From NCBI GenBank assembly GCA_012514745.1, contig JAAYZR010000002.1, positions 104,962 through 168,961 on the forward strand: a DNA stretch of 64,000 nt, in the 5' to 3' direction. The notes below the pieces were generated by a model, which was not told where the DNA came from, made no database searches, and was given only the letters and a program-made list of their open reading frames with translations. The translations under genes were made by a program, and so were the position numbers. Each line of letters starts with the position of its first letter. The stretch's first letter is position 1. Source of the stretch: Candidatus Undivivens industriae. Lineage in GTDB: Bacteria > Omnitrophota > Gorgyraeia > Gygaellales > Profunditerraquicolaceae. Below are positions 1 through 64,000 of the stretch, piece after piece.

Positions 1-1
1 C

Positions 2-787
2 CTTTTTCTGAAACAACAGGGGTTCAGGCAGAAGGTGCACAACCTGATCGTAGTGGAAGAGGGTGCCAAGGCCTACATAATAACCGGGTGTTCCGCCTCT
101 CACTCCGCTTCCGAAGGCATGCATATGGGCATATCGGAATTCTTCGTGCACAACGGGGCATATCTTAATTTTACCATGATCCATTCCTGGCAGGAGAGCG
201 TCAGCGTGAAACCGGTGAGCATCGCTTCCGTCGGGGAAGAGGCGGTGTTTATCTCGAATTACGTCTGTATGAAACCGGTGCGCGACATCACTATGTATCC
301 CACGGCTCTTTTGCACGGCAGAAAGGCGCGGACGAGCTTTAATTCCATAATACTTTCGCACCCCGGTTCCCTGCAGGACGTCGGATCCCGCGTTGCGCTG
401 CAGGCAGAGGAGACGCAGGCGGAGATCATCTCGAGGGCGGTCAGCCTGGGCGGGAAGGTGGTGGCCCGCGGGCATATCAAGGCCGCCGCCCGTAACGTCA
501 AAGGCCACCTGGAATGCCGGGGCCTGATACTGCCGGAACAGGGCAGCATTTACGCGATACCGGAGATGGAGACCGATTACCGCGATGTGGATCTTTCGCA
601 TGAAGCCGCCATCGGCAGGATCAACAAGGACGAAATCGAATACCTGCGTTGCCGCGGGTTCTCTCCCCAGGAGGCGCAGTCGCTGATCGTGCGCGGATTC
701 ATGGATGTCGGTGTGCTGGGTCTGCCGGACAAGTTGAAGGCTGAGATAGAAGAGCTGGAGAACGGCACGCTGAAAGCGGGACTGTAA
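2..787 (+). CDS. sufB: Fe-S cluster assembly protein, SufB/SufD family; 5' end truncated by the window edge
   Basis: The reading frame is open from the window start. The C-terminal region HEAAIGRINKDEIEYLRCRGFSPQEAQSLIVRGF matches the conserved SufB/SufD C-terminus. Confidence 0.65.
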   Translation, partial: LFLKQQGFRQKVHNLIVVEEGAKAYIITGCSASHSASEGMHMGISEFFVHNGAYLNFTMIHSWQESVSVKPVSIASVGEEAVFISNYVCMKPVRDITMYPTALLHGRKARTSFNSIILSHPGSLQDVGSRVALQAEETQAEIISRAVSLGGKVVARGHIKAAARNVKGHLECRGLILPEQGSIYAIPEMETDYRDVDLSHEAAIGRINKDEIEYLRCRGFSPQEAQSLIVRGFMDVGVLGLPDKLKAEIEELENGTLKAGL

Positions 788-800
788 AGCGGGGGAAGAG

Positions 801-1745
801 ATGCTCAAACCAAAAGTTGCGGTCATCGGCTGCGGCAACGTCGGCATGCGCTACGCCCACAGTCTTATGATCGGAGGAGCGGCCAGGTCGATCGTGCTTG
901 TCGACGTCGACGTAGAACGCGCGGAAGGAGAGGTTCTCGATCTTTCCAGCGGCATGCCGTATATTGTTTCCCCGGTAGAGGTCTCTTCCGGGACATACGC
1001 GGATATCGCGGGATCGGACCTGGTGGTGATTACCGCCGGGCGCAAGCAAAGCCCGGGCCAGACGCGCATGGCGCTGGCGAAGGACAACGTGGATCTCTTC
1101 CGCCGGATCGTCCCCGAGATAGTAAAACACGCCCCAGACGCGGTTCTTCTTGTTGTTTCCAATCCGGTGGATGTCCTGTCTTACGCCGCGTATAAATTCT
1201 CCGGCAGGCCTTCCGGGAAGGTGATAGGTTCCGGCACGGTGCTGGATTCCGGCAGGCTGCGCTGGCTGCTCTCATGCCATTGCGGGGTCGACGCGCGCAA
1301 CATTCACGCTTACATGCTGGGGGAGCACGGGGACAGCGAGTTCCCTGTCTGGAGCCGCGCTATGATCGGCGGGATATTGCTGGATGAATATTGTCCGGTC
1401 TGCGGAAAATGCGACCGCGGGGACCTGCTGGAAAAAATATCGGAGGAAGTGCGCACTTTCGCTTACAAGGTCATCGAGCGCAAAGGGGAGACTTCCTACG
1501 GTATCGGGCTCGCCCTGGTGCGTATCACCCAGGCCGTTCTGCACGACCAGAATTCCGTGTTGCCGGTCGGCTGCCTCGTTGCGGATTATTACGGTATCAA
1601 TGACGTCTATATGAGTCTCCCGGCGTTGGTGAATCGTTCCGGATTGCGGCAGATCCTCAGGCCCAGGCTTAACGACGTGGAGATCGGTTTGTTGAAGAAG
1701 TCGGCCGCAGAGATAAGAAACGTGCTGGACGAGTGCGGCTTATGA
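801..1745 (+). CDS. ldh: L-lactate dehydrogenase (LDH/MDH family)
   Basis: Rossmann motif VIGCGNVG, SNPVDV and the GEHGDS signature are present. The ITAGRKQ residue pattern points to LDH rather than MDH. Confidence 0.8.
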   Translation: MLKPKVAVIGCGNVGMRYAHSLMIGGAARSIVLVDVDVERAEGEVLDLSSGMPYIVSPVEVSSGTYADIAGSDLVVITAGRKQSPGQTRMALAKDNVDLFRRIVPEIVKHAPDAVLLVVSNPVDVLSYAAYKFSGRPSGKVIGSGTVLDSGRLRWLLSCHCGVDARNIHAYMLGEHGDSEFPVWSRAMIGGILLDEYCPVCGKCDRGDLLEKISEEVRTFAYKVIERKGETSYGIGLALVRITQAVLHDQNSVLPVGCLVADYYGINDVYMSLPALVNRSGLRQILRPRLNDVEIGLLKKSAAEIRNVLDECGL

Positions 1746-2452
1746 GGATATTCGATGTTTCTTTTACCGGCGGCATGGAAAGGACTTCCTGCATTAGGAG
1801 TTTTCGTTTCGACTGCGCGGAGAAGATTGATTTCCTTCCCGGGCAGTTCCTGAAACTTATTTTCGATGAGGCGGCCCCGGAGAACGGGGAATTGAATAAA
1901 TACCTTTCTTTTTCCTGTTCGCCCCACCGCGGGTACATTGAGGTGACGAAAAAGTTGACCGGGAGCAGGTTTTCCCTGCGCCTGCAGGCGCTTAAGACCG
2001 GAGAGAAAGTCAAACTGCAGGCGCCGATGGGCCGCTGCACGCTCCACCCGGAATACTCCCGGGTGGGTTTTATCTGCGGAGGCATCGGCATAACCCCGGT
2101 GATCTCGATGATAGATTATATGGCATACAAAGGATTCCCGGCGGACGCCGTTCTTTTCTATTCCAACAGGACCGCCGAAGAAACGGCGTTCAAACGAGAC
2201 CTGGACCTCTGGAAAACTGATAACGGCCGGTTAAAGGTGCACTATGCGGTTACCGACTGCCGGCCGCCGGAGGAGGGCTGTTTTTATGGGCGGATAGACC
2301 GCGCTTTCATAGAAGAGCGCGACCCGTTATTCAAGGAGAGAACGGTATTCATCTTCGGGCCTCCCGTCATGGTAACGGAAATGAGAGGGATTTGTTCGCA
2401 GATCGGGTGCCTCGGAAGCAACATTAAAAGCGAAGGTTTCACCGGCTATTGA
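1733..2452 (+). CDS. FNR-like FAD/NAD(P)-binding oxidoreductase (ferredoxin-NADP reductase fold)
   Basis: Contains the GGIGITP NAD-binding motif and an FNR-like layout. It starts at GTG 1733 or ATG 1742 and overlaps the ldh stop. Confidence 0.55.
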   Translation: MRLMRIFDVSFTGGMERTSCIRSFRFDCAEKIDFLPGQFLKLIFDEAAPENGELNKYLSFSCSPHRGYIEVTKKLTGSRFSLRLQALKTGEKVKLQAPMGRCTLHPEYSRVGFICGGIGITPVISMIDYMAYKGFPADAVLFYSNRTAEETAFKRDLDLWKTDNGRLKVHYAVTDCRPPEEGCFYGRIDRAFIEERDPLFKERTVFIFGPPVMVTEMRGICSQIGCLGSNIKSEGFTGY

Positions 2453-2462
2453 AGAAGGAGGC

Positions 2463-2864
2463 GTGAAAATGACTTTGATGAAAGACCTGTTCCAGAATGC
2501 CGATTGGAAAACGGAAAAACACGTTCCGGCCATAGATTTGCCTCTTCAGGCGTCTAAAGACGGGACATTCGAGATAATCGTGACGGTTGGCAGGCAGATC
2601 CCGCATCCAAATACTTCAGCTCATCATATCGCTTATATAGAGGTGTATTTTCTTCCGCAGGGCGAGAAATTCCCTTATCAGGCCGCCAGGTGCGAATTCC
2701 CAGCGCATGGGGCCTCTACCCAGGGGGCGGACACCAGCGGAGTATATTCTCTCCCCGAGGCAAGGGTCAAGATAAAAACAGAGAAGCCCGGCACGGTGGT
2801 AGCCTGCGCTTATTGTAATATCCACGGGCTCTGGGAGAATTCGGCTGTATTGACTATCGGCTGA
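2463..2864 (+). CDS. sor: superoxide reductase, 1Fe neelaredoxin type
   Basis: EKHVPAI motif and the His/Cys ligand pattern are present. GAAGGAGG RBS at 2451-2458. Confidence 0.75.
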   Translation: MKMTLMKDLFQNADWKTEKHVPAIDLPLQASKDGTFEIIVTVGRQIPHPNTSAHHIAYIEVYFLPQGEKFPYQAARCEFPAHGASTQGADTSGVYSLPEARVKIKTEKPGTVVACAYCNIHGLWENSAVLTIG

Positions 2865-3131
2865 GATTTTCGTGCCGGCGGTTGATCAAAACGGGATGAT
2901 TGGCTGTAAGCTTCAGGGAGGTTGCTGGAGCGATCGAGAATCAAAAAGGGGAATTTGATCCGCTGGGAATTCTCGACCGAGGCCTGATTTCTCTTGGTTA
3001 TTGTCGGGAAAGGAAGAGCAGTAAATCCGCAGCCGAATATGCGCTGTGTACCGGCGACGCATCGGCTTCGCCGGAAAAATAGAGAAGCCGCTGGTTTTAG
3101 CGCGAAGGGTTTCTCTCCGGAGGGAAAAATT

Positions 3132-4175
3132 ATGCTGACCAAGGTATTCGGGTTTATCCTGGGGGCGGTATTGTTGTCGTCCGGCGCGGCTTTTGCCGCC
3201 GGGGAACGAGGCGAATTCATTTACCGCGGGGTGGTTTACGCCATGAAAGCCGATTTCTCTTCGGCATCCGCGGAATTCCGGCAGGCATATCAGCTCAACA
3301 GGTTCGATCCGGAGGCGGATTTTTACCTGCAGATAATTGAAGATATCCGGCAGGGTCTGGTGCCTTCTTCTACGGCTGTGAATATATTTAAGGGCGTGGA
3401 TTATTTCCGCAAGAAATACCATAATCCGGCGTTGGAAGAACTGGACTTCGCCATAGAAGCCAGCCCCGGTTACATAAAAGCGTATCTCATACGTTGTAAT
3501 ATTTTCCTCGATAAGGCGGATTACAGGTCCGCCGGGGCCGACGGGGAAAAGATGGTAGGGATGGATTCTTCTTACGCCCCGGGATACAACGCCAGGGGCA
3601 GGGTTCATCTGGAGACCGGGATGTACGAGAAGGCCCTACGGGATTTCGGCAGCGCAATAGAGCTGGATGAGGATTACAGCGAGGCTTACGATAACCGGGG
3701 CAACGCTTATTTCAGACTCGGAACCTTTGATTCCGCCCTGGCCGATTTCAACGAATCCCTGCGCATAGACCCTTTTTACGTGCAGGCGTACAACGACCGC
3801 GGCAATGTCTTCCTGCGTCTTAAACAGTACGCCAAGGCCATCGCGGATTATTCCAGGGCAATAGAGCTGGATCCCGCCTGCGTTAAGGCCTACAATAACC
3901 GGGGTGTCGTCTTCCGCCGGCAGGAGAAATATATGGACGCCCTTAACGATTTCAACATGGCTTTGAAGATAGATCCCGGATTCTTTGCCGCTTATTTCAA
4001 CAAGGCGCTTGTGTTCGACAAGCTTTTTAAGGGCAGGGAAGCCGCGGCGGCGTATTCCGATTTCCTCGCCAGGGCGGGAAAGGACGTTCAACAGGAACAG
4101 AATATCGCGTACGCCAAGCGACGGCTGGCATTCTGGCGGGGGCAGGAGACCGGCAAGGATATCGTGAGCGAATGA
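3132..4175 (+). CDS. secreted tetratricopeptide-repeat protein
   Basis: Signal peptide MLTKVFGFILGAVLLSSGAAFAAG, followed by repeated AYxxRGxxxxxLGxxxxAxxDFxxAL TPR units. RBS GGAGGG upstream. Confidence 0.7.
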   Translation: MLTKVFGFILGAVLLSSGAAFAAGERGEFIYRGVVYAMKADFSSASAEFRQAYQLNRFDPEADFYLQIIEDIRQGLVPSSTAVNIFKGVDYFRKKYHNPALEELDFAIEASPGYIKAYLIRCNIFLDKADYRSAGADGEKMVGMDSSYAPGYNARGRVHLETGMYEKALRDFGSAIELDEDYSEAYDNRGNAYFRLGTFDSALADFNESLRIDPFYVQAYNDRGNVFLRLKQYAKAIADYSRAIELDPACVKAYNNRGVVFRRQEKYMDALNDFNMALKIDPGFFAAYFNKALVFDKLFKGREAAAAYSDFLARAGKDVQQEQNIAYAKRRLAFWRGQETGKDIVSE

Positions 4176-4236
4176 TGCCGGGGAGTTTTACTCAAACCGC
4201 GGAAATTCCCGGCTTTCAAGCCCAAAGGAGGAGCCG

Positions 4237-5433
4237 GTGCTTTGTGAAATAAGCAAAGGTGTATTCTGGGTCGGTGCCGTGGACTGGAACGTCAGGAATT
4301 TTCACGGCCACACTTTCAATACTTTCTCGGGAACGACGTATAATGCTTACCTTATAATAGATGACAAGATCACTCTGATAGATACCGTATTCGGGCCTTT
4401 CTCACGGGATTTGCTGGAGAATATCTCCGCGATCGTGCCTCCGGAGAAGATAGATTATGTGGTGGCGAACCACGTGGAAACCGACCATTCGGGAGCCTTG
4501 CCGGAAGTGATGCGCGCGGCCCCGCGGGCAAAGCTGTTAGGTACGGCAAAATGCCGCGAGGGTCTATCCAGGCATTATTACGCGGATTGGCCTTTTCAGA
4601 CCGTAAAGACCGGCGACAGACTTGTCCTGGGGAAGAAATCGCTCATTTTTATTGAAGCCCCCATGCTGCATTGGCCGGACAGCATGTTCACTTATCTGGA
4701 TGAAAAGGAAATACTGTTTTCCAACGACGCTTTTGGGCAGCACCTCGCCCACTGCAGAAGGTTCGCCGACGAGGCCGAGCAGGGGATGCTTATGCGCGAG
4801 GCGGCCAAATACTACGCTAATATCCTCTGGCCTTTAAGCCGGCTTGTATCCGGAAAGATCGCGGAACTGCGGAAAAGCGGCCTGCCGGTCTCTATGATCG
4901 CTCCCAGCCACGGTATGATATGGCGTAACGACCCCGGCGCGATAATCGAGAGCTACTCCCGCTGGGCGCTGAATTCTTCAGTCCCTAGGGCCGTGGTCGT
5001 CTATGAAAGCATGTGGGGAGGCACTGAAAAGATGGCGGGCGCGATTTACTCCGGGTTGTTGGAGACGGGGGCCGAAGCCGAGGTGTTCGATATAAACAGG
5101 GCTGACCGCACGGAAATAATAGGCAGGATGCTTGAGGCCGGCGGATATCTTTTTGGTTCATCCACCCATGACAACGGCATGCTGCCGAATCTCGCCGGAT
5201 TCCTTCATTTGCTCAAGGGATTAAAACCGCAGAACCGTCTTAGCGCGGTTTTCGGTTCTTTCGGCTGGGCCGGCGGGGCGGTGAATGAGATGGAAGCGTT
5301 GTTGTCCGGAGCCGGCATACCGCCGGCTTGCCGCGGGCTCTCCGTTCAATATCGCCCTTCTCCGGCTGATTTAGAGGCCTGCCGCGAATTCGGCCGTGAA
5401 TTCGGGCGCAGACTTATCGAAGCGCACAAATGA
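4237..5433 (+). CDS. fprA: flavodiiron protein (FprA / rubredoxin:oxygen oxidoreductase)
   Basis: N-terminal metallo-beta-lactamase-like diiron domain (HVETDHSGALPE) plus a C-terminal flavodoxin-like domain. Confidence 0.8.
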   Translation: MLCEISKGVFWVGAVDWNVRNFHGHTFNTFSGTTYNAYLIIDDKITLIDTVFGPFSRDLLENISAIVPPEKIDYVVANHVETDHSGALPEVMRAAPRAKLLGTAKCREGLSRHYYADWPFQTVKTGDRLVLGKKSLIFIEAPMLHWPDSMFTYLDEKEILFSNDAFGQHLAHCRRFADEAEQGMLMREAAKYYANILWPLSRLVSGKIAELRKSGLPVSMIAPSHGMIWRNDPGAIIESYSRWALNSSVPRAVVVYESMWGGTEKMAGAIYSGLLETGAEAEVFDINRADRTEIIGRMLEAGGYLFGSSTHDNGMLPNLAGFLHLLKGLKPQNRLSAVFGSFGWAGGAVNEMEALLSGAGIPPACRGLSVQYRPSPADLEACREFGREFGRRLIEAHK

Positions 5434-5571
5434 ATAAAATCACGAGCCGAAGCCGGACCGCCGCCCTTGGCGCGCGGATAATATAAACACCGCTTAGTTT
5501 TAAAATCATGAGCAAACCGCGGCCTTCAGGCCGCAAAGCGCCTAATTATTTGCAGCGCGAAGGAGGTTATT

Positions 5572-5730
5572 ATGCAGAAATACCGTTGCACAGTCTGTGG
5601 TTATATATATGATCCCCAGCAGGGGGACTCTTCAGCCGGGATCGCTCCAGGGACGGCGTTCGAGGCTCTGCCGGATACCTGGGTTTGCCCCGAATGCGGT
5701 GTCGGGAAAGATATGTTCGAGAAAATTTAG
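5572..5730 (+). CDS. rd: rubredoxin (52 aa); below the 60-aa cutoff of the ORF track
   Basis: Manual translation gives [19 protein letters not shown]...[16 protein letters not shown], with the two CxxCG rubredoxin knuckles. AGGAGG RBS at 5561-5566. Confidence 0.85.
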
Positions 5731-5737
5731 CCCGCTT

Positions 5738-6202
5738 ATGATTATCCCGGAGGAAGTTTCCTCTTTTTTGCTCGCGCAGAGTTTTGTCGTAGCCTGTTCC
5801 ATAGACGCGGACGGTTATCCGCATTCCTCCTGTAAAGGCGTGGTGGAGATAATCGCTCCCGCGGGGGAGATATACCTGCTGGACCTTTATAAGAAACGCA
5901 CTTACGGCAATATACTGCGCAGCGGCAGGTTCAGCGTAACTGCCGTCGAGGAACACGGATTCAAGGGATATTGCCTTAAAGGGGAGGCGGAGATAATTCT
6001 GAAAGAACGGTTGCCGGCAGAGGTTTTAAAGTTATGGGAGAAAAGAATAACCGCCAGGCTGGCGCAAAGATTGATAACCAACCTCGGCGGCCGCAAAGGT
6101 CATCCTTTTCATCCCGAAGCCCTGCTCCCGGCACCCGAATATATGATCAAGTTGAACGTTGCAAGTATCATGGATTTGACCCCGGCCGTTCTTAAGACTT
6201 GA
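5738..6202 (+). CDS. pyridoxamine 5'-phosphate oxidase-like FMN-binding protein
   Basis: Split-barrel PNPOx-like fold (LLAQSFVVACSIDADGYPHSS). The track ORF 5597-6202 extends 5' over the rubredoxin gene in another frame; the start was trimmed to ATG 5738. Confidence 0.5.
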   Translation: MIIPEEVSSFLLAQSFVVACSIDADGYPHSSCKGVVEIIAPAGEIYLLDLYKKRTYGNILRSGRFSVTAVEEHGFKGYCLKGEAEIILKERLPAEVLKLWEKRITARLAQRLITNLGGRKGHPFHPEALLPAPEYMIKLNVASIMDLTPAVLKT

Positions 6203-6239
6203 CCGGCGAGGCCGCCCGGTCCCGGCAAAGGAGGCGTGT

Positions 6240-6476
6240 ATGAAGAACGTAAAGGTTTACAGCACTCCCACATGTCCTTACTGTATCCGCCTGAAACAGT
6301 TCCTTAAGGAAAGCAACGTTGTCTTCGAGGATATCGACGTTTCCGTGAACCGCGCCGCGGCGGATGAGATCGTTGACAGGACCGGCCAGATGGGCGTGCC
6401 GGTCATCGACATCGAAGGAGAGCTTATCGTGGGATTCGACCGCGAGCGCGTAAAACAGGCGCTGGGGCTGGTTTAA
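6240..6476 (+). CDS. glutaredoxin / NrdH-like redoxin
   Basis: CPYC active site at the N-terminus; 78 aa. Confidence 0.75.
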   Translation: MKNVKVYSTPTCPYCIRLKQFLKESNVVFEDIDVSVNRAAADEIVDRTGQMGVPVIDIEGELIVGFDRERVKQALGLV

Positions 6477-6496
6477 ACGGGCGAGGGAGACGCGGG

Positions 6497-7402
6497 ATGA
6501 AACAGGCGGATCTTTTGATAATAGGAGGAGGGCCGGCGGGAGTCACGGCCGCCATCTATGCCGCCAGGAAGGGGCTGGATTTCATGATGATCAGCCGCGA
6601 CATCGGCGGACAGGCGGCCTTGAGCGGACGCATCGAGAATTACACCGGATGCCAGGTGGTTAGCGGTCCGGAGTTGACCGCAAGATTCGAAGAGCATCTG
6701 AAGAAATTCAGCATCAGGCTGGTGCAGCCTGAGACCGCTTTGTCCCTTACGCGGGACGGCGGGCGGTTCAGGGTCTCCGGAGAAAAAGATGCATATAGCG
6801 CCTCGGCGGTGATTGTTGCGACAGGGAAGCGTTCGCGCCTGCTGGGCGTTAAGGGAGAAAAGGAATTCCTCGGCAGGGGGCTTACCTATTGCGCGGTCTG
6901 CGACGGGCCTCTGTTCGCCGGCCGGGACGTCGCGGTCATCGGCGGCGGCAACTCGGCGCTTGACGCGGCTCTACAGATGTCGCGCATAGCCTCCAGGGTA
7001 TACGTGCTGGAATCTTCCGGGGGCTTCACGGCCGACAAGATCCTGGTAAACAGGCTTTCGGCCGCCGGCAACGTGGAGATTTATAAGAATGCCTCGGTAA
7101 TAGAGGTCATAGGCGGCCGTTTCGTGGAAGGCATACGGTTTTCGGCGCAAGGAAAAGAGTCGATACTGCCGGTGCGCGGGGTTTTCGTGGAGATAGGGCT
7201 TGCCCCCAATTCCGAATTCGCCGCCATCGCCTCCAGAAACGGAAAAGGGGAGATCAAGGTCGATTGTTCCAACGGAACCGACGTCCCCGGATTGTTCGCA
7301 GCCGGCGACGTTACCGATGTCCCGGAAAAACAGATCGTTATTGCCGCCGGCGACGGGGCAAAAGCCGCGCTTTCCGCCGCCAGATATCTGCTTTCTTTGT
7401 AA
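6497..7402 (+). CDS. trxB: thioredoxin-disulfide reductase
   Basis: GGGPAG FAD motif, CAVCDG redox-active disulfide, GGGNSA NADPH motif. Confidence 0.8.
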   Translation: MKQADLLIIGGGPAGVTAAIYAARKGLDFMMISRDIGGQAALSGRIENYTGCQVVSGPELTARFEEHLKKFSIRLVQPETALSLTRDGGRFRVSGEKDAYSASAVIVATGKRSRLLGVKGEKEFLGRGLTYCAVCDGPLFAGRDVAVIGGGNSALDAALQMSRIASRVYVLESSGGFTADKILVNRLSAAGNVEIYKNASVIEVIGGRFVEGIRFSAQGKESILPVRGVFVEIGLAPNSEFAAIASRNGKGEIKVDCSNGTDVPGLFAAGDVTDVPEKQIVIAAGDGAKAALSAARYLLSL

Positions 7403-7414
7403 GTTCCGTTCAGG

Positions 7415-7461
7415 ATAATGCCTTAAACAAGGTTGACAAAAAGGCATTATTTTGGTATACT
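7415..7461 (+). promoter_or_regulatory. sigma70-type promoter (TTGACA-17-TATACT) with a perfect 10-bp inverted repeat ATAATGCCTT/AAGGCATTAT bracketing the -35 box; candidate Rrf2 auto-operator
   Basis: TTGACA at 7433-7438 and TATACT at 7456-7461. The inverted-repeat arms lie at 7415-7424 and 7441-7450. Confidence 0.5.
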
Positions 7462-7487
7462 CTACTATTATAATCAGGATTATAGCC

Positions 7488-7937
7488 ATGAGAATAACAT
7501 ATAAAGGCGATTATGCGCTGAAAGCCATACTTGATCTGGCGATCCACTATCGTGACAAGCCGGATCCGGTGAGTATCCAGCACATGGCCGGCCGGTTGGA
7601 TATCCCCATCAAGTTCCTTGAGCAAGTGTTGCTGGAATTGAAGAAAGGCGGTTTTGTCGAGAGCCGCCGGGGCAAAGTAGGAGGTTATCTCCTATCAAGG
7701 CCGCCGTCGGAGATATCCCTGGGGCATGTTGTGCGTTTCATCGTTTCTCCGGTTGAGCCGATCGCCTGCGTGGAGGACGGATATAAAGGGTGCCGGGATA
7801 TATATAAGTGCGTTTTCAGGGAGGTCTGGCAGAGGGTCTCCGACGCCACTATGCGGATTGTCGACGGCGTCACTTTTTCCGACCTGCTGGAGAATCTCAA
7901 CCGTAAAGATAAAGAACAGATGGTCTATCAGATATAA
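7488..7937 (+). CDS. Rrf2-family transcriptional regulator (IscR/CymR-like)
   Basis: N-terminal wHTH (YALKAILDLA) and a cysteine-containing C-terminus. Sits immediately upstream of cysK, as CymR does. Confidence 0.75.
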   Translation: MRITYKGDYALKAILDLAIHYRDKPDPVSIQHMAGRLDIPIKFLEQVLLELKKGGFVESRRGKVGGYLLSRPPSEISLGHVVRFIVSPVEPIACVEDGYKGCRDIYKCVFREVWQRVSDATMRIVDGVTFSDLLENLNRKDKEQMVYQI

Positions 7938-7946
7938 AATACGCCG

Positions 7947-8846
7947 ATGTTAACTAAAAATGTTTCTGCCCTAATCGGGAATACTCCTCTGGTAAAATTG
8001 AATTCGCTGCCCGAGCGGCGCGGCGCGAACGTCTTCGCAAAGATTGAAGGGTTAAACCCCGGAGGCAGCATCAAAGACCGCATTTGTCTCAATATTGTCA
8101 ATGAAGCGGAGCGCAACGGGCAGTTGAAACCGGGCTATACCATAATCGAGCCCACAAGCGGCAATACCGGGATAGGTCTCGCCATGCTTTCCGCCTTGCG
8201 GGGCTACAGATGCATTATAGTCATGCCGGAAAATATGAGCCGTCAGCGCTGTGAAATACTGGGTAGTTACGGGGCGGAAGTCGTGCTCACGCCCGTTGCC
8301 GGCGGCATGCGCGCCGCGATCGATAAAGCCGGTGAAATAGGCCGTTCCGTGAAGAAAAGTTATTCCATCAGGCAGTTCAGCAACCCGGCCAATCCCGAAG
8401 CCCACCGCAGGACAACGGCAATGGAGATATTGCGCGATACCCCGGGAAGGATCGACGCCTTTGTTTGCGGTGTCGGCACAGGCGGGACGTTGACGGGCGT
8501 CGGCGCGGCGTTAAAGGCGAAGAACCCCCGCGTGAGGATTATCGCGGTCGAACCCGCGGCCAGCCCGGTTCTTTCCGGAGGTAAAGCCGGGGCGCATAAG
8601 ATACAAGGTATAGGAGCGGGGTTCATTCCTCCTGTGCTGGATGTCTCTTTGATAGACGAGGTCATTACTGTCACCGATGAGGCCGCTTTGTCCTGCCGTC
8701 GTGAATTGTCCGCGCGCGAAGGCATCTTCGCCGGGATTTCCGCGGGGGCCGCGGTATGGGCCGCGTTGAGGGCGGCGGAGAAGCTCGGCAGAGGGAAGAC
8801 GGTAGTTACGGTACTTCCGGATACGGGGGAGAGATATTTGTCCTGA
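7947..8846 (+). CDS. cysK: cysteine synthase A (O-acetylserine sulfhydrylase)
   Basis: PLP-lysine region IEPTSGNTGIGLA and the GTGGT loop. Confidence 0.85.
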   Translation: MLTKNVSALIGNTPLVKLNSLPERRGANVFAKIEGLNPGGSIKDRICLNIVNEAERNGQLKPGYTIIEPTSGNTGIGLAMLSALRGYRCIIVMPENMSRQRCEILGSYGAEVVLTPVAGGMRAAIDKAGEIGRSVKKSYSIRQFSNPANPEAHRRTTAMEILRDTPGRIDAFVCGVGTGGTLTGVGAALKAKNPRVRIIAVEPAASPVLSGGKAGAHKIQGIGAGFIPPVLDVSLIDEVITVTDEAALSCRRELSAREGIFAGISAGAAVWAALRAAEKLGRGKTVVTVLPDTGERYLS

Positions 8847-8922
8847 CGCGTCTTCGCGGACCGGGCAAGGCCGTTTAAAACAGGATCACACATCAGTGGA
8901 ATGCGGCAAACGGGAGGATTAG

Positions 8923-9144
8923 ATGAGAGAAAAGGTTGAGGCAGTGCTGGAGAAGATCAAGCCGATGCTGGCGGCAGACGGCGGGAGCGTGGAGCTGGTG
9001 GATGTCGGCGACGATGGAGTGGTGAAAGTGAGACTCACCGGCAGTTGCGGATGCTGCGCTATGAGCCAGTTTACGCTGAAAATGGGCATAGAGCGCATCC
9101 TGAAACAGGAAGTGCCGGAAGTAAAAGAGGTGGTCTCGGTTTGA
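8923..9144 (+). CDS. NifU-like (Nfu) Fe-S scaffold domain protein
   Basis: 73 aa with CxxC in LTGSCGCCAMS. GGGAGG RBS. Confidence 0.7.
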   Translation: MREKVEAVLEKIKPMLAADGGSVELVDVGDDGVVKVRLTGSCGCCAMSQFTLKMGIERILKQEVPEVKEVVSV

Positions 9145-9165
9145 ACGGGCCAAAGTGAGGGGGAA

Positions 9166-10374
9166 ATGAAGACTATCAAGGAGATCAACGCTAAGATCGG
9201 CAGGGGAGACGCCGTGGTGGTCACTGCCGAGGAGATAATCGACCTGGTGGCTAAGAAAGGCGTCAGGAAGGTCGCCAGGGAGGTGGACGTGGTCACCACC
9301 GCCACTTTCGGGCCCATGTGTTCCAGCGGAGTTTATTTTAATATCGGCCACTCCAAGCCGAGGATCAAACTGGGTGGCGGCAGCTGCACGGTCAATGACG
9401 TGCCGGTTTACGCCGCTTTTGGCGCCGTGGACGTCTTCCTCGGGGCTGCCGCCGTGCCGGACGATGATCCCCGCAATAAGGTCTTCCCCGGAGAATTCAA
9501 ATACGGCGGCGGGCACGTGATACAGGAATTGGCAGCGGGCAAAGACATCCGTCTGGAGTGCAGCGCTTACGGTACCGACTGCTATCCCCGGAGAAAATTG
9601 GAGACACTGCTTAACATCAGGGACTTAAACGAGGCGGTTCTCTTCAATATGCGCAATTGTTATCAGAATTATAACGTTGCAGTCAACCTCTCCGGCAAGA
9701 CCGTTTTTACCTATATGGGGATGCTCAAACCGCGGCTCGGCAACGCGAATTATTCTTCCGCCGGGCAGCTTTCGCCTCTGCTGAAAGACCCTTATTACCG
9801 AACCATAGGCATAGGCACCCGTATCTTCCTCGGAGGCGGGATCGGTTACATAGCCTGGAATGGGACGCAACACAATCCCTGCGCCGAACGCGGCAGGAAT
9901 GGTATCCCTCTGGGAGGCGCGGGGACGCTTGCGGTTATCGGCGATCTGAAACAGATGAGCCCGGAATGGCTGGTCGGCACGAGTATGGCGGGTTACGGGG
10001 TGACGCTTTCCGTAGGCATCGGCGTGCCTATCCCGGTTCTTGACGAGGAAGTGGTCAGGAGGGCGGCGGTTACCGATGCCGAGATATACGCTCCGGTGGT
10101 CGATTACGGCCGCGATTACCCGCGAAGGTCATCTCGCATCATCGCTGAAGTAAGTTACGCGGAACTGCGTTCCGGGAGCATCAAATTACGCGGCAAGACC
10201 GTTCCCACGGGCAGCCTTTCCAGCTACGCGCGCGCGCGCAAGATAGCCGTGCTGTTGAAGACCAGGATCGAGGAGGGAGAATTCTTTCTCACCGAGCCTT
10301 CGGCGGCGCTGCCGGGGGCCGAGAGCGGATATAAGGTGAAACCGCTCAACGAAAGGCTTTACAAAAAGGAGTAA
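9166..10374 (+). CDS. DUF39 / COG1900 protein, sulfide-dependent homocysteine biosynthesis (MA1821 family)
   Basis: About 400 aa with the typical DUF39 length and composition. It is followed immediately by the NIL-ferredoxin partner gene. Confidence 0.65.
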   Translation: MKTIKEINAKIGRGDAVVVTAEEIIDLVAKKGVRKVAREVDVVTTATFGPMCSSGVYFNIGHSKPRIKLGGGSCTVNDVPVYAAFGAVDVFLGAAAVPDDDPRNKVFPGEFKYGGGHVIQELAAGKDIRLECSAYGTDCYPRRKLETLLNIRDLNEAVLFNMRNCYQNYNVAVNLSGKTVFTYMGMLKPRLGNANYSSAGQLSPLLKDPYYRTIGIGTRIFLGGGIGYIAWNGTQHNPCAERGRNGIPLGGAGTLAVIGDLKQMSPEWLVGTSMAGYGVTLSVGIGVPIPVLDEEVVRRAAVTDAEIYAPVVDYGRDYPRRSSRIIAEVSYAELRSGSIKLRGKTVPTGSLSSYARARKIAVLLKTRIEEGEFFLTEPSAALPGAESGYKVKPLNERLYKKE

Positions 10375-10390
10375 GGCAAGGAGTGGAAAG

Positions 10391-10798
10391 ATGATCTCTA
10401 GAAAAGTGGTTTTACATTTTCCCCGTAAACTGGTGGAACAGCCGATAGTTTTCAAACTGGTCAAGGATTACGGGCTTAATTTCAACATCCTTAAGGCTTA
10501 CGTGACCCCGGATGAGGAAGGACTGATGGTCCTGGAATTGAGCGGCGAAGAGCCGGCTTTCGAGAAGGGCTTGCATTATCTGAAGTCCTGCGGGGTGAAG
10601 ATACAGCCTTTGAGTCAGGACGTGGTAAGAAACGAGGAAAGATGCACCGATTGCGGTGTCTGCGTGCCTCTTTGTCCGGCGGGGGCTTTGCTGCCGGACA
10701 AAGAGAGCAGAGAGATCGTTTTTTTCGAGGATAAATGTATCGCCTGCGGGGTCTGTGTGCGTATTTGTCCGTTCAAGGCGATGGAAGTGCGTTTTTAA
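10391..10798 (+). CDS. NIL domain plus 2x[4Fe-4S] ferredoxin protein (MA1822 family partner of DUF39)
   Basis: N-terminal NIL-like domain; C-terminal CTDCGVCVPLCP and CIACGVCVRICP cluster motifs. Confidence 0.7.
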   Translation: MISRKVVLHFPRKLVEQPIVFKLVKDYGLNFNILKAYVTPDEEGLMVLELSGEEPAFEKGLHYLKSCGVKIQPLSQDVVRNEERCTDCGVCVPLCPAGALLPDKESREIVFFEDKCIACGVCVRICPFKAMEVRF

Positions 10799-11005
10799 CG
10801 CGCGGCGCATGATCCCGAATGCCGGCCGGATATTATTGACCGGTTTCAGATTCTGACTTGCAGTCCTGAATGTTCCTTCAACAGGATCGGACAGCCGAGC
10901 AGGCAAGGATTACCCCGGGGTTCTGTTTCGAATAGTCAGACAGCTCACTACAAGGGTTTGTCGAAAAATTGCCCGGGGAGCTTTATAACCTGCGGGGACA
11001 AAACA

Positions 11006-11980
11006 ATGCTTCGGGACAAGATAATCACATTGCTTAAAGAGCGTGAACGATTCGTGCGGGAGGAGGAGTTAACCTCCGCGCTTGGGATCAGCGCGGAGAA
11101 GTTGTGGGAAGAGATGCGCGGGCTGCGCGACAACGGTTACGTGATAGAAACCGTGCCGCATCTGGGTTATAAGATGACTTTTATTCCGGATCGTCTGATG
11201 CCGGCCGAGATAGAGAAGAACCTTACGACGGCCAAGATCGGCAGGCGCATAATTTATTTGGACAAGACCGTTTCGACCATGGACGACGTTTCACGCCTGG
11301 CTGTTGAAGGCGCGCAGGAAGGGACGGCGGTCGTCGCCGAGAGTCAGTCCGCAGGCCGCGGCAGGGCCGGCAGGAACTGGTTCTCCCCTGCCGGGAAAGG
11401 CATATATTTCTCCCTGCTGCTTCGTCCCTCCTCTTCAACTGGGCGTCTTTCCCTTCTTGCTCTGCTGGCGGCGGTAGCCGTTGCGGAAGCAGTGCATAGC
11501 GTTGCCGGCGTCGTTACCGGGATAAAATGGCCCAACGATATTCTGCTGGACGCCCGGAAGGCGGGAGGTATTCTTACCGAGGCCGGCAGCGGTGCCGGCG
11601 GCGCGCCTTACGTGGTGGTCGGCGTGGGTTTGAACGTGAACAACGAAACTGCCGAGTTGCTGCCGGGCACGGCCTCGATAGCTGAAGCGGCGGGAATGAA
11701 GGTGGACCGCGTGGCCCTGCTTCAGGAGATTTTCTTCAGGCTGGAAACCTATTATAAAGAATTTTGCCGCGGTGAGTACGCTTTGATAATCGATAAATGG
11801 CGCGGACTTAATTCCACACTGGGGAAAAGAGTCAAAGTAATCCTGCCCAGGGGGGTCATAGAGGGCGAGGCGGTGGATATAGAAGATGACGGCGGTCTGC
11901 TGGTCAGGAATGATTCCGGCTTGACGGAGAAAGTAACGGCAGGAGATGTGATACATTGCGGACTCCCGCAGCGCGGTTAA
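11006..11980 (+). CDS. birA: bifunctional biotin--[acetyl-CoA-carboxylase] ligase / biotin operon repressor
   Basis: N-terminal HTH, GRGRxGRxW motif (QSAGRGRAGRNWFS), KWPNDI. Confidence 0.8.
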   Translation: MLRDKIITLLKERERFVREEELTSALGISAEKLWEEMRGLRDNGYVIETVPHLGYKMTFIPDRLMPAEIEKNLTTAKIGRRIIYLDKTVSTMDDVSRLAVEGAQEGTAVVAESQSAGRGRAGRNWFSPAGKGIYFSLLLRPSSSTGRLSLLALLAAVAVAEAVHSVAGVVTGIKWPNDILLDARKAGGILTEAGSGAGGAPYVVVGVGLNVNNETAELLPGTASIAEAAGMKVDRVALLQEIFFRLETYYKEFCRGEYALIIDKWRGLNSTLGKRVKVILPRGVIEGEAVDIEDDGGLLVRNDSGLTEKVTAGDVIHCGLPQRG

Positions 11981-12100
11981 TCAAACCGCAGAAACCACCG
12001 GCTTTCAAGCCGGATTTGCGGAGCGGCCTTGTCCTTGGTTTCTCTAAGGACCGCCCCGGGTTTAGGGTTTGAGTGGGCCCCATTCGGCCTCCCGGGATAA
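11981..12100. repeat. GC-rich palindromic intergenic element, copy 2 (CAAACCGCAG box, CCGG-CTTTCAAG-CCGG hairpin, GTCCTT..AAGGAC hairpin)
   Basis: Shares an ordered series of motifs with 12893-12993 and partial copies at 4192-4223, 5514-5540 and 27867-27913. Confidence 0.6.
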
Positions 12101-12111
12101 CGAGACGATAA

Positions 12112-12873
12112 ATGACGCGAGTACCACGAGATAGGATTATATTATGCGTAATTCTCGCCGCCGCGGCGGCGGGCTGGTTTTTTAAAACCGTTATTTTCCG
12201 CTCCTCGGAACACGGTGGAGAGGCCGCTGCATTTTCTCCCGCGCAGGAAGACCCGATAAAAAAATACGTGGGGGAGAAGATCCTGTATCAGGTAAAACTC
12301 GGCATACTATCGGTGGGGACTGCTGAATTCGAACACAGGGATATTGCCGAACTGAACGGCGCCGCCGTTCATGTCGTGAATTTCCGCACTGTGCTGGCCC
12401 GGTTCAGGGATAATGAGCTTATTTATTGTCTCCCCGGCAGCCTGCTTCCGGTGCGCGTGGAAAGGATGATAGATTTCTGGCCGAAGAAAGAGAGGATAAC
12501 CGAGGAATACGACCAGACGGTTTTTTCTCTTAAGATAACAAGGGAAGAGGGGAAAAGCAGAAGCGAGCAGGTTATCAAGAAAGATAGGGCCATACATAAC
12601 GCCGTATTGCTGCCTTATTATGTCAGGACGATCCCCGGTCTTAAAGAAGGATGGCGGATGAACGTCCAGCTTCCGACGCAAAGCTTCATCGTTTCTCTGG
12701 ATTCCATAGAAGAAGTAAAGGTCCCGGCAGGCACTTTCAAGGCTTACCATTTTACGAGCGAACCGCGGAAATTCGAGATATGGATCTCCGCGGACGACAA
12801 AAGGATACCTTTAAAGTTGAAGGGGACGTCTTCCGCCGGATACACTCTTTTACTTACCGGTTACAGCATATAA
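12112..12873 (+). CDS. hypothetical exported protein (DUF3108-like)
   Basis: N-terminal hydrophobic segment. No catalytic motif was recognised. Confidence 0.45.
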   Translation: MTRVPRDRIILCVILAAAAAGWFFKTVIFRSSEHGGEAAAFSPAQEDPIKKYVGEKILYQVKLGILSVGTAEFEHRDIAELNGAAVHVVNFRTVLARFRDNELIYCLPGSLLPVRVERMIDFWPKKERITEEYDQTVFSLKITREEGKSRSEQVIKKDRAIHNAVLLPYYVRTIPGLKEGWRMNVQLPTQSFIVSLDSIEEVKVPAGTFKAYHFTSEPRKFEIWISADDKRIPLKLKGTSSAGYTLLLTGYSI

Positions 12874-12892
12874 TGGACAAACGCGCTGTTTA

Positions 12893-12993
12893 TTCAAACC
12901 GCAGAAATCGCCGGTTTTCAATCCGGGGATAGCTGCGGAGCGGACTTGTCCTTAACTTGTCTAAGGGGCGCCCCGGGCTTCGAGCCCGGGGGA
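12893..12993. repeat. GC-rich palindromic intergenic element, copy 3
   Basis: Reads TTCAAACCGCAGAAATCGCCGGTTTTCAATCCGG...CTGCGGAGCGG..CCTTAACTTGTCTAAGG..CCCCGGGCTTCGAGCCCGGGG, collinear with copy 2. Confidence 0.6.
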
Positions 12994-13009
12994 TTTCATT
13001 ATTATCGAT

Positions 13010-14029
13010 ATGTCAAAAACGGCGGCGGTCGCTTTAAGCGGGGGAGTGGATTCCGCGGCAGCGGCTTTATTACTTAAATCGCGCGGTTTTCGGGTAATCG
13101 GAGTTACCGCTTTTTTGTCGGGGAACGAAGATATCTGCGCGGCGAGGCGCGCGGCGGCAGAGATCGGCATTGAGCACCGGGTATTCCGTCTGGAAAAAGA
13201 ATTCGAGCGCAAGGTTATCGATAACTTCCGCGCGGAATACGCCAGGGGGCGGACACCCAATCCCTGCGTGCGATGCAACCGCCACATCAAATTCGGGCTG
13301 CTGCGCGCCAGGGCCCTTTCCCTCGGGCCGGATTATTTCGCCACCGGGCATTACGCGAAAATAGAAAACGGCCGCCTGAAAAAAGCGGCCGACTCAGGAA
13401 AAGACCAGAGTTATTTTCTCTACAGTCTTGCTCCGGAGTCGCTCAAGAACACGCTTTTTCCGCTCGGCGGTTATACCAAGGAGGAAGTGCGCCGGTTTGT
13501 CTCCGCCGCGGGGTTGAGCGTTTCTTCCGGCAAGGAGAGCCAGGACGTATGTTTTGTCCCTGACGGCGATTACCGTTCTTTCCTTGCCTCAGTTCCGGGA
13601 TGCGGCTGCCTGCCCGGGGAATTCGTTGATACCGGGGGAAAAGTCCTCGGACGTCATAAAGGGGTGTCGTTTTATACCGTCGGGCAAAGACAGGGATTAG
13701 GTATTTCTTCCGGCCGTCCTTTGTACGTTAAAGAGGTGGACGCGCGGCGCAACAGGGTGGTGCTGGGCGGGAGACAGGAGGTTTTGGCGGCGGCTTTCAT
13801 CGTATACAACCCGAGCTTTCCAGGCGGGCCGTTGAAAAAGAAGGTTGTCCTTAACGTGAAGATACGTTATAATCATACGGAACAACCAGCCGAAATAACG
13901 CCATCCGGCAACACACTAAAAATTGTTTTTCGTTTCCCCCAATTCGCGGTTACTCCAGGACAATCGGCGGTGATTTACAGAGGAGATGTAGTCGTCGGGG
14001 GAGGCATAATAAGAAAGGTATTGGACTGA
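13010..14029 (+). CDS. mnmA: tRNA-specific 2-thiouridylase
   Basis: PP-loop SGGVDS and the catalytic Cys region PNPCVRCN. Confidence 0.85.
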   Translation: MSKTAAVALSGGVDSAAAALLLKSRGFRVIGVTAFLSGNEDICAARRAAAEIGIEHRVFRLEKEFERKVIDNFRAEYARGRTPNPCVRCNRHIKFGLLRARALSLGPDYFATGHYAKIENGRLKKAADSGKDQSYFLYSLAPESLKNTLFPLGGYTKEEVRRFVSAAGLSVSSGKESQDVCFVPDGDYRSFLASVPGCGCLPGEFVDTGGKVLGRHKGVSFYTVGQRQGLGISSGRPLYVKEVDARRNRVVLGGRQEVLAAAFIVYNPSFPGGPLKKKVVLNVKIRYNHTEQPAEITPSGNTLKIVFRFPQFAVTPGQSAVIYRGDVVVGGGIIRKVLD

Positions 14030-14030
14030 C

Positions 14031-14975
14031 ATGTCACCGGTAAGGAATGCGGACAACATCGGCAAAAAGATACAGGAGTTGAAGAAAAAAAAGAATGCGG
14101 TAATTCTGGCGCATAATTATCAACTCCCCGAGGTGCAGGATATAGCGGATTTCACCGGAGATTCCCTGGAATTAAGCCGTATCGCCGCCGGGACGAAAGC
14201 CGATGTGATCATTTTCTGCGGGGTGCATTTTATGGCCGAAACTGCCGCCGTACTGTCTCCGGAGAAAAAAGTGATAATGCCTGACATAACCGCCTCTTGT
14301 CCGATGGCCGGGATGATCACCAGGGAGGAACTGCGCGGACTGAAGGAGAAACACCCCGGCGCTGTCAGCGTCGGATACGTCAATACATCGGCCGCGGTGA
14401 AAGCCGAGCTGGATATCTGCTGCACCTCCACCAATGCCGTCGGGGTGGTGAAGACCGTGGCGGCAAAGATGGAAAAAGAGGGCCGCCGGCCGCAAATAAT
14501 CTTCGTCCCCGATAAATATCTGGCTTCCTACGTGAGCGCCCAAACCGGGATAAAGCTGATCGCCTGGGACGGGTTCTGTCCGACCCATATAAAGATAAGA
14601 CCGGAGGACATAAAAAAAGAGAAAAGATTTCATCCCGAAGCGCGCGTCCTGGCGCATCCGGAATGTCTGCCTTCCGTTATAGCCCTCGCCGATGCCGTCC
14701 TTTCCACCAGCGGGATGTCCAAATACGCCCGTTCTTCTTCCGCGCGCGAGTTCATTGTCGGGACTGAAGTCGGCATTATCTACAGGTTGAAGAAAGACAA
14801 CCCGGGCAAGGAATTCTATCCGGCGGCCGAGGCGGCGGTGTGTCCCAACATGAAGCGCACTACGCAGGAAAAAGTGCTTCTGGCGCTGGAGACCCTGCGC
14901 GGAGAGGTGAAGGTCCCGCAGGATATACGCAACCGCGCCCGCAGGGCCATAGACCGGATGCTGGAGACCTTTTGA
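14031..14975 (+). CDS. nadA: quinolinate synthase A
   Basis: Three conserved Cys ligands and an ILAHNYQ-type N-terminus. Confidence 0.85.
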   Translation: MSPVRNADNIGKKIQELKKKKNAVILAHNYQLPEVQDIADFTGDSLELSRIAAGTKADVIIFCGVHFMAETAAVLSPEKKVIMPDITASCPMAGMITREELRGLKEKHPGAVSVGYVNTSAAVKAELDICCTSTNAVGVVKTVAAKMEKEGRRPQIIFVPDKYLASYVSAQTGIKLIAWDGFCPTHIKIRPEDIKKEKRFHPEARVLAHPECLPSVIALADAVLSTSGMSKYARSSSAREFIVGTEVGIIYRLKKDNPGKEFYPAAEAAVCPNMKRTTQEKVLLALETLRGEVKVPQDIRNRARRAIDRMLETF

Positions 14976-14982
14976 ACCGCAG

Positions 14983-15654
14983 ATGAATAATATCCCGGCG
15001 ATCTACGAGGACGATCATCTGGCCGTTTTCAATAAACCGCCCGGACTACTCACCATACCGGCTCCAGGAGGCAGGGAGAAAGATTTTACTTCCCTTCTAA
15101 ACTCCCGTAACAGGGGAGAGGAAGGTTTGCCGCGTTTTCATCCTTGCCACCGCCTCGACCGCGAAACCTCCGGTTTGATAATTTATGCCAAGGGTAAGTC
15201 CGCCCAGAAGAAAATGATGGATATCTTCCGCGGCAGGGCGGTGGAGAAGACGTATCTGGCCGTGCTGCACGGCAGCCCGGCGGAAGGAAAAAAAGCTATC
15301 CGCAGTCCGATAGAAGGGAAACCGGCCTCGACTTATTATGAAGTGCTGCTGCGGCGTCCGGCTTTCTCCGTGGTCTGCGCGTCCCCGGAAACCGGACGCA
15401 CCAATCAGTTGCGCATACATTTTACCGGAATCGGTCATCCGATCGTTGGCGAGGCGAGGTTCGTCTTCAGAAGGGATTTTGTTCTGAAGGCAAAGAGAGT
15501 GATGCTGCACGCCTGGCAGTTGGAATTCAGGCACCCTTATTCCGGCAAGGGCATCGTTTTGTCCGCTCCATTGCCTGTCGATATACGTAATTTTTTCCTG
15601 AAACACGGCGTGGACCCGGGACAATTCACGCCGCCGCGCGGCGCGCCGATTTAA
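14983..15654 (+). CDS. RluA-family pseudouridine synthase
   Basis: HRLDRETSGL catalytic Asp motif. Confidence 0.75.
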   Translation: MNNIPAIYEDDHLAVFNKPPGLLTIPAPGGREKDFTSLLNSRNRGEEGLPRFHPCHRLDRETSGLIIYAKGKSAQKKMMDIFRGRAVEKTYLAVLHGSPAEGKKAIRSPIEGKPASTYYEVLLRRPAFSVVCASPETGRTNQLRIHFTGIGHPIVGEARFVFRRDFVLKAKRVMLHAWQLEFRHPYSGKGIVLSAPLPVDIRNFFLKHGVDPGQFTPPRGAPI

Positions 15655-15657
15655 ATA

Positions 15658-15685
15658 TTGATTTATACGTCCGTTCTAATATAAT
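15658..15685 (+). promoter_or_regulatory. sigma70-type promoter TTGATT-16-TATAAT, ending 7 nt before the uppP ATG (possible leaderless mRNA)
   Basis: -35 at 15658-15663, -10 at 15680-15685, ATG at 15693. Confidence 0.5.
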
Positions 15686-15692
15686 AACTGGC

Positions 15693-16436
15693 ATGATAAA
15701 ATATATTCTTCTCGGCGCGGTGCAGGGAATGACTGAGTTTTTTCCTGTTAGCAGTTCCGCGCACCTCGTCATATTCCAAAAGCTTCTCGGCATAGACGGG
15801 CGCGGGCTGGTTTTCCCCATCGTTCTTCATCTGGGGACGCTTGCGGCGACCGTGCTGTATTTTCGCCGCGATATCCTGCGGACGCTTTCGGACAGGAGAC
15901 AGTTGCTGCTGGCGGCGGCGGTCACGCTGGTCACCGGCGTTATCGCTTTCCCGCTCAAAGGTTTTGCTGAAAAGATTTTTTTCTCTCCCGTGCCGGCGGC
16001 TTTTACCCTGCTGGCCACCGGAACGGCGCTTATCCTGACGGGGAGGCTGCGCGTTTCCGGCAAAAAGGATATTTCTTTTGGTGACGCGGCTTTAATGGGA
16101 GCGGCACAGGGGATAGCGGTGCTGCCCGGGATATCCCGTTCCGGTGCCACCATCTCCGCGCTTCTTTTCAGGGGTATTGAACGCGAGACGTGTTTTAAAT
16201 TCTCGTTCATTTCCGGGATACCGGCCGTGGCCGGCGCAGCCCTGCTGGACGCCCGCGAGATTACCGCGGTCTGCGTGGAATCATGGAGGGAGCCCCTGGC
16301 CGGGTTCCTTGCCAGTTTTATTTTCGGCCTGGCCGCGCTTGCGCTGTTGAGACGTTTGATTTTAAGGTCCAAATTGCCGTATTTCGGGTATTATTGTCTG
16401 CTGGCGGCGGCGGTAATCCTTATTTTTCTGAGATGA
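15693..16436 (+). CDS. uppP: undecaprenyl-diphosphatase
   Basis: BacA/UppP signature FPVSSSAHL and multiple TM segments. Confidence 0.85.
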   Translation: MIKYILLGAVQGMTEFFPVSSSAHLVIFQKLLGIDGRGLVFPIVLHLGTLAATVLYFRRDILRTLSDRRQLLLAAAVTLVTGVIAFPLKGFAEKIFFSPVPAAFTLLATGTALILTGRLRVSGKKDISFGDAALMGAAQGIAVLPGISRSGATISALLFRGIERETCFKFSFISGIPAVAGAALLDAREITAVCVESWREPLAGFLASFIFGLAALALLRRLILRSKLPYFGYYCLLAAAVILIFLR

Positions 16437-17332
16437 GCATACTTGTTCTGGGAACAGTGGCTTTGGATACGGTCAAAACGCCGCACGGCCGGCGTCATTA
16501 TATGCTGGGGGGTTCCGCCGTTCATTTTTCCATGTCCGCCAGGCTTTTCACGCACGTCAACCTGGTGGCTACCGTGGGCGAGGACTTCCCTTCCCAGCAT
16601 CTGGATTTTCTCTCCGGTAAAGGCATAAATCTGGATTCCCTGATGAAGACGGCCGGCGTTACCTTCAAGTGGAGCGGGGAATACAAAGGCGATATGAACA
16701 CGGCGCTTACCCTTAAAACCGAGCTGGGAGTGCTCTCCACCTTCAGCCCGAAGGTAAGAACCGGCCAGCGCGGCATCCGCAACATTTTTCTCGCCAATGT
16801 CGATCCGGATATCCAGAAACAGCTCCTTGGACGTATGCATTCGGCGCGGCTGGTCGGCCTTGACAGCATGAATTACTGGATACATAATAAACGGGCTTCG
16901 CTGTTAAGACTGCTTAAGAAAGTGGATATTTACGTGGCCAATGACCGCGAAGCGCGCGATCTTTCCGAAGAGGAGCACCTTGTGAGCGCGGCCAGGCGGC
17001 TGCAGCGCATGGGCCCGCGCATAGTGCTCATAAAGAAGGGAGAGCACGGAGTCTTGCTTTACGGCCCGGATCTTTTTTTCTCCCTGCCGGCTTATCCGGT
17101 GGATAAGGTCGTGGACCCCACCGGAGCGGGCGACACTTTCGCGGGAGGGTTCATGGGGTATCTCGCCGGCTGCGGGCGTACGGACAGGAAGGCGTTTAAA
17201 AGAGCGATTGTTTACGGCACGGTTTGTGCTTCTTTCAACGTGGAGGGGTTCGGACTGGAACGCAGCGGCAGGCTCACCCTGGCGGATATCCGCGGCAGGA
17301 TGAAATGTTTCAAGGAAATAAGCGCTTTTTGA
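16432..17332 (+). CDS. PfkB-family carbohydrate kinase (ribokinase-like)
   Basis: C-terminal DPTGAGDTFAGGF anion-hole motif. ATGA start/stop overlap with uppP. Confidence 0.7.
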
Positions 17333-17348
17333 AAGGAGAGCGTCAATC

Positions 17349-17798
17349 ATGCTTGAGGAAAAGATTTTCAGCGACTATAAAGAAGCCCTTAAAAGCAAGG
17401 ACAGTCTTAGATCCTCGGTCTTGAGTTTCCTCAGGGCTGAACTTAAGAATGTGGCGATGAGCAAGAACAGGGATTTGCTGGACGATGCGGACTGCATAGC
17501 GGTGATAAAGAAACAGATAAAACGGCGGGAGGATTCCATACAGCAGTTCAGGCAGGGGAACCGCCCTGACCTCGCCGACAAGGAAGGGAAAGAAAGTTTA
17601 ATATTGAAAGATTATCTGCCGCCGCAGTTGTCCGTTGCCGACCTTTCGCGCATAATAGAAGAGAGTATAACTTCTCTGGGCGCCTCCGGGCTTCAAGATA
17701 TGGGCCGGGTAATGAAAGAAGTGACCTCCAGGACCGGCGTTTCGGCAGACGCCCGCCAGGTCAGCGAGATGGTCAGGATCCGGCTGGCGGCTTCGTAA
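17349..17798 (+). CDS. GatB/YqeY domain protein
   Basis: YqeY-like length and composition. Confidence 0.65.
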   Translation: MLEEKIFSDYKEALKSKDSLRSSVLSFLRAELKNVAMSKNRDLLDDADCIAVIKKQIKRREDSIQQFRQGNRPDLADKEGKESLILKDYLPPQLSVADLSRIIEESITSLGASGLQDMGRVMKEVTSRTGVSADARQVSEMVRIRLAAS

Positions 17799-17866
17799 AT
17801 ATGAGTGATAAGAGAGGAATGTTTATGTTTTTTCCCGCGTCCCCCGATTCACGATGTATCCCGCTG

Positions 17867-17894
17867 TTGACTATTCCGATAAAGCTGTTATAAT
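17867..17894 (+). promoter_or_regulatory. sigma70-type promoter TTGACT-16-TATAAT upstream of tRNA-Thr
   Basis: -35 at 17867-17872, -10 at 17889-17894. Confidence 0.55.
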
Positions 17895-17948
17895 CATACC
17901 GGTTTGCAGCTTGTCGCCCTTTAGGGGCATGGGTACTTGCCGTTTTAC

Positions 17949-18024
17949 GCCGATGTAGCTCAGTTGGTAGAGCAGCGCTTTCGTAAAGCGCGGGCCGGTG
18001 GTTCAAATCCACTCATCGGCTCCA
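17949..18024 (+). tRNA. tRNA-Thr (anticodon CGU)
   Basis: Cloverleaf: acceptor GCCGATG/CATCGGC, anticodon loop TTCGTAA, T-loop GGTTCAAATCC, 3' CCA encoded. Confidence 0.85.
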
Positions 18025-18117
18025 TATTTAACCCTGAAAGCGGAAGTTAAAGCCAAAATAGAATTCCCGGCTTTACCCGAGGTGCCGCCGGGGATATATA
18101 GTATTATACAGCGGGAT

Positions 18118-19380
18118 ATGTCTGAATACGCCAAGGTGTTGAGAAACCGTAATTTCTTCCTGCTCTGGCTCGGCCAGATCGTTTCACAGCTGGGAGATAG
18201 GCTGGACCAGATGGCTTTGCTGGGGCTGATATATCTTAAGGCCCCCGGTTCCCCGATGCAGATCGCCAAGATAATGTCCTTTACGATCCTCCCGGTTTTT
18301 GTGGTCGGGCCGTTGGCAGGCGTCTACGTTGACCGCTGGGATAAACGCCGCACGATGTACGTATGCGATTTTCTGCGGGCGGCCATCGTATTAACAATCC
18401 CTCTTTTCTTCTTTCATAACAGCAACTTACTTCCCTTGTATGCGGTCATATTTGTTATTTTCGGCATCGGCAGGTTTTTTGTCCCGGCCAAGATGGCGAT
18501 ACTGCCTGAACTCGTGGAGAAAAAACAATTGTTGATGGCAAATACCCTCGCCAATATGACGGGAATGATCGCCGCGGTGGCCGGATTCGGCGTCAGCGGG
18601 CTTTTGGTGGAGTGGATCGGTCCCAAAAGCGGTTTTTTCCTGGATTCGCTTAGTTTTGCTTTTTCCGCCGGCCTGATTTTCTTTATTTACACCGGGGCCC
18701 GCGGCAGAATGCGTGAGCATGCGGTTTCCCATCCTGTCAGGGAAATGGAGGAGATTTTCAAAAAGACGGTGCTGCAGGAATTGAAAGAGAGCTGGCAATA
18801 CGTCCTGAAGAACAAACACATACGTTTCACGCTGGGGCTTATCTTTTCGCTTTCCGCGGCCCTGGGCGCTCTGTACGTGGTGATGATAGTCTTTGTGCAG
18901 AAAACCCTGCATTCTGCGACCAAAGATCTCGGTTTACTAATAGTATTCCTGGGCGCGGGCCTCTTTCTCGGTTCGGTGGTCTATGGGCGTTTCGGGTCCA
19001 GAATATCGCATTACAGAATGATTTTTATTTCCCTTGTCTCGGCCGGGATCGTATTGATAATTTTCGCCTTCACGCTGCAAAGGTATCCTTTTTTCAACGT
19101 GGCGGCAAGTCTGGCGTTGCTTCTGGGTTTGAGTATCTCCCCCATTATGATCGCCTCCAACACCATAATACACAAAGTCAGCGATAGCCAGATGCGTGGT
19201 AAGGTATTCAGCGCTGTGGAAATCATCATGCACGCGGGTTTCCTTATATTCATGCTTTTAAGCAGTAAGATAGCCGAACGGCTTCCGGAGGTATTCATCA
19301 TTTCCGTTATCGGCTGCGTCTTCGCGCTGACCGGGCTGGCGAATATTTTTTACAAAAGAATGGCCGCATGGTTAAATTAG
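18118..19380 (+). CDS. MFS transporter
   Basis: 12-TM pattern. The start was trimmed to ATG 18118 (MSEYAKVLRNRNFFLLWLGQ). Confidence 0.7.
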   Translation: MSEYAKVLRNRNFFLLWLGQIVSQLGDRLDQMALLGLIYLKAPGSPMQIAKIMSFTILPVFVVGPLAGVYVDRWDKRRTMYVCDFLRAAIVLTIPLFFFHNSNLLPLYAVIFVIFGIGRFFVPAKMAILPELVEKKQLLMANTLANMTGMIAAVAGFGVSGLLVEWIGPKSGFFLDSLSFAFSAGLIFFIYTGARGRMREHAVSHPVREMEEIFKKTVLQELKESWQYVLKNKHIRFTLGLIFSLSAALGALYVVMIVFVQKTLHSATKDLGLLIVFLGAGLFLGSVVYGRFGSRISHYRMIFISLVSAGIVLIIFAFTLQRYPFFNVAASLALLLGLSISPIMIASNTIIHKVSDSQMRGKVFSAVEIIMHAGFLIFMLLSSKIAERLPEVFIISVIGCVFALTGLANIFYKRMAAWLN

Positions 19381-20639
19381 AGCATCACAAAGAAGCCACC
19401 GAAAATAAGAAAATAACGGCTCTGCCCCCGCCGGAGAAAGTATTCATCCCGTTCTGCCAGCATTTAGGCAAGCTTTGTCTGCCGGAGGTGAAGCCGGGCG
19501 ATAAAGTCCTTACCGGACAGCGGATAGCCTCTTCCGGGGCCATGCCGTCGGCGGCAGTTCATTCTTCCGTGACCGGCACGGTTTCTTCGATCGAAACCTG
19601 CGCGCACCCCGTGCTCGGCAGGTGCAGCGCGGCGGTAATAGAGACGCGGCTGCCGGATTCTTTCGCTTTCCGGGCGCGCGAAGCGCGTGACGTGGACTCT
19701 CTGCAGCCGGCGGAACTTCTCGATATAATACGCGACGCCGGACTGGTAGGAATGGGAGGAGCGGGCTTCCCTTCTTTCCTCAAGCTTAAACCTCCGGTCC
19801 GGGTGAGGACTCTGATCGTCAACGGCGCCGAGTGCGAACCGTATCTGACTTCCGATTACCGCCTGATGTTGGAAAAAAGCGACGAGATCATTAAAGGGGC
19901 GTTGCTGCTGGGCCGCATACTGGAAGTCGAAGACATATGCATAGCCGTTGAGGACAATAAGCCCGGGGCGGTAGAACTTTTACTGGCAAAAGTCTCCGGT
20001 CCGCTGAGGGTCAAGAAATTAAGGTCTTTTTATCCCCAGGGCGGGGAAAAACAGCTGATTAAAAGCGTGCTGGGCAGGGAGGTCCCGCGCGGCAAATTGC
20101 CGTTCGAGACAGGGGCTGTGGTGCAGAACGTGGCCACAGTGTTCGCCGCTTACGAAGCGGTTTTTCTCGGGAAGCCGCTTTATGAAAGAGTGGTTACCGT
20201 TACCGGGGATTGCCTGTCGAATCCGGCAAATTTGCTGGTGCGGACAGGCACGCCGATATCCGCGCTGATTTCCTTCTGCGGTCCGCTTAAAGAAGAACCG
20301 CACAGGATAATCATAGGCGGGCCCATGATGGGCATAACCCAGGCCGGGACCGATGTCCCGGTGACCAAAACTACCAGCGGGGTGCTGGTGCTGGGCAAGA
20401 AAAGCGGTCGTATCCTGGAAGAGAGCGCCTGTATACGCTGCGGCAGATGCGTGCGCGTGTGTTCCACCGGATTGCTTCCTTGTATGCTGGGGGCGGCGGC
20501 CGAAAGAGGGATGTTGGAAGAAGCTAAACGGCACGGGTTGACCGATTGTTTGGAATGCGGGGCGTGCACATATGTATGTCCGGCGAACCGCAGGTTGGTA
20601 CAGTATATAAAGAGAGCCAAAGCGGAGGCCGCCAGATGA
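19368..20639 (+). CDS. rnfC: Rnf complex subunit C
   Basis: GMGGAGFP NADH/FMN site and two CxxCxxCxxxCP clusters. Confidence 0.85.
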   Translation: MVKLEHHKEATENKKITALPPPEKVFIPFCQHLGKLCLPEVKPGDKVLTGQRIASSGAMPSAAVHSSVTGTVSSIETCAHPVLGRCSAAVIETRLPDSFAFRAREARDVDSLQPAELLDIIRDAGLVGMGGAGFPSFLKLKPPVRVRTLIVNGAECEPYLTSDYRLMLEKSDEIIKGALLLGRILEVEDICIAVEDNKPGAVELLLAKVSGPLRVKKLRSFYPQGGEKQLIKSVLGREVPRGKLPFETGAVVQNVATVFAAYEAVFLGKPLYERVVTVTGDCLSNPANLLVRTGTPISALISFCGPLKEEPHRIIIGGPMMGITQAGTDVPVTKTTSGVLVLGKKSGRILEESACIRCGRCVRVCSTGLLPCMLGAAAERGMLEEAKRHGLTDCLECGACTYVCPANRRLVQYIKRAKAEAAR

Positions 20640-21160
20640 AAGATATCTTCAGGTTCGCGTTCATTTTGGGCCTTATAGCATTATCGGCCGGAGGTCTGCT
20701 TGCGGCGGTCAACGCCGTCACCGCCCCGCGTATCGCGGCGCAGGCCGGTCTGGAGGAGGAAGCGGCTTTGAAGGGGCTGCAACCTGAGGCCGCGGTTTTC
20801 ACACCGGTGCTTAAAGGGGATACGGTTTTCTTCTACAAGGCTTATGATAAAAACGGCAAGTTACTTAGCGTGTTGTTCAAGGCTGCGGGTAAGGGGTATT
20901 CCGGCATGATAGAGACTATGGTCTGCATGGACGTCCAGGCGAAGATAAAAGCGATAAAAATCCTCAGCCAGAACGAGACCCCCGGATTGGGAAGCAAGGT
21001 CGCGGAAGGATCTTTCACAGGCAGGTTCAGCGGCGTGGATGCGGCCTGTGTTTCCAGGGTGCAGGCGATAACCGGGGCCACTATTTCTTCGCGGGCGGTC
21101 AGCTCTTCCATAGACCTGAAAGCGGCCGAAGTCAGGGAGGCTTTACGGAATGGAAAATAA
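20636..21160 (+). CDS. rnfG: Rnf complex subunit G (FMN-binding)
   Basis: N-terminal TM plus FMN_bind motif ETPGLG...TGATISS. Confidence 0.8.
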   Translation: MKDIFRFAFILGLIALSAGGLLAAVNAVTAPRIAAQAGLEEEAALKGLQPEAAVFTPVLKGDTVFFYKAYDKNGKLLSVLFKAAGKGYSGMIETMVCMDVQAKIKAIKILSQNETPGLGSKVAEGSFTGRFSGVDAACVSRVQAITGATISSRAVSSSIDLKAAEVREALRNGK

Positions 21161-22097
21161 GCTTATAGTAACCGCGGCGCCGCATCTGCACGCGCATCAA
21201 TCCACGGCGCGCATAATGTGGAGCGTCAGCCTGGCTCTTCTTCCGGCAGGAGCGGCCGGGGTCTATCTTTTCGGATATGCGGCTCTGGCAGTAATAGTGA
21301 CGGCGGTCGCGGCCGCGCTGGCCACGGAATGGTTGTTGCAGAAAATGACGCGCAGACAGGTCACCTTATTAGACGGCAGCGCTTTTCTTACCGGACTGCT
21401 TCTGGCGTACAACCTGCCGTCCGGCGTGCCGCTTTGGATGCCGGCAGTAGGTTCCTTTTTCGCGATCGCCGTAGGGAAACAGATTTTCGGAGGGTTGGGG
21501 CAGAACATATTCAATCCGGCCCTCGCGGCAAGGGCCTTCCTTATGGCGTCCTGGCCGGCTTACATGACCTCTTTCCGGGCTCCGGGTTTCGACGCCGTTG
21601 CTTCCGCCACCCCGTTGTCGGCGCTGAAGGAGGGGCATCTCCGGCAGGTATATTCTTATCTGGATCTTTTCCTGGGGAATAAGGGGGGGTGTATAGGTGA
21701 GGTGTGCGTGGCGGGGCTGCTCGCCGGCGCGGTCTTTCTTTTTCTGAAAGGATATATAACCTGGCATATCCCGGTTTCCTATCTTCTGACCGCAGGTATA
21801 TTTCATTATGTTTTCGGACCTTCCGGGCTGTTCAGCGGGGATTGGCTGTTTTACCTGTTTTCCGGCGGGCTGGTGCTGGGCGCCTTTTACATGGCGACTG
21901 ATTACGTGACGTCGCCTTTGACCGCCAAAGGACAGTTGATCTATGGAACGGGATGCGGTCTGTTAACGGTGGTTATCCGGCTGTGGGGAGGATATCCGGA
22001 AGGGACATGTTACGCCATCCTGATGATGAACGCGGTTTCTCCATTCATCGACAGGTACACCCGCGGGCGTATTTACGGCACGGGGAAGATGAGATGA
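21150..22097 (+). CDS. rnfD: Rnf complex subunit D
   Basis: NqrB/RnfD family; NPALAARAF motif. Confidence 0.85.
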   Translation: MENKLIVTAAPHLHAHQSTARIMWSVSLALLPAGAAGVYLFGYAALAVIVTAVAAALATEWLLQKMTRRQVTLLDGSAFLTGLLLAYNLPSGVPLWMPAVGSFFAIAVGKQIFGGLGQNIFNPALAARAFLMASWPAYMTSFRAPGFDAVASATPLSALKEGHLRQVYSYLDLFLGNKGGCIGEVCVAGLLAGAVFLFLKGYITWHIPVSYLLTAGIFHYVFGPSGLFSGDWLFYLFSGGLVLGAFYMATDYVTSPLTAKGQLIYGTGCGLLTVVIRLWGGYPEGTCYAILMMNAVSPFIDRYTRGRIYGTGKMR

Positions 22098-22684
22098 AGC
22101 TGTTACCGGAGTTCCTGAAAGGGATAATAAAACAGAACCCTATTTTTGTCCTCGCACTCGGTCTCTGTCCGGTGCTGGCCGTATCCACCTCGGTAAAGAA
22201 CGCGCTGGGTATGGGCGCGGCAGCCACCTTCGTGCTGGTCGGCTCCAATTGCATCGTATCTTTAATAAAGAAGGGCGTGCCGGATACGATACGCATACCC
22301 TGTTTTATCATCGTCATCGCCACTTTCGTGACCATCGCCGAACTGGTGATGAAGGCCTACAGCCCCGCGTTGAACAGGGCCCTGGGTATATATGTCCCGT
22401 TGATAGTGGTAAACTGCGTGGTGCTCGGCAGAGCCGAGGCCTTCGCTTCCCGCCGGACGCTGCCCGCTTCGTTAGCAGACGCTCTCGGGATGGGCATAGG
22501 GTTTACTCTGGGGTTGGCGCTTATATCCGCGGTCAGGGAACTGCTCGGTTCGGGACAGCTGCTCGGGTATACACTGTTGCCCGGTTTTCAACCGGCGCTG
22601 ATGATGGCGCTGCCTCCGGGGGCGCTTCTGGTCATAGGCGGGATGCTGGGGTTTTTTAATCTGTTGAAGGGGAGAAAGGAATGA
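22094..22684 (+). CDS. rnfE: Rnf complex subunit E
   Basis: NqrD/RnfE family. ATGA overlap with rnfD. Confidence 0.85.
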   Translation: MKLLPEFLKGIIKQNPIFVLALGLCPVLAVSTSVKNALGMGAAATFVLVGSNCIVSLIKKGVPDTIRIPCFIIVIATFVTIAELVMKAYSPALNRALGIYVPLIVVNCVVLGRAEAFASRRTLPASLADALGMGIGFTLGLALISAVRELLGSGQLLGYTLLPGFQPALMMALPPGALLVIGGMLGFFNLLKGRKE

Positions 22685-23289
22685 ACGCGGGACATTTTCT
22701 GGCGATATTTATTTCCAGCATTTTCGTTTCTAACGTCATCCTCTCGCGTTTCCTGGGATTGTGCTCGTTCATCGCCATTTCCAAGGAGACCCGTCCGGCT
22801 CTGGCAATGAGTTCAGCGGTGCTCTTCGTCATCGTCATGTCTTCGGCGATCACCTGGGTGGTTTATAATTACCTCCTGATACCCTTCGATCTTGCTTATC
22901 TGCGCACAATTTCTTTCATACTGGTCATAGCCTCCTGCGTTCAGCTGGTGGAGATGGTAATCCGTAAATTCATGCCCGCGCTTTACCGCGTGTTCGGCAT
23001 TTACCTCCCGCTGATCACCGTAAATTGCGCCGTTCTGGGCGTAGCCGTACTTAACACCGACATGTTCTTCAGCAGGGGGAAACCCCTGCCGGGGAGTTTC
23101 ATTTTTTCCGTCTTTCAGGGCGTATGCGTCGGCATCGGCTATACGCTGGCGATGCTCTTGATGTCCGCCATAAGGGAAAGATTGGAATATTCACGCGTGC
23201 CGGAGGCGGTCCGGGAATTTCCCATTGCTTTCGTCACCGCTTCCTTAATGAGTCTTTCATTCATGGGTTTTAACGGGTTCAGATTTTGA
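22681..23289 (+). CDS. rnfA: Rnf complex subunit A
   Basis: NqrE/RnfA family polytopic protein. Confidence 0.85.
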   Translation: MNAGHFLAIFISSIFVSNVILSRFLGLCSFIAISKETRPALAMSSAVLFVIVMSSAITWVVYNYLLIPFDLAYLRTISFILVIASCVQLVEMVIRKFMPALYRVFGIYLPLITVNCAVLGVAVLNTDMFFSRGKPLPGSFIFSVFQGVCVGIGYTLAMLLMSAIRERLEYSRVPEAVREFPIAFVTASLMSLSFMGFNGFRF

Positions 23290-23305
23290 CCCGGAGGGAA
23301 TTGTT

Positions 23306-24091
23306 ATGGTTATACTGGCGGCGGTTTTAACACTGGGGACGCTCGGGGCGTTGTTCGGGGCAGGTTTGGCTTTCGCCTCGCGCAAGTTGGCCGTGCATAC
23401 CGACCTGCGCCTGGAAAAAATAATGGGGCTGCTGCCGGGGGCTAATTGCGGAGCCTGCGGCGCCGCCGGCTGCTTCGGTTTCGCCGAGGCCGTTCTTAAA
23501 GGCGAGCTTTCCCCGGATGCCTGCCGGGCCGGCGACGAAAGCGCTAAGCGGGAGATAGCGGCCATCCTCGGAAAAAAGCTGGATAAATCCTCCAAGAGGA
23601 CTGCGGTGCTGCATTGCCGCGGCGGAGCGAACGCGGCGGAAAGATACATTTACTCCGGTTTTAAGGATTGTCGGGCCGCGGCCGCCCTTCTTGGCGGACC
23701 CAAAAAATGCCCCTTTGGCTGTATAGGACTGGGGACCTGCGTGACGGTCTGCCCCTTCAACGCGATCAGCATGGGAAAAGACGGCCTGCCGCGCGTGGAT
23801 AAGGATAAATGCCGCGCCTGCGGTAAATGCGTCAGCGCTTGTCCCAAGCGCCTGTTTTCGCTCCGGCCGCAAGAGCAAAAGGTCTTTGTGGCGTGCCGTT
23901 CTCTCGATACCGCCGCGGTCAAGCGCGGATACTGCAAGTCTGCCTGCATTGCCTGCCGGCGCTGCGAGAAAACCTGCAGATACGGGGCGGTAAAAGTGGA
24001 AAATAATCTGGCGGTCATAGATTACGCCAAATGCACTTCCTGCATGGAGTGCGTTGAGGTCTGTCCGGTCAAAGCGATAGCCGTTTTGTAA
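23306..24091 (+). CDS. rnfB: Rnf complex subunit B (polyferredoxin)
   Basis: N-terminal anchor, CGACGAAGC motif and multiple 4Fe-4S motifs. Confidence 0.85.
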   Translation: MVILAAVLTLGTLGALFGAGLAFASRKLAVHTDLRLEKIMGLLPGANCGACGAAGCFGFAEAVLKGELSPDACRAGDESAKREIAAILGKKLDKSSKRTAVLHCRGGANAAERYIYSGFKDCRAAAALLGGPKKCPFGCIGLGTCVTVCPFNAISMGKDGLPRVDKDKCRACGKCVSACPKRLFSLRPQEQKVFVACRSLDTAAVKRGYCKSACIACRRCEKTCRYGAVKVENNLAVIDYAKCTSCMECVEVCPVKAIAVL

Positions 24092-24111
24092 GCGGTTCTG
24101 AGGAGCGGTTT

Positions 24112-24720
24112 ATGAAAAGAAGAGCCAGGATTGCCGTGTTCGCTTCCGGTACGGGGAGCAATTTTCTCGCCATAGTGAAAGCGGTAAAGAGCGGGTTGAT
24201 CAAAGCGGAGATCGCGTTTTTGCTTTGCGATAATCCGGGGGCGCCGGTCATCGAAAAGGCGGCCCGGGCCGGGATAAGGAGTTTGATCGTCTCCTGCGGG
24301 GATTTCCCTTCCCGCGAGTCGTTCGAGGCAGAGGTGCTTTACGCTCTGCGCCGCGGCCGCGTAGACCTGGTGGTCCTGGCCGGGTTCATGCGCATACTCA
24401 GCCCCTCGTTCGTCAGACGTTATCGTAATCGGATAATCAATATCCATCCTTCTCTGCTTCCTTCTTTTAAAGGGGCTCGCGCGATACACGACGCTTTCGA
24501 ATACGGGGCCAAGGTCACCGGAGTAACCGTGCATTTCGTGGATGAGAAGACCGACCACGGCCCGATAATAATGCAGGAAGAAGTTAAGGTCGGCAGGAAT
24601 GATACCCTGGCCGGGCTTGAGAAAAAAATACATGAGACCGAACACCGCATTTACCCGCTGGCGATAGGTCTTTTTCTGCGCGGACGTCTGCGCGTAAAAG
24701 GCAGAAAGATATTTTATTGA
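24112..24720 (+). CDS. purN: phosphoribosylglycinamide formyltransferase
   Basis: Formyl transferase motifs (IINIHPSLLP, HFVDE). Confidence 0.85.
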   Translation: MKRRARIAVFASGTGSNFLAIVKAVKSGLIKAEIAFLLCDNPGAPVIEKAARAGIRSLIVSCGDFPSRESFEAEVLYALRRGRVDLVVLAGFMRILSPSFVRRYRNRIINIHPSLLPSFKGARAIHDAFEYGAKVTGVTVHFVDEKTDHGPIIMQEEVKVGRNDTLAGLEKKIHETEHRIYPLAIGLFLRGRLRVKGRKIFY

Positions 24721-24730
24721 TCCGCGGATT

Positions 24731-25558
24731 TTATTTGCGGTTTGCTTCTTGCGGAGGCGGGAGCAGGGCTTTGCGGCTGAATTCCGATCCGGCGTTATCC
24801 GGGGGAGGGCCGTATAGTTTCAGCGTGTCGAAACCGTGAAAAGCGTATTCATTGACCACCCAGGCCGCGGCGGCCAATGCCGTTTCCTTGAGCCCGGCCA
24901 CCGTTCCCGAGGCAGGTTGCAGCAAATAGATCTCCAGACAGCGGTCCTTTAGACTTACTTCCGCCGCTTTAGGCGGTATGCCCGCCGCGTTCGGCTGCTG
25001 TTGTGCCGCGGAATAGCTTATCTTTTGCGTTATGAGGGAGCAGACAAAGTCCTCTTTCCTGACAGGCTCCTTCAGGATGTATTTCCCTTCCTCGTCTCCC
25101 ACGCCCAGCGGGTTTTGGGTTATCGAACTTATACTGCGCGCGGCGAAATCGTTCCTGGAAATCGCGTTGCATTGCAGTTTGACCAGGTCCGTGACGTAAT
25201 TGACGATTCTGTATTCTATCCCGTGCTGCCCGGTGTCGGTAACGACGATTACCAGGAATTCCATCCGCGGGTTCATGCTCAGGCAGACCCTGGTGGCGGA
25301 GACCACGAGGCGGTTGATATTCTTTTGTATTGCGCCGGCCAGTTCCTTATCCGTGGTCGTCAGCGATGCCACCGGCAGGTAAACGTAGAGGGTGTCTCCG
25401 GAAAGCCAGGCGTTTATTTTCAGGCCGTATTCGTCACGGCAGAGGGCGATCACCGCTTCGGCGGCTTTTTCTTTCGTATAAGTAGGCTGCAGAGAGAAAC
25501 ATCCGCATAGAACAGAGGCACACCAGAGGGACAGGAGCGCCGCGGAAAGGCGTTTCAT
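24731..25558 (-). CDS. hypothetical lipoprotein, translationally coupled to the FtsH-like gene
   Basis: Signal peptide with a probable lipobox (MKRLSAALLSLWCASVLCGC). Its ATG overlaps the upstream TGA in an ATGA arrangement. Confidence 0.5.
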   Translation of the reverse strand: MKRLSAALLSLWCASVLCGCFSLQPTYTKEKAAEAVIALCRDEYGLKINAWLSGDTLYVYLPVASLTTTDKELAGAIQKNINRLVVSATRVCLSMNPRMEFLVIVVTDTGQHGIEYRIVNYVTDLVKLQCNAISRNDFAARSISSITQNPLGVGDEEGKYILKEPVRKEDFVCSLITQKISYSAAQQQPNAAGIPPKAAEVSLKDRCLEIYLLQPASGTVAGLKETALAAAAWVVNEYAFHGFDTLKLYGPPPDNAGSEFSRKALLPPPQEANRK

Positions 25559-27240
25559 TTCCTTGTCCGTTCTTTTCCGCATTCTTTGAATATCGTTTCT
25601 ATCTGGTCGTAATCCAGCTCTTCTTTGGCGATCAGCTCCCCGGCGAAGCGGTCAAGCAGGGCGGACTCTTTCTTTAACAGATCCTCAACTTCCTGCAGGC
25701 ACTGGGAAAGTATGCTTTGCACGTCGTCGTCCAGCCTTTCCTTGGTCTTTTCCGAAATAAAACTCATCTGCGGCCACGCGGAAGAAGAGGAAAAGTTTTT
25801 GCTCAATTCCTTGAAATTGCCCTTCATTCCGGAAGAACCCATGCCCCAGCACCAGACCATATTATAGGCCCAGAAAGCCGCCTGAAGCATATCTTCTCCC
25901 ACCCCCGAAGTGGTCGTGCGGAATTTCAGCATCTCCGCGGCGTAAGAACCCAGCGCCACTTTTATATTGGCCAGGTAATATTCTTTGTTATGTATGTGCA
26001 TTTCCTCCTTCGAACGGTGATAGACGTAGCCGAGGAAGCCGACGGTGCGCGGTATGATGGTGGCCTTGAATACGTCGTCGGTGGGGTGGAGCAGGTATGC
26101 GGTAATGGCATGCCCGGCTTCATGATAGGCGACTTGTTCTTTCTCCGCCGGGCTGAGCTCCAGGGATTTTCTCAGGCCCATGTCTATTCTTTCCATGGCT
26201 TCGTTTATCTCAGCCATGCCTATGCTGTCCTTTTGTTTGCGGATGGCGATTATCCCGGCCTCCCGCACGATGTTGTTTATGTCGGCGGGGCTTTTGTAAA
26301 CCGCCTTGCGCGCCAGCTGTCCTATGCTTATGTCGCTTCCGCAGCGCACCTTTTTAAGATAGAATTCGAAAAGCTGTTCTCTGTCTTTGAGCCCGGGCAA
26401 TCCTATGTATATCTTTCTGTCGAAACGTCCGGCGCGCATCAGCGCCTGGTCGAGGTCTTTTTCATCCACATTGGTGGCCCCGATCACTACAAGGTTGTTT
26501 TCTTTCTTGCGCAGTCCGTCCAGTTCCGTGAGCAGTTGGTTGACCGCGGCGTTCGCGCTCATCTGTCCGCCGAAGCCGGCATCGTCTCTCCTGGGCCTGG
26601 CTACCGAATCTATTTCGTCGATAAATATTATGCATCCGCCGTGCAATTCTGCCAGGGCGCGGGCCTCTTTGAACAGCGAACGGATTTTTGCCGCCCCCAG
26701 GCCGACGATGATGCCTTCCAGCTCGCTGCCTACCACGGAAAGGAACGGCATCTGCACTTCCGTGGCTATTGCCTTGGCCAGATAGGTTTTTCCGCATCCC
26801 GGCGCCCCGGAAAGCAGTATCCCCTTCACGATCTGTCCTCCCACGCGCTGCAGTTTAGTGCGGTCTTTCAATAACTGCACCACTTCCCAGGCTTCCCGTT
26901 TTACTTCGTCCATGCCGATGACTTCGTCCCATTTCACGTTCACTTCCACGCTTTTTATCTTTTTCTGCCCGAGTTTCGTCATCCCTCCGGCAAAAAAGAA
27001 CCAGTAGTGAAATACCGTATAGATCGAGGCGAAGACGAAAGCGGTGACGACGGCTATGAATATCTGCAGCGGGATCATGGAAAGCTGCATTTGTTTATAG
27101 AACGATTCCAGCCCTGCCATCGCTTTCATTCCGACTATCAAGGCGAACACGGTCAGGGTGAGCACAGTTACTGCCAGCAGGACCAGCAGCAGCTTTATCC
27201 AGTTTAGCTTCACATAAACGGAGACTTTTTTCAGGTTCAT
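25555..27240 (-). CDS. divergent FtsH-like AAA+ zinc metalloprotease (no periplasmic domain)
   Basis: Walker A GAPGCGKT, Walker B IIFIDEID, M41 zinc site HEAGHA. The two N-terminal TM helices are separated by only about 17 residues. Confidence 0.75.
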   Translation of the reverse strand: MNLKKVSVYVKLNWIKLLLVLLAVTVLTLTVFALIVGMKAMAGLESFYKQMQLSMIPLQIFIAVVTAFVFASIYTVFHYWFFFAGGMTKLGQKKIKSVEVNVKWDEVIGMDEVKREAWEVVQLLKDRTKLQRVGGQIVKGILLSGAPGCGKTYLAKAIATEVQMPFLSVVGSELEGIIVGLGAAKIRSLFKEARALAELHGGCIIFIDEIDSVARPRRDDAGFGGQMSANAAVNQLLTELDGLRKKENNLVVIGATNVDEKDLDQALMRAGRFDRKIYIGLPGLKDREQLFEFYLKKVRCGSDISIGQLARKAVYKSPADINNIVREAGIIAIRKQKDSIGMAEINEAMERIDMGLRKSLELSPAEKEQVAYHEAGHAITAYLLHPTDDVFKATIIPRTVGFLGYVYHRSKEEMHIHNKEYYLANIKVALGSYAAEMLKFRTTTSGVGEDMLQAAFWAYNMVWCWGMGSSGMKGNFKELSKNFSSSSAWPQMSFISEKTKERLDDDVQSILSQCLQEVEDLLKKESALLDRFAGELIAKEELDYDQIETIFKECGKERTRK

Positions 27241-27331
27241 GGTTATCCTCCAGGATTATTTTATGGACAAATACCTCTTACAAATAACATATTTAGATAC
27301 TAAAGTCAAACTATTTCAGTAAGATTTGTGC

Positions 27332-27366
27332 TTGACAAAAAAATCCTCACGAGTTATACTATGTTT
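27332..27366 (+). promoter_or_regulatory. near-consensus sigma70 promoter TTGACA-17-TATACT
   Basis: TTGACA at 27332-27337, 17-nt spacer, then TATACT. Confidence 0.55.
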
Positions 27367-27442
27367 ACAAAGAGATAATAAAACTCTTTTCTAAGCCGGC
27401 TAATCTCGCCTTTTTAAAAGCGGGGATAGCCACGGACTCAAG

Positions 27443-27476
27443 CCGGAAGGAAAGTGATTCTTCCGGTTTTTATTTT
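27443..27476 (+). terminator. intrinsic terminator-like hairpin (CCGGAAG..CTTCCGG plus T-tract) inside the leader between the promoter and PilZ gene 1
   Basis: 7-bp GC-rich stem followed by TTTTTATTTT. Confidence 0.5.
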
Positions 27477-27534
27477 GGGAAAGAGGCCTTCTCCAGGGGG
27501 ACGGAAACGTGTTGTATCTCTCCACGCAGGATAT

Positions 27535-27861
27535 ATGGTAAACCAGGACGAAAGAAGATTTTTTGTCAGGATTCCGGTCAGTTTTCCATTGAAATTCTCT
27601 TTGACCGGTTCCTCCTTGCAGTGTATAGGGACCGTCAGCGACGTGAGCATCCGCGGGCTGGGGATATTTACAGAGGCTTCGTTGTCGCGGGGCGCTTCTC
27701 TGGATTGCTGGCTTCTTCTTTCCGACAAAAACCGGCCTTTCTACACGAAAGGCGAAGTGATTTGGACTATACAGGAAGGGGAGAAAACCCTTCGCGCCGG
27801 TATCAGCCTTTCCAATCCGGTCACAACAGGCGTGGCGCACGTTCTTAGACAAAACAGTTAA
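27535..27861 (+). CDS. single-domain PilZ protein (c-di-GMP receptor family)
   Basis: RxxxR (RRFFVRIP) and D-x-S-x-x-G (DVSIRGLG) motifs. Start trimmed to ATG 27535. Confidence 0.65.
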   Translation: MVNQDERRFFVRIPVSFPLKFSLTGSSLQCIGTVSDVSIRGLGIFTEASLSRGASLDCWLLLSDKNRPFYTKGEVIWTIQEGEKTLRAGISLSNPVTTGVAHVLRQNS

Positions 27862-27866
27862 TCCAG

Positions 27867-27913
27867 CCGCAGAAACCCCCGGGCTTGAAAGCCGGGGATG
27901 GGTGCGGTTTGAG
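27867..27913. repeat. palindromic element related to the CAAACCGCAG family (CCGCAGAAA...CCCGGGCTTGAAAGCCGGGG...TGCGGTTTGAG)
   Basis: Outer CCGCA/TGCGG and inner CCCGGGCTT/AAGCCGGGG stems. The 3' end is the reverse complement of the family's 5' box. Confidence 0.5.
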
Positions 27914-27928
27914 TAAATTCGTTTTACG

Positions 27929-27958
27929 TTGACAGTTCCAGTCCCGGTAAGCTATAAT
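27929..27958 (+). promoter_or_regulatory. consensus sigma70 promoter TTGACA-18-TATAAT upstream of PilZ gene 2
   Basis: TTGACA at 27929-27934, TATAAT at 27953-27958. Confidence 0.55.
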
Positions 27959-28089
27959 CTATCGGGCCGGAATAAAACCCCGGTATAATAGTTTAGATTT
28001 CAGGCCGCGCTTCCATGGGGGAGTCCGGGCCTTACCGGCCTTTATTTAGGGGATTAAAGGCGGATCTGTGACGGGGAGATCCGGGATAA

Positions 28090-28434
28090 ATGGAATATAT
28101 AGAACAGCCAGACGGGAGCCCGGAAGACCAGAGATTGTTCGAGCGTATTCAGGGTCAATTCCCCGTAAAGTACACCGACCTGTATTCGCATATCTCTGGA
28201 GAAGCGGTTTCAAGCGACATCAGCGCTTACGGCCTCGGCATGATCTCCGGAACTGAACTGCAGTCTTCGGCGGATCTCGAGATATGGGTGAACGTTCCCG
28301 ACCAGGGCCAGCCGCTTTACGCCAGGGGCAGGGTAGTTTGGTGCAGGCCGGAAGGCGTGAAGAGCTATCGCATGGGTATCCGTCTGGAGAATGCCGAACT
28401 AATGAGGTTTTCCAGGGTTATGCGGCTGCATTGA
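28090..28434 (+). CDS. single-domain PilZ protein
   Basis: RxxxR (RLFERIQ) and DISAYGLG motifs. Confidence 0.65.
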   Translation: MEYIEQPDGSPEDQRLFERIQGQFPVKYTDLYSHISGEAVSSDISAYGLGMISGTELQSSADLEIWVNVPDQGQPLYARGRVVWCRPEGVKSYRMGIRLENAELMRFSRVMRLH

Positions 28435-28591
28435 TATACCCGGCGGCGTACGCGGTCCCGTCCCGATATAAAAATCTTGACCATATAATAAACATGTGTT
28501 AGAGTTAAACACATCTTATTTTATCCGCACTACAACCAACTGTCGGTAAATCCAGTTACAGCACAAGATTTCCGGCTCGAGAGGAGGCTCA

Positions 28592-29911
28592 ATGGCGGTA
28601 AAATTCTCCGGCTGTCTGAGAGGGGTATCGGCCTTTTCAATTCTAAGTCTGCTTTGCCTGTGCGGGTGCTCGCCTACGCCTGCGGAGAATAAGAATTCCG
28701 TGGTCATCTGGCACTGGATGACCGACCGTCAGCCCGCGTTCGAGGAATTGAGCCGCCGGTATGAAGAATTGACCGGCGTGAAAGTTACCTTCGAACTCTA
28801 CGCTCCTTCCGACGCCTATTCCCAGAAGATCAGGGCCGCCGCGCAGAGCGTGAGTCTGCCCGATATATTCGGCATACTGGGAGAAAAACGCGATTTCTCC
28901 TCTTTCGTCAAGGCGGGCCATATACTTGATATAACTCCTTATATGTCGTCGGACAACGGTAAATGGAAGAACGTGTTCTTTTCCAAAGCCCTGGCCGTCA
29001 ACGAGTTTTCTTCCGATAATACCTATGGGGTCACCCCGGGCATATACGGGGTCCCTATCGACATAACAACCATCCAGATGGTCTATAATAAGAAGCTGCT
29101 GAAACAGATAGGCGGAAATCCTAATAGGCCTCCGGCCACTCTGGAGGAATTCCTCGCTTTAGGACCGAAGATCAAGGCTTCCGGTATCCAGGGTCTTGTT
29201 TCCGGGTGGGGAGAAGTGTGGATGGTCGATTGTATGGCAAATAATTACGCCTTCAACGTGATGGGGAAAGACAAGGTATTGGCTACAATAAGAGGCGACG
29301 TCCCTTATACAGATCCGGACTGGATCAAGGTTTTCGAGATATTCAATCAAATGCAGAACTCCGGGGTGCTGGCGAACGGACTTGTAACCATGGTCAACAA
29401 GAACGCCGAGCAGCTTTTTGCCAACGAAAAGGCCGTGTTCGCGTTCAACGGCTCCTGGTGCGTGAATGTTTACAAGGGTATGACTCCCGGCTTGGAGTTC
29501 GGCGCCATGCTGCCGCCGGCGGTGAGTTCCAGGTATCCTATGGTAATCTGGGGCGGGGCGGGATCTTCTTTTATGGTTAACGCCAGATCACCGAGGAAGG
29601 AAGAGGCGGTCAAGTTCTTGCGTTGGCTTACCGACCGTGAACAGCAGGTCTTTTTGGCGGAGATAACGCTTAACCTGCCGGCGAACAAAGACAGCCTGAA
29701 GAAAATATCCGACGTGCTGGCGCAATTCGCGGACGATATAGAGACTTCCACGCATCCCAACGTGTGGGGAGTTTCCGAATTCCCCACCGTGGTCGAAGCC
29801 CTTGACAAGGGGATTCAGTCCATAGTTATCGGGGAGAAAACCTCCGTGCAGGTGGCGGAAGAGGTGCAGAAGATAAAACAAAGGGAATTGTCGAAGAAAA
29901 ACAACAAGTAA
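28592..29911 (+). CDS. ABC transporter substrate-binding lipoprotein (family 1, carbohydrate)
   Basis: Lipoprotein signal LCLCGCS; MalE-like SBP length and composition. Confidence 0.8.
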   Translation: MAVKFSGCLRGVSAFSILSLLCLCGCSPTPAENKNSVVIWHWMTDRQPAFEELSRRYEELTGVKVTFELYAPSDAYSQKIRAAAQSVSLPDIFGILGEKRDFSSFVKAGHILDITPYMSSDNGKWKNVFFSKALAVNEFSSDNTYGVTPGIYGVPIDITTIQMVYNKKLLKQIGGNPNRPPATLEEFLALGPKIKASGIQGLVSGWGEVWMVDCMANNYAFNVMGKDKVLATIRGDVPYTDPDWIKVFEIFNQMQNSGVLANGLVTMVNKNAEQLFANEKAVFAFNGSWCVNVYKGMTPGLEFGAMLPPAVSSRYPMVIWGGAGSSFMVNARSPRKEEAVKFLRWLTDREQQVFLAEITLNLPANKDSLKKISDVLAQFADDIETSTHPNVWGVSEFPTVVEALDKGIQSIVIGEKTSVQVAEEVQKIKQRELSKKNNK

Positions 29912-29953
29912 CATCCGCCGCGCGGCCGGCGCCCGGGCGGTCAAACGTCTCAT

Positions 29954-30832
29954 ATGCGTATTAAATCGACACTGGAAAATTATCTTTTTGTTCTGCCCGC
30001 GGTCGCGATTTTCCTTATTTTCTATCTTATCCCGTTCATTTGGGTCTTCCAGCTCGGTATGTATGAATGGGACGGTATCCTTCCTACCAAGACTTTTGTC
30101 GGCCTGTCTAATTTCAAAGAAGTCCTTACTCAGGACAACATCTGGTGGCTTTCCATGCGGCAAGCCGGGTATATTACCCTGATCGCTATTATCTTTCAGA
30201 ACGCGATGGCTTTTATGCTGGCCATGGCCTGCGACAGGGAAATAAAGATGAAGAATTTCTTCCGGCTCGTCTTTTTTATCCCGCCGGTGCTTTCCGAGGT
30301 GGTAGTCGGCCTTGTATGGCAGTGGATACTCGACGGCAATTACGGTCTTCTTAATGCCTGGCTGCTCAAAATGGGGCTGCCTCATCTGGCCAAGAACTGG
30401 CTTTCGGATCCGCAGACCGCGCTTACTACCGTGGCCGTGGTGCACTGCTGGAAAGGCTTCGGCTGGGGCTTTCTGATTTTCCTGGCCGGACTACAGACGA
30501 TCCCGCGGGAGTTGTATGAAGCCGCGCGCGTGGACGGGGCCAACGCCTGGGCGAGTTTCAAGAACATAACCCTGCCGTTGATGATCCCGGTAGCCATACT
30601 GGTTGCTATCCTTACCGTCCTGGGCACCATGCAGGCGTTCGTTTTGATTATAGCCATGACCGGCGGCGGCCCGGCTTACCACACGCAGGTGCCGGTGCTG
30701 CGCATATTGGCTTCCATGCGCGGATCGTCGCGTTTCGGCTACGCCTGCGCACAGGGCATTGTTTTCGGGGTGGTGTTGATAATAATTTCGTTCGTGCAAT
30801 ACCGTTTTTCCAAGAGATCAAGGCAATATTAA
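29954..30832 (+). CDS. carbohydrate ABC transporter permease (MalF-like)
   Basis: 6 TM segments; EAA-like loop (ELYEAARVDGANAW). Confidence 0.8.
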   Translation: MRIKSTLENYLFVLPAVAIFLIFYLIPFIWVFQLGMYEWDGILPTKTFVGLSNFKEVLTQDNIWWLSMRQAGYITLIAIIFQNAMAFMLAMACDREIKMKNFFRLVFFIPPVLSEVVVGLVWQWILDGNYGLLNAWLLKMGLPHLAKNWLSDPQTALTTVAVVHCWKGFGWGFLIFLAGLQTIPRELYEAARVDGANAWASFKNITLPLMIPVAILVAILTVLGTMQAFVLIIAMTGGGPAYHTQVPVLRILASMRGSSRFGYACAQGIVFGVVLIIISFVQYRFSKRSRQY

Positions 30833-30856
30833 CGCGCCGAAGGAGCGTCGTCGTAT

Positions 30857-31705
30857 ATGAAAAGCGATAAATATTACCGCGGTAAGAAAGCAGCAGTGAA
30901 TGTGATAATCTACGCTTTTCTTATAGCGGTGGCGTTGACCTGTATTTTCCCGCTGCTCTGGATGTTCTCTTCCAGCCTGAAGACGCAGGAAACCATTTTC
31001 CGGGACATGTCGCTTATTCCCAGGGAGTTTCATTTTGAGAATTACGTCCTGGCCTGGAAGCAGGGCGGGTTCGGGCGGAACTTTTTCAACAGCATCGTTT
31101 ATACCTCGATCGTCGTGCTCGGCATAGTGGTGGTTTCCTCCCTGGCCGCTTACGCCTTTTCCAGGTTCACCTTCCCGGGCAGGAACCTTATTTTCTATAT
31201 GTTCATGGCGGCGATGATGATCCCTATCCCCGGCAGCTTCGTCCCGCTTTATGTTCTGTTGAACAAGTTGCACCTGCGCAACACCGCCATAGGCTATATA
31301 CTTTGCATGATCAACGTTGGATTGTCGACCAGCATCTTTCTTCTGAAGACTTTTTTCGACAAGATGCCTAAGGAACTCGAAGACGCGGCGAGGATAGACG
31401 GCTGCTCTAAACTCGGCATCTGGCGTCACGTCGCCCTGCCATTGGCGAAGCCCGTTCTGGCTGTCGTGGTAGTTTTGAACGCGCTTAATGTCTGGAACGA
31501 GTATGTGCTGGCGCTGATCATATTCGATTCCAAACCTTTGATGCCGCTGCAGGTGGCGTTGATGACGTTCCAGGGGGAATTCATTACGCGTTATCCGCTG
31601 CTCATGGCCGGGTTGACCATCACCGCCCTGCCTATAATACTAGTTTATATTCTTATGCAAAAATACATAGTCAAAGGCGTAACTCAAGGAGCATTAGTGG
31701 GGTAA
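30857..31705 (+). CDS. carbohydrate ABC transporter permease (MalG-like)
   Basis: EAA loop EDAARIDGCSKLGIW. Confidence 0.8.
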   Translation: MKSDKYYRGKKAAVNVIIYAFLIAVALTCIFPLLWMFSSSLKTQETIFRDMSLIPREFHFENYVLAWKQGGFGRNFFNSIVYTSIVVLGIVVVSSLAAYAFSRFTFPGRNLIFYMFMAAMMIPIPGSFVPLYVLLNKLHLRNTAIGYILCMINVGLSTSIFLLKTFFDKMPKELEDAARIDGCSKLGIWRHVALPLAKPVLAVVVVLNALNVWNEYVLALIIFDSKPLMPLQVALMTFQGEFITRYPLLMAGLTITALPIILVYILMQKYIVKGVTQGALVG

Positions 31706-31707
31706 AT

Positions 31708-34014
31708 ATGAAGATACCTGTTATTTCCTTATGTTTGGCGTTTTTGTTGCTTTCCGGCGGCTCTGCCCGGGCCGGGGACGGCACTCCGGCCGCGAAGGAT
31801 CCGGCCGAATCCTCCTCGACGTTAATCACCAAGTCCTGGCAGGCGCACGGCAGCGGAGACGTGGAAGCCACGTTTAAATACACCGGCAGGTGCATCGAAT
31901 TGTATTCTGCCGAGGCGTTGAAGCAGCAGGGATCGCTGAAGGGGATGCCCTCCAATAAGGACGAAATACAAGCGGTCGCCGTCTTGAACGACGTCGCCAC
32001 CGCTTATTTCATCCAGGCCGAGAGTTATATGAGGCAGGGCAAGAACGACGAGGCTAAAAAGCTGTTCAAGACCATCATAGAGAAATATCCTTTTGCCCAG
32101 GCCTGGGACCAGCGCGGGTGGTATTGGAAGATAGCTCAGGCCTCCGAGCAGAGCGTCAAAAAGATAGAGACCGGTTCTATAGAGATAGAAGAAAAAAAGA
32201 AGGTCAGCCAGCTGCCGACGGTAATAGAACTGTATGATCCGGGGAAAGAGGATGTGGTTGATTATGAAAAATACGGCGAATTCACCAAGACCGGCACCGC
32301 CGAGTATAAATACATCGTCAAGGACCAGGAAGGCTTGAGCGCGGCGGTGGGCGAGGGAATCTACCCCAATACCACTTCCATCCGCTGGGACCCTGCCTAC
32401 AAAAAAGCGCAGAAGGAAAAAAGGCTGGAGGGATCGCATTGGGATTACGTGCATTCCCCGGATCTGGAAGCGGCTTTTCTAAAATGGGCCACGGCTCCGG
32501 AACCGCAGGGCGTCAAACTTTTCTATCTCGGATTGATACTGGAAAAATCCGGACTTTATAAGCACGCGCTGAAGTGTTATTACGCGATAGTCGTGCATTT
32601 CCCGGGGACTTACGGCTGGACTTATTGGCACACACCCTGGTATGTGGGGCAGGCCGCCATCGCCAAGATAAAACACATATTGCGCAACAACCCCTCGCTC
32701 GGATATAAACTGGCCGGGGCGGACATAAAGATATTGAACGGTTTCGACAACGACGTATCCAACGATATGGCGGTGACGACACCGGGAAAATTCGTGAAAA
32801 CATCTTCTCTGGACAAGATGAAGGGACGTCTGTCCGACGGACGGGTTCCTGCGGTGAAAAAGCGGCTGGGATGCGGGAAGGTGCATCTTGTCCAATACGA
32901 AGACGACGGCTGGCAGTTGATCGTCGAAGGCAAACCGTACGTGATCAGGGCCGTTACTTACGCCCCCACCAAGATCGGACAGTCCCCCGATGAGGGGACT
33001 CTCGGGAACTGGATGGAGGAAGATTTCAATGCCAACGGCAAGATAGACGGCCCTTACGATGCTTTCGTGGACAAGAACAGGAACAACATCCGGGACGCCA
33101 ATGAGCCGGCGGTAGGTGATTTCAAGCTGATGAAGGATATGGGCATAAACACGATCAGACTTTATCATCATCCCAAGACAATCAACAAGGAACTGATGCG
33201 CGCGATGTACAAGGATTACGGCATCAGGGTGATAGTGGGGGATTTCCTCGGCAAATACGCCATAGGTTCCGGCGCGTCTTGGTATCCGGGAACGGATTAT
33301 AACGACGAAGATCACAAGAAGAAAATGATGGAAACCGTGCTCGGCATGGTTAAGGAATTCAAGGACGAGCCTTATGTCCTGTTCTGGCTGCTGGGCAACG
33401 AGAATGTTTACGGATTCGCCTGCAATGCCGACAAGGAGCCGGAGGCTTTCTTTAAGTTCGCCAACGAAGTGGCCGGAAGGATCAAAGAGATCGATCCGGA
33501 ACATCCGGTGGCGATATGCAGCGGAGACGTTCTCTTCCTGGATAAGTACGGTAAGAACGCTCCCGACGTGGATATTTTCGGCACCAACGCCTACCGCGGA
33601 GACTATGGTTTCGGGTTCCTCTGGCGCCAGGTCAAGGAAGAAACGGGCAAACCGGCGTTCATCACGGAATACGGATGTCCGGCTTTTTCCCTGGGCTTTA
33701 GCGTGGAGGAAGCGGAAAAGGCGCAGGCCGAATACCATCGCGGGACCTGGGAGGACATAGAGGAGAATATGGCTTTTCATGAGGGAGAGGGCAACGCAAT
33801 CGGAGGGGTGATCTTCGAATGGCTGGACGAATGGTGGAAGGCCTATGAACCTTCCATGCACGATACCAAAGGTTTGTTTACGGGGCCTTTCCCGGACGGA
33901 TTCATGCACGAAGAGTGGCTGGGTATCTGCGGGCAGGGCGACGGCAAGAACAGCCCGTTCCTGCGGGAATTAAGGCCGGCGTATTTCATGTATAAAAAGA
34001 AATGGAACAGGTGA
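31708..34014 (+). CDS. secreted glycoside hydrolase, clan GH-A-like TIM barrel, with a roughly 380-aa N-terminal TPR-like extension
   Basis: Signal peptide. The catalytic-type motifs LGNENVY (acid/base) and ITEYGCP (nucleophile) are present. It is a paralog of the 35355-36755 gene. Confidence 0.6.
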   Translation: MKIPVISLCLAFLLLSGGSARAGDGTPAAKDPAESSSTLITKSWQAHGSGDVEATFKYTGRCIELYSAEALKQQGSLKGMPSNKDEIQAVAVLNDVATAYFIQAESYMRQGKNDEAKKLFKTIIEKYPFAQAWDQRGWYWKIAQASEQSVKKIETGSIEIEEKKKVSQLPTVIELYDPGKEDVVDYEKYGEFTKTGTAEYKYIVKDQEGLSAAVGEGIYPNTTSIRWDPAYKKAQKEKRLEGSHWDYVHSPDLEAAFLKWATAPEPQGVKLFYLGLILEKSGLYKHALKCYYAIVVHFPGTYGWTYWHTPWYVGQAAIAKIKHILRNNPSLGYKLAGADIKILNGFDNDVSNDMAVTTPGKFVKTSSLDKMKGRLSDGRVPAVKKRLGCGKVHLVQYEDDGWQLIVEGKPYVIRAVTYAPTKIGQSPDEGTLGNWMEEDFNANGKIDGPYDAFVDKNRNNIRDANEPAVGDFKLMKDMGINTIRLYHHPKTINKELMRAMYKDYGIRVIVGDFLGKYAIGSGASWYPGTDYNDEDHKKKMMETVLGMVKEFKDEPYVLFWLLGNENVYGFACNADKEPEAFFKFANEVAGRIKEIDPEHPVAICSGDVLFLDKYGKNAPDVDIFGTNAYRGDYGFGFLWRQVKEETGKPAFITEYGCPAFSLGFSVEEAEKAQAEYHRGTWEDIEENMAFHEGEGNAIGGVIFEWLDEWWKAYEPSMHDTKGLFTGPFPDGFMHEEWLGICGQGDGKNSPFLRELRPAYFMYKKKWNR

Positions 34015-34222
34015 ACGGTTCGCACGTTCGCTATTTCATATTACTGGGAGGTAGAAAGGAGGAGCACAGGCAACAAGCGCAGTTGAATCGAATCAGGTAA
34101 AGATATGTTTTTAAGGAAACGTTCACTTTCACGCTGGCGTCCGGTCTTGATGTGTGCGGCAGCGGAAAGGGAAGGAACGCGGCACAATAACCGGCCGCGC
34201 TCCATCATGGAGGGGTTTTCAG

Positions 34223-35374
34223 ATGAGAAAATTATTAATGGTTACTTTAATTGCCGTATTCGCTTCGGCATTCACGACTACTCTTGAACGCGCGCAGGCG
34301 GATAACCTGAAGTCGTTCAGCGTTTACACCGACAGTAAATCTCCCGACAACCATTACGCGGCTTCCGGCTGGATGGGGGATTTCGGCGATATCAAGATGA
34401 ACGATCAGGCTTTGGAGAATCCTCATTCAGGGTCCACCAGCATAGAGTTCTCTTATTCCGCCAAGAAATCGCAGGGCCAGGGATGGGCCGGCGTTTATTG
34501 GCAGAATCCCGCCAATAACTGGGGAAGCAAAAAGGGAGGATTCGATCTTACCGGCATGACCAAGCTGACTTTTTGGGCGCGCGGCGCCAAAGGCGGCGAG
34601 ATCATCCAGAAGTTCGTAGTGGGAGGGATAAAAGGCGATTATTCCGATTCCGCGGCGGCCGAGTTCGGGCCTGTGGAATTGACCGATACCTGGAAGGAAT
34701 ACACGATCAATCTCGCCGGCCGCGATCTGTCCTATATAAGCGGCGGATTCGGCTGGGTGGCGACAGCCGACCTGAATCCCGACGGATGCGTTTTCTATAT
34801 CGACGATATAAAGTTCTCCGTCGATCAGGAGATGAAACCGGAGGGAAAGAAGCAGCAGGATATGCCTTTTTATGTCTACTCCGACAAAAGCTCGGTAAGC
34901 AACCATTTCGTGGCTTCCGGCTGGATGGGGGACTACGGCGACATAAAATATGAGGGTTCTTCCACCGAGGATCCCTATCTCGGCGATACCTGTATCAAGG
35001 TGGTCTATACCGCCAAAGGCGCGCAGGGCGCGCGCTGGGGAGGCATATACTGGCAGAATCCGGCCAACAACTGGGGCAGCATAGACGCCGGGTTTGACCT
35101 TTCCAAGGCGACCAAGGTTACCTTCTGGGCGCGCGGCGCAAAAGGCGGCGAGCGCATAGAGGAGTTCAAGATCGGCGGTATAATGGGAGAGTTTTCCGAC
35201 TCGGACACCGCAGGTATAGGCCCTGTCGTTCTTACCAAGGACTGGCAGCAGTATTCGATCGACCTGAAAGGCAAAGACCTTTCTTTCATCATAGGAGGTT
35301 TTTGCTGGGCGACCAACGCCGACGTTAATCCGGACGGCGTAATCTTCTACCTGGATGAAATCAAATACGAATAA
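34223..35374 (+). CDS. secreted protein made of two tandem duplicated ~190-aa beta-sandwich-like modules (putative carbohydrate-binding)
   Basis: Internal repeat: SGWMGDFGDIK...YWQNPANNWGS...TFWARGAKGGE...PDGCVFYIDDIKF recurs as SGWMGDYGDIKY...YWQNPANNWGS...TFWARGAKGGE...PDGVIFYLDEIKYE. Signal peptide present; GGAGG RBS. Confidence 0.55.
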   Translation: MRKLLMVTLIAVFASAFTTTLERAQADNLKSFSVYTDSKSPDNHYAASGWMGDFGDIKMNDQALENPHSGSTSIEFSYSAKKSQGQGWAGVYWQNPANNWGSKKGGFDLTGMTKLTFWARGAKGGEIIQKFVVGGIKGDYSDSAAAEFGPVELTDTWKEYTINLAGRDLSYISGGFGWVATADLNPDGCVFYIDDIKFSVDQEMKPEGKKQQDMPFYVYSDKSSVSNHFVASGWMGDYGDIKYEGSSTEDPYLGDTCIKVVYTAKGAQGARWGGIYWQNPANNWGSIDAGFDLSKATKVTFWARGAKGGERIEEFKIGGIMGEFSDSDTAGIGPVVLTKDWQQYSIDLKGKDLSFIIGGFCWATNADVNPDGVIFYLDEIKYE

Positions 35375-36755
35375 CACCGCCGCCGGCAGCGCCGACGGCA
35401 ACAAAACCGGTATCGCGGGCCGCGGGGCGTCGTTCCCCGCGGCTTGCGGTATTCTTCTGGCATGTCTTTTTCTGCTTTGCGGTATGTCCGCCAAGCCGCC
35501 CGCCAAAGTAGCCATACGCACTCTCAAGAACGGCGATTACCAGCTATTGGTCTGCGGAAGGCCTTACGTGGTGAAAGGAGTCTGTTACAACCCGGTTCCC
35601 ATCGGGCAGGGATCGGATTACGCATGGTGGCAGGATACACATAAACCCTGGCTTACAGACGGCAGGATGATGAAAGCGATGGGAGTGAATACCATCCGTT
35701 TATACGAGCCGGCAGACGACGCCGCCGAGGTGAAGGCGGTCTTGAACGATCTTTACAAGTTTTACAATATACGGGTGATCATGGGCAACTGGCTCGGGTT
35801 CTGGGAGTACCCGGGTCCTTTCTACGGAGACCGGGATTTTCGCGACAAGGTCAAAGAGAAAGTGCTCGAGATGGTGCGCACGTATAAAGACGAACCGGGC
35901 ATACTTTTCTGGCTGCTGGGCAACGAGAATAATTATTCTTTCTCCGGGCAGATAAATCCCTGGAGCACCGACGAGATAGATAAAGAGCCGGACCCGATAA
36001 AACAAAGGGCCATGCGCGCCAGGATATATTACACATTCGTTAACGAACTGGCGCAGGAGATACACAAGATAGATCCGTACCACCCGGTGGCGCTCGGCAA
36101 CGGCGAACTTGTCGGGCTGGAGTGCGCGGCTAATTATTGTCCCGACGTCGATCTGCTGGGGTGCATAATCTACAGAGGAAAGACTTTCGGGAACCTGTTT
36201 AATTCTCTTAAGGCGACTTTCGATAAACCGGTGGTGTTGACCGAATTCGGCGCCGATAGCTACGATTCCTACCGCAACAGGGAAGATCAGGATATGCAGG
36301 CGTTTTTCCTTGAATCACAGTGGAGACAGATATACCAGAATCTTGCCGGCAGCCGCGAGGGCACGGGCAACTGCCTCGGCGGGGTAATGTTCGAGTGGAC
36401 AGACGAGTGGTGGAAGAATAACCCGAATTCCCCGGCCACCTGGACGGTGCAAGACACTCAGCCGCGCTGGTCGAATGGGAGTTATTATTTCGACATAAAG
36501 GCCAAAGACAGCCTGAACATGAACGAGGAATGGTTCGGGATCGTGGCGCTTTCTCCGAACGATAAAGGATCGGGATTGGACTTGCGCATCCCGCGTAAGG
36601 CTTATTATGTGGTGAGGGAATTCTGGAAAAGGCCGCGGAACAACAGGGAGATACAAAAAGAACCGTTGGAAAAGAATACCGCGGGAAGCGGCCTCAAAGG
36701 ACTGCCGATCAAGGATCTGATCAAACAATGTCCGTTGGAGGACGGGAAGAAATAA
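35355..36755 (+). CDS. glycoside hydrolase, clan GH-A-like TIM barrel (paralog of the 31708-34014 C-terminal domain)
   Basis: LGNENNYSF and VLTEFGADSY motifs; collinear with the catalytic domain of the upstream GH gene. Confidence 0.6.
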   Translation: MKSNTNNTAAGSADGNKTGIAGRGASFPAACGILLACLFLLCGMSAKPPAKVAIRTLKNGDYQLLVCGRPYVVKGVCYNPVPIGQGSDYAWWQDTHKPWLTDGRMMKAMGVNTIRLYEPADDAAEVKAVLNDLYKFYNIRVIMGNWLGFWEYPGPFYGDRDFRDKVKEKVLEMVRTYKDEPGILFWLLGNENNYSFSGQINPWSTDEIDKEPDPIKQRAMRARIYYTFVNELAQEIHKIDPYHPVALGNGELVGLECAANYCPDVDLLGCIIYRGKTFGNLFNSLKATFDKPVVLTEFGADSYDSYRNREDQDMQAFFLESQWRQIYQNLAGSREGTGNCLGGVMFEWTDEWWKNNPNSPATWTVQDTQPRWSNGSYYFDIKAKDSLNMNEEWFGIVALSPNDKGSGLDLRIPRKAYYVVREFWKRPRNNREIQKEPLEKNTAGSGLKGLPIKDLIKQCPLEDGKK

Positions 36756-38401
36756 TGGGGAAAACACTAATATATAATACGATTTTTCCGGTAATACTCC
36801 TGCTCGCCGCGTTTGTTCCTTTCAGGCAGGCTTGCCCGGCGGAGCCGGATATCTGCGCAGCGTGCCTTAGGGACGCCCTTTCCTCCGGCAAGAACGATGA
36901 CACATCCTCCTCGGACGCTTTACCGGCAACTCTGCAGAAATTGCGGGAATGTTATTATTCCTCCGGCAGATACGGCGAGTTCGTTTCCGCCCTTAAGACA
37001 ATCGCGGCGAAGAAAAAAGAGCTGGCCGGATGGGCTTATTATTATGCCGGAGCTGCCAGATACGACCAGCTGGCAGCTCTCCAGGCGGATAAGAAATGGG
37101 ATGAATATTTCTCCAGCGGAGATACTTACCGGCGTGAGGCCGTGGAATACGCACAAAAGGCGGTGAAATCGGCTGTCGGGAGAGGGGCCCTGCCGGTATA
37201 TTCGAGACTTTTATTATGGCAGACCCTGCGCGAGAACCAGGATGAGGCGGCCGCAGCGGCGCTTCAGGAACTATTGTCTGCCGTACGTGAATACGCTTCG
37301 TCGGAAGGCGCCGACCCCGGGGCGGTGAAGGACGCGGCGGACGGGTTGGCAGCCGCCGGAGAAAAGATGAAGGCCGGGGGGCTCTACAAGCTTTACATCG
37401 AAAGAAAGGCTTCCGATGGGGCCGGGCTGGAAGAGATCCGCGCTCTCGCCGAGCAATTCATGGAAGAGGGGAATTCACTGTCTTCGGAACCGGCTTATGA
37501 CGCTTACTTGGAAGGACTACTGCGAAGCCCCGCGTATTCCAAAGAAGAGAAGATAGCCGCGCTCCTCGACATCGCCGGAAAGTTCGTCTACAAAGACAGC
37601 GGCTTCTGCGACCCGGAATATGCCGAGAAGCTCTTTGCCATGGCCGAATCACTTGCCGGCAAGGACGGCTTCGCGGAAGACCAACTTTATACCAGGGCGT
37701 GGAATCTTGAGAAGAGCCGTTCGTTCGAAGCGGCCGCGGAACGTTACGCCGGGCTGGCCGAGAAGTTTCCCGCGGGCAAGTACGCCGATGAGGCGGTGTT
37801 CAAAGCAGGCGCTATAAGAATATACGCTCTTAGAGATACCGAGGGCGGGAAGCGGTATCTGCAGAAGCTCGCGGATTCCGGCAGACAAAACCCTTACGTT
37901 GTGTCCTCCATTTACCACTTAGCATTGTTGCTGCAGTGGGAAGGCGATTCGTCGCGCGCCGCCGAATATTATAACACGCTGATCGGGCTTGCCGGTAAAC
38001 ATTACGAGGAAGAGGTCGATCTCTCCAGGGTCAGAATGGCGGAACTGGCCGGCAATAAACCGATAGAATACAATCTGAGGACTTTTCTTGAGCTTTCCTT
38101 CCGTCAGGAGAATGCCGTGTATAATATGTCTAGGCTGGAATTGAAGGCTTCTCCCGTCCGTCCGGCTCCCGGAGAAAGTATTTCCGTCGCGGCATCGACG
38201 CATACCGCCGAAAGCGGCTGCATGCCGGTAAAACTTTCTTTTCTCTGGTCCGGGCAGACCGGTAAAGACTCCAAGTTGTCCGCCGATAATGCCGGTTTCT
38301 CCGCCGTTTACCGGGAACCGGGCAGCCGCGTCGTCGGCTCCGTGGCGCTGCATCCTTCCGGGACCATAGACCGTTCTTTCGTGATCATTGACGTGCGTTA
38401 A
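36755..38401 (+). CDS. hypothetical secreted protein (helical repeat region plus C-terminal Ig-like domain)
   Basis: Signal peptide MGKTLIYNTIFPVILLLAAF. ATG overlaps the upstream stop codon. No catalytic motif recognised. Confidence 0.45.
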   Translation: MGKTLIYNTIFPVILLLAAFVPFRQACPAEPDICAACLRDALSSGKNDDTSSSDALPATLQKLRECYYSSGRYGEFVSALKTIAAKKKELAGWAYYYAGAARYDQLAALQADKKWDEYFSSGDTYRREAVEYAQKAVKSAVGRGALPVYSRLLLWQTLRENQDEAAAAALQELLSAVREYASSEGADPGAVKDAADGLAAAGEKMKAGGLYKLYIERKASDGAGLEEIRALAEQFMEEGNSLSSEPAYDAYLEGLLRSPAYSKEEKIAALLDIAGKFVYKDSGFCDPEYAEKLFAMAESLAGKDGFAEDQLYTRAWNLEKSRSFEAAAERYAGLAEKFPAGKYADEAVFKAGAIRIYALRDTEGGKRYLQKLADSGRQNPYVVSSIYHLALLLQWEGDSSRAAEYYNTLIGLAGKHYEEEVDLSRVRMAELAGNKPIEYNLRTFLELSFRQENAVYNMSRLELKASPVRPAPGESISVAASTHTAESGCMPVKLSFLWSGQTGKDSKLSADNAGFSAVYREPGSRVVGSVALHPSGTIDRSFVIIDVR

Positions 38402-38488
38402 GCGCACCCCTCCGGCGCATCTTGCGCGTAACCGGTGTCAACGCAAAGAGATGTATTCCGGCCATCGCGACAATAAACTTTTTTTAAC

Positions 38489-38517
38489 TTGACTTGAAGG
38501 GTATTTGGTAGTATAAA
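38489..38517 (+). promoter_or_regulatory. sigma70-type promoter TTGACT-17-TATAAA upstream of the ROK regulator gene
   Basis: TTGACT at 38489-38494, TATAAA at 38512-38517. Confidence 0.5.
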
Positions 38518-38573
38518 ATTAAATAAAAATACCTTTCGGAAAGGGTTCTGACAACCTGGAAAGGCTGCCTGCA

Positions 38574-39809
38574 ATGCTTTCTGTAGACTTACACAGGGAA
38601 GATTACTCTGAAAAGGAAAAGCGCAATATTGAGATCCTCGAGATCTTGAGAAGGCGCGGCCCCATCAGTCGTCCGGACATCTCCAAAGAGATGGGGATCA
38701 ACGTCGTTACGATTTCCAATTACATAGACGATTATATAAAACGCGGCCTGGTTTACGAGAAAGAGCTTGATATCTCTGAAGGCGGCCGCAGGCCGGCTTT
38801 GCTGGAGCTTAATTCTCAATCCGGGTATATCATCGGCGTCGGGCTCAACTTGTTGAACATGGTCGGGCTGTTGGTGGATATGAAGGGCAACATCGTTACC
38901 AAGACGCAGATAGCCAGCCCGCGCTCGTCGGTGAAAGATGTTACCGAGGCGGTGCTGGAGATAATCCGCGAGATATTGAGACGTTCCAAGTCGTATGTCC
39001 CGGCAATCAAGGGGATAGGCGTCGGCATCGCGGGGCTGGTGAACAAGAAAGACGGCAGCATACACTGGCCGCAGAGGGTGGATCATTCCTACGCCTACGT
39101 TTCCGTGGACCTGCCGCTGCGGGAAATAATCGAGAAGGAATTCGACCTGCCGGTGTTGATAGAGAACGACGCCACCGCCGCCTGTTTCGGTGAGAATTGG
39201 CTTAACCTCGGGCGCGGTTACAGAAACATCATCTATATGTTCTCCGGCGTCGGATGCGGAATCGTCATAAACGGCGAGATCTATACCGGTTCCAACGGAT
39301 ACGCCGGAGAAGTCTCCATATATAATTATTCCAAGGATTCCGTTTTTAATTGTGAAGCAGGAGATCCGTGTTTTCTCAAACGCTGGGAAATGGATCTGGG
39401 TATTACGGCTGAACTAAATAAACTGCTTAAGGCCGACAAGAAGGCGGAGACGGAGTTTTTGAAAACCGCCGGCTGCGGGCTTGAAGACGCCGGCCTGAAG
39501 AACATTTTTGCCGCCGCGAAAGCCGGCGATAAATCTGCGCGCAAAGCGCTGGACGCCGCCGCGGTCAAACTCGGCATAAAGATCGCATCTCTGGTCAATC
39601 TGCTGAACCCCCAGGTGGTCATCATAGGCGGCGGCATGGAAGAAGCCGGGGAGGACTTTTTGAATGAGGTAACCCAGACGGTGAAACAATGGGCGTTCCG
39701 GCAGGTGAGCGATAACCTGAAGATCGTTTATTCTCAACTGCGGGAGAACTCCGTGGCCTCCGGCGCGGCGAGTCTCGTAATGCAGAAAGTATTCGCGAGA
39801 ATACTATAG
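38574..39809 (+). CDS. ROK-family transcriptional regulator / sugar kinase (NagC/Mlc-like)
   Basis: N-terminal HTH plus ROK sugar-kinase fold (GVGLN...GIGVGIAGLV). Confidence 0.8.
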   Translation: MLSVDLHREDYSEKEKRNIEILEILRRRGPISRPDISKEMGINVVTISNYIDDYIKRGLVYEKELDISEGGRRPALLELNSQSGYIIGVGLNLLNMVGLLVDMKGNIVTKTQIASPRSSVKDVTEAVLEIIREILRRSKSYVPAIKGIGVGIAGLVNKKDGSIHWPQRVDHSYAYVSVDLPLREIIEKEFDLPVLIENDATAACFGENWLNLGRGYRNIIYMFSGVGCGIVINGEIYTGSNGYAGEVSIYNYSKDSVFNCEAGDPCFLKRWEMDLGITAELNKLLKADKKAETEFLKTAGCGLEDAGLKNIFAAAKAGDKSARKALDAAAVKLGIKIASLVNLLNPQVVIIGGGMEEAGEDFLNEVTQTVKQWAFRQVSDNLKIVYSQLRENSVASGAASLVMQKVFARIL

Positions 39810-39817
39810 GAGGCGGG

Positions 39818-40624
39818 TTGGAAGGTAAACTGAAGATAGTGTTGGTAGCGGTTACCGTAATCCTGGCGGCCAGTTTTTTCGTTAATCTCAGGCTTCTCGG
39901 TATAAAAAGGTCGCTTGAGATGGAACGGGATTCTCTCAAGCAGGAAATCGCCGCCTTGAATAAGAAAATAGAAGAGGGCATTGCCGAGAGGAAGAAGCTG
40001 CAGGATCGCGTCCAGGAGCTCGGCGCCGCCAACGATCAGCTTACCCGCGAAAAAGACGAGTTGAGCCAGCAGTGCAATATGCTGATGGAGGCCAGGGACA
40101 GTCTCACCCAGCAGCTTCAGCAGGCTAACGAGAACCTGGAGCGGGAAGTAAAGATGCGCGCTTATTTCGAGGGGCGGCTCGGCGAGTCGCAGAATGAAAA
40201 CGGACGCTTGAAGAATAAGAATTCAGAACTTGAGATAGTGCTTAAGGACAGCCTCGTCAAGATAGAAAAACTGAAAAAACAGCTGCATTTCGCCAGATTG
40301 AGCGCGACCGTTCCCCCGGCCCCTTCCACGGACGGGAATGCCGTGGAACTGCCTCCTATTTCCGTCTCTCCCCAATCGCAGAAGTATCTCGAGGAGACGT
40401 CTCCCCGCATCGGGAAAGTGGTGTCCGTCAATAAAGAGAACAATTTCGCGGTCATAAACCTCGGCGCCAATTCCGGGATAAGAGTCGGCGATTCCTTTTC
40501 CGTGCGCAGGGGGCGCAACAGCATCGCTACCCTTAAAGTCATACAGACCAGGAATTCTGTGGCTGCCTGCGATATCGTCAGTCAGGCCATCCCTCTGAAG
40601 ATCGGTGACCAGATAGCCCAATAA
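39818..40624 (+). CDS. membrane-anchored coiled-coil protein
   Basis: TTG start with TAGGAGG RBS. N-terminal TM helix, about 150 aa of heptad-rich sequence, and a C-terminal beta-rich domain. Confidence 0.45.
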   Translation: MEGKLKIVLVAVTVILAASFFVNLRLLGIKRSLEMERDSLKQEIAALNKKIEEGIAERKKLQDRVQELGAANDQLTREKDELSQQCNMLMEARDSLTQQLQQANENLEREVKMRAYFEGRLGESQNENGRLKNKNSELEIVLKDSLVKIEKLKKQLHFARLSATVPPAPSTDGNAVELPPISVSPQSQKYLEETSPRIGKVVSVNKENNFAVINLGANSGIRVGDSFSVRRGRNSIATLKVIQTRNSVAACDIVSQAIPLKIGDQIAQ

Positions 40625-40646
40625 GAAGCTTTATCCGTCTATTGTT

Positions 40647-41681
40647 ATGGTGAGGTCCAGCAATAAATCATCACAGACTATTTCCATCAAGGATGTCGCC
40701 AAACGGTGCGGAGTATCCATTACCACCGTCTCCCGCGTTATAAATAAGGTCCCCACCGTCAAAGACGAGAACCGCCGGAAAGTCCTCAAAGCCGTCAAGG
40801 AACTCGATTTTCACCCTTCCGTGTTGGCACAGCGTCTTGCGACCGGGCACAGCAATGTCGTCGCCCTGGTGATACCGCGATATGAAGGGATCTTTTACTC
40901 TTTCTACGCCTTGGAACTGATCCGCGGCATCGGGGCGTTGTGCGAGGCTTTCAAGCTCGACCTGCTGCTGCATTTGACGTCGGGAGGGACGCCCCTGAAT
41001 ATCAAGGGGGTCGGCGGATTTATCTTCGCTGATATCATCGGCAATCGCAGACAGCTTGAGGACGCGTTCAACAGTAAATTGCCGGTGGTGGTGATCAATA
41101 ATTATATAGACGATATGGACGTCAACTGTATTGCCGTGGACAACGAGGGAGGGGCGGAAAAAGCGGTGGATTACCTGATAAATCTGGGGCACCGCAAGAT
41201 CGCCCATATAACCGGAGACCTCGCAACCCAGGCCGCGTCGCTGCGTTATAACGGGTATAAAGACGCGCTGCGTAAGAATGGCCTGCCGCTGAACGAAGAA
41301 TATGTTTTTCAGACGGATTATTCCCGTGGCCGGGCGAGGGAAGCCGCGGAGAGGCTTATGGCGCTGGCAGAACCGGTGAGCGCGGTGTTCGTGGCCTCCG
41401 ATTCCATGGCGCTGGAAGTGATGGCCGTGGTAAGAGAAAGAGGCGGGAAGATACCCGACGATCTGTCTATCGTGGGATTCGACGATAACCCTTCGGGGCT
41501 CTACGGTCCGGTTGCCCTGACCACCATAAAGCAGCCATTGATACAAATGGCGCAGGAGAGCATTAAAGAACTGAACAGTCTTATGAGCAGCCGCGAGCCT
41601 ATGCCCGCCAAGAAGATATTCCTGCCGACGGAATTGATCATCAGAGAATCCTGCCGGCCTCTGTCCGTTCAGTTACAATAG
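40647..41681 (+). CDS. LacI-family transcriptional regulator
   Basis: HTH ISIKDVAKRCGVSITTVSRVIN plus periplasmic-binding-protein fold. Confidence 0.85.
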   Translation: MVRSSNKSSQTISIKDVAKRCGVSITTVSRVINKVPTVKDENRRKVLKAVKELDFHPSVLAQRLATGHSNVVALVIPRYEGIFYSFYALELIRGIGALCEAFKLDLLLHLTSGGTPLNIKGVGGFIFADIIGNRRQLEDAFNSKLPVVVINNYIDDMDVNCIAVDNEGGAEKAVDYLINLGHRKIAHITGDLATQAASLRYNGYKDALRKNGLPLNEEYVFQTDYSRGRAREAAERLMALAEPVSAVFVASDSMALEVMAVVRERGGKIPDDLSIVGFDDNPSGLYGPVALTTIKQPLIQMAQESIKELNSLMSSREPMPAKKIFLPTELIIRESCRPLSVQLQ

Positions 41682-41723
41682 ATTGTATGCGGCAATAAAC
41701 TGCATACAAGATGTAGTATTCTA

Positions 41724-41752
41724 TTGACACGTTTTTGCTGCAGTGTTATAGT
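41724..41752 (+). promoter_or_regulatory. sigma70-type promoter TTGACA-17-TATAGT upstream of nrdJ
   Basis: TTGACA at 41724-41729, TATAGT at 41747-41752. Confidence 0.5.
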
Positions 41753-41849
41753 GATACCCTCAACTTGTCGTTCTCGCGTAGGGTCGGGTCCATAACGCCG
41801 TTTGGAATTAGGACGGCCGGTCAGGAACAGAATAATGGGAGGTGTGGAA

Positions 41850-44162
41850 ATGGCGTTTCAGCTGTCGGAGAATTCTCTCAGGGTCCTGGAAAGGCGTTAT
41901 CTCAAGAAAAATACCGAGGGGAAGGTCGTGGAAACCCCGGAAGAGATGTTCAGGCGCGTGGCGCGCGCCATCGCTTCCGCGGAGAAGGCTTATGGAAAGA
42001 CTGATAAAGACATAACCGCGCTGGAGAATTCGTTCTACAACATGATGACCTCCCTGGAATTTTTGCCCAATTCTCCGTGCCTGATGAACGCCGGCAGGGA
42101 ATTGGGGCAGTTGAGCGCCTGTTTTACCCTTCCCATAGAAGACTCGATGGAATCGATTTTTGAGACCCTTAAGGCCACCGCTATAATCCATAAATCAGGC
42201 GGCGGGACGGGATTCTCTTTTTCCCGCCTGCGTCCGAAGAATGCTGTAGTGAAGACCACCGGCGGGGTCGCTTCCGGACCGGTTTCCTTTATGAGGGTTT
42301 ACGACGCCGCAACCGAGGCCGTAAAACAGGGCGGGACCAGACGCGGCGCCAACATGGGCATTTTGCGGGTCGATCATCCCGATATCCTGGAATTCATCTG
42401 CTGTAAGGAGAATAACAGGGAGATAAATAATTTCAACATTTCGGTGGCGATCACCGACGAATTCATGAGAAAAGTGGAGAGCGGAGAGAATTATGATCTC
42501 ATAGATCCGTACACCAAAAAGTCCGTCTCCAGCGTTAATGCCGGTGAGGTGTTCGATCTGATAGTAAAGCAGGCGCATAAAAACGGCGAACCCGGAATAA
42601 TCTTTATAGACCGCATAAATCAGCATAACCCTACTCCCGCCCTCGGCATGATGGAAAGCACCAATCCCTGCGGAGAACAGCCGCTTTTGCCCTATGAAAG
42701 CTGCGATCTGGGGTCGATCAACCTCGCCGTTATGTCCCGGAAGTCCTCTTCGGGTGCGCTTGAAGTGGACTGGGAACGCCTCAGGAGCGCCGTCAGACTG
42801 GGAGTGCATTTCCTCGATAATCTTATAGACGTTAACCGTTTTCCTCTCCAGCAGATCGAGAAAGCCACCAAGCAGACGCGTAAAGTCGGTCTCGGCGTGA
42901 TGGGTTGGGCTACGTTACTGGTGCGGCTCGGCCTGGCATACGATTCGCAGGAGGCCGTGGATCTGGCGGAAAAGGTGATGTCTTTCATCCTCGAGGAATC
43001 GTTGTCCAAGTCGCAGGAACTGGCGGCCTCAAAAGGCGTATTCCCGTCCTTTAAAGGCAGCATTTACGACTCGGCCGGCAAAAACGGCAAGAGATTGCGC
43101 AACGCCACATTGACGACCATAGCGCCCACCGGGACCATAAGCATCATCGCCGGTCCGTGTTCTTCCGGTATAGAGCCGATGTTCGCAGTGGCTTATTACC
43201 GCAACGTTATGGACAACGACAAGCTCTTCGAAGTGGACCCGCTTTTCGAGGAGACCGCGCGGAAACGCGGTTTCTACAGCAAAGAACTTATGGAGGAAGT
43301 CGCCGCGCATTCTTCACTGCGCGACGTCAAGGGGATACCGGAGGACGTGAAAAGGACCTTTGTTACCGCGCATGATATATCCCCGGAATGGCACGTGCGT
43401 ATGCAGGCGGCATTTCAGAAGTTCGTGCATAACGCCACCTCGAAGACCATAAATTTTCCGCATGAAGCCGAAGTGGAATCGGTGCGCAAGGCCTATCTTC
43501 TGGCTTTCGAGCTCGGCTGTAAAGGGATCACAATTTACCGGGACGGCAGCAGGGAAGAACAGGTGTTGAACGTGGGCGGGAGGGACGGCGGCAAGGCCGG
43601 CCGCGACATAACGGCAGACCAGTCCTGCGAAGCGGAAGGGATAGCGCCGCGCCCCAGGCCGGAAGTCATCCAGGGAACCACCACTAAAGTGGCCACCGGA
43701 TGCGGGAATCTTTACGTGACGATCAATATAGACCGGGACGGCAGGCCGTTCGAGCTGTTCACCCAGATGGGGAAGGCTGGCGGGTGCGCTTCCTCGCAGC
43801 TGGAAGCGGTCGGCAGACTGGTTTCTCTGGCTTTCCGTTCCGGCATAGAGGTTAAAGCTATTATAGAACAGTTAAGAAATATTCGTTGTCCCAGCCCTTC
43901 CTGGGAGAAAGGCCAGAGGATTTTTTCCTGCGCCGACGCCATCGCCCGGGTGGTCGAAAAGCGCCTTACGGCAGAGGTCGTGGGTTCGGCGGTTACGGCC
44001 GGAGAAACGGAATCCTTCATTAAGCATTCATGTGAAGAGGACGTTCAGTCCGGCGATAAGCCCCGGGGTGAGATCGTGGGCGTTTGCCCGGACTGCGGCG
44101 GCGCGCTCTGGCATGAGGAGGGATGCATGAAATGCCAGGCTTGCGGTTTTTCCAAGTGCTAA
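41850..44162 (+). CDS. nrdJ: adenosylcobalamin-dependent ribonucleotide reductase (class II)
   Basis: Active-site region TNPCGEQPLLPYESCDLGS and a C-terminal CxxC..CxxC zinc ribbon. Start set at ATG 41850 with GGGAGGTG RBS. Confidence 0.85.
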   Translation: MAFQLSENSLRVLERRYLKKNTEGKVVETPEEMFRRVARAIASAEKAYGKTDKDITALENSFYNMMTSLEFLPNSPCLMNAGRELGQLSACFTLPIEDSMESIFETLKATAIIHKSGGGTGFSFSRLRPKNAVVKTTGGVASGPVSFMRVYDAATEAVKQGGTRRGANMGILRVDHPDILEFICCKENNREINNFNISVAITDEFMRKVESGENYDLIDPYTKKSVSSVNAGEVFDLIVKQAHKNGEPGIIFIDRINQHNPTPALGMMESTNPCGEQPLLPYESCDLGSINLAVMSRKSSSGALEVDWERLRSAVRLGVHFLDNLIDVNRFPLQQIEKATKQTRKVGLGVMGWATLLVRLGLAYDSQEAVDLAEKVMSFILEESLSKSQELAASKGVFPSFKGSIYDSAGKNGKRLRNATLTTIAPTGTISIIAGPCSSGIEPMFAVAYYRNVMDNDKLFEVDPLFEETARKRGFYSKELMEEVAAHSSLRDVKGIPEDVKRTFVTAHDISPEWHVRMQAAFQKFVHNATSKTINFPHEAEVESVRKAYLLAFELGCKGITIYRDGSREEQVLNVGGRDGGKAGRDITADQSCEAEGIAPRPRPEVIQGTTTKVATGCGNLYVTINIDRDGRPFELFTQMGKAGGCASSQLEAVGRLVSLAFRSGIEVKAIIEQLRNIRCPSPSWEKGQRIFSCADAIARVVEKRLTAEVVGSAVTAGETESFIKHSCEEDVQSGDKPRGEIVGVCPDCGGALWHEEGCMKCQACGFSKC

Positions 44163-44200
44163 AAAGCCGGATGGCCTGACAATAGGCGTATTTCTTGATG

Positions 44201-44235
44201 CCGTGGACAACTCTGTATCGGAGCTGTCCACGGCA
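44201..44235 (+). terminator. 10-bp perfect hairpin GCCGTGGACA..TGTCCACGGC downstream of nrdJ (terminator-like, weak U-tract)
   Basis: Perfect inverted repeat with a 15-nt loop. Confidence 0.4.
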
Positions 44236-44275
44236 TTATTGCTTGCGAGCGCGGATCAATCCCCTGCATAAATAT

Positions 44276-46192
44276 ATGAAAAGTGATTATGATGTTATAG
44301 TCGTCGGTGCCGGGCATGCCGGTATAGAGGCCGCCCTGGCGGTTTCCCGCATGGGCCGCCGGTGTCTTATGCTGACGCTGGATCCCGGCAATACCGGGTT
44401 GATGAGCTGCAATCCCGCCATCGGCGGAGTCGGGAAAGGCCAACTGGTCAGGGAAATCGACGCGCTCGGCGGAGAAATGGGTAAAGCGGCAGACGCCTGC
44501 GGCATACAATTCCGCGTGCTCAACGCTTCCAAAGGTCCGGCCGTGCAGTCGTCGCGCGCCCAGATCGATAAAGAAGAATACCGCGGGTATATGTGTTCCG
44601 CCGTGAAGAACCAGGAGGGGCTTGAGGTGAAGGCGGAGGAGGCGTCCGGACTTTTGCTTGTTTCCGGAGGATGCCGCGGCGTTCGCACCGCCTCCGGTGC
44701 CGAGATCACAGCCGGGTCCGTGGTCCTCTGCTTGGGGACATTCCCTGAGGGGACTATCCATATAGGACTGCGTAGCTTCCCCGGCGGCCGCATAAACGAG
44801 CCGGCTTCGGCGGGATTAACCGCTTCTTTGCGCTCGGCGGGGCTCAAGACGTTGCGTTTCAAGACCGGGACCTGCCCCAGGCTAAGACGTTCAAGCATAG
44901 ATTATTCATCTTTGGCCGCGCAGGAGGGGGATCCCGTGCCCAGACCGTTTTCCTTTTCTTCCGCCTCGATACGGCGCCGGCAGGTTCCCTGTTACATAAC
45001 TTATACCAATTCCGATACGCACAGAATCATACGCGGGAATCTTGACCGCTCCCCTCTTTATACCGGCCGCATACACGCCGCGGGGGTGAGATATTGTCCT
45101 TCCATAGAGGATAAGATAGTGAGGTTCGCATCCAAGGAACGCCACCAGGTTTTTCTGGAACCTGAAGGGATGGAGAGCGAAGAGATATATCCGAACGGCC
45201 TTTCGACCAGCCTGCCGGAGGACGTGCAGCTGCTGATGTTGCATTCCGTCCAGGGACTGGAAAAAGCGGAAATCCTTAGGCCCGGTTACGGGATAGAACA
45301 TACCGTGGTGGACCCGACGCAGCTCTACCCCACGCTGGAGGCAAAAGACATCCCCGGACTTTTTCTGGCCGGGCAGATAAACGGCACCACCGGTTACGAG
45401 GAGGCGGCCGGCCAGGGTATTATTGCCGGTATCAACGCCGCCTTGAAGGCGGGAGGAGGAAGACCTTTCATCCTTGACCGGGCCGGCAGTTATATCGGCG
45501 TGCTTATCGACGATTTAGTTACCAAGGGAACCCCGGAGCCGTACCGTATGTTTACCTCCCGTGTGGAATACAGGCTGATATTAAGAGAGGATAATGCCGA
45601 TATCAGGCTGTCGGCGGAAGGGTACAGGCTCGGTTTGGTGCCGAAGGATGCTTTTATGCGCGCGAAAGAACGGGCGGAGGCTTTGCTTTCGGCTCCCGCG
45701 ATACTGCGCCGCCGGCGCGTCAATCCTTCGGCCGGCAACCGCGAACTGTTCCGGAAAAAAGGGCTGGGTCCGCTGGAAAAAAGCGTATCGGCGGATGTTT
45801 TGTTGAGAAGACCGGGAACGGATTTCACGCTCCTGAAAGAAATAGGGGTGGACATTTCCGCCGTTCCGCCCTCGGCGCGCGGGCTTATCGAGACCGAAAT
45901 CAAATACGCAGGATTCATAAAAAGGCAGGAAGCCGAAGTCCAGCGTTTCCGCAATCTGGAGAAAATCAACCTTCCCGGCAGTATCGATTACCGCCTTATC
46001 TGCGGGATCTCCCGTGAGATCAGCGAGAAACTCAGCTTTTTCAGGCCGGTCAATCTCGGCCAGGCCTCCCGGATATCGGGAGTAACTCCGGCGGCGGTAT
46101 CCCTGATCATGATTTATTTGAGAAAATTAAGCCTTGCGGAGAAAGAAAAGACCGAAGGGAGACACGAAAGAAAGGGGGCCCGGCTTGGATAA
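44276..46192 (+). CDS. mnmG: tRNA uridine 5-carboxymethylaminomethyl modification enzyme
   Basis: N-terminal FAD site [15 protein letters not shown] and GidA family features throughout. Confidence 0.9.
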
Positions 46193-46859
46193 AGAATACG
46201 CCGGATTGAAGGAATTCGCGTTGTTCTGGGGAGCCGATCTTTTCGGGGTGGCGGATATCTCCGGCAGCGAGGAAATATACGGAGAGTCCCCGTCGATAAA
46301 GGTAAGGCTGCCGAGGGCGGTATGCCTGGGAGCGGCGCTGTCTTCGGCCGTGCTGGAAGAAATCGAGCAGCATCCCACAAAACTGTATTTTCATCATTAC
46401 CGCAGCGTGAATATCCTGCTTGATCAGCTTTCGCTGCGTATCTGTCGTTACCTGGAAAACAAAGGTCGGCGGGCCGTGCCGATCCCCGCTTCGCAGATCG
46501 TGGATTGGGAAAAACAGCGCGGCCATCTCTCGCATAAAAGCGTTGCCTCCGCCGCCGGTTTGGGATGGATAGGAAGGAATAACCTGCTGGTAACTAAGAA
46601 ATTCGGCAGCCGGGTCAGGCTCGCCACCGTGCTTACCGATATGCTTCTTCCGGCGGACGGGCCAGGCGGGGAGGGGTGCGGTTCCTGCCGTGCCTGCGTG
46701 AGTCTTTGTCCGGCCGGAGCGATAAAGGGATCGCCGGCTGAATTCGACCACATCAAATGCTTCGAGAAACTCAAGGAATTCCAGAAGGCCAGGCTGGCGG
46801 ATCAGTATATTTGCGGTATCTGCGTCAGGCATTGCAAAGGTGCCGGGGAACGGGATTGA
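46185..46859 (+). CDS. short QueG-like (epoxyqueuosine reductase family) 4Fe-4S protein
   Basis: [13 protein letters not shown] and [12 protein letters not shown] resemble QueG, but the protein is about 225 aa. There is no in-frame ATG; the start is TTG at 46185 or 46134. Confidence 0.5.
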
Positions 46860-46884
46860 CCTGACAAATGGCGGATGTTATAAT
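46856..46884 (+). promoter_or_regulatory. near-consensus sigma70 promoter TTGACC-17-TATAAT upstream of nadE
   Basis: TTGACC at 46856-46861, TATAAT at 46879-46884. Confidence 0.55.
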
Positions 46885-46900
46885 ATACAAATTATAAAAG

Positions 46901-47680
46901 ATGAAAGCGGAGATCGAAGGCTGGATACGGGAACGCATTAAAAGCGCGGGGGCTAAAGGGGCGCTGGTAGGTTTAAGCGGGGGAATAGACTCTTCCGTGG
47001 CTGCCGCCCTGTTATGTTCCTCCCTCGGCAGAAAACGGGTTTTGGCTTTGATACTGCCCGCGCACAGTTCGCGTCAGGACGCGGAGGACGCGGAGTTGAT
47101 AGTTTCCAGATTCCGCCTGCGGTCGTTGACGGTGGATATCTCCAAGATATACGACCTTTTGCTGAAAAAAATGCTTCTTCCTCCGGGGTTAAACGCCGCG
47201 AAGCAGCGCGAGAAGACCGCCGGAGCCAATCTGAAATCGAGGCTCAGGATGTCCGTCTTTTATTATTACGCGAACCGTCTGAATTATCTGGTGTGCGGGA
47301 CCGGCAACCGTTCCGAGATAATGACGGGTTATTTCACCAAATACGGGGACGGCGCCGCCGATATCCTTCCTCTCGGCGGGCTTCTGAAGCGTCAGGTGAG
47401 ATCGCTGGCGGAGGAACTGGGGGTGCCACGGCGTATAATAGATAAGCCCCCCAGCGCCGGGCTCTGGCCGGGCCAGACGGATGAGGCGGAAATGGGAGTG
47501 ACTTACGGAGAGATCGACGCAGTCCTCTCGGGTACCGCCGGAAGGAATAAAACGTTTTGCGGCGGGAAGACGGCATCGCGTATTCATAAAATGCGGTCGC
47601 TGTCCGAACATAAAAGAATGCCGGCCGCGGTTTTTATCCCTTCCGGGGGCGGCAAGCCGAACGCCGGGGAGCTTCATTAG
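46901..47680 (+). CDS. nadE: NH3-dependent NAD+ synthetase
   Basis: PP-loop GLSGGIDSS; single-domain form of about 260 aa. Confidence 0.8.
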   Translation: MKAEIEGWIRERIKSAGAKGALVGLSGGIDSSVAAALLCSSLGRKRVLALILPAHSSRQDAEDAELIVSRFRLRSLTVDISKIYDLLLKKMLLPPGLNAAKQREKTAGANLKSRLRMSVFYYYANRLNYLVCGTGNRSEIMTGYFTKYGDGAADILPLGGLLKRQVRSLAEELGVPRRIIDKPPSAGLWPGQTDEAEMGVTYGEIDAVLSGTAGRNKTFCGGKTASRIHKMRSLSEHKRMPAAVFIPSGGGKPNAGELH

Positions 47681-47738
47681 AGGTATAAGCCGGGGCAGAT
47701 TGCTGCCGGCGGACAACCATTACAAAGAAGAGGTGCGC

Positions 47739-48224
47739 ATGGACGAGATACTTGAAATACTCGAAAAAGACGGCAGGGCTACGGTGGAAGATATCTCCAG
47801 GATGCTGCGCAGAAAACCGGGAGCCGTGCGCAAGGCCATAAAAAAATACGAAAAAGACGGGATAATCCTGAGTTACAAGGCCGTGATCAACAAGGAAATG
47901 GTCAAGTATAAGAATTCCGGGGTCCGCGCCTTGATAGAGGTCAACATCACCCCTCAGAAAGACCTGGGATTCGACAAGATAGCCGAGAGGATCTATTCTT
48001 TCCCGGAGGTCGGCAGCTGTTATCTCATTTCCGGCACCTACGACCTCCTGCTGATAATCGAGGGAAGGGACCTGCACACGGTCTCCAAGTTTGTCTCGGA
48101 AAAACTCGCGCCGATGGAAAATATCCGAGGCGTGGTAACTCATTTTCTGCTGAAGAAATATAAAGAGGACGGGATGGTGTTGAAGCAGGTGCAGGAGAAC
48201 GAGCGTATCCCCATATCGTATTAA
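47739..48224 (+). CDS. Lrp/AsnC-family transcriptional regulator
   Basis: N-terminal HTH plus RAM domain; 161 aa from ATG 47739. Confidence 0.8.
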   Translation: MDEILEILEKDGRATVEDISRMLRRKPGAVRKAIKKYEKDGIILSYKAVINKEMVKYKNSGVRALIEVNITPQKDLGFDKIAERIYSFPEVGSCYLISGTYDLLLIIEGRDLHTVSKFVSEKLAPMENIRGVVTHFLLKKYKEDGMVLKQVQENERIPISY

Positions 48225-48251
48225 GCGTATCGTAACTGTAAAGGAGCGGCG

Positions 48252-49430
48252 GTGTCTGTTAAAAACGGCGGAAGCCGGGGATTATCGAAAAAAGTTGAAG
48301 AAATGCAGCCTTCCGGGATCAGGGTCTTTTTCGACCTTGTGCTGGGAATGAAAGACGTTATTTCCCTCGGTGTGGGCGAACCGGATTTCGTCACGCCCTG
48401 GCAGATAAGGGAAGCCGGGATATACTCTCTGGAAAACGGTTCCACTTCCTATACCTCGAATAAAGGGCTGGTTAAACTGCGCATGGGGCTGCAGCATTAT
48501 TTGAAAAAGAGATACGGTTTGTCCTATGCGCATGAAGACCGGATACTCGTCACGGTAGGCGTGAGCCAGGGCGTGGACCTGGCTTTGCGCGCGCTGATCA
48601 ATCCCGGCGACAGGATTATCATCCCGGCGCCGGCATACGTCTGTTACGCCCCTCTTGCCGAACTGGCGGGGGGGAAGGCGGTTTGTATCGATACCTCGCG
48701 CGACGGTTTCAAGCTCACCCCCCGCGCGCTGGAATCCGCTCTGCGCGTCCCGGCCAAGGCGTTACTGTTGAATTACCCCTGTAATCCCACCGGGATTTCC
48801 TATACTGCGCGGGAGCTCAGGGAATTGAACCGGATACTGCTCAAACACGGAGTTATGTGCGTCAGCGACGAAATATACGCGGACCTCACTTACGATTTCG
48901 AACATACTTCATTCGCGTCCCTGCCGGGGGCCAAAGAGAACACGCTTTTGTTGAACGGGTTCTCCAAAAGTTACGCCATGACCGGCTGGCGCGTGGGATA
49001 CGCCTGCGGGCCTGCAAAGATTATCGCGGCAATGACAAAGATACATCAATATATGATGCTTTGCGCTCCGATCATGTCGCAGATGGCGGCCTGCGAGGCT
49101 TTGCTGACCGGACGCGACTCGATGGAGGAAATGAAGCGGGAATACCGCCGCAGGCGTTCTTTCATCGTGGACGGGTTGAACCGTATCGGCCTCGATTGCG
49201 CCCTGCCGCAGGGGGCTTTTTATGCCTTTGCTTCGGTGAAGAAGAGCGGATTGTCATCCATAGAATTCTGCCGGCGGCTGCTCAAAGAAGAGAAGGTCGC
49301 CGTCGTTCCGGGCACCGCTTTCGGGGATAACGGCGAGGGATACGTTCGTATCTCTTACGCCGCGGCGATGGACAAGATAAAAGAAGCGCTGGGCAGGATG
49401 CAGAGGTTCCTTGAAAGAAACAGGAAATGA
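48252..49430 (+). CDS. PLP-dependent aminotransferase, class I (aspartate aminotransferase-like)
   Basis: GTG start with AAGGAG RBS. SKSYAMTGWRVGY PLP-lysine motif. Confidence 0.8.
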   Translation: MSVKNGGSRGLSKKVEEMQPSGIRVFFDLVLGMKDVISLGVGEPDFVTPWQIREAGIYSLENGSTSYTSNKGLVKLRMGLQHYLKKRYGLSYAHEDRILVTVGVSQGVDLALRALINPGDRIIIPAPAYVCYAPLAELAGGKAVCIDTSRDGFKLTPRALESALRVPAKALLLNYPCNPTGISYTARELRELNRILLKHGVMCVSDEIYADLTYDFEHTSFASLPGAKENTLLLNGFSKSYAMTGWRVGYACGPAKIIAAMTKIHQYMMLCAPIMSQMAACEALLTGRDSMEEMKREYRRRRSFIVDGLNRIGLDCALPQGAFYAFASVKKSGLSSIEFCRRLLKEEKVAVVPGTAFGDNGEGYVRISYAAAMDKIKEALGRMQRFLERNRK

Positions 49431-49452
49431 AGCGGACGGGTGGAGCGCGGTT

Positions 49453-50784
49453 ATGGCGAAGATGACCGGAAAAGAAATAATGAAGCTGGTAAAGGATAAA
49501 AACATCGGTTTTATCCGGCTCTGTTTTACCGACGTCCTGGGGTTCCTCAAGGGTTTTGCCATAACGGCGGACGAACTGGAGCGCGTGCTGGAAGAAGGCA
49601 TGGGGTTTGACGGCTCCTCGGTGGAAGGGTTCGCCAGGGTGGAAGAGTCGGATATGGTCGCAAGGCCCGACCCGGACACGTTCTCCGTTACCCCCTGGAG
49701 CGCCCAGGATAGACACCTTACCGCCGGTATGTTCTGTGATATATACGAGCCCGGCGGCAGGCCGTTTGAAGGAGACCCGCGTTACATCCTCAAACGTAAC
49801 CTGGCTGCGGCGAAAGAGATGGGCTATACCTATTACGTCGGACCGGAGCTCGAGTATTTTTATTTCAGCAATTCCTCCGTCCCGCAGCCGCTCGATAACG
49901 GCGGTTATTTCGACCTTGTTCCTTTGGACGTCGCCCAGGACCTGCGCAGGGATACCATCTCGGCGCTGCAATCTATGGGCATCGCCGTCGAATACAGCCA
50001 TCATGAAGTGGCGCCCAGCCAGCACGAGATCGACCTGCGTTACGGGGATGCGTTGCGTATGGCAGATAACGTAATGACTTACCGTCTGGTGGTGAAAGAG
50101 ATCGCGCGCAAGCATGGCGTATACGCAACTTTTATGCCCAAGCCGATCTACGGGATCAACGGCTCCGGCATGCACGTCCACCAGTCGCTGTTTAAGGGCG
50201 GCAAGAACGCCTTTTTTGATCCGTCCGACAAATACCATCTTTCGCCCGCCGGCAAAGCGTATACCGCCGGGTTGCTAAAGCATTCCAGGGAGATCACTTC
50301 CATAACCAGCCAGTGGGTCAATTCATACAAAAGGTTGATTCCGGGATATGAGGCACCCGTGTATATATGCTGGGCGCAGATGAACCGCTCCGCGCTTATA
50401 CGCGTGCCTATGTATAAACCCGGGAAAGAGAAATCCACGCGCATAGAATACCGTTCGCCGGATCCGGCCTGCAATCCATACCTGGCTTTCTCGGTTATGC
50501 TCGCCTGCGGCCTTGAAGGAATGAAACGCGGATATAAATTGGCTCCGCCGGCAAACGACAATATTTACCGTATGGATGAGGAGGAAAGGAACAAACAGGG
50601 TATAAGTTCTCTTCCCGACGACCTGCTGGAGGCCATACAGGTCACCGAGAAGAGCAAAATAGTCAAGGAAGCCTTGGGGGCCACTCTCTTCGAGTTCTTC
50701 ATCCGCAACAAGAAAATGGAGTGGGATGAATATAAGGCTCAAGTCACCCGGTATGAGATAAACAAGTATCTGCCGATACTTTAA
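49453..50784 (+). CDS. glnA: glutamine synthetase type I
   Basis: GS-I length of 443 aa; catalytic-region motifs including FGQHLH-like and NPYL. Confidence 0.85.
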   Translation: MAKMTGKEIMKLVKDKNIGFIRLCFTDVLGFLKGFAITADELERVLEEGMGFDGSSVEGFARVEESDMVARPDPDTFSVTPWSAQDRHLTAGMFCDIYEPGGRPFEGDPRYILKRNLAAAKEMGYTYYVGPELEYFYFSNSSVPQPLDNGGYFDLVPLDVAQDLRRDTISALQSMGIAVEYSHHEVAPSQHEIDLRYGDALRMADNVMTYRLVVKEIARKHGVYATFMPKPIYGINGSGMHVHQSLFKGGKNAFFDPSDKYHLSPAGKAYTAGLLKHSREITSITSQWVNSYKRLIPGYEAPVYICWAQMNRSALIRVPMYKPGKEKSTRIEYRSPDPACNPYLAFSVMLACGLEGMKRGYKLAPPANDNIYRMDEEERNKQGISSLPDDLLEAIQVTEKSKIVKEALGATLFEFFIRNKKMEWDEYKAQVTRYEINKYLPIL

Positions 50785-50835
50785 CCGGCGCGGCCCGCCT
50801 ATCTCGTCCGCTACAACCAGACAACAGAAAACGAA

Positions 50836-51576
50836 ATGACAGAGAAAAAAAGAGAACGTTCGTTCGCAGGCAAGAAAGATAACTACCAGATTTATCTGAA
50901 ACAGATAAACGCTCTGGCCCGGGTGGCCAGATTGATAAGTTCAGGGATGTATCTCGATGAGTTGCTTAAACTTATAGTTCACGTCACGGCGGAGGTTATG
51001 CAGTCCAAGATATGTTCTTTGATGCTGCTGGACCCGGAGACCAAGGAACTGGTGATCAAATCTACCCAGTCGGTCTCTGAGAGATACAATAATAAGCCTA
51101 ACATCAAGCTTGGCGAGGGCATCGCCGGAATGGTGGCCAAAGACAACAAACTGCTCTGCTCCGGGGACGTCAGGAAGGACAGGAGGTATGTCAACCGTGA
51201 GATAGCCAGGAGCGAGGCAATAGTGTCTCTGGCCAGCGTGCCCCTGGCCATTAAAGGCAAAGTGATAGGGGTGCTTAATTGTTATACTTCCGAGGAGCAT
51301 GAGTTCAGCCCCGCCGAATTGGACATTCTTACTACCGTCGCCGCGCAGGCCGCCGCCGCCATCGAGAACGCCGAACTGGACCTGCGGGCGCGCAGTGCCG
51401 AAGAAGCCCTGCAGACCCGCAAGCTCATAGAGCGCGCCAAAGAGATATTATCGCAGGACGCCAATATGCCGCCTTCTGAAGCGTTCAGGTTGATCCAAAA
51501 ACAGAGTATGGACAAACGCAAGACTATGAAGGAGATAGCCGAGGCGATAATACTCGCCAAGGATATCCGTTCCTAA
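50836..51576 (+). CDS. GAF-ANTAR one-component RNA-binding antiterminator-type regulator
   Basis: N-terminal GAF domain (residues about 40-190) and a C-terminal ANTAR motif LQTRKLIERAKEILSQDANMPPSEAFRLIQKQSMDKRKTMKEIAEAII. Confidence 0.75.
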   Translation: MTEKKRERSFAGKKDNYQIYLKQINALARVARLISSGMYLDELLKLIVHVTAEVMQSKICSLMLLDPETKELVIKSTQSVSERYNNKPNIKLGEGIAGMVAKDNKLLCSGDVRKDRRYVNREIARSEAIVSLASVPLAIKGKVIGVLNCYTSEEHEFSPAELDILTTVAAQAAAAIENAELDLRARSAEEALQTRKLIERAKEILSQDANMPPSEAFRLIQKQSMDKRKTMKEIAEAIILAKDIRS

Positions 51577-51592
51577 AGAGGCGTAATTTCCC

Positions 51593-51621
51593 TTGACCGC
51601 CGGCCGGTTAAGGCATATAAT
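51593..51621 (+). promoter_or_regulatory. near-consensus sigma70 promoter TTGACC-17-TATAAT upstream of eno
   Basis: TTGACC at 51593-51598, TATAAT at 51616-51621. Confidence 0.55.
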
Positions 51622-51697
51622 AAAAATCCGCTGGTTTCAGCCCGCGGTTTTCCGAATCATCCTTCTTCAACAATTACATAAAAGGAGCATGGTTTAA

Positions 51698-52963
<1,266 letters not shown>

Positions 52964-52969
52964 AGATGT

Positions 52970-53254
52970 ATGTTGAGAAAGGCGTTTTGTCTATTCGGAA
53001 TCACGGTTTTCCTGGTCATACTTTTCCTGCCGGGGTATACCAGACTGCAGGAATTGAAGGATAAAAACCGTGATCTTGGCGTAAAGATCAAGCGTTTGAT
53101 CATCGAGAACGCCTTGCTGGAAGAAGAGCTGAAACGTATAGAAAGCGACCCTATTTACCAGGAAAGACTGGCCAGGGAGAAACTCGGGGTGGTAAGGAAA
53201 GGCGAGGTGCCCGTAAAAATAGTCCCGGATAACGGGCGGCCGAGCAATCAATAG
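52970..53254 (+). CDS. septum formation initiator family protein (FtsB/DivIC-like)
   Basis: N-terminal TM plus coiled coil; the conserved position immediately after eno. Confidence 0.6.
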   Translation: MLRKAFCLFGITVFLVILFLPGYTRLQELKDKNRDLGVKIKRLIIENALLEEELKRIESDPIYQERLAREKLGVVRKGEVPVKIVPDNGRPSNQ

Positions 53255-53263
53255 AGATAGATT

Positions 53264-53340
<77 letters not shown>

Positions 53341-53345
53341 ATAAT

Positions 53346-53386
53346 AAGACACCCGCCAGGATACAGGGCGGGTGTCTTTATTTTTG
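53346..53386 (+). terminator. intrinsic terminator (AAGACACCCGCC..GGCGGGTGTCTT plus TATTTTTGG)
   Basis: 12-bp GC-rich stem, 9-nt loop and a T-tract directly after the tRNA. Confidence 0.65.
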
Positions 53387-53427
53387 GCGACGCTAAAACC
53401 GCTCCTGAAATAAAAGTAACCGTAATT

Positions 53428-53850
53428 ATGTTAGTTATCATTAGATTAACGCTTAACGTGATTTCCCTTGTCCTGGCGGCGCAGCTCTGCCCGGGCATAA
53501 GCATTACGAACTGGCAGGCCGCCCTTGCGGCCGCGCTGGTACTCGGTCTTTTCAACCTCTTTCTTAAGCCGGCGCTGGTTTTTCTTACCCTCCCGATTAA
53601 CCTGCTCAGTTTTGGAGTGTTCATTTTCTTTATAAACGGACTGCTTTTTTACGCCGCCTCGCGAGTGGTAACCGGTTTCCATGTGGACGGTTACGGCAGC
53701 GCCCTTCTGGGGGCTTTCTTTTACAGCGCGATAAACCTGCTGCTTGGGATTCTTTTCAACAGCAGGGGCGGGAATAACGGCGGAAGCCCGCGCAAAGGGC
53801 CCGGCCGCAGGAGCGACGTGATAGATGTGGAAGCTAAAATAGAATCTTGA
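53428..53850 (+). CDS. small 4-TM membrane protein (DUF360 / holin-IV-like)
   Basis: Four hydrophobic helices and a Gly/Arg-rich tail. Confidence 0.45.
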   Translation: MLVIIRLTLNVISLVLAAQLCPGISITNWQAALAAALVLGLFNLFLKPALVFLTLPINLLSFGVFIFFINGLLFYAASRVVTGFHVDGYGSALLGAFFYSAINLLLGILFNSRGGNNGGSPRKGPGRRSDVIDVEAKIES

Positions 53851-53875
53851 CAGAGAACGGCGAGAATGCTATAAT
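53847..53875 (+). promoter_or_regulatory. perfect consensus sigma70 promoter TTGACA-17-TATAAT upstream of the Gln-dependent nadE
   Basis: TTGACA at 53847-53852, TATAAT at 53870-53875. It is followed by two leader hairpins (53884-53899 and 53904-53940) ending in a T-run. Confidence 0.55.
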
Positions 53876-54029
53876 TTAAACACATTACGAAGGCGTAATA
53901 GACAAAGGCGTTTGCTGAATCACCGCAGATGCCTTTTTTGTTTTCCCGGATAACGTGGTCCTGAAAGCCGCAACACAGCTTTCAGGATTTTTTTTACCCG
54001 CTGAGAAGCGGTTTAAGGATGGGTTCATC

Positions 54030-55622
54030 GTGGAAAAGATCGCTTTGGCACAGATCAACTGCACGGTAGGGGGTGTGCGGGACAATGCGCAGAAGATCAT
54101 CGAATTCAGCCGGCTGGCGGCCGCCGAAGGCAATAAAATGGCCGTTTTCCCGGAGTTGGCCGTCACCGGTTATCCTCCGGAAGACTTGCTGCTAAAACCC
54201 TCTTTTATCGCCGACAACCTGGAGCAATCCAGGAGAATAGTCGCTTCCGCCGGCGATATGATTGTCATTTTCGGGTTCGTTGATACCGACGGAGAAAGGT
54301 TATATAACGCCGCCGCCGCGGCCGTCCGCGGTAAACTCGCCGGCGTGTACCGTAAAGTCCTGCTGCCTAACTACGGCGTGTTCGACGAAAAACGTTATTT
54401 CGCTCCGGGTAAAGAGGCCCCGGTTTTTAGGATCGACGGTCTATCTATGGGGATCAGTGTCTGCGAGGATATTTGGCACGCGTCCGGCCCGGTATACGAA
54501 CAGGCCAGGACCGGGGCGGAGGTCCTGGTCAATATCAGCGCTTCTCCCTATCAAATCGGCAAGATCGCAGAACGCGGGGATACCCTTTGCCGCTGCGCCG
54601 CGGAGTGCGGAGTGCCGATAGTTTATGTCAATCTTGTGGGAGGGCAGGATGATCTGGTGTTCGACGGAGGGAGCATGTTCATATCGTCTGCCGGCGGGGT
54701 GCTATCGCGCGCCGCTGTCTTCAAGGAAGAGCTCTTTACCCTGGAGCGGGCTGTCTGCCGCCGGCCGGAATATTCTTTGGAGCAGGAAGAAGAGGTTTAT
54801 TCCGCTCTGACTCTCGGTTTGAAAGATTATTTTCGCAAGAACGGTTTTAAAAAGGCGGTGCTGGGCCTTAGCGGCGGGATAGATTCGGCACTCACCGCTG
54901 CACTGGCCGCCGACGCGCTCGGCAGCGAAAACGTGACCGGCGTCTTCCTACCGGCCAGGTATACTTCCAAACAGTCGCATGACGACGCCCTAAAGCTTGC
55001 CCGCGGGCTGGGCATCGGGTTCAAGCGTATATCCATCGAGCCGATTTTTCGGCTTTACCTGTTGAGCCTGGAGGAACAGTTCAGCGGACTGCCGAGGGAT
55101 TGCACGGAAGAAAATCTGCAAGCGCGTATACGAGGCGCGCTGCTTATGGCTCTGTCCAATAAATTCGGGTGGCTGGTGCTCGCCACGGGAAACAAGTCGG
55201 AGATGAGTGTGGGGTATTCCACCATCTACGGTGATCTCGCCGGAGGGTTCGCGGTTTTAAAGGACGTGCCGAAGACTCTTATTTACAGGCTGGTCGCGTA
55301 CCGCAACCGCCGTTCCCCGGTCATACCGGAAAGCGTTATATCACGTGAACCCACTGCTGAACTTAGCCCGGGGCAGAAGGACAGCGATACCCTTCCGCCT
55401 TATGATGTGCTGGACCCCATATTGAAGCTGTATATTGAAGAAGATGCTTCGGCGCAGGATATCATCGCCGCCGGCTTCCAGGAAAAAGACGTGCGCAGGG
55501 TGGTTTCGCTGGTAGACGGCAGCGAATATAAGCGTCGGCAGTCCCCTCCCGGGATAAAGATCACATCCAGGGCGTTCGGTAAGGACCGCAGGATGCCGAT
55601 CACCAACGGACAAAAACCATGA
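54030..55622 (+). CDS. nadE: glutamine-dependent NAD+ synthetase (nitrilase domain plus NAD synthetase domain)
   Basis: N-terminal CN-hydrolase domain (KIALAQIN...) and a C-terminal PP-loop GLSGGIDSA. Start set at GTG 54030 with AAGGATGGG RBS. Confidence 0.75.
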   Translation: MEKIALAQINCTVGGVRDNAQKIIEFSRLAAAEGNKMAVFPELAVTGYPPEDLLLKPSFIADNLEQSRRIVASAGDMIVIFGFVDTDGERLYNAAAAAVRGKLAGVYRKVLLPNYGVFDEKRYFAPGKEAPVFRIDGLSMGISVCEDIWHASGPVYEQARTGAEVLVNISASPYQIGKIAERGDTLCRCAAECGVPIVYVNLVGGQDDLVFDGGSMFISSAGGVLSRAAVFKEELFTLERAVCRRPEYSLEQEEEVYSALTLGLKDYFRKNGFKKAVLGLSGGIDSALTAALAADALGSENVTGVFLPARYTSKQSHDDALKLARGLGIGFKRISIEPIFRLYLLSLEEQFSGLPRDCTEENLQARIRGALLMALSNKFGWLVLATGNKSEMSVGYSTIYGDLAGGFAVLKDVPKTLIYRLVAYRNRRSPVIPESVISREPTAELSPGQKDSDTLPPYDVLDPILKLYIEEDASAQDIIAAGFQEKDVRRVVSLVDGSEYKRRQSPPGIKITSRAFGKDRRMPITNGQKP

Positions 55623-56131
55623 GTTACCCCGACCTGCTTAAGAGGCTGTCCCCGCGGCTGAAGGGAATAACGTATAAACTTAACGGGAAATTCACCTTTT
55701 TCAACGAAGAAGATCTTTTCCAGGAGGCGGCGGTCAGGCTTTGGCAGGAATTCGAGCTCGGGCGGCTTGCCGGCAAGACAGACAGTTACATACTTCAGGG
55801 ATGTTATTTTCATCTCAAGAATTACATAAGAAAAAAATACGACAAAAAGAATACACTGAGCCTGGAGGCGTTGCTGACCGAAGAGCCCGGGGCCGAGGAC
55901 AGGCTGTCGTGCCTTTCTTCGCCTGAGCCGTTCGAATCGCTGCACGCCGGAGTCGTGGAGAAGGAGATGCGTTCTGCGTGCCGCGATAAAAGAGAACACG
56001 AAATATTCCATTTGAGCCTGCGGGGTTTCACGGTTAGGGAGATCGCGGCCGAACTCGGCGTCTCGCATGTGCTGGTGGTAAGACTGCGAAAAAGGATGAG
56101 GGCAAAACTTTTATCTCTGGCCGCGGAGTGA
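55619..56131 (+). CDS. sigma-70-family (ECF-like) RNA polymerase sigma factor
   Basis: Region-2-like segment EDLFQEAAVRLWQ and a region-4 HTH LRGFTVREIAAELGVSHVLVVRL. Confidence 0.6.
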   Translation: MSYPDLLKRLSPRLKGITYKLNGKFTFFNEEDLFQEAAVRLWQEFELGRLAGKTDSYILQGCYFHLKNYIRKKYDKKNTLSLEALLTEEPGAEDRLSCLSSPEPFESLHAGVVEKEMRSACRDKREHEIFHLSLRGFTVREIAAELGVSHVLVVRLRKRMRAKLLSLAAE

Positions 56132-56270
56132 AGAGGTGTTACCAGAAACCGGATTTCTTTACTTGTAATAGTGAAGCTCTCCGGGTTCTAACCCGGTTTC
56201 ACCTTAGCTTATGCACAAGGATGTGCGTTAAATAGAAACAACGGCCTGTTATAAAGGCTTGAGCTTAAAT

Positions 56271-56328
56271 AAGACAGAGGCGTCTTGCTTCCGGGATCCA
56301 ACGATCGGAGGCAAGACGTTTTTTATTG
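56271..56328 (+). terminator. leader attenuator in front of glnB-amt-glnK: small AGAGGC-loop hairpin overlapping a 13-bp-stem intrinsic terminator plus T6
   Basis: AAGAC-AGAGGC-GTCTT at 56271-56286. The terminator is CGTCTTGCTTCCG..CGGAGGCAAGACG followed by TTTTTT, spanning 56281-56324. Confidence 0.55.
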
Positions 56329-56358
56329 TATCCGCGCGGTCTATCCGGGAGGTGCGGG

Positions 56359-56697
56359 ATGAAAAAAATAGAAGCGGTGATAAGATCGGAAAAAGTCGGA
56401 GACGTGCGCAAGGCGCTGGACAAGACGTGCTTCTCCGGATTGATGCTTACCCAGGTGGACGGGCACGGTAAGCAGAAGGGTACGATGCAGGAATGGCGCG
56501 GAGACATTTATCGTGTGGGGATACTCCCCAAGACCAAGGTGGAGGTCGTGGTGGAAGATAAGGATCTTGATACCGTTGTCCGCGTAATCATGGACGCCGC
56601 CAGGACGGGAGAAATCGGAGACGGTAAGATATTCGTTTATCCTGTCGAAGAGGTTTACCGCATCAGGACGGCGGAAAAGGGAAGCGCGGCATTGTAA
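56359..56697 (+). CDS. glnB: nitrogen regulatory protein P-II
   Basis: 112 aa (MKKIEAVIR..., T-loop region, GDGKIFV). GGGAGG RBS. Confidence 0.85.
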   Translation: MKKIEAVIRSEKVGDVRKALDKTCFSGLMLTQVDGHGKQKGTMQEWRGDIYRVGILPKTKVEVVVEDKDLDTVVRVIMDAARTGEIGDGKIFVYPVEEVYRIRTAEKGSAAL

Positions 56698-56814
56698 TCC
56701 ATTTAATCAAACCGCCCCCTCGCCCAGAAATCCCCGGGCGCTTGTCCAAGGCATTGCGACGAGAGGATTGTCCAACGGGCAGACCGGGGAGTTTCACTAT
56801 TGAAAGGAGACGAG

Positions 56815-58041
56815 ATGAATTCCGGTGATACGGCATGGGTTTTGATTTCTTCGGCTCTTGTAATGTTGATGACGCCCGGCCTGGCCTTCTTTTACGGGGG
56901 TATGGTTAGGAAGAAGAATGTCCTTAGCATCCTGATGCAGTGTTTTATAGTCCTTTGTCTTTTGAGCGTTCAATGGGTGCTTTACGGTTACAGTATTTCC
57001 TTCGCACCCGGGGACGGCTTCTGGGGCGGGTTCAAATGGGCGGGGCTTGCCGGCGTCGGGCTGGAGCCTTACGCGGATTATTCGGCCACTATCCCGCACC
57101 AGGCTTTTATGATTTTCCAGGCTATGTTTGCCATAATTACTCCCGCTTTGATACTGGGAGCGTTCGCGGAAAGGATGAAGTTTTCCGCATTTTTGGCTTT
57201 CATATTGCTCTGGGTGACTTTCGTATACGGGCCGGTCTGCCATTGGGTATGGGGAATGGGCGGCTGGTTGAGAAAACTCGGAGCCCTTGATTTTGCAGGG
57301 GGCACAGTTGTGCATATCAACGCCGGTATCGCGGCTTTAGCAACGGCTATTGCTATCGGCAGGCGTAAGAATTTGGAGAAGAACGTTCCGACCCCGCATA
57401 ATATGCCGTTTGTAGTGTTGGGTACCGCTTTATTATGGTTCGGCTGGTTCGGGTTCAACGCCGGCAGCGCCCTGGCGGCCAACGGCCTCGCGGTAAACGC
57501 GTTCGTGGTCACCAACACCGCTGCCGCTGCCGCGGGTTTGAGCTGGGCATTTATAGAATGGATTAAGAACGGTAAACCTACCGTTCTCGGCGTGGCCAGC
57601 GGAGCGGTGGCGGGACTGGTCGCTATCACCCCGGCGGCGGGTTTCGTAAGCGTGATCCCTGCCATCTTCATCGGTCTGTTGGTAAGCCTGTTCTGTTTTG
57701 TTTTTGTGAGCGAGGTCAAAAGGAAGTTCGCTTATGACGATTCTCTCGATGCTTTCGGCGTGCATTGCGTGGGTGGAGTCTGGGGGGCCCTTGCGACCGG
57801 ATTGTTCGCTTCTAAAGCGGTCAATCCTGCCGGGGCGGACGGCCTGTTTTTCGGCAATCCGCAGCAATTCCTGGTGCAGATCGCGGCAGTCGCGGTAACG
57901 CTGGTCTATTCTTTCGCGGTCAGCATGGTTATCTACAAGATAGTAGATTCCGTGATGGGAGTACGCGTGGGAGAGAAAGAAGAATCCATTGGCCTTGATC
58001 TTACCCAGCACCACGAAAGAGCGTATACAATATTGGAATAA
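56815..58041 (+). CDS. amt: ammonium transporter
   Basis: Amt signature DTAWVLISSALVMLMTPGLAFFYGG. AAAGGAGA RBS 5 nt upstream of ATG 56815. Confidence 0.85.
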   Translation: MNSGDTAWVLISSALVMLMTPGLAFFYGGMVRKKNVLSILMQCFIVLCLLSVQWVLYGYSISFAPGDGFWGGFKWAGLAGVGLEPYADYSATIPHQAFMIFQAMFAIITPALILGAFAERMKFSAFLAFILLWVTFVYGPVCHWVWGMGGWLRKLGALDFAGGTVVHINAGIAALATAIAIGRRKNLEKNVPTPHNMPFVVLGTALLWFGWFGFNAGSALAANGLAVNAFVVTNTAAAAAGLSWAFIEWIKNGKPTVLGVASGAVAGLVAITPAAGFVSVIPAIFIGLLVSLFCFVFVSEVKRKFAYDDSLDAFGVHCVGGVWGALATGLFASKAVNPAGADGLFFGNPQQFLVQIAAVAVTLVYSFAVSMVIYKIVDSVMGVRVGEKEESIGLDLTQHHERAYTILE

Positions 58042-58068
58042 TTCCTTGTAAGGATAAGGGGGATATAA

Positions 58069-58410
58069 ATGAAACTGGTAATAGCCATAATCCAGCCGGA
58101 CAAGCTGGAGGAAATCAAAGAGGAGCTTTACAGGTCGGAGATCAATCTTATTACCGTCAGCGAAGTGCTCGGCCACGGCCGCCAGAAAGGCGTAACGGAG
58201 TTCTACCGCGGGGCAAAGGAGACCGGGAATCTGTTGAGAAAGATCCGTATTGAAATAGCCGTGAACGACACTTTCCTGGAACCGGCAATAAAAGCGATAG
58301 TGGCCGGGGCCAAGACCGGCGAGACCGGAGACGGTAAGATATTCGTGCTGGATATGAAGGAGTGCGTGCGTATACGCACGGAAGAACGCGGTTCCACGGC
58401 GATAGGGTAG
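58069..58410 (+). CDS. glnK: nitrogen regulatory protein P-II (GlnK-type, amt-linked)
   Basis: 113 aa; MKLVIAIIQP..., GDGKIFV. Confidence 0.85.
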   Translation: MKLVIAIIQPDKLEEIKEELYRSEINLITVSEVLGHGRQKGVTEFYRGAKETGNLLRKIRIEIAVNDTFLEPAIKAIVAGAKTGETGDGKIFVLDMKECVRIRTEERGSTAIG

Positions 58411-58558
58411 GGATATAGAAAAAGAGGGATTGAGCGCCGCCGGGGACGGCAGGAAGAAAAGAGAGGGAGAAAGAGGCAAGTGAAGAAAAACAGGGGTCAG
58501 GAGAAAGGATTTTTTCTCCCTCCTCCCTTTTTAACGCGCGACGCCGTTTACTATATAC

Positions 58559-58587
58559 TTGACAGCGGGGGTGCTGGTATATATAAT
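58559..58587 (+). promoter_or_regulatory. perfect consensus sigma70 promoter TTGACA-17-TATAAT upstream of the glnN leader
   Basis: TTGACA at 58559-58564, TATAAT at 58582-58587. The glnN ATG lies about 275 nt downstream. Confidence 0.55.
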
Positions 58588-58715
58588 ATATAAAACAGCA
58601 GGCGATATCCGGTCCGGCGGCAGGAAGAATAATAAGAAAAAGCTGTTACCAAACCCGGGCAATCTTTACTTGTATAATTAAGGCACATCGTTGTGCCGTA
58701 AAATTAAGCGAAATA

Positions 58716-58772
58716 TGAACAGAGGCGTTCAGGATAATCGCCGCAGGCGGTTTGAATGGACGCCTCTTTTTA
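58716..58772 (+). terminator. leader attenuator in front of glnN: AGAGGC-loop hairpin overlapping a terminator (GAGGCGT..ACGCCTC plus TTTTTA)
   Basis: TGAAC-AGAGGC-GTTCA at 58716-58731. The terminator stem arms are at 58723-58729 and 58760-58766, followed by a T-run. Confidence 0.5.
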
Positions 58773-58867
58773 CTTGAGTCCAATGGAAACCCTGCTCGCG
58801 GCCTAATTTCTATTACCGAAAAAATAGAGTAGCCTCGGGTTCCACTCAGCAACGTAAGGAGGAAGTA

Positions 58868-61063
58868 ATGAGTATAAGGCAGAAAGTTTTATTTAAGATC
58901 AATAACGTGCCTTTGGAGAAAGCCGGTTCTCTTGAGAAGGTATCTTCTTATTTCGGTGAAAACACTTTCAGCCTGGATGCGATGAAGAAGTATATCTCCG
59001 GAGCCACATTCGAAGCCTTCAAAACCTGGATGAACGAGGGGAAGACCATCAGCAAAGAGCAGGCGGACGAGATTGCCAACGCCATGAAAGATTGGGCCAT
59101 TTCCAAGGGCGCCACATATTATACGCATTGGTTCCAGCCTATGACCGGACTTACCGCGGAGAAGCACGACAGTTTTATTTCTTTTACCGGACCCGGGAAG
59201 GTGAGCGAGACATTCTCCGGAAGCAAACTCATACAGGGAGAGCCGGACGCTTCGAGTTTCCCTTCAGGAGGCATACGCGCCACCTTCGAGGCGCGCGGTT
59301 ACACCGCCTGGGACCCATCCAGCCCGGCCTTTATCATTGAGAGCGCTCTAGGCAAGACCCTTTGCATCCCGACCATATTTATATCTTATCACGGGGAAGC
59401 CCTGGACAAGAAACTCCCGCTTTTGCGCTCCGATGAAGCTTTAAGCAAAGCGGCGGTCGGACTGCTGAAACTGTTCGGGCACAAGGAAACGCAGAAAGTA
59501 CTTTCCACCTGCGGCCCGGAGCAGGAGTATTTTCTGATAGACAAGAATTATTATAATCTCCGGCAGGACCTTATAATGGCCGGCAGGACATTGATCGGGG
59601 CCCCGTCTCCGAAGGGCCAGCAGCTGGAGGATCAGTATTTCGGGACCATCAAGGAACGCGTGGTCAATTTTATGTTTGAGGTGGCGCAGGAGGCGTATAA
59701 ACTTGGGATACCGGTAGTGACGCGCCACAACGAGGTCGCTCCGCATCAATATGAATTCGCCCCCATCTTCGAAGAATCGAACCTCGCCGCCGACCACAAC
59801 CAGCTGCTTATGGAGCTGATGAAAAAGGTGGCGTTGCGGCACGATATGATCTGCCTTCTGCACGAGAAACCCTTTGCCGGGATAAACGGCAGCGGTAAGC
59901 ATCTCAACTGGTCGCTGGCTGACGACAAGGGAAACAACCTGCTTAATCCCGGTCAGACACCCGAGGATAATCTGCAGTTCCTGGCCGTGCTGGCCGCTGT
60001 GTTGAGGGCGGTTTATCTGCATTCCGACTTGCTGCGAGCGTCGGTAGCCATGGCCGGCAACGAGCACAGGCTGGGCGCCAATGAGGCGCCTCCGGCGATC
60101 ATCAGCGTCTTTCTGGGCGAGCAGTTGACCTCCATACTCGATATGATAGAGAAAGGCGTGAAATCAAAAGTCTCCAAAAGCGACATCATCGATCTGGGGA
60201 TCGGACGTTTGCCGAAATTCAACAAGGATAACACGGACAGGAACCGTACGTCGCCTTTTGCCTTTACCGGAGCCAAGTTTGAATTCCGCGCCGTGGGATC
60301 TTCGCAAAACATCTCCACGCCCATCGCGGTCATAAACACCATAATAGCCGAAAGCCTCGATTACGTGTCCGGAAAGATCTCCGCGGCGTCGGGCGGAGGC
60401 AAGGATTTCAATACCGCCGTTCTACAGGTGATCTCGGAGATAGTGAAAGAGACGAAGAGTATCCGTTTCGAGGGCAACAATTACGCCCCGGAGTGGGTCA
60501 AGGAGGCCAAGAAGCGCGGCCTTCCCAACGTGTCCAGCACTTATGAAGCGTTGGAGGCGTTGACTAAAGAGAAGAACATCCGCCTGTTCGAGAAATACGG
60601 CGTCTTCTCGGAAGAAGAACTGGTGGCGCGTTATCATATCTGGATCCATACGTATAATCTGACCCTTGAGATAGAGGCGAACACCCTTAAAGAAATGGTG
60701 AACGCCTCGGTGGTGCCGGCAGGTTATAAGTATGAGAAACTGCTCGCGCGCACGCTGCACGAGTTGGTAAGCCTTGTCAAGACGGCCGCTTTGAAACTTG
60801 ACCCGGCAGCCCTGAAGGACAAGAAAGCCCACCTTGCCGACATCGTCAGCAAAATATACTACGTCAGGCGCAATACCCTGGAGATGGATAAACTACTGGG
60901 GAAAGCGGCCAAAGTCGGCGATGCAGAGCGCGCCGAGCTTTATTTCAGGGAACTCAAACCATTGATGGAGCACATCCGCAGGCATGTGGATGAACTGGAG
61001 TGCGTGGTTTCAGACGACTCCTGGGACCTGCCTAAATACCGGGAGATGCTGTTCATAAAATAA
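58868..61063 (+). CDS. glnN: glutamine synthetase type III
   Basis: 730 aa, the typical GS-III length; conserved central catalytic region. AAGGAGG RBS. Confidence 0.85.
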   Translation: MSIRQKVLFKINNVPLEKAGSLEKVSSYFGENTFSLDAMKKYISGATFEAFKTWMNEGKTISKEQADEIANAMKDWAISKGATYYTHWFQPMTGLTAEKHDSFISFTGPGKVSETFSGSKLIQGEPDASSFPSGGIRATFEARGYTAWDPSSPAFIIESALGKTLCIPTIFISYHGEALDKKLPLLRSDEALSKAAVGLLKLFGHKETQKVLSTCGPEQEYFLIDKNYYNLRQDLIMAGRTLIGAPSPKGQQLEDQYFGTIKERVVNFMFEVAQEAYKLGIPVVTRHNEVAPHQYEFAPIFEESNLAADHNQLLMELMKKVALRHDMICLLHEKPFAGINGSGKHLNWSLADDKGNNLLNPGQTPEDNLQFLAVLAAVLRAVYLHSDLLRASVAMAGNEHRLGANEAPPAIISVFLGEQLTSILDMIEKGVKSKVSKSDIIDLGIGRLPKFNKDNTDRNRTSPFAFTGAKFEFRAVGSSQNISTPIAVINTIIAESLDYVSGKISAASGGGKDFNTAVLQVISEIVKETKSIRFEGNNYAPEWVKEAKKRGLPNVSSTYEALEALTKEKNIRLFEKYGVFSEEELVARYHIWIHTYNLTLEIEANTLKEMVNASVVPAGYKYEKLLARTLHELVSLVKTAALKLDPAALKDKKAHLADIVSKIYYVRRNTLEMDKLLGKAAKVGDAERAELYFRELKPLMEHIRRHVDELECVVSDDSWDLPKYREMLFIK

Positions 61064-61072
61064 CTTCCCTTT

Positions 61073-61108
61073 CAAGACCGCGCTCCGAGCCGTAAAGCGC
61101 GGAGCGCG
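61073..61108 (+). terminator. 12-bp perfect hairpin GACCGCGCTCCG..CGGAGCGCGGTC downstream of glnN
   Basis: Perfect inverted repeat with a 12-nt loop; no clear U-tract. Confidence 0.45.
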
Positions 61109-61184
61109 GTCTCTCCCGGAACCGGACTTGCTCCCCGGATTTTTAAAATACAAATGCCAAACTATTAGGCATTGCAAAACGCCG

Positions 61185-61571
61185 ATGGTCGAAATGATTG
61201 CATTATTTATCTCCGGTAATGAAGAGAACGTGCTTGCTGCGCTCTCCGACGCTTTGGGCCGGACCGGCAATACCGCCGTCAGCGTGGTCAAACGGGAGGT
61301 AATATCCGGAATCCTGCAAAAAGGCGATATGACCGCTCTGGTTTCCCTGGAAGAGAAAATAAGGAAATTATCCAGGCAGGTTTGCATGGAGAACAAGGGC
61401 AGGGCTTACAAGATCTTTCTCGATACGGTGGAGAAACCGTTGTTCGAAGAGGTGCTCATCCGCACCGACGGCAACCAGATGAAAGCGGCGAGGATATTGG
61501 GGATAAACAGGAACACGATGCGTTCAAGGATAAAGCGGCTCGGACTTACTCCCGGAGTCTATAGGCAATGA
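61185..61571 (+). CDS. small protein with a C-terminal Fis-type HTH (NtrC-C-terminal-like DNA-binding domain)
   Basis: C-terminus NQMKAARILGINRNTMRSRIKRLGL. The alternative TTG start is at 61128. Its stop overlaps the gltB ATG (ATGA). Confidence 0.45.
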   Translation: MVEMIALFISGNEENVLAALSDALGRTGNTAVSVVKREVISGILQKGDMTALVSLEEKIRKLSRQVCMENKGRAYKIFLDTVEKPLFEEVLIRTDGNQMKAARILGINRNTMRSRIKRLGLTPGVYRQ

Positions 61572-64000
61572 ATAAACTCCGGAGAGCTGAAAAATACGGA
61601 CTTTACGACAGCAGGTTCGAACATGATTCCTGCGGGGTGGGTTTTGTCTGCGATATAAAAGGCCGGCCGGACCATAAAATCATCAGCCGGGGGCTGGAGA
61701 TATTGCGCAGGCTCTCCCACCGCGGAGCCACCGGCGCCGACCCGCTTACCGGCGACGGAGCCGGCGTATTGATTCAGATCCCGGACGGTTTCTTCCGGGC
61801 GGCCTCCGGACTGGAGCTTCCGCCGTCCGGCGATTACGGCTGCGGGATGATCTTTTTCCCCCGTTCGGCGCAGTTGAGGGGAATATGCAGGAAGATCGTG
61901 CGCGAGGAGGCCGTTACTTGCGGCCTGCGCCTGTTGGGCTGGCGCAAGGTCCCTGTGGACCGGGGCTCTATAGGTACCACGGCGTTGAAGACCATGCCGG
62001 AGATCGAACAGGTATTTATAGGTGGCAAAGGAAAGTTTTCGCAAGGGCTTGCTCTTGAGCGCGCCTTGTATATACTGCGCAGAAAAATAGAGAACCGTGT
62101 GTCGGCGGCTATGCCCAAGAAAGACGGGGAGCTGTTTTACATAAACAGTATGTCCTGCAGGACGATCGCATATAAAGGGCTGTTAATGCCGAACCAGTTG
62201 GAGGCGTTTTTTCCCGATCTCACGGATGAGCGTATATCTTCCGCTCTCTGCCTTGTGCACTCGCGCTACAGCACCAATACTTTCCCTTCCTGGGAACTGG
62301 CCCAGCCGTTCAGGTTCCTGGCGCACAACGGCGAAATAAATACTTTGCGCGGCAACATAAACTGGATGACAGCCAGAGAGAGCCTGCTGAAAAACGATTG
62401 CCTCGGCGCCGACCTTAAGAAAATACTGCCGATCATCGTTCCCGGAGGCAGCGATTCAGCTTCGCTGGACAATCTTGTCGAGCTGTTGACGCTCTCTGGG
62501 CGCAGTCTTGAGCACGCCATGACTATGCTTATTCCTCCGGCCTGGGAAGGAGACGCGGCGATGGGCGCTGCCGTCAAGAGTTTCTATAAATTTCATGCCT
62601 GCCTGATGGAACCCTGGGACGGGCCGGCGGCGGCGGCGTTTACCGACGGTTCAAGCATAGGCGCCGTGCTCGACAGGAACGGCCTGCGTCCCGCGCGTTA
62701 TATTATCACGAAAGAAGGGACGGCCATGATGGCCTCGGAAACCGGGGTTCTCGACATTGCCCCGGGTGAGATAATGCGCTCCGGGAGGATAGAACCGGGG
62801 AAGATATTTCTGGTGGATACGGCGAACGGCCGCATTGTGGCGGACCAGGAGATCAAGGAAAAACTGGCGAGAGGCCGGCCTTATTCCGCCTGGCTGAAAG
62901 ATAACCTGCGGGAATTGGAAGAGTTTCCGGCGAAGAGGCCGGCCGGCTCCGATCTTTCAGGAAGAGCATTGTTTCCCGCGCTGAAGGCGTTTGGTTACAG
63001 CAGGGAGGATATGAAGGTGATCCTGGAGCCTATGGCGGTGAACGCCGCCGAACCGGTAGGTTCGATGGGCAACGATACGCCGCACGCCGTTCTTTCCGGT
63101 AGGCCGCAGTTGCTTTTTAATTATTTCAAGCAGCTTTTCGCCCAGGTGACCAATCCGGCCATCGACCCGATAAGAGAAGAATTGGTGATGAGCCTTTGGA
63201 GTTACCTCGGGCCGGGCGGTAACCTGCTCGAGGAGACTCCCGGCCAGTGCCGGAAAATCCTGGTAAAACACCCCGTGCTGACCATGGAAGAATTCGCTCG
63301 TCTGCGCGGCATAAAGACAAAGGGATTCAAAACCAGAGTAATCAGTATGCTGTTTTCCCCCGTGGGCAGGGGAGGAGTGCGCCGGGAATTGAAGCGTATC
63401 TGCCGGGAGGCGGATAAGGCGATCAGGGACCAATATACTTTTCTGCTTTTAAGCGATAGGGGGATGGACGCGGAGCACGCCGCGCTTCCCTCTTTACTTG
63501 CCGTGGGGGCTTTGCATCATCACCTGGTCCGAAAAGCCGGGAGGAGCCGTATAAGCATCATAGTCGAGAGCGGGGAACCCAGAGAAGTGCATCATTTTGC
63601 CCTGCTTTTCGGCTATGGAGCGGATTGCGTGGCGCCATATCTGGCATATGAGGCGGTGAAACATATCGCCCGGATCCAGAAAGAGAGCGGCGTTGATGAA
63701 GCCCAAGCTGTATATAACTACCGTAAAGCGGTGGAGAAAGGGATATTAAAGATACTTTCCAAAATGGGTATCTCGACTCTCCAGAGCTACAGAGGGGCTC
63801 AGATATTCGAAGCTCTGGGGATCGGGAAGGAAGCCATAGACCTTTGTTTCCCCGGCACGGTATCGCGCATAGGCGGCATATCCCTGGAGGTGATAACCAA
63901 GGAAGTCCTACGCAGGCACTCCGGAGCTTTTTGCGGCGATAAGGCCGCCGTATTGGATACCGGCGGCAATTATCAATGGAAAAAGGACGGGGAATTCCAT
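61568..64000 (+). CDS. gltB: glutamate synthase large subunit, N-terminal part (3' end beyond the window)
   Basis: Manual translation from ATG 61568 gives MNKLRRAEKYGLYDSRFEHDSCGVGFVCDIKG... (Ntn amidotransferase Cys). The frame stays open to position 64000. It is absent from the ORF track because no stop codon lies inside the window. Confidence 0.85.
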   Translation, partial: MNKLRRAEKYGLYDSRFEHDSCGVGFVCDIKGRPDHKIISRGLEILRRLSHRGATGADPLTGDGAGVLIQIPDGFFRAASGLELPPSGDYGCGMIFFPRSAQLRGICRKIVREEAVTCGLRLLGWRKVPVDRGSIGTTALKTMPEIEQVFIGGKGKFSQGLALERALYILRRKIENRVSAAMPKKDGELFYINSMSCRTIAYKGLLMPNQLEAFFPDLTDERISSALCLVHSRYSTNTFPSWELAQPFRFLAHNGEINTLRGNINWMTARESLLKNDCLGADLKKILPIIVPGGSDSASLDNLVELLTLSGRSLEHAMTMLIPPAWEGDAAMGAAVKSFYKFHACLMEPWDGPAAAAFTDGSSIGAVLDRNGLRPARYIITKEGTAMMASETGVLDIAPGEIMRSGRIEPGKIFLVDTANGRIVADQEIKEKLARGRPYSAWLKDNLRELEEFPAKRPAGSDLSGRALFPALKAFGYSREDMKVILEPMAVNAAEPVGSMGNDTPHAVLSGRPQLLFNYFKQLFAQVTNPAIDPIREELVMSLWSYLGPGGNLLEETPGQCRKILVKHPVLTMEEFARLRGIKTKGFKTRVISMLFSPVGRGGVRRELKRICREADKAIRDQYTFLLLSDRGMDAEHAALPSLLAVGALHHHLVRKAGRSRISIIVESGEPREVHHFALLFGYGADCVAPYLAYEAVKHIARIQKESGVDEAQAVYNYRKAVEKGILKILSKMGISTLQSYRGAQIFEALGIGKEAIDLCFPGTVSRIGGISLEVITKEVLRRHSGAFCGDKAAVLDTGGNYQWKKDGEFH

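Follow-up and report, generated by a model that had tools for sequence, protein, structure and literature searches.

A predicted ANTAR-type attenuator and a promoter-like box upstream of the PII-amt-PII operon of Candidatus Undivivens industriae

In the window (the whole 64-kb stretch of DNA that was analysed), an operon consisting of a PII gene (glnB), amt and a second PII gene (glnK) is separated from the upstream gene of a small sigma factor by a gap of 227 nt (56132-56358). The question raised by this locus is how transcription of the operon is controlled from within that gap. A first-pass annotation had read a TCTTTACTTGTAATA box, a palindrome, a small hairpin and an intrinsic terminator as successive parts of a structured leader that is switched by a GAF-ANTAR protein encoded beside glnA, upstream of glnB. 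All four elements were found in the sequence at the positions reported for them, and Pfam bore out the nature and location of the GAF-ANTAR gene (Table 1). The proposed ANTAR-type antitermination was supported comparatively, by the recurrence of the elements, covariation, folding energies and the nitrogen genes located downstream. The gap most likely comprises a promoter and an ANTAR-type transcription attenuator that would be controlled by protein-mediated antitermination.

Table 1. Coordinates of the features discussed (positions refer to the window).
Feature	Position	Strand	Remarks
Aminotransferase gene	48252-49430	+	Pfam
glnA	49411-50784	+	Pfam
GAF-ANTAR gene, candidate antiterminator	50836-51576	+	Pfam; adjoins glnA
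Enolase gene, ftsB, tRNA, holin-like gene	between GAF-ANTAR gene and nadE		
nadE-sigma leader, third attenuator	53847-53939	+	found by P2-core search
nadE sigma-70 promoter TTGACA-17-TATAAT	53847-53875	+	perfect
nadE P1 AUUAC-GAAGGC-GUAAU	53884-53899	+	loop position 1 is G
nadE P2 AGAC-AAAGGC-GUUU	53900-53913	+	
nadE terminator	53904-53939	+	with T6
nadE, glutamine-dependent	53955-55622		Pfam; overlaps small sigma gene
Small sigma-70-family gene, 170 aa	55619-56131	+	Pfam on window protein: HTH
Two-part promoter-like box GTTACCA-N13-TTTACTTGTA	56138-56167	+	invariant motif
TCTTTACTTGTAATA box	56156-56170		downstream half of the two-part motif
Predicted transcription start G56173	56173	+	about 6 nt past box
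5' hairpin CCGGGUU-CU-AACCCGG	56181-56196	+	lineage-specific; folded in minimum-energy structure
P1 hairpin GCAC-AAGGAU-GUGC	56213-56226	+	hexaloop, A1 and G4
P2a hexaloop hairpin AACA-ACGGCC-UGUU	56237-56250	+	A1 and G4; between P1 and P2
P2 antiterminator hairpin AAGAC-AGAGGC-GUCUU	56271-56286	+	hexaloop, A1 and G4
Intrinsic terminator	56281-56324	+	stem 56281-56293/56306-56318, T6 56319-56324
Regulated operon PII-amt-PII	56359-58410	+	Pfam
PII gene (glnB)	56359-56697	+	Pfam
amt	56800-58041	+	Pfam
Second PII gene (glnK)	58069-58410	+	Pfam
glnN leader	58645-58771	+	box, P1, P2, terminator in glnB order
glnN box GTTACC-N14-TTTACTTGTA	58645-58674	+	
glnN predicted start	A58680	+	
glnN P1 GGCAC-AUCGUU-GUGCC	58682-58697	+	A1 and G4
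glnN P2 UGAAC-AGAGGC-GUUCA	58716-58731	+	A1 and G4
glnN terminator	58721-58771	+	ends in T5
Regulated genes glnN and HTH_8	58868-61571	+	Pfam
glnN, type III glutamine synthetase	58868-61063	+	Pfam
HTH_8 protein gene, 147 aa	61128-61571	+	Pfam

Anatomy of the glnB leader and its counterparts

Two of the annotated elements kept their position and changed their meaning. The TCTTTACTTGTAATA box lies where it had been placed, but is the downstream half of a two-part, promoter-like DNA motif rather than part of an RNA switch. Likewise, the palindrome GCACA-AGGA-TGTGC is located as described, but its reading as a 5-bp stem with a tetraloop gave way to the 4-bp stem and hexaloop found family-wide (P1); in the window lineage, one additional A-U pair can form and reduce the loop to a tetraloop. 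The small hairpin (P2), including A1 and G4 of its loop, and the core of the terminator, a stem of 13 bp (one of them a G-U pair) followed by six T residues, were as described. P2 and the terminator are mutually exclusive, as had been claimed, with bases 56281-56286 common to both: the final base of the P2 loop, together with the 3' arm of that hairpin, falls within the 5' arm of the terminator. The folding run suggested in the annotation was performed with ViennaRNA, which formed P2 and the terminator as alternatives and lengthened the latter by weak A/G-U pairs reaching into the T-run. The calculated energies were -28.1 kcal/mol for the terminator, -4.8 kcal/mol for P2 alone and -7.3 kcal/mol for P1. 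With a terminator 20-25 kcal/mol more stable than P2, read-through is expected to need a factor. The intergenic region as a whole folded better than 200 of 200 shuffled sequences (z = -5.25). In the terminator, a G+C-rich stem-loop is directly followed by a U-tract; with a loop longer than 8 nt, it escaped a simple terminator scan. The additional hairpin at the 5' end of the leader occurs in the window and in two orthologous leaders (L001, L002) and is absent from two others (L003, L004).

ANTAR targets consist of two hexaloop hairpins (A1, G4) joined by a short linker, the second overlapping a terminator (PMC3369931, PMC8164766). Two short hexaloop stem-loops are present in the glnB leader, the glnN leader and a third leader upstream of nadE and the small sigma gene, with A1 and G4 in both loops of the former two; P2 and the terminator overlap in the 3' part of the former, and an ANTAR protein is encoded in the same genome. 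The terminator was calculated at -29.5 kcal/mol versus -4.0 kcal/mol for P2 in the glnN leader and at -15.9 versus -1.3 kcal/mol in the nadE leader. No attenuator was found in the 27-nt gap before the aminotransferase-glnA-ANTAR operon.

The annotation would have been weakened by a random scatter of the motif pair; instead, GCACA-N4-TGTGC was confined to the glnB and glnN leaders within the 64 kb, and the exact 12-mer TCTTTACTTGTA occurred twice, both times in nitrogen-gene leaders. A P2 core followed by a T-run was found three times in the window, versus 0.29 expected occurrences, and three were reached in 2 of 300 dinucleotide shuffles. This pattern was drawn from the same data on which it was tested, so greater weight attaches to conservation among genomes. 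A window-wide scan for promoters and terminators produced many chance matches.

The linker length is the point at which the glnB leader departs from the published motif. P1 and P2 are separated by 44 nt, which is outside the published range of 2-25 nt (PMC8164766; 5-12 nt in eut leaders), whereas the distances P1-P2a (10 nt) and P2a-P2 (20 nt) fall within it if P2a forms. Linkers elsewhere measure 18 nt (glnN), 0-1 nt (nadE) and 8-10 nt (distant orthologues). The fit of the glnB leader to the canonical motif thus depends on P2a, a weak hairpin (-0.8 kcal/mol) that competes with a hairpin GGCCU...AGGCU at 56243-56259 (-6.5 kcal/mol), which has no U-tract. In distant leaders, a common layout is P1, then P2a with a first terminator, then P2b with a second one, and a covariance model made without any window sequence (R1, see below) aligned positions 56210-56254 as a P1+P2 unit. 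The middle hairpins differ in L003 and L004, and that of L004 is still followed by T6. P2a probably represents what is left of a first attenuator after loss of its U-tract and terminator, and the 44-nt spacing is attributed to this decayed unit.

The GAF-ANTAR protein and conservation of the leaders across Omnitrophota

The candidate antiterminator (246 aa) carries an ANTAR domain at residues 188-239 (PF03861, 66.1 bits at a cut-off of 27.3) and a GAF_2 domain (76.4 bits). Relatives of the ANTAR domain in the PDB are Rv1626, NasR and EutV; for the GAF domain, the nearest relatives of known structure are the GAF domains of PtsP/EI-Ntr (4.6e-14), Nlh1 and NifA. The protein is 98% identical to one from a Candidatus Omnitrophota MAG (WOZK01000031) and about 70% identical to proteins of 80 further Omnitrophota species. 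EI-Ntr's GAF domain binds glutamine (PMC4848567), and as this is a close relative, a ligand reporting nitrogen status is reasonable: by analogy, the GAF domain probably senses low glutamine and/or high 2-oxoglutarate. The RNAs bound by the protein are presumably the leaders described here.

For comparison, 80 Omnitrophota loci were fetched via the ANTAR gene. The annotation had made its case conditional on conservation of the hairpins in orthologous leaders, and this was observed: P2 is invariant in five leaders, and the terminator is kept in L001-L004 with a loop that varies among them. In the 80 loci and the window, units of a P2 core and a T-run numbered 84 on the strand of the ANTAR gene versus 8 on the opposite strand, and 84 of the 106 plus-strand P2 cores (all sources) were followed by a T-run. 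Genes found after attenuators were PII, amt, glnN, nadE, gdh and carA, as well as genes for porins, for the small sigma factor and for a fusion of an amino-acid permease with PII. Many second attenuators in tandem leaders lack a P1 of their own.

Covariation of P2 was analysed in 74 distinct units anchored on sequence. Its third pair was GC in 33, AU in 27, GU in 13 and AC in 1 unit (Fisher p = 2e-9), the fourth pair was formed in 52 of 74 units versus 43 expected, and the outer pairs were at chance. The loop consensus is NNNGGC, with G4 in 72 and A1 in 33 of the 74 distinct units; family-wide, the first loop base is A in 45%, G in 28% and U in 23% of cases. In a sequence-only MAFFT alignment of 19 distant leaders, P1 and P2 positions were paired in 98.5% of cells, versus 16-47% when the partner column was slid. 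Two pairs of P1 compensate among homologous hairpins (AU 16, GC 3; AU 9, GU 7, GC 2, UA 1). In the alignment of sigma/nadE-type leaders, the stems are nearly invariant with almost no covariation; it is therefore uninformative and neither supports nor contradicts the fold.

These data bear on a reading in which GCACA-N4-TGTGC is a DNA operator, bound for instance by the HTH_8 protein, so that control is exerted at initiation and the terminator is overcome otherwise. The palindrome lies 2-40 nt past the predicted start, a usual position for operators, and the HTH_8 regulator belongs to the regulon. We nevertheless consider an operator improbable, given that P1 pairing is kept while its sequence changes (GCAC/GUGU, ACGC/GCGU, UCGC/GCGA, UUAC/GUAA, AGAC/GUCU) and that G4 of its loop is conserved. 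P1 homologues use G-U and not A-C pairs, as expected of RNA and not of a DNA half-site; more generally, frequent G-U and near-absent A-C pairs point to plus-strand RNA rather than a DNA palindrome.

The covariance model R1 was built from 19 short-linker leaders of distant genomes. It was too specific: under default filters, its matches were 22 close relatives, and the window leaders were all missed. With filters off, the nadE, glnB and glnN leaders were its top three matches in the 64 kb (E = 0.11, 0.24 and 0.48, respectively), each of them marginal by E-value and the nadE leader the best. A search of the whole window against Rfam 15 at gathering thresholds returned only two tRNAs and no nitrogen riboswitch, and positions 56100-56400 gave only chance matches, and no family, at E values up to 10. 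The silence of Rfam carries little weight as to ANTAR-target membership, because it could not be established whether Rfam holds a model of this class.

Glutamine riboswitches precede nitrogen genes in other phyla. A protein-free leader that responds to a metabolite such as glutamine would accord with this precedent and with a fold well beyond that of shuffled sequences. The Rfam search at E values up to 10 offered no family for it, however, and what is conserved are two hexaloop hairpins of 3-5 bp with linkers that vary in both length and sequence, without a conserved pocket; in addition, the motif stands beside an ANTAR gene in all loci (which were fetched via that gene). A riboswitch is thus hardly credible, and the ANTAR-type attenuator remains the preferred reading.

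The promoter-like box and the small sigma factor

The two-part box was searched for in 81 sources (the 80 loci and the window; 1.14 Mb). Allowing for at most one mismatch, 55 matches were obtained on the plus strand, i.e. that of the ANTAR gene, and none on the minus strand. At least 16 positions are near-invariant across the phylum; the two halves stand at a fixed distance across an unconserved spacer, and an A-rich tract lies just upstream. The geometry resembles that of -35 and -10 elements, with GTTACC, 16-17 bp and TACTTG or ACTTGT. A separate metagenome sample of 120 contigs, picked solely by an exact box, contributed 138 box matches. A purine stands 35 nt from the beginning of the box in 54 of the 55 genome matches and in 125 of the 138 found in metagenomes, which makes G56173 and A58680 the likely transcription starts; predicted starts lie 2-40 nt ahead of P1. 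A housekeeping extended -10 element (TG-TATAAT) was rejected as the main reading of the box: the bases that follow TTGTA are unconserved, and transcription would start inside P1/P2.

Downstream of the box, a P2-like hairpin with a T-run was present in 46 of 53 cases in the genome loci and, within 200 nt, in 104 of 132 cases (79%) in the metagenome sample. The next genes after metagenome boxes were amt, glnN, PII, porins, HTH_8 and a secreted protein of 267 aa, and the HTH_8 gene has a box of its own in other genomes. On these comparisons, the box is taken to be a promoter element at the level of DNA.

It might be argued that the hairpin with T6 merely ends the nadE-sigma operon and that box and small hairpins are unrelated products of chance, seeing that the terminator is strong, comes downstream of an operon that ends convergently and lies in a window whose promoter and terminator scan abounds in chance matches. 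Such an operon end would not explain why a promoter-like box separates the sigma stop codon from the terminator, why the elements recur in one order at glnN, at nadE and in dozens of genomes, why most boxes are followed by a P2 and T-run, or why P2 covaries. We regard it as very improbable and retain the attenuator.

The gene upstream of the gap encodes a protein of 170 aa. On its own, it gave only weak HTH matches in Pfam and nothing significant in the PDB; a family profile was required. The profile of 12 family members matched FliA (2.2e-7, regions 2 and 4), SigH (3.9e-5) and region 2 of the ECF factor SigE. It has 710 relatives in the database, to which NCBI gives the name sigma-70 family and in which Sigma70_r2/r4 domains (PF04542, PF04545, PF08281) are frequent. 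By homology, the protein is assigned to the sigma-70 family. In most genomes, its gene directly follows the ANTAR gene and has a sigma-70 promoter and a canonical dual-hexaloop attenuator of its own. In one example, the leader contains a first unit (UUAC-AGAGAU-GUAA, a 5-nt linker, AGAC-AUUGAG-GUCU and a terminator) and then a second unit consisting of GGAC-UAAGGC-GUCC and a terminator. In the lineage of the window, nadE has come to lie between this leader and the sigma gene.

The box is closely associated with the sigma gene. It was located 25-95 nt past the sigma stop codon in 26 of 26 sigma-bearing loci, as compared with 2 of 38 ANTAR loci without a sigma gene, and the sigma gene was the upstream neighbour of 37 of 117 metagenome boxes found independently of it. 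On account of this adjacency and co-occurrence, the small sigma factor is the best candidate for reading the box promoter, and we think it rather likely to do so. A less likely arrangement, though one to be taken seriously, is that the box is read by the housekeeping sigma-70 factor together with a nitrogen-responsive activator. TACTTG retains T-12 and A-11 of a -10 element, GTTACC shares three of six bases with TTGACA at a spacing of 16-17 bp, 38 ANTAR loci have no sigma gene nearby, and a known case of dual control, nasF, relies on an activator, NtrC with sigma-54 (PMC12591593). Against this, a phylum-wide motif of so many near-invariant positions is unlike housekeeping promoters, the window possesses canonical TTGACA-17-TATAAT promoters of its own, and both associations of box and sigma gene described above (26 of 26 versus 2 of 38 loci; 37 of 117 boxes) would be left aside.

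Proposed mechanism and relation to known ANTAR systems

Transcription of the operon would start about 6 nt past the box, at the predicted G56173. The nascent RNA would fold P1 and then reach P2. Unaided, the more stable terminator would capture the bases of P2 and transcription would stop before the PII gene, making OFF the default state. An active GAF-ANTAR dimer would bind the hexaloops of P1 (and/or P2a) and P2, keep the 3' arm of P2 out of the terminator and thereby allow RNA polymerase to read into glnB-amt-glnK. The terminator is expected to be overridden when nitrogen is short, and glnN and the nadE-sigma operon would be under the same device. If the sigma factor, itself encoded behind an ANTAR attenuator, reads the box, expression of the targets would need both the sigma factor and the antiterminator. 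We tentatively propose a two-key circuit, plausible though somewhat less likely than not, in which the GAF-ANTAR protein frees a phylum-specific small sigma factor from its attenuator, the sigma factor reads the nearly invariant box and the same antiterminator rescues the resulting transcripts.

From its sequence, the glnB leader is assigned to the known class of ANTAR targets and to a conserved nitrogen regulon of the Omnitrophota. EutV/EutW of Enterococcus faecalis (PMC3369931, PMC8934654) similarly combines dual A1/G4 hexaloops, the second of which overlaps an intrinsic terminator, with a nearby ANTAR gene and several leaders in one regulon. It differs in having a phosphorylated receiver domain instead of the GAF sensor of a one-component protein, in serving ethanolamine use rather than nitrogen assimilation and in its linkers (5-12 nt, versus 18-44 nt in the glnN and glnB leaders of the window); the P2 loop consensus of the present family is NNNGGC, with a variable first base. 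NasR of Klebsiella oxytoca (PMC12591593, PMC7496416) likewise combines a one-component design with an ANTAR domain and regulates a nitrogen pathway; nasF is controlled at two levels, first by a specialised promoter and then by antitermination within the leader. There, however, a NIT domain senses nitrate, and the promoter depends on sigma-54 and an enhancer protein (NtrC), in place of a -35/-10 type box that is possibly read by a small sigma-70-family factor.

In Geobacter sulfurreducens (GnfL/GnfM and GnfK/GnfR; PMC2995071), terminator-like signals in the leaders of nitrogen genes include those of the glnK-amtB operon, located in the promoter regions of glnK and amtB. The ANTAR protein GnfR overcomes termination (tested on nifH) after a master system has opened the promoters, so that a cascade results. 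Unlike the protein described here, GnfR works as a response regulator paired with a kinase of its own; the promoters of that system depend on RpoN, and Geobacter glnB itself has no terminator. The predicted regulons of Desulfotomaculum acetoxidans and Pelobacter carbinolicus (PMC3369931) resemble the present one in their many targets per genome, tandem units and location before PII, ammonium transporter and glutamine/glutamate synthesis genes; they belong to other phyla, and neither a dedicated promoter motif nor a sigma factor was reported with them.

Predicted targets upstream of genes for PII, ammonium transporters and glutamine synthetase had already been reported from other phyla (PMC3369931). 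ANTAR antitermination of nitrogen genes is established, so the leader as such is unsurprising. Not described in the ANTAR literature consulted for comparison are a GAF-sensor ANTAR protein with defined targets, the P2 consensus NNNGGC, single-hairpin second attenuators and a conserved box to which a small sigma factor is linked. The locus would supply a first target set for a GAF-ANTAR protein, for which neither target nor ligand is given in PMC3369931 and PMC12591593: the target RNAs number in the dozens and form a coherent regulon, and a candidate class of ligand can be named. The organisms are uncultivated; the protein and the RNAs are small enough for in vitro work. The variable first base and invariant GGC of the P2 loop, the single-hairpin second attenuators and the tandem units bear on how ANTAR dimers recognise RNA, and the locus exposes a highly conserved promoter motif and its candidate cognate sigma factor in a phylum without genetics. 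If true, the two-key circuit would constitute a coherent feed-forward AND gate for nitrogen assimilation in the Omnitrophota, with direct sensing of glutamine and/or 2-oxoglutarate and built of parts uncharacterised so far, and may operate in place of control of the NtrC/sigma-54 type.

Promoters and attenuators of glnN and related leaders

In the window, the glnN box (the two-part promoter-like motif preceding nitrogen genes) is itself preceded by a perfect TTGACA-17-TATAAT promoter, so glnN may be transcribed from tandem promoters, one housekeeping and one box-dependent, with one common attenuator downstream of both (see table). Among the Omnitrophota comparison loci retrieved via the GAF-ANTAR gene (L-numbers), glnN leaders of distant genomes lack P1, the first of the two hexaloop hairpins of the ANTAR-type leader (L020 13309-13400; L023 14126-14230; L028 12729; L043 16948; L072 7083). 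In these five leaders, AGAAC-AGAGGC-GUUCU follows directly 3' of the box and precedes the terminator, whose 5' arm comprises the entire second hairpin, P2, and an extended -10 sigma-70 promoter (TGnTAnAAT) is located between terminator and glnN. The box transcript could be a very short RNA in these cases.

Attenuators are commonly arranged in tandem (L006 11488-11660; L019 11447-11600; L043 10760-10880; others). The second unit consists of AGAC-GCAGGC-GUCU or GGAC-UAAGGC-GUCC with its own terminator; it lacks a dedicated P1, and the A at loop position 1 is often missing.

Additional features of the window
Feature	Position	Context
tRNA, anticodon CAU	53264-53337	between ftsB and holin-like gene; just upstream of nadE leader
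Hairpin CCGGGUU-CU-AACCCGG	56181-56196	just 3' of predicted start of glnB leader
CCGCGC paired with GUGCGG (minimum-energy fold)	56332-56357	between terminator and PII start codon
TTGACA-17-TATAAT promoter	58559-58587	58 nt upstream of glnN box
147-aa protein, sole domain C-terminal Fis-type HTH_8	61128-61571	3' of glnN
Terminator-like hairpin	63472-63488	adjoins TCTTTACTTGCC
TCTTTACTTGCC, relative of box half-site with two mismatches	63491-63502	adjoins terminator-like hairpin

Further structures in the glnB leader

In the minimum-energy fold, the CCGCGC/GUGCGG pairing masks part of the PII Shine-Dalgarno sequence GGGAGG (56347-56352), and an added layer of translational control could be exerted in this way. 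Outside the window, the hairpin near the start of the leader occurs in L001 and L002 alone. This hairpin may either serve the nadE-sigma operon as a weak terminator or stabilise the 5' end of the RNA.

Further members of the regulon

The HTH_8 protein encoded after glnN is the third candidate regulator in the regulon, the set of genes behind such attenuators; elsewhere (e.g. L006 16577, L072 9469) a separate box and attenuator precede its gene. Another member (L022 4520-6370), 617 aa long, joins an amino-acid permease to a PII domain at the C-terminus, as assigned by Pfam. The commonest first target 3' of the sigma gene encodes a secreted 267-aa protein (L007 11616-12416; many metagenome loci), which carries the motif ATPSTLIWAPSTDIQPYK and matched no Pfam family. 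Targets also include beta-barrel porins of the BBP2 and Gcw_chp types, which possibly serve as outer-membrane uptake channels for nitrogen compounds.

Follow-up and report, generated by a model that had tools for sequence, protein, structure and literature searches.

The leaders of glnN, of a P-II (glnB-like) gene and of a nadE-sigma factor operon in an uncultured Omnitrophota bacterium, represented by a MAG, are very probably transcription attenuators of the ANTAR type that would be relieved by a GAF-ANTAR protein encoded in the same nitrogen cluster. The structures, their mutual exclusion, their conservation and an ANTAR gene in synteny with the targets can be read directly from the sequence and the predicted folds. 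They make nitrogen control in a candidate phylum without cultured members concrete and open to testing, with an RNA element, a GAF-ANTAR candidate and target operons. The analysis started from one stretch of 64 kb, called the window in the following, and its genes of interest were assigned by Pfam and NCBIfam:

46901-47680, nadE (NH3 type)
47700-48224, lrp
48252-49430, aminotransferase (aspC)
49411-50784, glnA (GS type I)
50836-51576, + strand, GAF-ANTAR protein, candidate trans-acting antiterminator (Pfam ANTAR, GAF_2)
51698-52963, enolase
53955-55622, glutamine-dependent nadE
55619-56131, + strand, ECF-type sigma factor gene, 170 aa (NCBIfam TIGR02937 sigma70-ECF)
56359-56697, P-II
56815-58041, amt
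58069-58410, P-II (glnK)
58868-61063, + strand, glnN, glutamine synthetase type III, the regulated gene (Pfam GSIII_N 2.5e-75, Gln-synt_C, Gln-synt_C-ter)
61185-61571, Fis-like HTH protein
61568 onward, gltB

Some further features of the window lie beside these genes. A long purine-rich/pyrimidine-rich hairpin GGAGAAAGG...CCTCCCTTTTT with noise-level Rfam matches follows glnK at 58446-58544 and probably serves as the terminator of amt-glnK. An imperfect palindrome TGCCAAACTATTAGGCA (61155-61171), possibly an operator bound by the Fis-like protein, lies a short distance 5' of the Fis-like HTH gene; relatives carry TGCATAAA-N-TTTAGGCA at the same site, located after a dual-hairpin attenuator that the window is without here. 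Finally, only short ORFs are present in a region of 1.3 kb (27240-28590), where several sites resemble strong promoters, among them TTGACA...TATACT near 27332 and TTGACA...TATAAT near 27930.

The leader of glnN consists of the following elements, for which the covariance model R1, built on 37 leaders (alignment A1), was used together with minimum-energy folding:

58559-58587, + strand, sigma-70-type promoter match TTGACA-17-TATAAT, 5' of the leader (12/12 to consensus)
58645-58674, + strand, bipartite box GTTACCA-N14-TTACTTGTA (exact match)
58682-58697, + strand, P1 hairpin GGCAC-ATCGTT-GTGCC, hexaloop 58687-58692 with G4 at 58690 (R1)
58716-58731, + strand, P2 hairpin (putative antiterminator) TGAAC-AGAGGC-GTTCA, hexaloop 58721-58726 with G4 at 58724 (R1 and fold)
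58721-58772, + strand, intrinsic terminator (minimum-energy fold)

R1 scores this leader with 52.8 bits, and the linker between P1 and P2 has 18 nt. The terminator is formed by an 11-bp stem (58721-58731 with 58757-58767) around an inner hairpin (58736-58752) and is followed by a T-tract at 58767-58771. In the predicted minimum-energy fold of 58679-58775, P1 and the terminator are present (-39.7 kcal/mol, z = -5.3), and P2 alone is predicted to be weak (-3.2 kcal/mol). As the 5' arm of the terminator is identical to the loop and the 3' arm of P2 (58721-58731), P2 and the terminator are mutually exclusive. An earlier description of this leader made from the letters alone, the sequence-only reading, had already named the perfect promoter, the hairpin at 58716-58731 and its competition with the terminator, all of which we find as described, the competition even recurring in 74 distinct related leaders. 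Its terminator GAGGCGT...ACGCCTC-TTTTTA is also present and ends at 58772, but GAGGCGT starts at 58722 and not at 58723. P1 had been drawn as the inverted repeat GCACAtcgtTGTGC at 58683-58696 with 5 bp and a tetraloop. The repeat is there, but the tetraloop form is possible only in the glnN sequence of the window, where loop bases 1 and 6 pair by chance; in relatives a stem of 4-5 bp closes a hexaloop. The element TCTTTACTTGTATAAT at 58663-58678 is the 3' half of the bipartite box and thus belongs to a conserved bipartite promoter-like DNA box outside the RNA switch. This box nature was absent from the sequence-only reading, as were the ANTAR dual-hexaloop identity and the third leader copy before nadE, both described below.

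The P-II leader is built in the same way:

56138-56167, + strand, second copy of the bipartite box, starting 6 nt past the stop codon of the ECF sigma gene
56213-56226, + strand, P1 GCAC-AAGGAT-GTGC (R1 with 36.6 bits over 56212-56286)
56271-56286, + strand, P2 AAGAC-AGAGGC-GTCTT (R1 and fold)
56276-56324, + strand, terminator with its 5' arm beginning in the P2 loop and a T-run at 56319-56324 (minimum-energy fold)

It also folds as the glnN leader does (-41.9 kcal/mol, z = -5.0 for the minimum-energy fold), and its P1-P2 linker of 44 nt carries a small hairpin of its own at 56243-56259. The motif order is common to both leaders, as had been claimed: the box GTTACCA-N14-TTACTTGTA, P1, P2 with ACAGAGGCGT, and a T-tract terminator that takes in P2 with its 5' arm. 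All four loops follow the pattern A..G.. (ATCGTT and AGAGGC in the glnN leader, AAGGAT and AGAGGC in the P-II leader). The decamer ACAGAGGCGT, correctly noticed before as common to both, occurs exactly twice in the window when both strands are searched (56274 and 58719), and GTTACC-N15-TTACTTGTA was likewise found exactly twice with 0 mismatches (56138 and 58645), with about 1e-4 matches expected by chance for its 15 specified bases. The two operons had been called unlinked. They are indeed separate transcription units, but they are adjacent, lying 2.4 kb apart in one nitrogen cluster.

A third, more divergent leader precedes the glutamine-dependent nadE and the sigma gene:

53847-53944, + strand, whole leader (fold, weak R1 match of 13.3 bits, homology)
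53847-53875, promoter TTGACA-17-TATAAT
53884-53899, P1 ATTAC-GAAGGC-GTAAT, the loop beginning with G
53900-53913, P2 AGAC-AAAGGC-GTTT
53904-53944, terminator with a T-run at its end

This leader is homologous to the leaders of the sigma genes in four related loci (L019, L021, L024 and L025), with G4 being invariant in both loops, and the same design was also found in many metagenome contigs. In the nadE-sigma leaders the linker between P1 and P2 is 0-5 nt long. In relatives the sigma gene, or nadE together with the sigma gene, is preceded by this design as well, often plus a second tandem attenuator, a hairpin GGAC-TAAGGC-GTCC with its own terminator (L019 480-540, L025 460-510 and many metagenome contigs), which would place two ANTAR-type gates in series.

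For the comparison with relatives we used the 80 closest glnN loci in public genomes, nearly all from Candidatus Omnitrophota MAGs, with a GlnN identity of 76-97%. The conserved units across these loci are a hairpin GCAC-N6-GTGC, a hairpin GAAC-N6-GTTC and then a terminator GAACGYC-T(n). A heuristic detector for P2 and terminator was strict and scored 47 of 83 leaders, and the covariance model was used instead. Searching 709 kb of related Omnitrophota DNA with R1 (E < 0.01) gave 76 matches, 74 of them distinct and 37 of these outside the seed. Looked for in related genomes, the shared motifs are therefore present, with 74 copies of the leader and 80 copies of the box. P1 loops have exactly six bases in 66 of the 74 copies and P2 loops in all 74. 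G4 is found in 66/66 six-base P1 loops (29/29 non-seed) and in 73/74 P2 loops (36/37 non-seed), A occupies position 1 in 59% of P1 and 85% of P2 loops, nearly all others having G there, and C6 of the P2 loop is kept in 71/74 copies. A stem of at least 6 bp with a T-run starts inside P2 in 74/74 copies, compared to 12% of random positions. The linker between P1 and P2 varies from 8 to 55 nt and its sequence is unconserved.

The inverted repeats GCAC-N6-GTGC and GAAC-N6-GTTC might also be read as DNA operators of a dimeric factor, for example of the Fis-like or Lrp-like proteins of the cluster, with the terminators being ordinary and unregulated. Both repeats are palindromic and of typical operator size, and several DNA-binding proteins are encoded in the cluster. 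The stems, however, tolerate G-U (pairs 2-17, 3-16, 4-15 and 66-77), which a DNA palindrome would carry as mismatches, and the loop conservation is asymmetric, G4 and C6 being kept on a single strand. P1 stem pairs vary between GC, GU and AU, the outer pairs of P2 covary between AU, UA and CG, and some compensatory change is seen as well, with a covariation score of 0.179, compared to 0.133 for shuffles and at most 0.066 when the partners are slid. Moreover, all 76 matches have the orientation of the downstream gene, which together with the tolerated G-U and compensatory changes places the signal in RNA and not in DNA, and P2 is within the terminator arm in every one of the 74 distinct copies. 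We thus regard operators as a very improbable explanation. Even less credit can be given to a recent duplication of the leader without functional constraint, in which promoters alone would set expression. The identical decamer and box of the two window leaders would fit such an event, but the same architecture occurs in genomes with GlnN only 76-85% identical and in at least 120 metagenome contigs, and the linkers and stems have diverged whereas the loops are fixed, so that this explanation is contradicted by the comparative data.

The genes that follow the leaders are almost all nitrogen-assimilation genes, both in the genome loci and among the metagenome matches listed. In the genome loci the first gene is glnN in 29 cases, P-II in 4, amt in 3, gltB in 3 and glnA in 2, to which about 15 Fis-like HTH genes before gltB and about 4 porin-like genes are added. 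An independent scan for box and P1 identified at least 120 metagenome contigs, and 121 of the 131 matches listed have a P2-like motif within 90 nt. Downstream of the listed matches we found amt (27), glnA (15), glnN (14), P-II (3), many signal-peptide barrel proteins preceding amt, and Fis-like genes. In L012 (1310-2140), L025 (1290-2100) and many metagenome loci, a porin-like signal-peptide protein of 250-290 aa ending in F is encoded by the gene that comes first after the sigma gene and its box-leader, upstream of amt; the window carries a P-II gene at this place. Many distant glnN leaders keep P2 only, followed by a promoter-like element TGnTAnAAT. Compact examples without P1 are present in L003 (3821-3900), L011 (3864-3950) and L012 (3865-3950), where the box is followed after 5-11 nt by a P2 hexaloop inside a 13-bp terminator (AACAGAGGCGTTC / GAATGCCTCTGTT). 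The position of this extended -10-like element right after the T-tract suggests a second, unregulated promoter.

ANTAR targets have been described as two hexaloop hairpins with conserved positions 1 (A) and 4 (G) and with P2 overlapping a terminator (PMC3369931, Ramesh 2012), and in the EutV-RNA structure G4 is the sole base-specific contact (PMC8934654). The glnN and P-II leaders show two tandem short stem-loops with six-base loops, A at position 1 and G at position 4, the P1 loop of the nadE leader starting with G. In the folds of the window as well as in 74/74 related copies, P2 shares its 3' part with the 5' arm of the terminator, and the protein encoded at 50836-51576 provides an ANTAR domain in the same genome. 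ANTAR-type leaders have also been reported before P-II, ammonium transporter, glutamine synthase and glutamate synthase genes (PMC3369931, PMC3369936, PMC2995071), and as the targets found here (P-II, amt, glnN, glnA, gltB and nadE) belong to these gene classes they count for the ANTAR reading. The short constrained P1-P2 linker of 5-12 nt known from eut was not found in the glnN and P-II leaders, where the linkers have 18 nt (glnN) and 44 nt (P-II). Natural linkers of EutV targets are 5-12 nt long, and antitermination was lost when they were lengthened to 14 nt or by 20 nt, a constraint shown for EutV only that may not define the whole ANTAR-target family. The long linkers, the frequent G at position 1 and the many distant glnN leaders with P2 alone count against the ANTAR reading.

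Glutamine riboswitches precede nitrogen genes in other phyla, and the link between the ANTAR protein and the leader RNA is drawn from sequence, so that a metabolite riboswitch or another, non-ANTAR RNA-binding protein could be thought to control the same terminator. Neither leader matched an Rfam family at the gathering threshold in a search of the whole window, nor with E up to 10 in 56000-59000, the glutamine riboswitch (glnA RNA) included. In addition, the conserved part consists of two hairpins of 4-5 bp and a variable, unconserved linker of 8-55 nt and thus offers no plausible ligand pocket, and the hexaloop with G4 is a signature specific to ANTAR targets, with the ANTAR gene being syntenic. 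Both variants of this explanation are therefore unlikely in our view, and ANTAR-type attenuation is the reading followed here.

The candidate regulator for such attenuation adjoins glnA in the same nitrogen cluster, 7 kb upstream of the glnN leader. ANTAR candidates were located with Rv1626 and AmiR probe sequences, and the match in the window was then confirmed by Pfam (ANTAR PF03861 with 2.4e-18 for residues 188-239, GAF_2 with 3.2e-21) and by PDB matches to the ANTAR domains of Rv1626, NasR and EutV. Its GAF domain is closest to the GAF domains of PtsP (EI-Ntr), Nlh1 and NifA, which are tied to nitrogen-status sensing. The same nitrogen supercluster contains an orthologue (about 70% identity) in 11 related genome loci, and in several of these it immediately precedes glnN or the sigma gene; 27 reading frames match the protein in the genome loci and the metagenome contigs listed. 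The sequence-only reading had postulated a common trans-acting antiterminator and a regulon. This is supported by the terminator overlap, the 74 leaders, the nitrogen-gene targets and the ANTAR gene in the cluster, and with the GAF-ANTAR gene and its syntenic orthologues the postulated factor has a named candidate. No leader was found by the covariance model before the nadE(NH3)-lrp-aspC-glnA-ANTAR operon, whose intergenic gaps are too short. Other ANTAR proteins or RNA binders could be encoded in the rest of the genome beyond the 64 kb window. The GAF-ANTAR class itself has been described as uncharacterised (PMC3369931).

In the mechanism that we propose, the nascent RNA would by default fold into P1 and the strong intrinsic terminator, so that transcription would stop before the gene. 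When nitrogen becomes limiting, the GAF-ANTAR protein (50836-51576) would bind the hexaloop of P1 and then that of P2, presumably with the flipped-out G at loop position 4 as key contact. Binding would stabilise the weak P2, which would then sequester bases of the terminator 5' arm, and with the terminator blocked RNA polymerase could read into glnN, P-II/amt/glnK or nadE-sigma. We infer both that this protein binds these leader RNAs and that it does so under nitrogen limitation, with its GAF domain presumably sensing nitrogen status through a metabolite, for example 2-oxoglutarate or glutamine.

A further layer of control may lie in the bipartite box, which at 58645-58674 is probably a nitrogen-regulated promoter. 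In relatives its 80 distinct copies show two invariant blocks with a rigid spacing (22 nt from GTTACC to the TA of TTGTA), an A-rich flank upstream, and a distance of 2-30 nt between the end of the box and the start of P1. In the window the consensus sigma-70 promoter of glnN sits 58 nt upstream of the box and also occurs in the nearest relatives (L001, L068 and L071); more distant relatives are without it and have the box alone before the leader. If the box is a real regulated promoter, the glnN leader would have about 190 nt and not 275 nt. Among known sites that were tried, the box fits neither a sigma-54 promoter (GG-N10-GC), the region for the -24 element not being conserved, nor an NtcA (GTA-N8-TAC), TnrA/GlnR (TGTNA-N7-TNACA) or housekeeping sigma-70 site, and it is also unlike the usual ECF consensus GGAAC...CGT.

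Its candidate reader is the sigma factor encoded at 55619-56131. This protein matches TIGR02937 with 52.1 bits (cutoff 42.9) over residues 5-166 and the Pfam families Sigma70_r2, r4_2 and ECF at sub-threshold level only, and as is typical for ECF (group 4) factors it has sigma-70 regions 2 and 4 only and a size within about 170-200 aa. Its gene start overlaps the stop codon of nadE, and the two genes are co-transcribed and translationally coupled. The box lies at most 80 nt past the stop codon of the sigma gene, mostly 0-7 nt, in 50 of 66 homologues among the loci listed, a biased count because the metagenome loci had been chosen for having the box. From this adjacency and the shape of the box we infer that the box might be the promoter that this sigma factor recognises.

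Adjacency and shape also suggest a feed-forward circuit of sigma factor and ANTAR protein around the attenuators, which is the element that looks new. In the sigma operon the hexaloop attenuators lie behind a sigma-70 promoter. We tentatively propose, at slightly less than even odds, a two-layer AND gate in which the GAF-ANTAR protein would gate the operon of the ECF-type sigma factor, the sigma factor would drive GTTACCA-N14-TTACTTGTA before amt, P-II, glnN, glnA, porin and fis-gltB, and the same attenuator would gate each of these again, resulting in a coherent feed-forward loop that is so far undescribed. Literature searches gave no report on ANTAR in Omnitrophota and none on an ECF sigma factor in nitrogen assimilation together with ANTAR. 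If true, the two-layer gate would for the first time assign a defined regulon to a GAF-linked ANTAR protein, and it could also be possible to rebuild this sigma/antiterminator design in a heterologous host.

Compared to the known ANTAR dual-hexaloop leaders (EutV/eut of Enterococcus faecalis, NasR/nasF of Klebsiella and AmiR/ami of Pseudomonas; PMC3369931), the Omnitrophota leaders share the two short hexaloop hairpins with G4 and mostly A1, a P2 that has bases in common with the terminator, (predicted) termination as default and nitrogen-metabolism targets. They differ from eut in their longer and very variable linkers (8-55 versus 5-12 nt) and from the canonical motif in having G at position 1 in 15-38% of copies and a nearly invariant C6 in P2, and their candidate regulator carries a GAF sensor in place of REC, NIT or AmiR_N. 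The distant glnN leaders of L003, L011 and L012, which keep only the P2 hexaloop inside the terminator, resemble the single-hexaloop sites of the revised minimal motif (Walshe et al. 2022, PMC8934654), in contrast to the window leaders, which keep both hairpins; a function of these single-hairpin attenuators is putative. ANTAR leaders have been reported from Actinobacteria, Bacteroidetes, Firmicutes and Proteobacteria (PMC3369936), and as Omnitrophota is not among these phyla, the link between ANTAR antitermination and nitrogen metabolism would be extended to another phylum. The closest parallel to a two-layer control of nitrogen genes, which here is suggested by sequence, is GnfK/GnfR of Geobacter sulfurreducens (Ueki and Lovley 2010, PMC2995071), where an ANTAR regulator relieves premature termination in the nifH, glnK and amtB leaders and a dedicated initiation system is needed as well. 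In Geobacter this initiation layer consists of RpoN and the enhancer-binding GnfM, which turns on the ANTAR system, and the ANTAR protein is a response regulator, whereas in Omnitrophota the initiation layer is apparently an ECF-type sigma factor whose own operon is under an ANTAR-type attenuator, and the ANTAR protein is GAF-linked.
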